DNA from: an uncultured Dehalococcoidia bacterium
GTDB taxonomy: Bacteria; Chloroflexota; Dehalococcoidia; Lucifugimonadales; UBA3495
Length of the DNA stretch: 34,322 bases
Assembly: GCA_950072105.1 (NCBI GenBank)
Contig: CATMOE010000041.1
Span: 1 to 34,322, forward strand
Reading direction: 5' to 3'
Part shown: positions 1 through 34,322 of the stretch, piece by piece
How positions within the stretch are numbered: the first letter of the stretch is position 1
How the letters are laid out: every line of letters starts with the position of its first letter
Translations under genes and position numbers: made by a program
Notes under the pieces: model-generated
Database searches by the model: none
Told to the model about the DNA's origin: nothing
What the model saw: only the letters and a program-made list of their open reading frames with translations

Positions 1-318
1 AAGTTCGCGGTTTTGGGTCTTACCCAGGCTTCAGCCATGGACCTGGCGAAGCATCAGATAACGGTGAATGCCGTATGCCCTGGGCCGATAAACACAGACC
101 GGCTCAGCTATTGGGAGCAGGACCGGGCGCAACAACAAGGCGTTTCGCTGGAAGAGTTTCGTGGCCAGATCGTAGAAACTGCAGGCCAGAACACCCCGAT
201 GGGCAGGATCGCCGAGCCCAGTGACGTAGCAAACATGGTGGCGTTCCTAGCGTCGGAAGACGCCTCATTCATCACCGGCCAGGCCTACAACGTCAACGGG
301 GGGCTCCTGTTTCATTAG
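1..318 (+). CDS. SDR family oxidoreductase, C-terminal part (5' truncated by window edge)
   Basis: Frame 1 is open from base 1: K-FAVLGLTQ (end of the YxxxK helix), ITVNAVCPGPINT, PMGRIAEPSDVA, FLASEDASFITGQAYNVNGG. Confidence 0.92.
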   Translation, partial: KFAVLGLTQASAMDLAKHQITVNAVCPGPINTDRLSYWEQDRAQQQGVSLEEFRGQIVETAGQNTPMGRIAEPSDVANMVAFLASEDASFITGQAYNVNGGLLFH

Positions 319-1355
319 CCCCTGGCGAACAGGTTCTGGACCGTCTTTATCACCCGCGCCTCGTTGGGCATGTAATTGTTCTCTAATGCACGGCTGTAGG
401 GCACCGGCGTATGGGGCGCGGTGACCTTCGATGGCGGGGCGTCCAGGTAGTCGAAGGCCTCCTCAGCTACCATCGCGCATATCTCGGAAGCTATGCTGCA
501 GATGGGGGTGTCTTCGTCCACTACGACAAGTCGGTGGGTGCGCTTGACCGAGTCGATGACGTGGTCGTAGTCGATGGGCGAAATACTGAGCAGGTCCACC
601 ACTTCGGCGTTAATGCCTTCCTTGGCCAGTTCTTCGGCGGCGGCGGTGCAAACCCAGGTCATGCGGGATATGCCCACCAAGGTGATGTCGGTCCCTTCTC
701 TAACGGTGCGGGCCTTGCCTATGGGGAGTTCGTAGGGTTCTTCAGGCACCGGACCGGTGTTGCCGTAGAGTCCTTTGTGCTCAAAGTAGACCACTGGGTC
801 GTCGTCCCGGATAGCGGCGGTCAATAGCCCCTTGGCGGTGTAAGGGTCGGAAGGAACCACGCCCTTTAGGCCCGGTATGTGGCTGAAGATGGAGTAGTAA
901 GACTCAGAGTGCTGGGCAGCGCTGCCGAACCCGGCGCCGATGCGGGTGAGCAAGGTGAAGGGAAGCTTGACTTGCCCGCCGAACATGTAGCGCATCTTGG
1001 CGGCGTTGTTCAGCAGTTGGTCCATGCAGACGCCGACAAAGTCGATGAACATCAACTCGGCGATGGTCCGCATGCCGGTGGAAGCGGCACCGATGGCGGC
1101 TCCGACAAAGGCGGCCTCGGACAGAGGGGTGTCCAGCACCCGCTGGTTCCCAAATTCTTGGATTAGGCCTACCGTGGTGCGAAAAGGCCCGCCCCAGGCA
1201 TCAACGATGCCCTGGTCCTCACGGCCCGCCCCACCGGCGATCTCTTCGCCCATGATAATGACGGTCTCGTCCCGGGTCATTTCCTGGCGGATGGCCTCGT
1301 TGATCGCCTGTCTGTACTGGATCTCCCTGGTGGCGGTGGTGGACATACTGGACAT
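315..1355 (-). CDS. TPP-dependent 2-oxoacid/acetoin dehydrogenase E1 beta subunit (AcoB/PdhB-like)
   Basis: DTPLSEAAFVGAAIG, ELMFIDF, AQHSES, PVVYFEHK motifs; directly downstream of the E1 alpha gene. Confidence 0.93.
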   Translation of the reverse strand: MSSMSTTATREIQYRQAINEAIRQEMTRDETVIIMGEEIAGGAGREDQGIVDAWGGPFRTTVGLIQEFGNQRVLDTPLSEAAFVGAAIGAASTGMRTIAELMFIDFVGVCMDQLLNNAAKMRYMFGGQVKLPFTLLTRIGAGFGSAAQHSESYYSIFSHIPGLKGVVPSDPYTAKGLLTAAIRDDDPVVYFEHKGLYGNTGPVPEEPYELPIGKARTVREGTDITLVGISRMTWVCTAAAEELAKEGINAEVVDLLSISPIDYDHVIDSVKRTHRLVVVDEDTPICSIASEICAMVAEEAFDYLDAPPSKVTAPHTPVPYSRALENNYMPNEARVIKTVQNLFARG

Positions 1356-1384
1356 AACATCTCCTTGGGAAGTTAGCTGAAAGC

Positions 1385-2392
1385 TCAGATCGCCATATTC
1401 GTGCCGCGTTTCAGCAGTTCGGCTGGGTATGAAACGTAAACGTCGTCATAGATCTCCAACGGATCGGGAAGAGGGCTTTCGTCGGCGAATTTTATGGCGT
1501 CTTCCATAAGCTGGGCGGCTTCTGCGTCTATCTGGTCCAACTCCTCCAGGGTGATATCCCCCAGGGGAAGCACTGCCTCGCGGAAGAGCTTCAGCGGGTC
1601 CCGGGCGCGCCAATGGTCCTCTTCCTCCTTGGTGCGGTAGGAGAGGGGGTTGTCGAAGACCGTGTGGCCGTAGAACCGGTAAGTGCGGCATTCCAGCAGA
1701 CTGGGGCCTTCCCCGGCCCGGGCTCGAGCCACCGCCTGGCCGGCCGCGTCGTAGACGGCAAACACATCCATCCCATCGACGTTGATGCCGGGCATGTTGT
1801 ATCCGGCGGCCCGGTCGGAAACGTTGGCGGTGGACAGGGCGTATTCGACCGGCGTGGACTCGGCGTACCCGTTATTCTCGCAGCAGAAGATCACCGGGAG
1901 TTTCCAAACCGACGCCAGGTTCATCGACTCGTGCAGTACGCCCTGGTTGGCCCCGCCGTCGCCGAAGAAGGCCACGGCGACGCGGCCGAGGTTTTTGAGC
2001 TTTGACGTGAGTGCCGCTCCCACCGCCAGGGGAACGCTGGCGGCAACTACGCCATTGGTGCCCAGCATACCCTTGCTCATGTCGGCGATGTGCATCGACC
2101 CGCCCTTGCCTTTGTTGTTCCCAGTGGCTCGGCCGAACAGCTCGGCCATCATAGTTTTGGGGTCCACGCCCTTGGCGATGCAGTGGCCGTGCCCCCGGTG
2201 GGTGCTTCCGATATAGTCTTCGTCGGAGAGGTGGGCGCAAATCCCGGTGGGTACCGCCTCCTGACCGGCTGAAGAGTGTACCGAGGCGGACATGGCCCGC
2301 TGGCCCGTTTCGGGAATGCCACGCTCCTCGAAATTTCGGATGGTGGCCATGGTGGTGTATAGCTTCAGTAATGTCTCGCGGCTAAGGTCCAT
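1385..2392 (-). CDS. TPP-dependent dehydrogenase E1 alpha subunit (AcoA/PdhA-like)
   Basis: STHRGHGH, GKGGSMH, GDG...ENN TPP-binding motif, TYRFYGH; GGAGGT RBS upstream. Confidence 0.93.
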   Translation of the reverse strand: MDLSRETLLKLYTTMATIRNFEERGIPETGQRAMSASVHSSAGQEAVPTGICAHLSDEDYIGSTHRGHGHCIAKGVDPKTMMAELFGRATGNNKGKGGSMHIADMSKGMLGTNGVVAASVPLAVGAALTSKLKNLGRVAVAFFGDGGANQGVLHESMNLASVWKLPVIFCCENNGYAESTPVEYALSTANVSDRAAGYNMPGINVDGMDVFAVYDAAGQAVARARAGEGPSLLECRTYRFYGHTVFDNPLSYRTKEEEDHWRARDPLKLFREAVLPLGDITLEELDQIDAEAAQLMEDAIKFADESPLPDPLEIYDDVYVSYPAELLKRGTNMAI

Positions 2393-2645
2393 TGCACCTC
2401 CCTGGTTGTGCCTAAAGCTGGCTGGCGGAGAATTGCCCCCATACTAGCATGGGTGGGCTTGAGATTACCAGCTACGCAGTCCCTTAACCGGTTTTGCTTC
2501 GTGCTAACATGGTTATTAGTAAACTACTGAAATAAAGACGGGTCGAGATTGGGTCTGCATTCTGAAACGAATCACCATTCCCCAATTCCCCGTCTGTTCT
2601 TGATTGGAAGCTTGGAATGGACATGAAGAGGGGGAATATAGACGC

Positions 2646-2933
2646 ATGATTGACCCCGAGGTAGCCGCCGCGATTCAGAATTGGATCGGCGTTCAGATGC
2701 ACGAACGCCGTGGGCCCGGCAAGGATAGGCCGGGCGGATACGAGGGATATTCCTTCGCCGACATGCTCGACGTGCTGGACGCGGTATGCCCCGACGCCAT
2801 CGCCCGGATGCTTCAAGCCGGCGCGTCAGCCTATTTATCCTCGCCCGTTGAAACCGAAATCGTTGTGGCCTGGCGGCCTGGCGCGGCTAAGGCTCCGGAG
2901 ACTGAGGAGGAGCCGGAGGAAGGGGAGGCCTAA
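2646..2933 (+). CDS. Hypothetical protein (95 aa, acidic C-terminal tail)
   Basis: ATG at 2646 follows a GAGGGG RBS-like site; fills the intergenic gap; no recognisable motif. Confidence 0.6.
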   Translation: MIDPEVAAAIQNWIGVQMHERRGPGKDRPGGYEGYSFADMLDVLDAVCPDAIARMLQAGASAYLSSPVETEIVVAWRPGAAKAPETEEEPEEGEA

Positions 2934-3010
2934 GAGGGCGGTTATAGATTATTAAGCGGACGCTCTGCGGGCCGAGAGGACGTGGACATACTACAGTGGA
3001 GGCGGTCCCT

Positions 3011-3304
3011 CTACGTGAGTTGATCTGCGTTCCTGACTGCGTAGGCAACCTGCATGGTGTCTATTCCTAGTTCTATGGCTCGGAACATGTCCGCCTGCCC
3101 TGGTATGTCTTCACCTAATGCGGTGTAGAAAAATTCTGGGTTGGCAGAGGCGTAGTCGGGATCTATGGTCAGCGCTCGGTAGTAATCTGCCAGGGCTACG
3201 GGTATTGGCGTAGTTTGTATCTGCAGGTCCCTCGGGCGGTCGAAATGGGAGCGGATCGTGACGCGATGGGCAAAACTCTCCAGTAGATCAGGCAGAGCCG
3301 CCAA
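3011..3304 (-). pseudogene. Short or degenerate TPR-like protein fragment
   Basis: ALADYYRALTIDPDYASA and YTALG..GQADMFRAIELG resemble TPR helices, but the consensus is broken; weak TTG start with no clear RBS. Confidence 0.4.
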
Positions 3305-3328
3305 GGGAATTAGGACTGACCAGTTCGG

Positions 3329-4168
3329 CTAGGGAAGGTTGAACGAGACACGCACTTTTTCACCGGGGCCGGCGTTAAGAACAAGGGCCGCGCTACCGTT
3401 CTGTACGGCGATTTCCAGGAAGCCCAGGCTGCCGCCAAGAGCCAGCAAGCCTTCCTCGTTGTTATTTTCCGGTGACTGGAAAGTCTGGCTCAGGCCTTGG
3501 ATATGCCGCCCGTTAATCTCTACCATGATCTTTGCGGCGTCCGCCAGTTCGCTCACCGGGATGTTGGTGACCAAGTTACCGTAGTGGTCAGCGTAGATCA
3601 CTTCTCCGAGAATATAGTCACGTTCTTGAATTTGCTTTGGAGTCGGCAGCCAGACTAGGTCTTGGATAGGCTTACCCAGGCTGGTGGGCGGCACTCCCAG
3701 GGAGAGGTGGGCGGCCACTGGAGCGAATATGTCGCGCCCGTGGAAGGTATTGCTAACCGGGTGCAGCCAGTATTCCCCATTGGTCAGGTGGTAAGCGGTT
3801 AGGCTTGAAGGGAGGTTGACGCGTTCAGCGTTAAGTGGAGGTGTGTCCAGGTAATCACCCAGCACCCCGCTGAGTAGTCCATTGTCGGGGGCCAGGAAAC
3901 TGGCGGTGGGCGTAACTAGCAGTACGGCCCGGCGGTCTGTTCCGACACCGGGGTCCACCACGGCTACATGGATGGAGCTTTCAGGGAAGAAGCGATGGCT
4001 GGCGGCCAGTACGAAAGACCCTTGCCGGATGTTTTGGGGTTGGATCTGATGGGTAATGTCGATCAGAATCGCGTCTGGGTTGATCGAGAGAACCACGCCC
4101 TTCATGATTCCGGCGTAAGGGTCGGACAAGCCGAAGTCGGTGGTTAGCATGATCGGCGGATGTGCCAT
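3329..4168 (-). CDS. SAM hydroxide adenosyltransferase (DUF62; SAM hydrolase of the chlorinase/fluorinase superfamily)
   Basis: LTTDFG, VVDPGVGTDRR, APDNGLL, SNTFHGRDIFAP, DHYGNLVTN motifs. Confidence 0.92.
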   Translation of the reverse strand: MAHPPIMLTTDFGLSDPYAGIMKGVVLSINPDAILIDITHQIQPQNIRQGSFVLAASHRFFPESSIHVAVVDPGVGTDRRAVLLVTPTASFLAPDNGLLSGVLGDYLDTPPLNAERVNLPSSLTAYHLTNGEYWLHPVSNTFHGRDIFAPVAAHLSLGVPPTSLGKPIQDLVWLPTPKQIQERDYILGEVIYADHYGNLVTNIPVSELADAAKIMVEINGRHIQGLSQTFQSPENNNEEGLLALGGSLGFLEIAVQNGSAALVLNAGPGEKVRVSFNLP

Positions 4169-4227
4169 AGGTTAAGTACGGCCTGGGACGGCGCTAAACC
4201 CAATCTCCAAGGTAAGAGCGCCTAATC

Positions 4228-4440
4228 CTAACTCAGGCGGACGCTGAGGATGGAGATGCCCAGGAATACGGCGGCCAAGATTATCGTGAATTGGAACAGG
4301 GTCTTCTCCAATCCCCGCCTAGTGCGGACGGTGGAGCCGCCGGATCCGAAAAGCCCAGCGCTTTCTTTGACCTGTAGAAGGATCAACAGGATTATCGTTA
4401 TGGATATCAAGATTTGACCGACGTTCAGATACAGTCCCAT
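4228..4440 (-). CDS. secG: Preprotein translocase subunit SecG
   Basis: Two TM helices flanking LLQ..GLFGSGG and RTRRGLEKTL; ATG at 4440 follows a GAGGAG RBS. Confidence 0.9.
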   Translation of the reverse strand: MGLYLNVGQILISITIILLILLQVKESAGLFGSGGSTVRTRRGLEKTLFQFTIILAAVFLGISILSVRLS

Positions 4441-4463
4441 AGCATCTCCTCTTCTTCCCAACC

Positions 4464-5960
4464 CTATTGGGCTGGGGCCGAAGGCGTGTTGTTTTTCCGC
4501 GCCTCTAGCTCTTGATTAACTAACGTGTTGACCAACTCGGGCTTGGCCTGACCCTTAGTGGCCTTCATGACCTGACCCACCAGGAATTTGGCCGCGTTCT
4601 CTTTCCCTTCCATGTAATCGGCCAAGGCTTTGGGGTTGGATTCGATGGCTTGGCTCACCACCGCTTCCACCGCCGAGGAATCGCTGATCTGGGTGTAGCC
4701 TTGGTCGCGGACGATCTTGGCCGGCGCTTCACCGCTGGAGAAAACCTCTTCCAGGACCGTTTTGGCCATGGTGTTGCTTATGGTCTGGGAGTCTACCAGG
4801 TCGATCAACTCCGCCAGGTGGGCGGGCGTGACTGTAGAGTCCGAGATGGCCGCGTTTTCGGCGTTCAATAGCCGGCTTAGATCTCCCAGCATCCAGTTGC
4901 TGACGCTCTTGGCGAAACTTTCCAGAGTGGCGCCGTTTTTCTTCTCACCTATAGCCGATTCGTAGTAGTCGGCAAACCCCTTGGAGCCGGTCAACAGTCC
5001 GGCATCATATTCGGGCAGACCGTACTGTCGCGCAAAGCGGTCCCGGCGTTGGGGTGGCAGCTCCGGTATCCGATCTCTGATCTCCTGTACCCAGGCCGGG
5101 TCGGCGATAAGCGGCGGCAGGTCCGGCTCAGGAAGGTAGCGATAATCGTGGGCGTACTCCTTGCTGCGCTGGGAAACGGTTACATCGCGGTCATCCAACC
5201 AACCGCGGGTCTCCTGTACCACCCGCCCGCCGTCTTCCAATACTTTCCGCTGACGCTCTTGCTCGTAGTTCAACGCCATGTACACGGAATGGAAGCTGTT
5301 CATATTCTTGACTTCGGTCCGGGTGCCGTATTCGGTGTTCCCTTTGGGCCGTAGGCTGATATTGGCGTCGCACCGGAAACTGCCGTCCTGCATGTTGACC
5401 GTGGACACGCCGAGATACTGCAAGATGGAATGCAAGGTCATAAGATAGGTCCGGGCCTCTTCCGCCGACGACATGTCGGGTTTGCTGACGATCTCCATCA
5501 GGGGCACGCCGGAGCGGTTCACGTCCACCAAGCTATAGGACTCACCATCAGCCGAGGGACGATGCTGGAGTTTAGCCACGTCCTCTTCAAGGTGAATCCG
5601 TTCCAAACCAACACGGCAGTCGCGGCCGTCAACCCGTATATCCAGGTATCCGCCTACCGCCAGAGGCAAGTCGTACTGGGTGATCTGATACCCCTTCATC
5701 AAGTCTGGATAGGGGTAGTTCTTACGGTCAAATTTGGAGTAATCGGGAATCTGGCAGTTCAAGGCCAGACCGGTCATGATGGTAAATTCCACCGCTTTGC
5801 GGTTAATCACAGGCATCGCGCCCGGCAATCCTAAACAGACGGGGCAAACGCGGGTGTTGGGAGCCGCGGACTGGTAATCGGCCCGGCAAGAGCAAAACAT
5901 CTTGCTCCGGGTAAGGAGCTGTACGTGGACTTCCAGGCCGATGACTGTTTCGTATTCCAT
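4464..5960 (-). CDS. gatB: Asp-tRNA(Asn)/Glu-tRNA(Gln) amidotransferase subunit B
   Basis: VIGLEVHVQL, CPVCLGLPG, FDRKNYPYPD, HLEED, RCDANIS, EVKNMNSF, DYRYLPEPD. Confidence 0.98.
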   Translation of the reverse strand: MEYETVIGLEVHVQLLTRSKMFCSCRADYQSAAPNTRVCPVCLGLPGAMPVINRKAVEFTIMTGLALNCQIPDYSKFDRKNYPYPDLMKGYQITQYDLPLAVGGYLDIRVDGRDCRVGLERIHLEEDVAKLQHRPSADGESYSLVDVNRSGVPLMEIVSKPDMSSAEEARTYLMTLHSILQYLGVSTVNMQDGSFRCDANISLRPKGNTEYGTRTEVKNMNSFHSVYMALNYEQERQRKVLEDGGRVVQETRGWLDDRDVTVSQRSKEYAHDYRYLPEPDLPPLIADPAWVQEIRDRIPELPPQRRDRFARQYGLPEYDAGLLTGSKGFADYYESAIGEKKNGATLESFAKSVSNWMLGDLSRLLNAENAAISDSTVTPAHLAELIDLVDSQTISNTMAKTVLEEVFSSGEAPAKIVRDQGYTQISDSSAVEAVVSQAIESNPKALADYMEGKENAAKFLVGQVMKATKGQAKPELVNTLVNQELEARKNNTPSAPAQ

Positions 5961-6047
5961 AGCTTATGGCCGTGATGAATAGCGGTCGATCTGGTGTTCC
6001 CCGATCCGGCGGTCTCCAGATTCGCAACGCTTGTTCTGTCTAGTATA

Positions 6048-6932
6048 TCAGCGAAGTCCTTGAAAGACGGTTTGGGCGGTAACCCCGATGTCGGCGGGAG
6101 TGGGGATTATTATTGCCCCCGCGTCCTGTAGCGCCGCTATCTTAGACTCGGCACGGGCGCTGTCGCCGGTAATAATAGCGCCGGCATGGCCCATGCGCTT
6201 CCCGGCCGGGGCGGCAGATCCAACTATCAGGGCGCAGATGGGTTTGCCAAATGACTCTTTGATGTAATCGGCTGCTTGCTGTTCCATCGTGCCGCCGATC
6301 TCTCCGATGAACACCACCATGTCGGTTTCCGGGTCGTCGTTGAACATCCGTAGCACGTCGACAAAGCTAGTTCCGATTATCTGGTCTCCCCCTATTCCGA
6401 CGCAGCTTGACTGCCCTATGCCCAGGTTGGTTAGTTGACCGACCGCCTCATAGGTGAGGGTGCCGCTGCGCGAGACCACGCCCACCCTGCCGGCCTGATG
6501 AATCGACCCGGGCATGATGCCAATCTTGCAGTTGGCGCCGGGGGTTATCAAGCCGGGACAGTTGGGGCCAATGAGGCGGACCGGTTTGTTTTCCAGGTAA
6601 CGGGAGATGCGCACCGTATCCAGCACCGGGATTCCCTCAGTGATGCAAACGATCAGGGGAATCTCAGCGTCTACCGATTCGGCGATGGCATCGGCGGCAA
6701 AAGCGGGGGGCACAAAAATCAAGGCCACGTTGGCCTGAGATTGATGAACAGCTTCTTCTACGGAATTAAAGACCGGGACTTCGTCTTCGAAGAGCTGTCC
6801 TCCCCGGCCTGGGGTGACTCCGGCTACGACATTCGTGCCGTAAGCCCGGCAAGCGCTGGCGTGAAAGCTGCCCTCACGGCCCGTGATGCCTTGCACTAAG
6901 ATACGGGAATTTTCGTCGACCAGGATGCCCAT
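6048..6932 (-). CDS. sucD: Succinyl-CoA synthetase alpha subunit
   Basis: [34 protein letters not shown] phospho-His motif. Confidence 0.97.
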
Positions 6933-6998
6933 CTCAGCCTTTACCTGTAACGAGTATTGGGGAGATGACTTGCGCCGAGCTGATTTCCTGACTGTGGA

Positions 6999-8153
6999 TC
7001 ATTGCGCTTGTCCAAGGGCCTTAGCCATCTCATCCAGATTGTCGGCGAAAGTTACCGGCAGCCCTGAATCTTTAAAGATCGCGCGGCCTTCCTCGGCATT
7101 GGTGCCAAGGAGCCGAACCACCACGGGAAGATCGGATCCGTGTTCCAGGTAGCCTTGTACGATGCCGGTGGCGGCCACGTCGCAGCGGAGGATGCCGCCA
7201 AATATGTTCACCAATATTCGGGTAACTTTCGGGTCGGAGAGGATGATGGAAACGGCGCTGGCCACCTTGTCGGGGGTAGCGCCGCCGCCTACGTCCAGAA
7301 AATTGGCCGGCATCGCGCCCGCGGCAGTGGTCACGTCAAGAGTAGCCATCGCCAGCCCGGCCCCGTTGATCAAGCAACCCACGTCGCCATCCAACTTGAC
7401 ATAAGCGATATCCAGGCTGGCGGCACGGTACTCTAATTCGTCTTCCTGAGCGGGGTCGCGGAGTTCTTGAAGGTCGGTGTGGCGGAACAACGAGTCGTCG
7501 TCCAGGTTTATCTTGGCGTCCAGGGCTACCAGTTCATTCTGGGTATTTACAATCATCGGATTGATCTCCACCAGGGAGCAGTCCAATTCCGTAAATACCC
7601 GGTAAAGGGCGTTCATGATCTTGCTTGCGGGCTGGGCTAAGGACCCAGACAATCCTAGCTTGGCGGCCAACCGCCGTGTTTGGAAGGGCATCAGGCCCAA
7701 CACTGGGTCTATGGTTTCCACGTGGATGTCCTGGGGTCTGGAGGCAGCTACCTCTTCGATGTCGATGCCACCGGCACTGCTGGCCAGCATTACCGGTCCA
7801 CGGAAGTCTCGGTCGATGGTGATGGCCAGGTACAACTCCCGGCTGATGCCGGCCAATTCCTCAACCAAAACGTGACTGACCGGAGCGCCTTCCGGCCCGG
7901 TTTGATGGGTAACCAGATTGGCGCACAACATGGCTTCCGTAGCCGCGCGCGCTTCATCCGGGGAATTCACAACTTTGATTCCGCCGCCTTGGCCTCGACC
8001 ACCGGCATGGACCTGGGCTTTCAATACGGCTTTCCCACCCAGATCCTGAGTGGCCTGGCCGGCTTCCTCGGCGCTGCTAGCCAATCGGCTTGGCGGAACA
8101 GGTATACCGTAACGAGCAAAGACCTGTTTGGCCTGGTACTCGTGGATCTTCAT
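6999..8153 (-). CDS. sucC: Succinyl-CoA synthetase beta subunit
   Basis: MKIHEYQAK, KAQVHAGGRG, EINP, NGAGLAMAT, ANFLDVGGGA, NIFGGILRCD. Confidence 0.97.
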   Translation of the reverse strand: MKIHEYQAKQVFARYGIPVPPSRLASSAEEAGQATQDLGGKAVLKAQVHAGGRGQGGGIKVVNSPDEARAATEAMLCANLVTHQTGPEGAPVSHVLVEELAGISRELYLAITIDRDFRGPVMLASSAGGIDIEEVAASRPQDIHVETIDPVLGLMPFQTRRLAAKLGLSGSLAQPASKIMNALYRVFTELDCSLVEINPMIVNTQNELVALDAKINLDDDSLFRHTDLQELRDPAQEDELEYRAASLDIAYVKLDGDVGCLINGAGLAMATLDVTTAAGAMPANFLDVGGGATPDKVASAVSIILSDPKVTRILVNIFGGILRCDVAATGIVQGYLEHGSDLPVVVRLLGTNAEEGRAIFKDSGLPVTFADNLDEMAKALGQAQ

Positions 8154-8261
8154 TGGCTCTCCTGGACTGCTCGATCCCAGACAACCCCGCGACCGTTAGC
8201 CGGAAGAGGCCAGGAAGTTATTGGCAACCATTTACTTTAGCCAGGTAAACTGAGATTCAGC

Positions 8262-9218
8262 TTACTGCTTGGCGGAACTTGTCTGACCCGGAGGTTCTTG
8301 CAAGAACTTGAACACGTCGGCATCAGAGGAAAGAATGACGGTGGTTCGCTGATTCATGAACTTCTGGTACGACTCAAGGCTGCGCCGGAAGGCGAAGAAC
8401 TCAGGGTCCCGGTTCAGAGCGTCGGCTAAGATTCGGATGGCCTCGGCCTCGCCGCGGCCTCGCACTTCGCTGCCGATCCGGTCCGCCTCGGCTAGGATAA
8501 TCTCCCTCTGTTTGTTTGCCTGAGCTCGAATTTTCAGATCCTCCTCCTCTCCTTCGGAGCGGAAGCGGGTGGCGATGCGGTTACGCTCAGCCCGCATCCT
8601 GTTGTAGATGGAGTCCTGTACGCGGTCGGAGAAGTCCGCCCGTTTCATCCTTACATCGATAATCTCTACGCCGAATTTCCCTTCTTGGACGCGCTTCTCG
8701 GCCGCTTTGAAAACGTTATCCAGTAGCTCCGTCCGGGATTCGCTGGGTTCGAGTATGGGCAAGCCATCATCGTCGATAACGGGTACGTCGTTCTCGTCCA
8801 GGACGCGCTCGGCGCCGATGATTTCGGTTCTAGTGCTACGGGCAATCTCGTCGCGCAAGCTGGAGGTCACTATGTCGCCCAAGCGGGTCCGGGCCGTGTT
8901 CTCGGTTTGCAGAGTCTTGAAAAACTGCAAGGGGTCGACAATACGATAGCGGGCGTAGGAGTCGATCGTCATGTTCTGCTTCTCGATGTCAGGCATGGAC
9001 ACAGCCGGAGCGTCTATCCGTAAAACTCGCTTGTCGAATCTCAGCACGGTATCCACGAAGGGTGCCTTGAGGAACAGACCGGGGGTACTTGTGACGCTCT
9101 GGGGGTTACCGAACCGGGTTATGATAACCTGCTCGGTGACGTCCACCACGTATAAGGATTGGGAGACAACGATAAGGGCCACCAAGGCTAGTCCACCAAG
9201 AACTACCAATATTTTCAT
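8262..9218 (-). CDS. hflC: FtsH modulator HflC (SPFH domain)
   Basis: N-terminal TM, PGLFLKAPFVD, IYNRMRAER, DPEFFAFRRSLESY; directly downstream of hflK. Confidence 0.94.
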   Translation of the reverse strand: MKILVVLGGLALVALIVVSQSLYVVDVTEQVIITRFGNPQSVTSTPGLFLKAPFVDTVLRFDKRVLRIDAPAVSMPDIEKQNMTIDSYARYRIVDPLQFFKTLQTENTARTRLGDIVTSSLRDEIARSTRTEIIGAERVLDENDVPVIDDDGLPILEPSESRTELLDNVFKAAEKRVQEGKFGVEIIDVRMKRADFSDRVQDSIYNRMRAERNRIATRFRSEGEEEDLKIRAQANKQREIILAEADRIGSEVRGRGEAEAIRILADALNRDPEFFAFRRSLESYQKFMNQRTTVILSSDADVFKFLQEPPGQTSSAKQ

Positions 9219-9264
9219 TTTAGGACTCCTGCGCCATTTTCATAAGCTTTAAGAGGACTGGGCG

Positions 9265-11025
9265 TTACGGGGACTGGCTGGGACCTACCGGGGACTGGCT
9301 GGGACCTACCGGGATCGGGGTGATGCCGTCACGCCCCCCAAGAATAATCACCGACTCCGTGCCTGGTGAGACGATGATCTTGTTGATTCCAGGCAGGATA
9401 GTTTCGATGGCTTCCAAGTAAAGCCGCTGCTGAGTGACCTCGCTGGTCGCGGGGACCTTCAGGTTCTCTCTATTCAAATATTGGACCGTGAATCCGTCAC
9501 CGGCTCTGAGAGTTTCCCCTGCTTGCACCCGGAACGTAACCACATTGGTGCGGGCATCGAAACCGTTTACCGAGATGTCAACGCCATCGGCTTTTCCACC
9601 GTCAGGCCCATTAACCAACTTTATGTCGGCGGCGGAGATTCCGGTTGTGACATTATCGTCCCCGTCGGCGTTGTCGGTATCAAGGACTGGGTTGTTCAAA
9701 CGCATCTCGAAGGGTCCGGTGCCAACCAAGGAGGGCAGCGTTAGGATTTCGTTCCCTAGGTACGCTATGGAAAAGCCGGTGCCGCTGACCAGGGCGCTAT
9801 TCTGGCCGTCATATCCAACGCTGAAGGTACAAAGCACGGCGCTATCGCCATCGGCGGCATCGGCGTTGGTGAACAGGCATTCGGAGCCTTCTCCCAATTC
9901 GGCGCCAATAAGTGTCAAGGAGCTTACCAGGATGTCGATCCCATCCCCGTCAACATCCGGGCCGTCGATCATTGTCACGTCACCCAGGCCGATTCCGGTG
10001 GCAGGGTCGCCGTCACCGTCGGCGTCGTTCGTGTCCTGCAGCACGTTTCCGAGTTCGATGGAATGGTCGCGGAACTGCTCCAGAACCGAGATGAACCGAG
10101 ATGATTCACCACGGGCCCTGGCAACTCGGGCCTGAGCAAACGCTTCGGCTTCCCTCTTGATGCGCTCGGCATCACCCTGAGCCCTTGGGATGATATTGTT
10201 TTTGTAGGCCAGGGCTTCGTTGACCCGGGTTTCTTGCTCCTGGCGGGCGCGCAGCACGTCTTCGAAAGACTCGAAAACCTCTTCCGGAGCCTGGGTCTTC
10301 AGCAGTTGAAGGCTTACTATGTTGATCCCAGTTTGGTAATTGTCCAATATATCTTGAAGCCTGGTCTTGGTGTCCGATTCCACGGCGGTCCGCTGCTCGG
10401 TCAACACGTCTTCAATGCTCCGCTGTCCCACCACTAACCGCAGGGCGGCTTCAGCGGCGTCCTTGAGGGTGCGGCCCTCCGGGTTGCCCGGAGGAATCCC
10501 CCTGGCGTCCTCCCCCGGGTCGTTTACCCGGAACAAGAAGCCCACCAGGTCCTTGATGTCATACTGGACCACCATCTGAACGTCGACGATGTTCAGGTCG
10601 CCGCTAATCATCAAGCCTTCCACCGGGACTTGGACGTCGGCCACACCCTGGTCGGCCCCGCTGCGGAAGCCTAACTCCATACGGCGGGTTTCGGTCACCT
10701 TAATCTTGTCCGTTTTCCCGATAGGGCCAGGCCACCACCAATGGAGACCGGTTTGAGTGACGACCCCCGCAGTTCCTGAGCAAGGCGCGAGAGCCGCGCC
10801 ACAGATCGCGCCGAAGCGGCGCTGGGCCACTTCCTCGCCGGGTCCGATGCGGTATATTCCGGAGGCTAACCATAGGACTGCGATAAGTGCGATCGCGAGT
10901 ACGATTACGCCGCCCACGCCGCCGCCACCTAATCGGGCGGCGATGCTTCCTATGGTGCCTTTGACACCGGCCAACAGTTGGTCAAAGTCAACTTCCGGTT
11001 GACGTGGTCCGCCAGGTTGAAACAT
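9265..11025 (-). CDS. hflK: FtsH modulator HflK with a ~205-aa internal insertion
   Basis: GLHWWWPGPI, MISGDLNIVDVQ, VLRARQEQE, IIPRAQGDA, EVTQQRLYLEAIE; upstream of hflC and near ftsH. Confidence 0.92.
   Translation of the reverse strand: MFQPGGPRQPEVDFDQLLAGVKGTIGSIAARLGGGGVGGVIVLAIALIAVLWLASGIYRIGPGEEVAQRRFGAICGAALAPCSGTAGVVTQTGLHWWWPGPIGKTDKIKVTETRRMELGFRSGADQGVADVQVPVEGLMISGDLNIVDVQMVVQYDIKDLVGFLFRVNDPGEDARGIPPGNPEGRTLKDAAEAALRLVVGQRSIEDVLTEQRTAVESDTKTRLQDILDNYQTGINIVSLQLLKTQAPEEVFESFEDVLRARQEQETRVNEALAYKNNIIPRAQGDAERIKREAEAFAQARVARARGESSRFISVLEQFRDHSIELGNVLQDTNDADGDGDPATGIGLGDVTMIDGPDVDGDGIDILVSSLTLIGAELGEGSECLFTNADAADGDSAVLCTFSVGYDGQNSALVSGTGFSIAYLGNEILTLPSLVGTGPFEMRLNNPVLDTDNADGDDNVTTGISAADIKLVNGPDGGKADGVDISVNGFDARTNVVTFRVQAGETLRAGDGFTVQYLNRENLKVPATSEVTQQRLYLEAIETILPGINKIIVSPGTESVIILGGRDGITPIPVGPSQSPVGPSQSP
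9268..9313. repeat. Perfect 21-nt tandem duplication (CGGGGACTGGCTGGGACCTAC x2) at the hflK 3' end, encoding PVGPSQS x2
   Basis: Identical copies at 9268-9288 and 9289-9309, plus a partial third. Confidence 0.9.
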
Positions 11026-11241
11026 ATTGAATCGTCCTTATACTGGGCTTGAATGAGGATAAACCATGAAAGGGTTGAATTCTGCAACAAGTCAATAGGG
11101 ATTCTATCATCTTCTTGGAGCCGGGAGCCACCTCCAGGCTACTGATATTCGATGATAAATATCTTAGTTAGGGACCCTCCAGCCTACCAGGACCGCGGCC
11201 ATACCTGATTTACCCTCGAACGGTCATGCTGCCGCACACGG

Positions 11242-11270
11242 TTGGGTGCGTTTGATGCCGGCGGTATAAT
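11242..11270 (+). promoter_or_regulatory. Putative sigma70-type promoter for the ORF at 11432
   Basis: TTGGGT-17 nt-TATAAT. Confidence 0.5.
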
Positions 11271-11431
11271 TTCTACGTGCCGTATCAATAAATGGTTCTA
11301 CAAGCGGACCGCGAACGAAGGGAAGCTCATGATCTGCGAAGGTTTTTTTCCGTTCATCCTGAGTTCGCCATAGGACGAGGCAGTCTTTCGCGCTTTAGTG
11401 ATCGAATTAAATCGGTGGGAGGTTTGGACCC

Positions 11432-11728
11432 ATGGCGGACAATGGTATAACTGTGAAATCCGGCGACGGAATGACCCGAGTGGAAGTGACGTGCGGCCAC
11501 CAAAGCGGCCTGATATACGTGGTTCCCGCATCCCGCAGTTGGGTTTGCTCTGAAGAATTGATCCCGGCCCACGCTTTGGCCGGATTCTTTCGGGAGTTGG
11601 TGGCGTTAAAACTTGGCCCAGTGGCGGAACTGATGCAAGATTGGGGGATATATTACCGCCAACTGCCCTTGGCCCTTGAAGAGAACTCCGGCGAATCGAT
11701 CGATCCCGCGGAGGCATCAAAAAGCTGA
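11432..11728 (+). CDS. Hypothetical protein (98 aa)
   Basis: GGAGG RBS, upstream promoter-like site, globular-looking sequence. Confidence 0.7.
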   Translation: MADNGITVKSGDGMTRVEVTCGHQSGLIYVVPASRSWVCSEELIPAHALAGFFRELVALKLGPVAELMQDWGIYYRQLPLALEENSGESIDPAEASKS

Positions 11729-11784
11729 TGCGCTCGTAAAGATGTAGAGCGGACTGGGGAACCTGGTGATGACCCGCGCTTCAC

Positions 11785-13782
11785 TCAGCTGTCAGAGTCT
11801 CCGGCCGCCGGCATTGGATCGCTGGTGCTGGACATAGCCGGCGACGGCGACGGCTGGCCGATGGGCGGTTGGGCGGGCGAGGGCGTCATGGGAGGCGTTT
11901 CCGGCGGGGCGTCCGGTGGGATCGCCGGAGTGCCGGGGTCGTCGCCGATCGCGCCATCGTCCAGCAAACGGACCATGTTGTCACCAGAGATGGTCTCGTG
12001 CTCGATCAGATATTCGGACAGCAGGACCAAACTAGGCTTATTTTCGACGAGGATTTCCTGGGCCCTTTCGTAGGCTAACTTGATCAGAATCCGAACCTCA
12101 TCATCGATTTCCTCGGCTATTTTATCCCCGTAGTCCCGCTCCTCGCTGATCTCCCGGCCCAGGAAAACCATTTCCTGCACCTTGCCGAAGGTTCGAGGTC
12201 CCAAGGATTCGCTCATGCCATATCGTTTGACCATGCTCAGAGCTACCTTGGTCGCCCGCTCGATGTCATTGCTGGCGCCGGTGGTGACTTCGCTGAAGAT
12301 CATTTCCTCGGCGACACGGCCACCCATCATCACGGAAAGCATGTCCCCAAACTGATTTTTGGTCCATAGGTACCGGTCTTCGTCGGGCAGGAGGGAGGTA
12401 TGCCCACCCATATTGCCCCGGGACACGATCGATATCTTGTGCACCCGGTCAGCGTGAGGAAGGTTGTGGGCCACCAAGGCGTGCCCAGCCTCGTGGTAGG
12501 CGGTCATCTCCTTTTCTCTGGGGCTGATGATCCGGCTTTTGCGCTCCGGCCCGCCAACGATCCGGTCCACGGCCTCTTCAAACTCCTCCATGAAGATGGA
12601 CTTCTTGTCGGCGCGTGCCGCTAGAATAGCGGCTTCGTTAACTAGGTTGGCAAGATCGGCCCCGCTGAATCCCGGCGTTTCTTTAGCCAGGTTATCCAAG
12701 GTGACCTCTGGTGCGATGGGCTTGCCGGCGGAGTGAACCTTCAGGATAGCTTCCCGGCCCTTAATGTCGGGAAGGTCCAGCGTGACTCGCCGGTCGAACC
12801 GGCCAGGGCGCAAAAGCGCCGGGTCCAGAATGTCCGGGCGGTTGGTGGCGGCCAGCACGATGACATTGTTGTTGGGCTCGAACCCGTCCATCTCCACCAG
12901 GATCTGGTTTAGGGTTTGCTCACGCTCGTCATGTCCGCCGCCCAAGCCTGCTCCCCGATGCCGCCCAACGGCGTCGATCTCATCGACAAACACGATACAA
13001 GGAGCGTTCCGTTTGGCTTGGTCGAACAGGTCCCTTACACGGGCCGCGCCTACGCCGACGAACATCTCTACAAATTCGCTGCCGCTGATGTGGAAGAAGG
13101 GGACACCCGCTTCCCCGGCAACGGCTCGGGCTAGCAGGGTCTTACCGGTGCCTGGCTGACCTACCAATAGCACTCCCTTGGGAATCCGGGCTCCAAGGGA
13201 AAGGAATCGCTCAGGGTACCTTAGGAACTCAACAACCTCTTGCAGTTCGGCCTTAGCTTCTTCCACCCCGGCAACATCGGCGAAGGTAACGCCAGGGCGG
13301 TTCGGGGCCGCCATGCGGGCCCGGCTACGCCCAAAGCTCATCGTCTGATTATTGCTTCCCTGGGCTTGGCGCATCATGAACAGGATCAATCCGCCAAAAA
13401 TGATTAAAGGCAGGAAGTTCAGGAGGAGCCCCAACAAACTGCTTAGACCGCTGGAACCTTCGAATGTGACCGAGACTCCGCTGGGAGGGCCGATCTCAAC
13501 GCCACTCTCAACTAACAGGTTGATGACGTCCGTATCACTGCCCATGCGGCTGTAAAGCCGGTCGCTCCCGACCCGGCTGCTAACGTTTGGGGTTATGGTG
13601 AGTTTTCTGCCGTCGACGGCAATCTCACGAATCTCGTCGTTCTTGGCCATGGCGACGACCGTGGTTAGGGGCACGTCGTTGCTGGCCCCAAAGCTGGGCA
13701 GGAGCGTATAGAAGATTACAATCACTCCCACAATTACCAGGAGGTAAACGACGCCATTTCGTAACCAACGGTTCTTGCCCAT
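11785..13782 (-). CDS. ftsH: ATP-dependent zinc metalloprotease FtsH
   Basis: Two TMs, GQPGTGKT Walker A, FVDEID Walker [21 protein letters not shown] second region of homology, HEAGH zinc motif; Pro-rich tail. Confidence 0.98.
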
Positions 13783-13829
13783 TCTTACCTCTTAATTGTC
13801 CCCGGCTACACTTGGTATTTACCCTTACT

Positions 13830-13858
13830 ATAATAGTGGAGACAATATGGAATTGCAA
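13830..13858 (-). promoter_or_regulatory. Putative sigma70-type promoter for ftsH
   Basis: Minus strand TTGCAA-17 nt-TATTAT, about 50 nt upstream of the start codon. Confidence 0.55.
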
Positions 13859-14084
13859 AGTATATCGATTAGATACATTGAAGCACTATTCAGGTTCACC
13901 TGATGTGATTAAAGCGCCGTCAGGAATAACAGGATGGTGTAGAATGCAATCTGGACGAATCAAGGTCTAGTTGGCGGTGATGCGATGAACCTCTTTGATG
14001 GTTGGGCGCATCTAAGTTTAACGTTTTACCCCGGTGGTGCAAAGCCGCAGGTTAGACCAGAAAATTCATTGATTGAGGTGCGCT

Positions 14085-14930
14085 ATGGCAGAGTATTCTC
14101 ACCCAGAATCCCTGGTGACCACGGATTGGGTTGCCGAACATGGAAATGACGCCAATGTTCGGTTAGTGGAGGTGGACGTTGACACATCGGCCTATGACGA
14201 AGGACACATCGCCGGGGCCGTTGGTTGGAATTGGCAGTCTCAGTTGCAGGCGTCATTGCGCCGGGACCTTATCAGTGGGCCGGAATTGGAGGCGCTGCTG
14301 GGTGTCGCTGGAATAGACAACAATACGACCGTGATACTTTACGGCGACAACAACAATTGGTTCGCCGCGTGGGCGTTCTGGCAGCTTAAGTACTATGGGC
14401 ATGGCGACGTACGCCTGATGAACGGCGGCCGGGCCAAATGGGTCGCCGATGGCCGGCCTCTGACCACCGACGCCGCATCCCATGCGGCCAAGTCCTACCG
14501 GGCAAGTGAGCCGAACCAGGACATCCGTGCTTACCGTGACGCCGTTTTGGGCGCGGTTTTCGCCAGCAGCGTTGCATTGGTGGATGTTAGAGCGCCCGCC
14601 GAATATAGCGGTGAGTTGCTGGCGCCGGCCAACCTTCCCCAAGAGGGTTCCCAGCGCGGCGGCCACATCCCGGGCGCGGCCAACGTTCCCTGGGGACAGG
14701 CCGTAAACGAAGACGGCACCTTCAAGTCGGCCGATGAGTTGACCGCTCTTTACGGTGGCAAGGGGATAGACGGCAGCAAGGAAACCATTGCCTATTGCCG
14801 CATCGGTGAGCGTTCGTCTCACACCTGGTTCGTTCTGACCCAGCTACTTGGGCACCAGAACGTGCGCAACTACGACGGCTCTTGGACAGAGTGGGGCAGC
14901 ATCGTCAATGCCCCGATTGAAAAGCCGTAG
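14085..14930 (+). CDS. Tandem-domain rhodanese / thiosulfate sulfurtransferase (CysA2/SseA-like)
   Basis: GHIAGAVGWNW, GHIPGA, YCRIGERS active-site loop, NYDGSWTEWG; GAGGTG RBS before ATG 14085. Confidence 0.93.
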   Translation: MAEYSHPESLVTTDWVAEHGNDANVRLVEVDVDTSAYDEGHIAGAVGWNWQSQLQASLRRDLISGPELEALLGVAGIDNNTTVILYGDNNNWFAAWAFWQLKYYGHGDVRLMNGGRAKWVADGRPLTTDAASHAAKSYRASEPNQDIRAYRDAVLGAVFASSVALVDVRAPAEYSGELLAPANLPQEGSQRGGHIPGAANVPWGQAVNEDGTFKSADELTALYGGKGIDGSKETIAYCRIGERSSHTWFVLTQLLGHQNVRNYDGSWTEWGSIVNAPIEKP

Positions 14931-14984
14931 GCTAGTCGTCGCGAGGTGTCCATATCGGGGCATCCTCGCATGGATCAAGATCAC

Positions 14985-15020
14985 GAAGAGGGCGGGATAA
15001 TCTCCCGCCCTCTTCTTTGG
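14985..15020 (+). terminator. Intrinsic terminator after the rhodanese gene
   Basis: 13-bp perfect stem GAAGAGGGCGGGA / TCCCGCCCTCTTC, 5-nt loop, short T tail. Confidence 0.75.
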
Positions 15021-15028
15021 TATTCCAT

Positions 15029-15104
15029 GTAACAACAGTTTTACAAACTGGCAACATTGCCGTAACAATTCGGCAATCTTTGCGTAACAAGCATGATCTA
15101 GGAT
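15029..15104 (+). promoter_or_regulatory. Six 11-bp-phased GTAAC-like boxes plus a putative -10 (TAGGAT) upstream of amtB
   Basis: GTAAC 15029, TTTAC 15040, GCAAC 15051, GTAAC 15062, GCAAT 15073, GTAAC 15084. Confidence 0.75.
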
Positions 15105-15130
15105 GGGGAAAATTCTTTGAGGAGATCATC

Positions 15131-16486
15131 ATGTTACGCAGATTGTTACCAGTAACGGTGGCCGGGTTGTTGGCGGCGAGTGTCCTTGCCGGATACAACG
15201 TCGTTTTTGCCCAGGAAATCACCTCAGACGCGAAGAATCTTGACCAAAGCGCGAACACCATATGGATGTTCGGCGCTTTTTTGGTGTTTTTCATGCAGGC
15301 CGGGTTCGCTTTTCTTGGGGCCGGCCTGATACGTGGCAAGAATACGGTCAACTACATGACGAAGAGCTTCTTGGACTTTGCCATGGCGTCTCTTTCCTTC
15401 TGGGCGTTCGGGTTTGCTTTGATGTGGGGAACGTCGGCTTTGGGAATCGCCGGGACCACTAATTTCTTCCTAACCGACGCTGCCAAAGGCCAGAATTACG
15501 TTGACTGGGTCTTCCAGATGGTGTTCGCCGCGACGGCCGCGACCATCGTTGCCGGCGCGGTGGCCGAACGAACGAAAACTCAAGCTTATCTCGCGTACAG
15601 CTTCATGATTGGGGCAATCATATATCCCGTCTATGGCCACTGGGTTTGGGGAGGCGGCTGGCTGGGCGCAGATGCGGGTTTGTTGGTTAGCATCGGTCTC
15701 CCGGCAGCCAAGGATTACGCCGGTTCCGGCGTGGTGCATGCCGTTGGCGGCTTCGTAGCCCTGGCCGGGGCGGCCGTTGTGGGTCCCCGCATCGGAAAGT
15801 ACAACGCCGACGGCTCCGCCAATACGTTATTGGGCCATAGCGTGCCCTTTGTGGTCATTGGGACCTTCATCCTGTTTTTCGGATGGTTCGGGTTCAATAT
15901 CAACACCGGCGACTCAATAGGGTTGAACGCTATCAACACTCTTCTGGCGGGCGCCACCGGGTCAGTTGTGGCAATGTACATCGTTCTGGTGCGCACCGGA
16001 AAAACCGATGTTCTGGTGGCCTGCAATGGCGCTCTGGCGGGACTGGTGGGCATCACGGCGCCGGTGGCCTTTGTGGAACCATGGTCCGCTGTAGTCATCG
16101 GTGCTATCGCCGCGCCGATAATGCTGACATCGGTCAGCGTGATAGAAAAGGTCTTCAAGATTGACGACCCGGTTAGCGCTATCTCGGTGCACGGCACCAC
16201 CGGCCTATGGGGCTTGCTGGCTGTAGGGATATTCGCCAACGGCAACAATGGTGTGTCCGGCCTGGTTGCGGGAAATGCCCTGCAGATCGTCTCACAGTTG
16301 ATAAGCATGGGCGTGGTGTTGGTTTGGGCCTTGGGCACCGGCTTCGCGCTCTTCCTTGCCTTGAAATACGGAATGGGCGTTCGCGTAACCGAGGAGGAAG
16401 AACTTGGAGGGCTGGATATGCCTGAACACGGCCTGCAAGCCTATCCAATAGACGCCCAGGTATCTGGAACGGGTGGTAGTGGTTAG
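15131..16486 (+). CDS. amtB: Ammonium transporter Amt
   Basis: FFMQAGF, FQMVFA, GAVAER, DYAGSGVVH, WFGFN, DDPVSAISVHG (both pore His present); GAGGAG RBS before ATG 15131; signal-peptide-like N-terminus. Confidence 0.97.
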   Translation: MLRRLLPVTVAGLLAASVLAGYNVVFAQEITSDAKNLDQSANTIWMFGAFLVFFMQAGFAFLGAGLIRGKNTVNYMTKSFLDFAMASLSFWAFGFALMWGTSALGIAGTTNFFLTDAAKGQNYVDWVFQMVFAATAATIVAGAVAERTKTQAYLAYSFMIGAIIYPVYGHWVWGGGWLGADAGLLVSIGLPAAKDYAGSGVVHAVGGFVALAGAAVVGPRIGKYNADGSANTLLGHSVPFVVIGTFILFFGWFGFNINTGDSIGLNAINTLLAGATGSVVAMYIVLVRTGKTDVLVACNGALAGLVGITAPVAFVEPWSAVVIGAIAAPIMLTSVSVIEKVFKIDDPVSAISVHGTTGLWGLLAVGIFANGNNGVSGLVAGNALQIVSQLISMGVVLVWALGTGFALFLALKYGMGVRVTEEEELGGLDMPEHGLQAYPIDAQVSGTGGSG

Positions 16487-16527
16487 CGCCATCCGGTCTT
16501 CGTGGCCGGCATGAGCAAGTGAAATCT

Positions 16528-16580
16528 GTAACAAAGAATTAACAATTCCGCAAAGTCTATGTAACACCTTTGAGTAAAAT
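16528..16580 (+). promoter_or_regulatory. Four 11-bp-phased GTAAC-like boxes plus -10 (TAAAAT) upstream of the small ORF
   Basis: GTAAC 16528, TTAAC 16539, GCAAA 16550, GTAAC 16561; TAAAAT at 16575-16580. Confidence 0.75.
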
Positions 16581-16616
16581 AGAAGATAGGAAATGATTAA
16601 GAGGAGGGTCCAACCT

Positions 16617-16697
16617 ATGGAGATAATCATCGCGGGAGCAGCGTTCGTGGGATTGTTCAGTCTATTCGTGGTGCTTCCCAAGAAGTTTCTTCGCTAG
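16617..16697 (+). CDS. 26-aa hydrophobic microprotein MEIIIAGAAFVGLFSLFVVLPKKFLR
   Basis: GAGGAGG RBS at 16601-16607, own promoter and terminator, one TM helix followed by a basic tail; shorter than any ORF in the supplied track. Confidence 0.8.
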   Translation: MEIIIAGAAFVGLFSLFVVLPKKFLR

Positions 16698-16740
16698 GTA
16701 ACGATTCTTCTCTAACGATCTCTAACAGAGACTAGTTAAA

Positions 16741-16782
16741 GCCCACGCCAGCGACCATTCGCTGGCGTGGGCCTATTATTTT
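16741..16782 (+). terminator. Intrinsic terminator after the microprotein gene
   Basis: 14-bp perfect stem GCCCACGCCAGCGA / TCGCTGGCGTGGGC, 4-nt loop, TATTATTTT tail. Confidence 0.8.
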
Positions 16783-16893
16783 CGAGGGTGAGGATCAAGC
16801 CGAGGACAGCGCCGCGTTGTTGTCAGGTGGTTTTCTCGGGGCGGGGAAAATAATACAATGGAGATATTCAACGGTACATCGGGGAGGGACACT

Positions 16894-18231
16894 ATGATCA
16901 AGGATTGGGCTGCCGAGCGTGATTTTGTGTTACGTAGCGCCCAAGAGAACGATGTGAAGTTCATTCGGCTCTGGTTTACTGACATTCTAGGCTACCTGAA
17001 GGGCTTCGCCATTACGGTGGAGGACCTACAGGACGCGATGGAGCAGGGTGTTGGATTTGACGGGGCCTCTGTGGAAGGATTCGCGCGGATAAACGAAAGC
17101 GATATGAGGGCCTTCCCGGATCCTACAACTTTCACTCTCCTTCCCTGGCGTCCCCGGCAGAACGCCGTGGCCAGGATGTTTTGCGACATCCGTACCCCCA
17201 ACGGCGACCCTTTCGCCGGTGACCCTCGATTTGTCCTGAAACGCAACTTGGAACGCTTGGCCGGTATGGGTTATACCTACTACGTCGGTCCGGAATTGGA
17301 GTTCTTTTTCTTGAAAGACGCCGATACCCCGGAGCCCCTGGATCGCGGGGGCTACTTCGACCAGCTATCCAGCCAACCGGCCGCCGACCTTCGCCGGGAT
17401 ATAGTTCTGAATCTTGCGGACATGGGTATCCCCGTCAAATACTCTCACCACGAGGCCGCCCATAGCCAGCACGAGATCGACCTGCAATACACCGATGCGC
17501 TGACCATGGCTGACACGGTGATGACCGCCAAGTTGGTGATTAAAGAGCTGGCCCAGATAAAGGGTGTCTACGCGACCTTTATGCCCAAGCCCATGTCCCA
17601 CTTGAACGGATCGGGAATGCATACCCACCAGTCCCTGTTCCAGGGCGATACTAACGCCTTTCACGACTCAGATGACGAACACCATCTTTCGATCGTCGGA
17701 AAGAGATTCATCGCCGGGTTGCTCCGCCACGCGCCCGAAATCACTCTGGTAACCAACCAGTGGGTCAACTCCTACAAGCGTTTGGTGCCCGGCTACGAGG
17801 CTCCGACGTACATCTCCTGGGCCCACGTGAACCGGTCCGATCTGATCAGGGTTCCCGCCTATAAGCCAGGACACGATAGTTCGGTTCGCATCGAATACCG
17901 CGCGCCGGACCCGGCATGCAATTCCTACTTGGCCTTCAGCGCTATGTTGGCCGCGGGCCTTAAGGGCATCGAAGAAGAATATCCGGTGCCCCCTCCGGTG
18001 GAAGGCAACGTGTTCGCCATGTCCATCGAAGAACGGGAATCTCGCGGAATCAAGACTCTGCCCGGAAGTCTCGGTGAGGCGATCGGGTTGGCGGAAGAGA
18101 GCGCATTGCTGCGTGAGGCATTAGGGGATTACACTTTCAATAGTTTTATCAAGAACAAGAAGATCGAGTGGGAAGAATACCGGGCCGTTGTCACCGACTA
18201 CGAGGTCTCCCGGTATCTGCCGATGCTATAG
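16894..18231 (+). CDS. glnA: Glutamine synthetase type I (GSI-alpha/GlnA2-like)
   Basis: FDGAS, GPELEFF, HHE..QHEID, ATFMPKP..NGSGMHTHQSL, NSYKRLVPGYEAP, RIEYRAPDP; GGAGG RBS before ATG 16894. Confidence 0.95.
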   Translation: MIKDWAAERDFVLRSAQENDVKFIRLWFTDILGYLKGFAITVEDLQDAMEQGVGFDGASVEGFARINESDMRAFPDPTTFTLLPWRPRQNAVARMFCDIRTPNGDPFAGDPRFVLKRNLERLAGMGYTYYVGPELEFFFLKDADTPEPLDRGGYFDQLSSQPAADLRRDIVLNLADMGIPVKYSHHEAAHSQHEIDLQYTDALTMADTVMTAKLVIKELAQIKGVYATFMPKPMSHLNGSGMHTHQSLFQGDTNAFHDSDDEHHLSIVGKRFIAGLLRHAPEITLVTNQWVNSYKRLVPGYEAPTYISWAHVNRSDLIRVPAYKPGHDSSVRIEYRAPDPACNSYLAFSAMLAAGLKGIEEEYPVPPPVEGNVFAMSIEERESRGIKTLPGSLGEAIGLAEESALLREALGDYTFNSFIKNKKIEWEEYRAVVTDYEVSRYLPML

Positions 18232-18266
18232 ACTTCTTATCTCGTGGCGCTGCCTGGCATTTTGAA

Positions 18267-20252
18267 TTATCCGGATGGCGCCGCGCTGATCGTATAAGTG
18301 GCCGGTTGAAGGGTCTTTGGCGCCAGGGCCGCCACTGCCACCACCAGCCGGTTTAGATCTTGGGGAGCGTTGATCAACAACTCCCCATCGTTGGAACCGT
18401 CCAGCTTCATGACACTTACCCGGTTCTGCTCGTCGATCTCTATCACCTGAACGATGTAGTCTTGGGCCACGCGGTTGTCGATCAGAATGAACCCCTTGGC
18501 CTCCCACTCGCCGGATAGTGGACCAGGTTGGACTTCAGGAACGAAAATCCGGCGGACGCAAAGACCCGCGCCGTTCACTGCGTCGTCGGTGATGTATTGG
18601 AACCGCAACAGTATCTCCTGCCCGGCATAGGACGTCAGGTCCATGGACTCTTCTATCCAGCCACCGCTTTCTCCGGTGTAACCCATTCCAAAACTATTCC
18701 CCACCGGATTTTCCGCCGAGGTGTGTGGGGCTTCCAGAATGATCCATCTTTGACCGCCATTGATGGACACCTCCAGATAGGCGTAGTCCCACAGTTCCTC
18801 CAGGCTATACCAAAGCTCGAAGTTCAGCCTCACCTTGTCCAGTCCTCTCAGATCCAATGACCGGGTCAGGGTGGAGTTTATCGAGTCTCCCGAGTTGCTC
18901 CACCAGCATCCTTGAGCCCCGGCGTCCACCGGTAACAGTGCGGTCTCAGCGTTCCCTTGGAAACGCAAGCGCAATGGACCGGAAAAGGACGTGAATTCGA
19001 CATATTCCACCGCGTATTGAGGAATCTCAGAACTGAATTCCGAGTAAGAATCAACGATGTTTTGAACCCTGGGCACTGTCTCGAAACCGGTGTGCCCGTA
19101 TTTTCCCTCGGGTTCGTCCAGCAGATTAGCCACCACCCAGTCGCCGAATACGTCCCGGAAGGTGACACCGAAACCAGAGGCCGCCAGATAGCTATCGATG
19201 CCATCTATCCCGTCTTGTGGTTCTTCAAGCAAAGGCCGCAATCCCAAGGGCGTGGCGTATTGCTCGTAAAGGTAGTGCATGAACAGGGACGATGCCCCAT
19301 AGTGGACGCCGGCGTGGTCAGGGGTCAGGGGCCAGTTGATCAGAGACGTCGGCCCCGCCCGGAGGAACCGTCCCACCGAATCCTGACCGTAGCCAGCCAC
19401 GGTGACGGCCAGTTCCGACAACCCTTCGTTCATCCATGTTTCCTCGGAAGGATCACCGTTCCAATGAATCGCGTGCTGTAGCTCGTGGGCCAGCGTACGG
19501 TTATAGCCGGAGCTGCCCACGGAATACGCGCTAGTATTGATGTAAACGATTTCCCTTTGATTACTGAACGGGAACACGGTGTTTGGATACTCGTCGCTGG
19601 AAGTGTAATAGCCGCCGGCGGCCTTGAGTCGGGCGTTGAGGATATTTAGGTGAGGGTCATCGTCCACGCCCGGAGACCATTCGGCGCCGAACACGCGGAT
19701 GATTCTCGGGTAGATCTCCTCTTCGAAAGCGGCGGCCGACCGCTCCAGATCTTCCTGCCGGATCGATTGGCCTTCTTCTACGTACCAGTAGGCATGGCCG
19801 GTGATCAATCTCAGTTCGAACTCCGACTGGTAGACCGTCAACGCAGGTAGATCCAGCAGCCAGAATGTGTCGACGCGCCCCGTCTCGAATTCCGGTGGAC
19901 TGGGTGCTACTATCCGGGGAAACCCCGCCGATAATCCGGGCACCAACTCGGCCGCCAGTTGGTAAATGTCCCGTTCCGGGGCTGCGGTCAAGGGGATCGG
20001 GTTCCTTCTGCCGGCAGGGTTGACCTCCGTAGAACGGCCGGTAGTGGTTGGCGGAGCCGACAGGGGAACGGCTGCGGGGGCGGCTGCGGTTTCCGTGGCG
20101 AAATCTGGCGGTGTAGAGGGAATCTCGAGGACCGGCGAAGGTGGTGGCGGCGCCTGAGTCGTGATCGGGCCGGCCGTTGGAGAGTCCTTAGTCGCGCAAG
20201 CAAGTAGAGCGGCAATCAACAGGACAGTCGTGATTAACAGAGTCGGCTGCAA
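18267..20252 (-). CDS. Lipoprotein zinc metallopeptidase (immune inhibitor A/M6- or M30-like) with a C-terminal beta-sandwich
   Basis: LLAC lipobox, Pro/Thr linker, AHELQH..WMNEGLSE, WDYAYLEVS, LRFQYITD. Confidence 0.8.
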   Translation of the reverse strand: MQPTLLITTVLLIAALLACATKDSPTAGPITTQAPPPPSPVLEIPSTPPDFATETAAAPAAVPLSAPPTTTGRSTEVNPAGRRNPIPLTAAPERDIYQLAAELVPGLSAGFPRIVAPSPPEFETGRVDTFWLLDLPALTVYQSEFELRLITGHAYWYVEEGQSIRQEDLERSAAAFEEEIYPRIIRVFGAEWSPGVDDDPHLNILNARLKAAGGYYTSSDEYPNTVFPFSNQREIVYINTSAYSVGSSGYNRTLAHELQHAIHWNGDPSEETWMNEGLSELAVTVAGYGQDSVGRFLRAGPTSLINWPLTPDHAGVHYGASSLFMHYLYEQYATPLGLRPLLEEPQDGIDGIDSYLAASGFGVTFRDVFGDWVVANLLDEPEGKYGHTGFETVPRVQNIVDSYSEFSSEIPQYAVEYVEFTSFSGPLRLRFQGNAETALLPVDAGAQGCWWSNSGDSINSTLTRSLDLRGLDKVRLNFELWYSLEELWDYAYLEVSINGGQRWIILEAPHTSAENPVGNSFGMGYTGESGGWIEESMDLTSYAGQEILLRFQYITDDAVNGAGLCVRRIFVPEVQPGPLSGEWEAKGFILIDNRVAQDYIVQVIEIDEQNRVSVMKLDGSNDGELLINAPQDLNRLVVAVAALAPKTLQPATYTISAAPSG

Positions 20253-20297
20253 GCTCTCAATACACCACTGGAATGGATTTGGCCCGGTTTGATCGCC

Positions 20298-20885
20298 TCA
20301 AGATTGCTCCGATTCAGGTTCTACCGCCGTATTGAACCGATTCATGGCGATGTCGATGTTGGTTTCGAGGATGCAGTCCACAGCCTCTACGGTCCTTTTT
20401 TCAGCTTCTACCATGACCGGAGACTCTTCCGCGGAAAAGGGGCCGATCACGTGTGCGATCGGGTCTGCTCCTGGAGGCGGGTGGCCGATCCCCACGCGGA
20501 GTCTGGGGAACGCCTGGGAGTTTAGCGCGGCGATGATGGACTTGATACCGTTATGGCCTCCGCCACTGCCGGACGCTCGGATTCGGAGCCGCCCCAAGGG
20601 CAACTCCATCTCATCGTAGACGATCAACAAGTCTTCCGGCTGGGCCTTGAATCGGGCCAACAGATAGAGCACGCCTTCCCCGCTGTTGTTCATAAACGTC
20701 CGGGGTTTGGCCAGAACAATCTCCTCCCCGGATCGGGTGCCCAGTCCAAGAACCGCCTTGGCCCGGCGGTCCCATGGACCGATGTCCCAATCTTTGGCCA
20801 TACGGTCCACACACCGGAATCCCACGTTGTGGCGGGTGTCCCGGTACCGCGTTCCGGGGTTGCCTAGTCCTACTATTAAACGCAT
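20298..20885 (-). CDS. pth: Peptidyl-tRNA hydrolase
   Basis: LIVGLGNPG, TRHNVGF, KPRTFMNNSG, GGHNGIKS, RLRVGIG. Confidence 0.98.
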   Translation of the reverse strand: MRLIVGLGNPGTRYRDTRHNVGFRCVDRMAKDWDIGPWDRRAKAVLGLGTRSGEEIVLAKPRTFMNNSGEGVLYLLARFKAQPEDLLIVYDEMELPLGRLRIRASGSGGGHNGIKSIIAALNSQAFPRLRVGIGHPPPGADPIAHVIGPFSAEESPVMVEAEKRTVEAVDCILETNIDIAMNRFNTAVEPESEQS

Positions 20886-20909
20886 GGCAGATTCATTGAA
20901 ACCTAGTGA

Positions 20910-24988
<4,079 letters not shown>

Positions 24989-25128
24989 CTACTCCCCCAT
25001 TGATTAGATTCTCCGTAAAGTATAATATCACTCCGTTGGTAAGGCAGGCTGGAGCCGGATTGTTCGATGGATTGTTCAATGTACCGGACGACCGGGTGCG
25101 GTGGAACTTGGGGAAAGGGGTTGAGAAC

Positions 25129-26532
25129 ATGGCGGATACCCAGGTAAGCGATCACGCGGTTGAAGAACGCCGAGGCATACGGCAGACCGCCCCCTTCATT
25201 CTGAGTGCTCTGAGTGGAGGGCACGGGATATTTCACTGGTTCAGTCAGAGCTTCTTTGTCATGTTGCCGGCTGTCGTCGCCACCTTTGGCTTGAGCGGTC
25301 TTCAAGTGGGGGCGATCTCCACCACTCGCGAAGTGGTTTCAGGTGTTGTTGCTCTGCCGGGGGGCGTGGTAACCGACATGCTTCGGCGGCATTGGGGGTT
25401 GGTGCTGGCAGGCTGCATGGCGTTATTTGGTGTCGGCTGGCTGATAATGGGAATCGCGCCGGTCTACCCGGTACTGTTGTTGGGGATGGGCGTTGTAGCC
25501 ATGGCTGCGTCTATGTGGCATCTTCCAGCTACCGCGGCCCTATCGCACCAATTCGCCCATCGAAGGGGTTCGGCGCTGTCCTTTCACGGGGTCGGAGGCA
25601 ACATCGGAGATGTGTTAGGTCCGGCGTTGACCGGAGGATTGCTGTTGGTGCTTAGTTGGAGAGGCATCCTTAGTATCTACGCCGTCGTTCCTTTGCTGTT
25701 GACCTTCGTAGTCTTTTGGGCTTTTCGTGACATTGGTAAGACCGGGCCCCAGGCCACCGCGGCGCAGGGTTTCAATGAGCAGATGGGCCAGACCTGGCAA
25801 TCGTTCAAAGCCCACCCCAGGTTGTGGGGCATCATGACGGTCGCGGGAATTCGGGGTATGGCCCACGTGGCCTTCTTGCCATTCCTGGCATTGTACTTGG
25901 GGCTTGAGACCCAGCTGGGAATGAGCAAGCCTTCCCTTGGTCTACACTTCGCCCTTTTGGTGGGAGTAGGCATCGTATCCACTCCGGTTATGGGCTACTT
26001 ATCAGACCGGGTGGGACGAAAGGTCGTGCTGATTCCCGGCATGCTTGGGCTTGCTGTCTTGACGGCGTTACTTGTCCCATTTGGCGAGGGCATAGGCCTG
26101 ATTGTGGTGATCGCGCTGTTGGGGATTTTCCTGTTCAGCGACCAGCCGATCTTAACCGCGGGAGCCTTGGACACCATTGGAGAGGGGGTAGTAGCCAGCA
26201 CGCTGGGGGTTTTCTCTTTCTCTAGATTTGCTCTTGCCGCTGCTTCCCCACTCATCGCCGGCTATCTGTTTGACTCGAACGGTATCGAATCTACCTTTAT
26301 TTACATCGCTATTCTGTACGTTGTGGCCTCGGTCATCTTGCTGGCAGTGCCCATGGGGGCGCCACGTCATTCCGCCGGCGACGGCCACCATGGTCACGGC
26401 GGCGGACATGGCCATGGGCATGACGCCCATGAAGAAGGGCAAGACGACCATGGGCACGGCCACGCCCATGACGAAGAACAAGGTCACCACGATCACGGCC
26501 ATGGCGATGAGGAAGAACATGGGCACCATTGA
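25129..26532 (+). CDS. MFS transporter (Fsr-like) with a His/Gly/acidic C-terminal tail
   Basis: About 12 hydrophobic segments, GYLSDRVGRK motif A, RRGSALSFHGVGGNIG; ATG 25129 follows a purine-rich RBS. Confidence 0.9.
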   Translation: MADTQVSDHAVEERRGIRQTAPFILSALSGGHGIFHWFSQSFFVMLPAVVATFGLSGLQVGAISTTREVVSGVVALPGGVVTDMLRRHWGLVLAGCMALFGVGWLIMGIAPVYPVLLLGMGVVAMAASMWHLPATAALSHQFAHRRGSALSFHGVGGNIGDVLGPALTGGLLLVLSWRGILSIYAVVPLLLTFVVFWAFRDIGKTGPQATAAQGFNEQMGQTWQSFKAHPRLWGIMTVAGIRGMAHVAFLPFLALYLGLETQLGMSKPSLGLHFALLVGVGIVSTPVMGYLSDRVGRKVVLIPGMLGLAVLTALLVPFGEGIGLIVVIALLGIFLFSDQPILTAGALDTIGEGVVASTLGVFSFSRFALAAASPLIAGYLFDSNGIESTFIYIAILYVVASVILLAVPMGAPRHSAGDGHHGHGGGHGHGHDAHEEGQDDHGHGHAHDEEQGHHDHGHGDEEEHGHH

Positions 26533-26598
26533 CACAGTTATTAAACGAAGGTTGCCGGCCAACCCCACTGCGTCTAAAGCGTTGACGAGGCTATGAAG

Positions 26599-27660
26599 CT
26601 AGAGTTCGGACAGGAGCCGCTTGGCTTCTTGTAAGGAGGGGGTTTCCGACGGGTCAACCCCCTTCAACATGGCAAGATAGTAGCTGACATAGTCTCCCAG
26701 AACCAACATGTTCAATAACTGGACCAGTTGGCTGCCGTCCCCACCCATCAACACGCGGTGCGGTACGGTGTGCCTTCTCAGCAGCTCCGCCAAAACCTCA
26801 TAGTGGCCGGACGATTCCTCCGGCGCCGTGTTGGGCTGAAGAACCAGAGCCGTTAACGGTATTCCGGATTCCGCCCAGTCCGGGTAGGCTTCCACCGAGT
26901 TGTGCAGCAATTCTGGAATCGCCTCGAAGAATGCCCAAACCTTAGCGTTCTCATTGAATTGAGTTTTCCAGCGCCGCGCCATGCCCCGGAAAATACCGCC
27001 TCCGTAAATCAACGGGACCTTACCGTGAAGCTCCAGGGCGATCTGTTTGGCGGTGTTCGACTCGGCGGGCCGGTCCGGCTCGATGCGGGCTACGTGCTGC
27101 CGCGCGGCTTCGATAGCTGACTGGACGTCCGATTCCCTTGTTTCGACCAATCCCAGGCGATTTAGCAGACCCAAGAGCAGCATCAGATTATAGCCGACGG
27201 CGTTGCGCGGCTCTCCCTTGGTGGCGACAGGCAGGACAGGGGCCCCGCTCTCGGTGGCGAGACCGGCAAGGGTACCGCCACTGGTAATGGCTACCACGGC
27301 CGATCTGGCCTTGACCGCTTCTTGGAAAAGAGACAGGGTTTCCAGCGTTTCACCGGAATAGCTGCAAGCTATTACCAGGGTCCGGTTATCCGGTTTAAAC
27401 GGTAGCCGGAAGTCCCGGACCACGGTGATGGGCAGTCCTCCCTGGGCCTGCGCTAGGTCGGCGGCCAGATCCCCGGCGATCGCCGATCCGCCCATGCCGC
27501 AAATGACCACCTGGTTCTGGGGCTGAGGGAAGCCGGGCAACTCGGCTTGGCTGATCTGTTGCCACGCTTCGCCGCATTGGCCGGGCAAGGCCGCTATTCT
27601 CTCGCCTAGCCGCGAGGGATCCAACGCGGCGTATATATTTTGATCGTCCAGCTTATGCAT
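26599..27660 (-). CDS. Bifunctional phosphoglucose/phosphomannose isomerase (SIS domain)
   Basis: GMGGSAIAG, SYSGETLET, RWKTQFNENAK, PELLHN, GDYVSYYLA. Confidence 0.92.
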   Translation of the reverse strand: MHKLDDQNIYAALDPSRLGERIAALPGQCGEAWQQISQAELPGFPQPQNQVVICGMGGSAIAGDLAADLAQAQGGLPITVVRDFRLPFKPDNRTLVIACSYSGETLETLSLFQEAVKARSAVVAITSGGTLAGLATESGAPVLPVATKGEPRNAVGYNLMLLLGLLNRLGLVETRESDVQSAIEAARQHVARIEPDRPAESNTAKQIALELHGKVPLIYGGGIFRGMARRWKTQFNENAKVWAFFEAIPELLHNSVEAYPDWAESGIPLTALVLQPNTAPEESSGHYEVLAELLRRHTVPHRVLMGGDGSQLVQLLNMLVLGDYVSYYLAMLKGVDPSETPSLQEAKRLLSEL

Positions 27661-27740
27661 GAAGTTCTAGGAGAGCGCCGGTAGCGAAATCCCTGTACAC
27701 AGGCGTTGCTTCACGGAATCCAAGCCAACCCAGCCCGGCC

Positions 27741-28271
27741 TTAATCATCCGATGAAGTTGAGACGGCCTCTTCCTGGGAGGTCCGGTCGATCCTAGCTAG
27801 AAACCAGGGTTCGATCCGGCGTTGGAACCAGGGTTCAATACGATGGCCAAAGGGTAACAGATGGGGCAGGCTCCGGTACGAATCCATGACGTGGTGATGG
27901 GGAGAGATATAACGGGAGTCGAACCCTTTGAACACCCGAAAGGTGATCCAATAAGCAAAAGGGGATAGGCGGTTCCATATGTGGTCGGTGGCTACGTGGG
28001 CCACGTGTCCCAGGATAGCGGCCAGCAGAAACGGGTGATAAAAGAACAGGCCGATCAAAGACAATACCATGGGATATTCCCAGGCGTGAAAGAGCACGTA
28101 GATCCGGTTATTCTTGCCTCTGATGTACCGCTGGTAGTAGTCGAAGAGGTGGTCCAAGTCCATCAATACGCCCACCCCCAGAGCTACTCCGGCGGCGGCG
28201 GGAGAGCCGGTTATGGCCCATGTGCCGCCGGCAACGGCGCTGGAAATAACCGTGTGACCTATCGGTCCCAT
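27741..28271 (-). CDS. Membrane-bound metal-dependent hydrolase-like protein (YdjM-like)
   Basis: GH near the N-terminus, DLDH, FHAWE and HVAHVATD motifs with TM segments. Confidence 0.65.
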   Translation of the reverse strand: MGPIGHTVISSAVAGGTWAITGSPAAAGVALGVGVLMDLDHLFDYYQRYIRGKNNRIYVLFHAWEYPMVLSLIGLFFYHPFLLAAILGHVAHVATDHIWNRLSPFAYWITFRVFKGFDSRYISPHHHVMDSYRSLPHLLPFGHRIEPWFQRRIEPWFLARIDRTSQEEAVSTSSDD

Positions 28272-28444
28272 ATTAAGACGAGGGTTCCCGGAGACTGATG
28301 CCGCTCAAATTCTAGATACTCCTTCAGCGTGAACCAACCGGTATGCAGGCGTGAGAACGATCCTTGGTGCATTATAACTCACCGGGGAGGTCCCCCTACG
28401 CCGGAACCAGTAGATCTGCTAGGTCCGGTGCCAAGCGAGGACTC

Positions 28445-29833
28445 CTACGAGGATTGTTGATTGGCGCCGACGGGCTCGCCGCCGTTGAAATGGGCCGGCT
28501 GCTGTACGTTGTGCCACAGTAACGGCAAGCGGCGGCGTTTCCCCCGGTGTTGGCGATAGGTTTGGGTGATCGCCGCCGCCAGCTTCGCCGGCTCATGACG
28601 GGTAGGCTTGGCTTCGTCGATGATGTCGGCCAAAACGCGAACCGCCGGATCCTGCCAAGCCTGTTTTGGGTCGATCAATGAGACCGTTTCAGGAACGTTT
28701 CCGCCTAGTAGATTGTCGTTGGCGATAACGATATCCACCGAATAGGTCCCGGCGTAGTAACGGATGACGTTCAGATGGTCCAGTAGCGATAGGCCGGCGG
28801 TTTCCCCGGCTTCTCCGGCCACGTTGCAGACGTACATCTTCAATCCATTGGCATTGGCCACCGCTGCGGCGATATCCTTGACGAGCAGGTTGGGTACGAT
28901 GCTGGTGAACAGGCTACCCGGCCCCAAGATAATCAGGTCCGCTTCCTCTATGGCTCTCATGGCATCGGGGTGGGCCGGGGCATCGGGCGGGTACAGGGCG
29001 ACCATGCGTAAGTGTTCACCGGCGGCGCCGACCCGCGATTCACCAACCAAGCGCTGTCCGGAGACGGTGCTGCCAACAAGGGTAACGTTGGTGGTAGTGG
29101 ACGGTATCACCTTACCCCGGATCGCCAATAGCTGACCCGCGATCTCCACACCTTTGTAGAAATCACCCCCGATCCCCGCCAGCGCCGCGATCAATATATT
29201 GCCGAAAGAGTGGCCGTCCAGCTGGCCTTGGGTGGAAAATCGATAGTCCATCAGGTCCTGCATGACTGTTTCCGAATCTGCCAAGGCAACCAGACAATTC
29301 CTGATGTCTCCAGGTGGCAGGATGTCCAGCTCCGAACGCAACCGGCCGGAACTTCCGCCGTCATCGGCCACGGTTACCACGGCGGTCAGGTTGGAGGTGT
29401 AGTGTTTCAGGCCCCGCAACAAGTTCGGAAGCCCGCTTCCCCCTCCGATCACCACAACTCTCGGTCCGCCCGAAAGCACCCGGCCTACGTAGAGGGAATC
29501 CAGCAACGACCAGTGCCGTCTGCCGCCGCGGGCGCTGCCCAGAGACATCAGAAGCTTGACCAGCGCGCTGCCGGCGAATATTGCGCCCAATCCGATGAAT
29601 ATGGTGCTGCGGACGGGCGTGGGAGCCCATTTCAAACTAAGAGTGCCTACTATGGAATGTAGGCCGGGAGCTAGGGAGACTTCGAAGGCAAACAGTATTC
29701 CCAGTACCACGGCGATCGTTCCTAACCCTCCCAGAGCCAACCACCGTTTCAGATGGATCCCTGGAATGAGTAACACCAGGATGGCGTTGGTAAGGGGGAA
29801 TCTGGTTATATTGCCGAGGATCGCACGCATCAC
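28445..29833 (-). CDS. yvcK: YvcK/GlmR (CofD-related) family protein with an N-terminal membrane extension
   Basis: IGGGSGL, VADDGGSSGRLR, PPGDIRNCL, GHSFGN, GPGSLFTSIVPNLL. Confidence 0.9.
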   Translation of the reverse strand: MMRAILGNITRFPLTNAILVLLIPGIHLKRWLALGGLGTIAVVLGILFAFEVSLAPGLHSIVGTLSLKWAPTPVRSTIFIGLGAIFAGSALVKLLMSLGSARGGRRHWSLLDSLYVGRVLSGGPRVVVIGGGSGLPNLLRGLKHYTSNLTAVVTVADDGGSSGRLRSELDILPPGDIRNCLVALADSETVMQDLMDYRFSTQGQLDGHSFGNILIAALAGIGGDFYKGVEIAGQLLAIRGKVIPSTTTNVTLVGSTVSGQRLVGESRVGAAGEHLRMVALYPPDAPAHPDAMRAIEEADLIILGPGSLFTSIVPNLLVKDIAAAVANANGLKMYVCNVAGEAGETAGLSLLDHLNVIRYYAGTYSVDIVIANDNLLGGNVPETVSLIDPKQAWQDPAVRVLADIIDEAKPTRHEPAKLAAAITQTYRQHRGKRRRLPLLWHNVQQPAHFNGGEPVGANQQSS

Positions 29834-29887
29834 GGTTTATCTGGCGGTTGGAGGTCTAGAGGTTTCATTCCGAAGCCATGGTGTTTG

Positions 29888-29917
29888 AACAAAAACCGGC
29901 CACCACGCGGTGACCGG
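29888..29917 (-). terminator. Intrinsic terminator upstream of yvcK
   Basis: Minus strand CCGGTCACC-gcgt-GGTGGCCGG followed by TTTTTGTT. Confidence 0.75.
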
Positions 29918-30093
29918 GCAGGACCCACGGAAAATCCCTCGCCACACACCGGCCCCTCCCTGTCCCAGATGCCAATTTTCCGAAACGTAGACATTGGATC
30001 GCCGCGCTTCACCGAACTCTCGATCGTCTATGTTGCGACTGCCTTTTCGGATTGCCTTTTGGCGGTGGCAAACCGTCGTTTCCTTAGTCTCAA
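29888..30093 (-). ncRNA. Candidate ~200-nt structured RNA (sRNA or attenuator leader), family unassigned
   Basis: Bounded by a near-consensus promoter and a terminator; several internal helices; no convincing ORF. Confidence 0.5.
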
Positions 30094-30099
30094 ATAAGA

Positions 30100-30128
30100 A
30101 TTTTAGGTAGAGGCCTCAATCCTGTCAA
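30100..30128 (-). promoter_or_regulatory. Near-consensus sigma70 promoter
   Basis: Minus strand TTGACA-17 nt-TAAAAT. Confidence 0.8.
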
Positions 30129-30288
30129 GCCGTTCAGTCGCTCCAGCGGGTCGTGATTCATCCGTGGGATCTCGATCGACTAGAGGCTGTTGGCGGAGCA
30201 TAAGCAGCCGGGCATTGACCGGAATGGCCATATGATACCATTGCGCCGCCTATACGGTAGGCCATTTGCACTTGATGGAGGCAAAGGT

Positions 30289-31464
30289 ATGGAAAGACGG
30301 CGAGCCTCAAGACTCGATAAGGTAGAGCCTCCGGCCACGATCGCCGCCGGAGAGCGGGCTAGGCAATTGTCCAGGCAAGGGCGAGACATCATAGACCTGG
30401 GGCAATCCAGCCCACATCACGTCACACCGGAGCACATCATCGAGGCGGGGGTAAAGGCCCTGCGCGATGGAATGACGAATATCGAGTCTCCAAGGGGACT
30501 TCCGGAATTCCGCGAAGCGATGGCAGAAAAACTGGCCAGGCACAACGGCTTGGACATTAACCCGGGCGGCGATGTCCTGGTGACACCCGGCAGCAAACAG
30601 GGCCTCTACTATTCCGTCAATGCATTCATCGGCGAGGGGGATGAGGTCCTGTTGATCGAGCCTACTTGGGTCAGCTTTCGCCAGCAGGTCCAACTTTCCC
30701 AAGGTATACCGGTGGCGGTCCCGCTGAGCGAGGAAGAGGAATACGCCATAACCTACGAGGGCTTGCGCCGATACATCACGCCCCGGACCAAAGCGATGGT
30801 TATCAACAATCCTAACAACCCCACGGGGCGGGTCTACACTCTGACGGAACTGGAAGCCGTGGCCAGATTGGCTACGGAGAACAATCTCCTGGTGATCTGC
30901 GACGAGACCTACGAATATTTCATTTACGGCTCCAATAAGCACCATACTCTGGCCGCTCTGCCTGGTATGTGGGAGCGAACATTGACCAGTTACACCTTCA
31001 CCAAGTCTTACTCGATGGCGGGATGGCGTTTGGGGTGCATCGTGGGTCCGGAAGCGCTGCTGGAGCCTTTGGTGCAGATCCACGAGCATACGGCCAGTTT
31101 CGTCTCTCCCTTTATCCAGATGGCCGGCATAGCCGCTGTCACCGGCCCCCAGGACCATATCGAGGACTGGCGCGCCGAATGCGCCGGACTTGCCACGGCG
31201 GTGGTTGATATGCTCAACGCCGTGGATGGGGTCCATTGCCCCCTACCACAAGGGGCCACTTTCGTGTTTCCACGCTTTTCCATGGAGCGTACGTCCGTGG
31301 AGTTGGCCGGGCTGTTGGTGGAGAGCCAAGGCGTGGTAATCACCCCGGGAATCGGCTTCGGAGAGTCGGGTGAAGGCCATGTCCGCATCGCGTTGATGCG
31401 CTCCCCGGCGGAGCGGGTGCGGGAAGGCGTAGAACGCATCGCCACGGCCTTGGAGACCTTGTAA
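30289..31464 (+). CDS. PLP-dependent aminotransferase class I/II
   Basis: NNPNNPTG, DETY, TKSYSMAGWRLG (PLP lysine), GEGHVRI; GGAGG RBS before ATG 30289. Confidence 0.93.
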   Translation: MERRRASRLDKVEPPATIAAGERARQLSRQGRDIIDLGQSSPHHVTPEHIIEAGVKALRDGMTNIESPRGLPEFREAMAEKLARHNGLDINPGGDVLVTPGSKQGLYYSVNAFIGEGDEVLLIEPTWVSFRQQVQLSQGIPVAVPLSEEEEYAITYEGLRRYITPRTKAMVINNPNNPTGRVYTLTELEAVARLATENNLLVICDETYEYFIYGSNKHHTLAALPGMWERTLTSYTFTKSYSMAGWRLGCIVGPEALLEPLVQIHEHTASFVSPFIQMAGIAAVTGPQDHIEDWRAECAGLATAVVDMLNAVDGVHCPLPQGATFVFPRFSMERTSVELAGLLVESQGVVITPGIGFGESGEGHVRIALMRSPAERVREGVERIATALETL

Positions 31465-31480
31465 GAACTGGATCCGCCGT

Positions 31481-32917
31481 CTAGAGTTGCGCTCCGGGGG
31501 CCAATCGTTGATGCCAAGAAGTGGCTTGCTCATAAGCGTGCGCCGCCCTCAAAAGCGTCTCCTCAGCGAACGGCCGGGCCCCCAATTGCAGCCCGATGGG
31601 CAGATTATCCGAGGTGAATCCCCCCGGAAGCGAAATAGCGGGAAGGGCGGCCAGGGGATAACAACCGGTGTAGGAACGCCGGACGAAAAACCGGCTCCGA
31701 ACGTCATCGGCATTTTCGAAGGTGGCGGTCAGGTCCGTGTGCTTGGGGGCGGGGTAGGGAGCGGTGGCCGAGACCAGGATATCCACTTGGTCCAGAACCT
31801 CCATCATCTGCCGGCGGAGCAAAACCCTGGCCTTGGCTGCACGGTTGTAGACTTTGGCGGGCACCAACGCCGCAGATTGCAGACGGGTCCTGGAGGCCCG
31901 GTCCAAGTCTTCGGGCCGGGTACGCAATATCTCATCACGAGCGCCAGCCCCCTCGGTGTCGGCGATTCCCACGAAGATTGCTCCGGCTTTGGTTATTAAA
32001 GGAATTGACACTTCTCGCACCTGGCAGCCCAGGCTCCGAAACATCTCTAGCGCGGCTTCTATCGCGCCTTTGACTTCTGGATGGACATCTTCGGTTTCGT
32101 GTAATTCCCGGATCAGACCCACCCGCAACCCGCTGATCCCCTGCCCTAGATGGGCGGTGTAATCTGGGACAGGTCTCCGGCTGGTATAGGGGTCGTTGGG
32201 GTCGTAACCGGCAATGGTCCCCAATAGCAACGCACAGTCCTCCACCGTCTTGGTCATGGGCGCGGCGGCGTCCAAGAACCAGCACATGGGAGTCATGCCG
32301 TGACGGGTTATTCGAGTGAATGTTGGGCGAAGTCCTACTACGCCGCAATAAGACGCCGGACCGCGGCCCGAACCGCCGGTGTCTTCACCCATCGAGGCCG
32401 CGCATAGATGAGCGGCCAAAGCCACACCGGACCCGGAGCTGGATTCTCCCGGCGTCCTCTCCAGGTCCCATGGATTGCCTGGGGTCCCCCAAGGCGGTTT
32501 CTCGGTTCCTCCCATAGCCAATTCACTCATATTGAGCTTACCCAGGAGAATGCCCCCGGCTTGTTTGATCCTGGATATCACCGTGGCATCCTCGGTGGGG
32601 ACGAAATCTTGGTACACCTTGGATCCGTTGGTGGTCAATATGCCGGCGGTTTGGTACTGGTCCTTCACCGCCACCGGGACACCGGCTAACGGCCCCGCCG
32701 TTCCGCCCTTGGCTAAGTCACTGTCCAAGCGCCCTGCGGCTGCCAGGGCCTCTTCCCGGCAGACAGTGATGTACGCTTTCAAGGTTGGGTCCAGCTTGTC
32801 GATACGCTCAAGATATGCTTGAACGGCCTCCACTGATGAGACTTGTTTGGCTCGAATCGCCGACGCCGTGGCGGCCGCCGACAGGAATGGAACGTTCAAA
32901 TCGTTGTTCGCGGTCAA
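31481..32917 (-). CDS. Amidase signature family protein (GatA paralogue)
   Basis: GVPVAVKD, GKLNMSE, PGESSSGS, DTGGSGRGPA (Ser-cisSer-Lys triad); GGAGGA RBS with TTG start. Confidence 0.9.
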   Translation of the reverse strand: MTANNDLNVPFLSAAATASAIRAKQVSSVEAVQAYLERIDKLDPTLKAYITVCREEALAAAGRLDSDLAKGGTAGPLAGVPVAVKDQYQTAGILTTNGSKVYQDFVPTEDATVISRIKQAGGILLGKLNMSELAMGGTEKPPWGTPGNPWDLERTPGESSSGSGVALAAHLCAASMGEDTGGSGRGPASYCGVVGLRPTFTRITRHGMTPMCWFLDAAAPMTKTVEDCALLLGTIAGYDPNDPYTSRRPVPDYTAHLGQGISGLRVGLIRELHETEDVHPEVKGAIEAALEMFRSLGCQVREVSIPLITKAGAIFVGIADTEGAGARDEILRTRPEDLDRASRTRLQSAALVPAKVYNRAAKARVLLRRQMMEVLDQVDILVSATAPYPAPKHTDLTATFENADDVRSRFFVRRSYTGCYPLAALPAISLPGGFTSDNLPIGLQLGARPFAEETLLRAAHAYEQATSWHQRLAPGAQL

Positions 32918-33090
32918 CTTTTTGATCCTCCCTGAATTGTGACGGATTTACTGGATCTGGGCTGACGGGCTGGCTTTTGCGTATCTACGCAGTTCATCGT
33001 AAAGTTGGCAGCTAAGTTATGAGGGGCAATTCCCAGCGCCGGTGGTGTCATGATTCCTCTTCCCACGCCTTGGAGCGGTTATGAGTGGAG

Positions 33091-33285
33091 TCAAGCGTCT
33101 GGTCCGTCTTCATCAGGAAACACTGACACGGGCTGGATATCGGCCAGGTCCATCTCGGTTAAACCGTTTAGCTCGGTCATTAGGCTTAAGAACCGGTTGG
33201 CCACCTCCGGCAGGTCCTCTTCTGAAATTGAAATACCCACCAACATAGCCAATCCCCGAACTTGGTCTGTCATTGATTCGGTCAT
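33091..33285 (-). CDS. Small GatC-like acidic protein
   Basis: VRGLAMLVGISISEEDL...LTEMDLADIQP matches the GatC pattern; upstream of the amidase; purine-rich RBS before ATG 33285. Confidence 0.7.
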   Translation of the reverse strand: MTESMTDQVRGLAMLVGISISEEDLPEVANRFLSLMTELNGLTEMDLADIQPVSVFPDEDGPDA

Positions 33286-33864
33286 ATTTTTCTCCCTTCC
33301 ATTTTTTAATATAACCATGAGGCTTTTATGTGTAAAGCAGGGATTGACTATCGGGCGAAATCGTGAATTGACATAACATCATCCCTCTGGTGGGTAAATT
33401 GACTGGTTACACGGCAAGAATCGTAGGGGAATCGAAAGATATCTTGATAGAAGGCGACCGATACTATTTGATGCATTTTTGAGCCTGCAATCCGTTTGAC
33501 AAACCGGCCACCCGCCGTTAACATGCCCGGGTTTGCTCGTACCGGGTGACCGTTAAAGCTGTATCTGGTTGGGATGGGAGGGTCATATTCGTGCACGAAA
33601 TAGGGATTTTTCGGGTGGAAGGAAGACGTTTTCCTGATCGCATCGATATGTAATGGCGCAAGCGGGAATCTTTCACTACACCGATCGCAACGAAGCCGAA
33701 AGCATTCTTTCCATTGTGAGCTTTAGCTGGCTTCGTTTTAACATCCACGGCCACGGCTCCGTGGTCATCTTCAGGGTTTGAGCCTCAGTCCGGCACGTAT
33801 GAGCTTCCTCCGCCAGAACTTGCCCTCGCTCAACCCGCTAATCAGAATTATCCAAAGTAAATAT

Positions 33865-34107
33865 ATGAGAACAGAGCTGAAGTCGAAAATTCATAGTGCC
33901 TTTGTTACCGGCGCGAATCCAGATGATGTCGGGAGGAGTTGCCGTGCAGAGTTGGCCGCACAATCAGTTGACGATGGCGATCGCATTATCATCATGGCCG
34001 TTGATCTCACCACCGATCCCATTGAGCCCAAGATGATATTGGTCGAGGCAAAGAACAATTACGTTGAGCGCCTTGAAGGAGTTAGACATGTCCAACAAAT
34101 TCACTGA
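33865..34107 (+). pseudogene. panD: Internally deleted aspartate 1-decarboxylase (PanD-like)
   Basis: MRTELKSKIH..VT.A...VG N-terminus and GDRIIIMA..PKMILV..NN C-terminus are present; the central catalytic region is missing. Confidence 0.7.
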
Positions 34108-34322
34108 AACAGATACCGAGTCCTACTACGATTCCGAGGACAGTATCTACCGGGCCGTTTGGGACGAGGACGGCAGCGTTCACTGGGGCGTATTTGACCA
34201 GAGTACCGGTGAAGATTTTCTCAAAGCTTCCGCCAATCTCAACCGCATAATGGTTAACAAAGGGCTCATCGACGAAGACGCAAGTGTTTTGGACTTGGGG
34301 TGCGGTAACGGGACTACAGCCA
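34088..34322 (+). CDS. Class I SAM-dependent methyltransferase (3' truncated by window edge)
   Basis: AAGGAG RBS; MSNKFTETDTESYYDSEDSIYRAVWDEDGSVHWGVF...VLDLGCGNG (motif I); not in the ORF track. Confidence 0.88.
   Translation, partial: MSNKFTETDTESYYDSEDSIYRAVWDEDGSVHWGVFDQSTGEDFLKASANLNRIMVNKGLIDEDASVLDLGCGNGTTA

Follow-up and report, generated by a model that had tools for sequence, protein, structure and literature searches.

The window, by which we mean the whole stretch of 34,322 nucleotides analysed here, carries an ftsH-hflK-hflC locus. The genes are arranged in the order ftsH, a small ORF on the opposite strand, hflK, hflC, the succinyl-CoA ligase genes and gatB. The ftsH gene (11785-13782, reverse strand) lies upstream of hflK and represents the sole Peptidase_M41 match in this 92%-complete genome. 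The hflK gene (9265-11025, reverse strand) encodes a protein of 586 aa, which was assigned due to its Band_7 domain, its score with the hflK equivalog model TIGR01933 (200.1 bits, cut-off 159.4) and its alignment to HflK from E. coli, and which contains an insertion of 206 residues. HflC (318 aa; 8262-9218, reverse strand) scores 229.9 bits with TIGR01932 (cut-off 134.4) and does not contain the inserted domain. The HflC proteins of the family, including this one, comprise an acidic SPFH2 segment of about 25 aa that follows the EIIG motif, whether or not the genome carries the insert.

The ORF between ftsH and hflK (98 aa; 11432-11728, forward strand) has no Pfam or NCBIfam match. It is 47-88% identical across the family and is found beside insert-bearing and insert-free hflK genes alike; on this comparison it is not tied to the insert. 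Elsewhere in the window three ORFs of 675, 176 and 309 aa (20910-22937, 27741-28271 and 30307-31236, all reverse strand) are likewise without Pfam or NCBIfam match, and a protein of 661 aa (18267-20252, reverse strand), which combines an InhA-like MAM domain with a weak HExxH metalloprotease match, is probably a secreted protease.

The insertion in HflK

The protein has the layout of HflK with one N-terminal transmembrane helix, an SPFH domain, a long helix, a cap helix and a C-terminal strand; all features of hflK given below are on the reverse strand. The single predicted transmembrane helix covers approximately residues 36-54 (10864-10920), as indicated by hydropathy and by a helix at 36-54 in the structural model, and by analogy with E. 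coli the protein beyond it would be extracytoplasmic. The SPFH/Band_7 domain comprises residues 59-271 (10213-10851; E 1.4e-19). It is followed by the insert (residues 319-527; 9445-10071), which separates the long wall helix, predicted at 264-318, from the cap helix, predicted at 529-546.

The spacer from F318 to V530 is 211 residues long, while the equivalent spacer comprises 5 residues in E. coli HflK and in each of the 15 loci of the family that were read and have no insert, so that 206 residues are extra, in good agreement with the approximately 205 of the original prediction. In the alignment with E. coli HflK, residues 133-319 correspond to 143-316 and residues 526-560 to 317-351, the latter cap segment being weakly aligned (7.3 bits). 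The break falls between K316 and A317 of the E. coli protein, which we take from the model to be the wall-to-cap kink; residue numbers for this kink were found in none of the papers of the literature searched. The insert is located at the predicted wall-to-cap helix break, close to where it had been placed before. The core of the cage looks intact, as judged from the alignment: FtsH is described to bind SPFH residues of E. coli HflK including R185 (PMC12048511, PMC13220708), and R185 aligns to an invariant K188 here. At the C-terminus of HflK a 21-nt tandem duplication (9268-9309; PVGPSQS twice) is length-polymorphic in other sequencing runs.

The insert region matches 274 proteins, and among the 120 matches listed most are Band_7 proteins of 510-588 aa; the source names of the protein matches listed are Dehalococcoidia, Chloroflexi or SAR202. 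A contig from an independent marine study covers positions 8200-11217 without a break, a second DNA contig crosses both insert junctions, and each junction is crossed by contigs from RNA libraries as well, which with possible DNA carry-over cannot prove transcription. This check used assembled contigs only, from 4 of the 19 sequencing runs carrying the DNA. An assembly chimera, as cautioned against in the original prediction, or a frameshift is ruled out by the 274 homologues together with the independent contigs across both junctions. The DNA is present in 18 runs of 14 studies, all of them marine, from seawater or vents (one possible source run was left out). Base composition (GC 0.577 vs. 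0.599, GC3 0.675 vs. 0.692) gives no sign of a recent foreign origin, and rough dN/dS values of 0.34 and 0.13 were obtained for two pairs.

No significant match was found for the insert in Pfam or NCBIfam; a Cadherin-like match appeared at E 0.026 in one of 43 insert members. The 43 inserts have a mean net charge of -24.5. The insert consists in sequence of two homologous units, as expected from the first inspection (BLASTP 30% identity, E 5e-11; HHalign probability 99.1%, E 6e-19).

Predicted fold of the insert and its acidic loops

AlphaFold predicts the insert alone (43 sequences) as an all-beta structure with a pLDDT of 86.4 and a pTM of 0.84, which agrees with the beta-rich character proposed earlier. 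In the full-length model the insert reaches a pLDDT of approximately 70-90, lower at 375-394, and stands between the helices 264-318 and 529-546. The SPFH part of this model is poor (pLDDT <50), so that the domains are only putatively oriented outward on the cage, and the HflC copy described below could face inward.

The two repeats stand in the sequence, yet their borders are probably not those of the predicted domains. Two strands of 13 residues in the model (insert positions 99-111 and 193-205) cross the borders of the sequence repeats, and for this reason the insert probably forms two nested sandwiches and not two domains arranged head-to-tail. Matches of single domains in structural searches cover either model residues 104-201 or 73-84 residues spread over 1-209. 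We infer that a distal domain B (residues 425-519; 9469-9753) is inserted in a proximal domain A. To the core of A (residues 321-424; 9754-10065) the return strand ENLKVP (residues 520-525; 9451-9468) is probably added, and this strand is a homologue of the one with which domain B starts. With B nested in A, both chain ends would return to the helix break. In 14 related genomes a domain of this B type, without an A domain, resides in HflC.

The fold is confidently predicted, and the structure search recommended for the insert returned no significant match, neither to S-layer proteins nor to others. Foldseek found no match for the insert model at E<=0.001, and the PDB and viral structure libraries, searched with the two-domain model, gave no significant fold match. 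The best neighbours are beta-sandwiches of similar size, namely Ig-like domains of the S-layer proteins SbsC (2RA1, residues 271-358; VIA Z 4.2, rmsd 4.0, 84 aligned residues) and Sap (domain 1; Z 3.8, rmsd 3.2), both not significant and at 10-12% identity to the insert. These scores are within the range of common arrangements, so that homology to the SbsC and Sap domains does not follow from them. A missing fold match does not prove a new fold.

Domain A contains the Cys pair noticed at the outset, C383 and C399 (9829-9879), in a hairpin which is unique to this domain. Exactly two Cys are present in 43 of 43 inserts, and the pair likely forms a disulfide. The HflC copies do not contain the Cys hairpin.

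Each domain carries an acidic Asp loop, which is a putative Ca2+ site. The loop of domain A comprises D331-G344 (9994-10035), with D331, D336, D338 and G344 invariant in 43/43 inserts, and that of domain B comprises D449-G462 (9640-9681). The pattern D-x-[DN]-x-x-D-x-D-x-[DN/E] is found in all 43 A loops, in 40 of the 43 B loops and in 9 of the 14 HflC copies; the loop is absent from 3/43 distal HflK units and 5/14 HflC copies (8/57 together), L006 and L007 being natural examples of such copies. The loops had been described as DxDGD-like. A conserved acidic loop is indeed present, but the strict Dx[DN]xDG mostly fails, being found in 7/43 A loops, in none of the 43 B loops and in an optional second loop of A in 9/43. 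The Dx[DN]xDG calcium loop as described in the available part of PMC3123361 resembles the loop here in its alternating Asp/Asn residues, in its portability and in its occurrence in an unrelated fold. In contrast to it, the consensus here is D-x-[DN]-x-x-D-x-D-x-[DN]-x-x-T-G, and a PDB sequence search with the loop profile gave a chance match only.

The 14-residue motif DxDNxDxDx[DN]xxTG recurs in dozens of proteins that are unrelated to each other, many of which are secreted or located at the surface. A pattern scan of metagenomes yielded at least 122 loci (L102-L223) with at least 121 in-frame matches. After 13 low-complexity and 4 HflK matches had been set aside, at least 104 were left in at least 36 sequence clusters. 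The position left free in the pattern is occupied by Ala in 22 of 36 clusters (the number of clusters being at least 36), compared to a background of about 9%. The largest cluster holds at least 38 matches, and two of its members were scanned and have no Pfam match. Among viral contigs (L244-L256) the pattern occurs at 13 loci, 7 of them with Ala, while a control with TG changed to GT occurs at 7, none with Ala. Pfam matches were obtained for 13 of the 36 host fragments scanned: pilin-type (2), FGE-sulfatase-like (2), archaellin, GLUG, porin, DUF11, TSP3, Lcl_C, DUF6701, DUF5643 and RecQ, the last of which is probably a chance match since RecQ is cytoplasmic. Because of the Ala enrichment, the viral control and the varied host proteins we regard the loop, on sequence grounds, as a real and portable motif, and by analogy Ca2+ binding is plausibly its likeliest role. 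The linear motif DxDN[A]DxDx[DN]xxTG also occurs at L100/L101 and is possibly an unnamed Ca2+ loop. With a net charge near -25, the Cys pair and a loop common to pilin-type, archaellin, GLUG and DUF11 proteins, the insert does have the surface-type character suggested for it.

Distribution and history of the inserted domain

A unit profile (13 rows) was searched in 202 genomes from 27 genera of one family of marine Chloroflexota, which is likely SAR202. The domain was matched in 75 of these genomes, belonging to 10 genera. In 61 of the 75 carriers it resides in HflK, with two copies where the gene is whole. The remaining 14 carry one copy inside HflC, just before GIEIVDVRIKRADF, the last SPFH2 strand. 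No carrier (0/75) has both forms. For 43 HflK-type loci and for all 14 of the HflC type this was seen by reading the two genes themselves, while the exclusion elsewhere is based on profile matches and on unsplit hflC scores; hflC is broken by a contig end in G543 and was not found in G546. An apparent split of hflC in G543 and G534 was traced to contig breaks and contains no insert. In all 14 HflC-type loci, which are kin and not independent cases, the HflK spacer comprises 8 residues and not 5. Either a small duplication or the scar of a deletion could account for the difference.

The domain is unmatched in 127 of the 202 family genomes, and hflC scores over the cut-off in 196 of the 202. All genomes of genus g21 (40/40) and of g25 (4/4) are carriers. 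When the order was sampled, the profile matched 5 of the 24 genomes belonging to the family and none of 376 others. The class sample (400 genomes) gave one strong match, in G756, and two weak matches in unrelated ORFs, and the phylum sample (400 genomes) gave two weak matches which share the loop only. The strong match in G756 lies in a second hflKC at a contig end of a genome that also has its own plain hflKC. The origin of this second hflKC is doubtful, as contamination and transfer are indistinguishable.

With the inserts removed, the trees of HflK (72 rows, quick) and HflC (44 rows) agree in showing two deep hflKC alleles, both of which occur in genus g7. The HflK insert is present on both alleles. 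AU tests, performed on quick LG+G4 trees of 44 rows in which g21 and g7 were thinned, reject monophyly of the carriers (p 0.016) and of the HflC-type (p 0.040). The identity of the inserts is 48-60% between alleles versus 56-57% between genera within an allele, whereas the core falls from 75-76% to 61-62% between alleles. As the insert identity holds while that of the core drops, a transfer of the insert between alleles fits the sequences. Ancestral presence followed by several losses is the alternative, given that the insert tree shows the same g1+g25 split as the core. In g7 (L006, L007, L043-L046, L077, L079-L081) the HflK-type insert is found on one allele and the HflC-type on the other, which suggests operon replacement within this genus.

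The unit tree, calculated from 46 units and 79 columns, places all HflC copies in a single clade (95/92), which joins B to the exclusion of A (100/100). The HflC copy is therefore of B type, and may either be derived from B or share a donor with it. The mean identity of the HflC copies among themselves is 43.8%, compared to 56-64% for B.

Searches for a donor surface protein were without success in all sets covered. In its own genome (tblastn, blastn, HMM --max) the insert matches only this gene. Among proteins of 1027-2930 aa none of 6399 candidates matched at E<=10, which is weak evidence. A profile search of 1.84 billion representatives returned 21 matches, of which 11 are confirmed or apparent HflK/HflC proteins (4 whose sequences were read, one already known homologue and 6 fragments), and the other 10 are repeat proteins whose single repeats score <=15.6 bits. 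The ESM Atlas gave no usable match, and of 601 matches from a pattern scan of GTDB, a set that possibly does not include near relatives, none was confirmed. An origin from archaellins was rejected, since HHalign gave a probability below 2% against 7 archaellins of the genome (with a shallow template), in contrast to 99.1% for unit against unit. The genome (G000) has 14 archaellin-family matches, on C3, C4, C9, C10, C26, C31, C33, C63, C67, C69 and C97. Several of them have a Cys-flanked acidic loop, and at a genome contamination of 6% some are maybe foreign. On C3 (G000:C3:41709-44243) ORFs resembling a phage prohead protease and a major capsid protein were seen by eye near two archaellin genes.

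Possible function of the inserted domains

As in the FtsH-HflK-HflC cage of E. coli (7WI3, 7VHP, 9CZ1/9CZ2), HflK and HflC pass the equivalog cut-offs, the E. coli chains align on both sides of the insert and the genes adjoin ftsH. The difference lies in the 206 extra residues at K316/A317, or approximately 100 in SPFH2 of HflC, and in the monoderm host; for the E. coli cage the accessible parts of the reports describe no folded accessory domain. Among the SPFH proteins covered by the available part of PMC2636767 there are short insertions, which track lateral transfer, and giant coiled-coil forms. The insertion given there is 22 aa long and unconserved, whereas here a conserved folded domain occurs in either subunit. 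A folded insert in HflK or HflC was not found described in the literature searched (mostly open-access, main texts), and the accessible part of 10.1101/2023.06.07.544024 held nothing further on it, in keeping with the original prediction, in which the architecture was not recognised. We regard it as a real variant of HflKC that is restricted to one lineage and whose swap between subunits is unexplained.

The reading we prefer, with a probability of about 0.4, is that the domains are outward-facing, calcium-stabilised binding modules by which the cage is attached to some part of the cell envelope. The acidic all-beta domains would project from the outside of the FtsH-regulating cage, with domain A as predicted disulfide-braced stalk and domain B as head. 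The E. coli cage consists of 12 HflK and 12 HflC (PMC11260169, PMC10153343), and with the same 12+12 stoichiometry 24 domains would be placed at the rim in the HflK type or 12 at the shoulder in the HflC type. Ca2+ binding by the DxDNxDxDx[DN]xxTG loop would serve as a rigidifying element and not as a switch. The partner may most likely be an S-layer-like coat or its glycans. Cultured SAR202 are described as monoderm, with an S-layer-like outer layer and, in the accessible part of that report, without peptidoglycan genes (PMC10444878); Tepidiforma has an S-layer and a periplasm of 40 nm (PMC10284905). No match to mraY was found in the present 92%-complete genome. In such a cell without outer membrane, and apparently without peptidoglycan, a rim domain that is acidic and braced by a disulfide would be turned towards the S-layer-like layer.

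The presence in all genomes of g21 and g25 together with the dN/dS values points to selection and speaks for docking, as do the S-layer Ig-like domains, which are the best, though weak, fold neighbours of the model. Against it stand the two sites, which are probably at very different heights and so hard to reconcile with one fixed partner, the many unmatched family genomes (127/202) and the copies in which the loop is missing. As the domain occurs at either site and copy number and is unmatched in those 127 genomes, its function must be optional and position-tolerant. The original prediction had considered a tether to the envelope or S-layer. An S-layer tether that depends on one height is weakened by the relocation to HflC SPFH2 in 14 genomes, which was beyond what could be seen in one sequence, and the S-layer fold match (Z 4.2) is not significant. 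A more far-reaching scenario, which we consider tentative and on the whole doubtful, takes the cage as a display platform: an undescribed beta-sandwich docking domain would have entered HflK in two copies, spread from one hflKC allele to the other and later passed to HflC while HflK lost it, thereby coupling membrane-protein quality control to an S-layer-like envelope, and the loop would be a widespread unnamed Ca2+-binding surface motif.

Other roles have to be weighed against docking. The domains may bind nothing specific and, stabilised by Ca2+ and the disulfide, passively shield, stiffen or space the exposed cage from the outer coat. Their strong acidity, the toleration of either HflK or HflC as position, the optional Asp loops and the quick divergence of the HflC copies (43.8% vs. 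56-64% for B) would suit such an armour. It is nevertheless somewhat unlikely, since D59, Q77 and E80 (alignment A2), outside the loop, are kept in >=90% of 13 B and HflC copies, which is more than a bulk shield needs, and most of the family is without a domain match. A further possibility is that they capture misfolded subunits of the cell surface (pilins, archaellins, S-layer protein), or else a regulator, and hand these over to FtsH via the cage's open side; in the HflC form they might instead be located within the cage beside FtsH. An open nautilus state was proposed to admit substrates (PMC12048511), the genome has its 14 archaellin-family matches, and the HflC site belongs to the SPFH region, at the level of FtsH binding. 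The HflK site, however, is part of the C-terminal approximately 110 residues, a rigid hat at the greatest distance from the membrane (PMC12048511, PMC13220708) and away from FtsH, and among 16 sequences compared by eye no change in the extracytoplasmic domain of FtsH tracks the insert state. We thus consider a role as substrate adaptor unlikely.

It would also be conceivable that a surface domain is merely tolerated at two permissive loops and kept folded because misfolding would poison the cage. The patchy distribution and the unmodelled segment 161-190 of E. coli HflC in the same region (PMC12048511) are consistent with such a passenger, and purifying selection is expected for any folded insert. 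But the domain is fixed across whole genera, is found on both deep hflKC alleles, was relocated with strict mutual exclusion and costs about 200 residues per subunit, all of which makes this explanation improbable. Least probable of all is a sensor of calcium or redox state by which the cage would be opened or closed; the original prediction, too, had raised a sensor role. The conserved Asp loop and the Cys pair beside the helix break would fit, yet the idea is weakened because the loop is missing from some B and HflC copies, and the HflC copies are without the Cys hairpin. Moreover, Ca2+ in seawater is high and nearly constant. Cage opening is reported to matter for function in E. coli, but the hat is described as rigid (PMC13220708).

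Studies of SPFH cages treat them as shells, closed or open, that surround membrane proteases. If the domain is kept under selection in either subunit but never in both, the exterior of the cage would have a function, which would offer a way to approach the placement of membrane quality control in a cell without outer membrane and apparently without peptidoglycan. The two natural sites where a putative 24-mer cage tolerates inserts of 100-200 residues would be useful for engineering and for tomography tags, and the portable Asp loop is a candidate calcium motif which is small and open to direct testing. Another decoration of the cage is seen in G756, which belongs to another order and whose HflC (L094:1030-2355) has an acidic C-terminal extension of approximately 140 aa that is unrelated to the insert domain.

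Follow-up and report, generated by a model that had tools for sequence, protein, structure and literature searches.

Amt proteins are treated as self-sufficient homotrimers that are controlled from the cytoplasm by PII. KdpF is a single-helix accessory subunit of KdpFABC. Small proteins reportedly act on glutamine synthetase (GS) as well, namely sP26 in Methanosarcina and IF7/IF17 in cyanobacteria. MgtS, MgtU and MgtR are membrane proteins of 28-31 residues that act on the Mg2+ pumps MgtA and MgtB. Proteins of the MgtS type are described as being made together with the transporter under substrate shortage and as either stabilising it or steering its FtsH-dependent turnover (PMC10710835). The same source presents AcrZ as one helix packing on the membrane surface of AcrB, and PII as a soluble trimer of about 112 residues that plugs the pore (PMC10710835). 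In Methanosarcina mazei, the small protein sP36 is tied to Amt and to nitrogen status. This protein of 61 residues is cytoplasmic under limitation, goes to the membrane on upshift and bridges GlnK1 and AmtB1 (PMC10714827).

The locus studied here lies in a window of 34,322 nucleotides (the whole stretch of DNA that was analysed) from an uncultured Dehalococcoidia bacterium. Between amt1 and glnA, it carries a microprotein gene (Table 1). The product resembles MgtS, MgtU and MgtR in size and in its single-helix plan. It differs from them in that no sequence relation was found, the proposed target is Amt, the promoter is of the GlnR type and multiple copies carry their own promoters. AcrZ and KdpF follow the same single-helix plan without a family match, and contact of the microprotein with Amt is predicted. 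A search against curated small-protein families, including MgtS, KdpF and AcrZ, gave no profile match. As compared to the description of sP36, rather than directly to its sequence, the microprotein is an integral helix of 26-50 residues and is bacterial; all members have about 20 consecutive apolar residues, unlike a soluble protein that relocates to the membrane. With GlnK, the microprotein shares the slot between amt and glnA that glnK occupies in sister loci. Unlike GlnK, it has no PII domain (PF00543, about 100 residues) and it coexists with glnK in several loci. The idea of a GlnK substitute found no support, as neither the ORF nor the family has a Pfam match and the gene adjoins glnK in several loci. 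The sole PII match of the genome is on another contig, beside amt2. This PII gene, behind amt2 (L017:1949-2289; G000:C16), is frameshifted near codon 24, which reflects either a pseudogene or an assembly error.

The microprotein gene and its product

An earlier note on this DNA had described boxes, a -10 hexamer, a ribosome site, an ORF and a hairpin, and each of them was found again at the same position (Table 1). The four boxes start at 16528 (GTAAC), 16539 (TTAAC), 16550 (GCAAA) and 16561 (GTAAC), in a phase of exactly 11 bp. Within the 4.08-Mb genome, the promoter pattern common to the microprotein gene and amt1 is confined to these two sites. The alignment with the amt1 promoter stands; the three boxes that had been implied for the latter do not, as it actually has six phased boxes.

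Table 1. Features of the microprotein locus and candidate regulator gene. Positions are those of the window, unless a contig is named.
Feature	Position	Strand	Evidence
Four GlnR-type boxes of the microprotein's own promoter, 11-bp phase, over the -35 region	16528..16565	+	sequence, matrix
-10-like hexamer TAAAAT	16575..16580	+	sequence
Shine-Dalgarno site GAGGAGG	16601..16607	+	sequence
Microprotein gene, 26 aa, one transmembrane helix, F10 and P21 invariant, basic C-tail	16617..16697	+	
Hairpin of 14 pairs followed by a T-rich tail, resembling an intrinsic terminator, possibly leaky	16741..16772	+	sequence, RNA contig
amt1 promoter, six GlnR-type boxes at 11-bp phase	15029..15088	+	sequence; matrix matches of 36.5 and 18.7 bits
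amt1, probable partner; ammonium transporter of the clade that is linked to the peptide and mostly lacks PII	15131..16486	+	PF00909, TIGR00836 above cut-off, trees, co-occurrence
glnA, type I glutamine synthetase; neighbour here, not a constant partner	16897..18231	+	TIGR00653 above cut-off, neighbourhood counts
Candidate GlnR-like OmpR regulator, atypical receiver	G000:C1 about 178900-179590 (L066:1039-1737)		

The gene had also been taken for a stand-alone unit closed by a terminator. The hairpin is present. Since a single RNA contig (16622-17779) runs from the ORF through the hairpin into glnA, the hairpin may not end all transcription. This contig was found in one of four RNA libraries, together with a separate amt1 contig. 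A second library showed a depth of about 2 over the ORF. The contigs of the remaining two (X8, X9) did not cover the ORF, which proves nothing. Being made of contigs, the RNA data support transcription weakly and are silent on strand and level. The locus region was present in marine and vent RNA libraries.

Upstream of amt1, the window carries a rhodanese gene (14073-14930) and a 13-pair terminator (14985-15015). Several relatives have the same rhodanese gene ahead of the locus, among them some that lost amt1 (L128, L129, L138). On the reverse strand, ftsH and then two SPFH/Band 7 genes occupy positions 8262-13782, 1.3 kb from amt1. They could be relevant should the peptide influence the turnover of Amt.

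That the ORF is a real gene, as proposed earlier, is upheld by purifying selection and by a ribosome site conserved in relatives. From the fetched loci, 98 copies were taken, and 74 unique gap-free coding sequences were used for the selection analysis. With these sequences, pN was lower than pS in 2699 of 2701 pairs and dN/dS was about 0.31 (662 unsaturated pairs). Conservation at the three codon positions of the family copies was 0.80/0.84/0.57. Among the 97 copies with enough upstream DNA, a ribosome site (GGAG or GAGG) was present in 94 and a two-box match in 84, mostly 83-90 nt ahead of the start. In a count made without a control run, 51 of 73 family copies had a -10-like hexamer downstream of the fourth box. 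A hairpin was counted in 72 of the 73, also without control, and was therefore not taken as evidence. The same genome contains a 62% identical paralog (G000:C32:38432-38512) away from nitrogen genes; it is free-standing among unrelated genes and has boxes, a ribosome site and a hairpin of its own (G000:C32:38349-38600; L016:5350-5600). The sequence features point to translation of the microprotein.

F10 and P21 are invariant among 132 members. The seven columns of lowest entropy in this set correspond to A6, F10, L13, F14, W/F17, V18 and P21. They lie within a 140-degree arc of an ideal helix, the opposite side being variable. Such a one-sided conserved face is what is expected for a helix packing on a partner protein. 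Position 2 is commonly acidic and the tail is basic, which suggests a topology with the N-terminus out and the C-tail in the cytoplasm. The tail is the least conserved part and counts about five residues after the helix in the window's family. In one lineage variant, encoded away from amt1, the tail has about 20 residues and ends in a conserved PQAAD (L126, L127, L268, L286, L324). Overall, the gene has the features of small membrane proteins: it is a real gene of less than 50 residues with a fixed start, one transmembrane helix and a hydrophobic core.

Nitrogen-type promoter and candidate regulator

The sites of actinobacterial GlnR are described as GTnAC-n6 repeats occurring in fours at amtB and glnA (PMC3087709) and as (t/g)TAAC-n6-G(c/a)AAC in M. 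smegmatis (PMC10704036). Four GlnR protomers are placed around the -35 element, and six sites are reported at amtB (PMC10235972). The boxes of the window likewise come in fours and sixes and overlap the -35 region. They differ in belonging to another phylum, and the second box reads TTAAC. The earlier proposal of a nitrogen-type promoter is supported, as phased boxes of the actinobacterial GlnR type are common to the microprotein gene, amt1, amt2 and gltB. That note had not recognised the boxes as GlnR-type, and the multiple, free-standing copies were out of its view.

A promoter matrix was derived from 64 promoters of other genomes and used at a threshold of 14 bits, with three locally shuffled genomes as a control. 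The microprotein promoter was the top-scoring site in the genome, with 57 bits. Eight sites reached at least 14 bits, as compared to none in each of the three shuffles. These eight rows correspond to the two peptide promoters (four rows, one being a reverse-strand echo), to amt1 (two rows), to amt2 and to one marginal site. The marginal site precedes a gene for a probable PLP-dependent trans-sulfuration enzyme (C46:15810, reverse strand). A two-box match upstream of gltB was detected by blastn (G000:C50:21796-21825, reverse strand). As in a GlnR regulon, 5-bp sites at an 11-bp period are thus found upstream of nitrogen genes, here amt1, amt2, both peptide copies and gltB.

The genome also encodes a candidate GlnR-like regulator (Table 1), whose relatives adjoin amt genes in many loci across the class. 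Its DNA-binding domain gave 98.7 bits against the GlnR domain 8HML, the next isolated domain giving 76.5. At full length, its best PDB matches were RegX3 and MtrA, RegX3 coming first, and no GlnR model was among the NCBIfam matches listed for it. Taken together, the boxes and the DNA-binding domain of the regulator suggest activation under nitrogen limitation.

Range of the family and its link to Amt1

A family profile was built from 16 copies. The microprotein was found in 167 of 200 same-family genomes, with 1-6 matches each, and in 90 of the 99 high-quality ones. Tandem copies were frequent, with a spacing of about 260-310 nt. At the class level, 26 of 301 genomes matched, 5 of which were rejected after inspection; at the phylum level, 36 of 401 matched, with 1 rejected and 2 left uninspected. 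The rejected matches were weak HMM matches in G475, G400, G470, G423 and G288 (class) and in G633 (phylum), and the DNA matches L008 and L015 are not family copies. G438, flagged as unpublished, enters only another tally of 70/301, and none of the conclusions depends on it.

Scanning the species-genome collection with a degenerate motif yielded at least 122 stretches, of which the 80 with flanks were counted and 42 unflanked ones were left out. Seventy-four came from Chloroflexota/Dehalococcoidia records. All of these were small family genes (one, without a start called by the filter, was counted by eye), and they represent 72 distinct loci. The six non-Chloroflexota matches were not small genes of this family. 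The motif-selected sample partly overlaps the G-numbered genomes of the profile searches. These named relatives also point to Dehalococcoidia as the class of the window. The protein library held 215 clusters at 50% identity, and 148 of the 150 listed were 27-85 residues long. When 10 clusters of longer members were looked up, three were named 'hypothetical protein' and seven had no name. Members of 26-27 residues were missed by gene callers or given wrong starts.

Database searches returned no known family. In Pfam, none of 16 members matched at E<0.1, and one of 132 had a lone LapA_dom match at E<=0.01. NCBIfam (best E 0.08 among 16 members) and PDB (best E 0.54) gave no fit, and lone weak PHROGs matches for 3 of 83 members did not make a family fit. 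In the ESM Atlas, one member used as query gave three unnamed clusters of 32-36 residues at 0.80-0.81, to be taken as a lead only. Two apparent N-terminal fusions of the peptide were seen, one to a GmhB-like HAD phosphatase (P0035, 200 aa, a 2-member cluster on short contigs) and one to an unknown domain (P0149, 125 aa); they may be real or due to read-through error. The literature searched contained no description of the family or of a transmembrane Amt subunit; small-protein catalogues in supplements could list members. The microprotein family is real and undescribed, and of the small-membrane-protein/transporter kind.

AmtB and GlnA had been put forward as equally likely targets. The tie to Amt was supported, and GlnA lost its equal standing. 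Of the 72 motif-selected loci, 67 have an amt gene (of the amt1 type in 65) and 47 a GS gene at a distance of no more than 3 kb. Amt occurs without GS in 21 loci, GS without amt in one, which is cut by a contig end, and neither in four. PII is found in seven, six of them behind amt2. Gene order varies (amt1-peptide, peptide-amt1, divergent, convergent) and adjacency is kept. Three divergent types of GS alternate as the neighbour (about 35%, 65-90% and GSII-like relative to the queries). GlnA is not an equally likely target because the GS gene near the peptide changes in type or is often missing and because GS stays when the peptide is lost.

The presence of the peptide and that of Amt1 agree in 191 of 200 family genomes (both 160, neither 31), these counts not being independent since the genomes are kin. 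Seven discordant genomes have the peptide only and two have Amt1 only, one of them at a contig edge. Among the genomes with neither, 5 of 5 tested keep another Amt, and GS adjoins 4 of their 7 Amt loci. In G026 (97% complete, one contig), amt1 and the ORF were lost while both promoters and both GS genes were kept. As compared to its congener G069, the first codons of amt1 are fused to the peptide promoter, and the GS genes are at 88% identity. This double deletion (L144:4250-4780) leaves the amt1 and peptide promoters stacked directly before GSII-GSI, so that GS may be driven there by two GlnR-type promoters.

Within the class, the 29 top relatives of Amt1 other than itself were ranked and their neighbourhoods compared. 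Within ranks 1-16, the peptide is adjacent in 10 (2 of them also with PII) and absent in 6, all from one genus. The 13 relatives at ranks 17-29 all have PII and none has an adjacent peptide; in 5 PII-linked genomes tested, the peptide was found nowhere. In 7 of the 13 PII-linked sister-clade loci the order is amt-glnK-glnA where the window has amt1-peptide-glnA, in agreement with the earlier remark that the peptide occupies the slot of glnK. The peptide-adjacent Amt1 proteins all fall in one clade with a support of 99 in a quick tree of 82 rows, whose careful search is unfinished, and likewise in a second quick tree of 53 rows. Five distant genomes have a free-standing copy, and in four of them an Amt1-clade gene is present at another place. 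Genetic linkage with a transporter gene, a mark of small transporter regulators, is thus found here, and the shared type of promoter would provide for co-regulation.

In Amt1 of the window's family, I-N/G-T/S/P replaces the usual AGS/PGS after FN (window about 15880-15920, after WFGFN). The loop is about four residues shorter there and covers the position of E. coli S219; this alteration may change affinity or substrate. An Amt1 monomer model had a pLDDT of 94. A complex prediction with two Amt1 chains and the cognate 30-residue peptide of G010 scored 0.00 in two runs without controls, and is evidence neither way. A likeness of the peptide to Amt1 leader sequences was dropped, the best HMM score being only 4.5 bits among 112 leaders. 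W56, F58, W91, F123, F210 and Y244 were considered as a binding patch on Amt1. These clade-specific residues were not retained as markers of such a patch because the peptide-less genus shares them.

Several cases depart from the link. Genus g121 keeps an Amt1-clade gene, and the peptide was found in 0 of its 5 genomes. The g121 Amt (L104, L105, L108-L111) has lost otherwise invariant residues, namely the equivalents of F107 and S219, a TM2 Asp and a TM8 Asn. In E. coli AmtB, F107 and S219 have gate and binding roles. Because of these losses, the g121 protein may not be a normal transporter, and is possibly non-transporting or re-purposed. Conversely, in G008, G011, G205, G250 and the fragmented G229 the peptide is present and no Amt1-clade gene was found. 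The copies of G008, G011 and G205 look unusual: the helix contains a Glu, G12 and V18 are altered, and one copy is degenerate. With n=3, these odd copies in Amt1-less genomes are no more than suggestive. In 6 genomes of the class, 3 of other classes and one more, a second subtype is located after amt2 or amt2-glnK, so the target is not restricted to a single Amt clade. In G251 and G011, the peptide adjoins GS, and the fetched stretch contains no amt. All fetched copies of family f107 and the g2 copies seen are free-standing. Finally, one to six peptide copies accompany a single amt1, which a 1:1 stoichiometry does not require.

Possible roles of the microprotein

Contact of the peptide with Amt, whatever the sign of its effect, appears probable from the genomic data. 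Our best reading goes one step further and is held tentatively: the microprotein would be a nitrogen-induced accessory helix of the MgtS/KdpF kind that stabilises or activates Amt1. Under nitrogen limitation, a GlnR-type atypical activator of the OmpR family would bind the four phased boxes and switch on the microprotein together with amt1, amt2 and gltB. The peptide would insert as one helix, with its N-terminus out and, judging from charge, its basic tail in the cytoplasm. Its conserved face would be presented to a membrane protein, most likely the Amt1-type ammonium transporter, to which gene linkage, co-occurrence and co-loss point. As a positive accessory subunit it could stabilise the trimer, shield it from proteolysis or support its activity, and extra promoter-bearing copies would raise the peptide dose. 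The positive role is favoured because the peptide is apparently induced with the transporter, lacks a sensor domain by which an inhibition could be timed and is amplified in dose. Linkage does not tell a positive from a negative effect, and genes can cluster through co-regulation alone.

Several observations would also fit a peptide that binds Amt and restrains it, either as a membrane-anchored brake or as an sP36-like adaptor that, when ammonium rises, recruits to the PII-less Amt1 a PII made elsewhere. The peptide sits in the place of glnK of sister loci, one subtype adjoins amt2-glnK, and the basic tail would face the cytoplasm; in M. mazei, sP36 is described as acting in this way (PMC10714827). 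We consider such a restraint unlikely, since there is no PII domain and the little that extends past the helix is the least conserved part of the peptide. Moreover, the only PII gene found in the genome is broken, perhaps by assembly error, whereas both peptide copies are intact. Another proposal dissociates the peptide from Amt altogether and makes it a nitrogen-starvation effector that acts on a different target in the membrane or on the membrane as such (as a dormancy peptide resembling TisB/type I toxins, or as a protease adaptor), proximity to amt reflecting shared regulation only. Tandem copies with their own promoter and hairpin, as well as free-standing copies, recall the architecture of type I toxin loci, and the peptide is retained in some genomes without Amt1. 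This proposal is nevertheless rather doubtful. The leader is short, at about 30 nt. Apart from the hairpin, neither a conserved antisense element nor a conserved 3' element was found, and the scan gave no minus-strand promoter. Profiles of type I toxin families (Fst, Ldr, Ibs, TisB, Hok) matched none of the 132 members, and one member used as query had no match in plasmids and phages. Presence of the peptide follows one Amt clade rather than the regulon. A closure between the Shine-Dalgarno site and the 3'UTR, seen in the fold of the window, was discarded as it occurs in 24 of 71 copies versus 28-30 after shuffling.

A regulator or membrane anchor of GS would account for the GS genes near many of the loci, for the RNA contig joining the ORF to glnA and for the two genomes where the peptide is beside GS without amt in the fetched stretch. 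GS is, however, a soluble enzyme, and the conserved face lies within a transmembrane helix. With a neighbour of three divergent types that is kept where the peptide is lost, this role is improbable. It is harder still to believe that the RNA, as a small RNA or an attenuator, is the functional product and the ORF incidental. The window transcript does fold strongly (z -4.5), but the codon-position pattern and the dN/dS value given above are those of a coding sequence, the UTR sequence is not conserved, Rfam gave one chance-level match and none near the gathering score, and the downstream gene varies and is often unrelated.

The accessory-helix reading can be extended, as a possibility short of probable, to the whole phylum. 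The single-helix family would then be a dedicated membrane subunit of Amt, the first for Amt/Mep/Rh as far as searched. One Amt clade of Chloroflexota, whose periplasmic binding loop is remodelled in the window's family, would have traded its glnK linkage for this subunit, and ammonium capture would be tuned by amplified promoter-bearing copies. The microprotein family is near-universal in one large Dehalococcoidia family. If the peptide binds Amt, it would represent a new layer of control on ammonium uptake in these bacteria.
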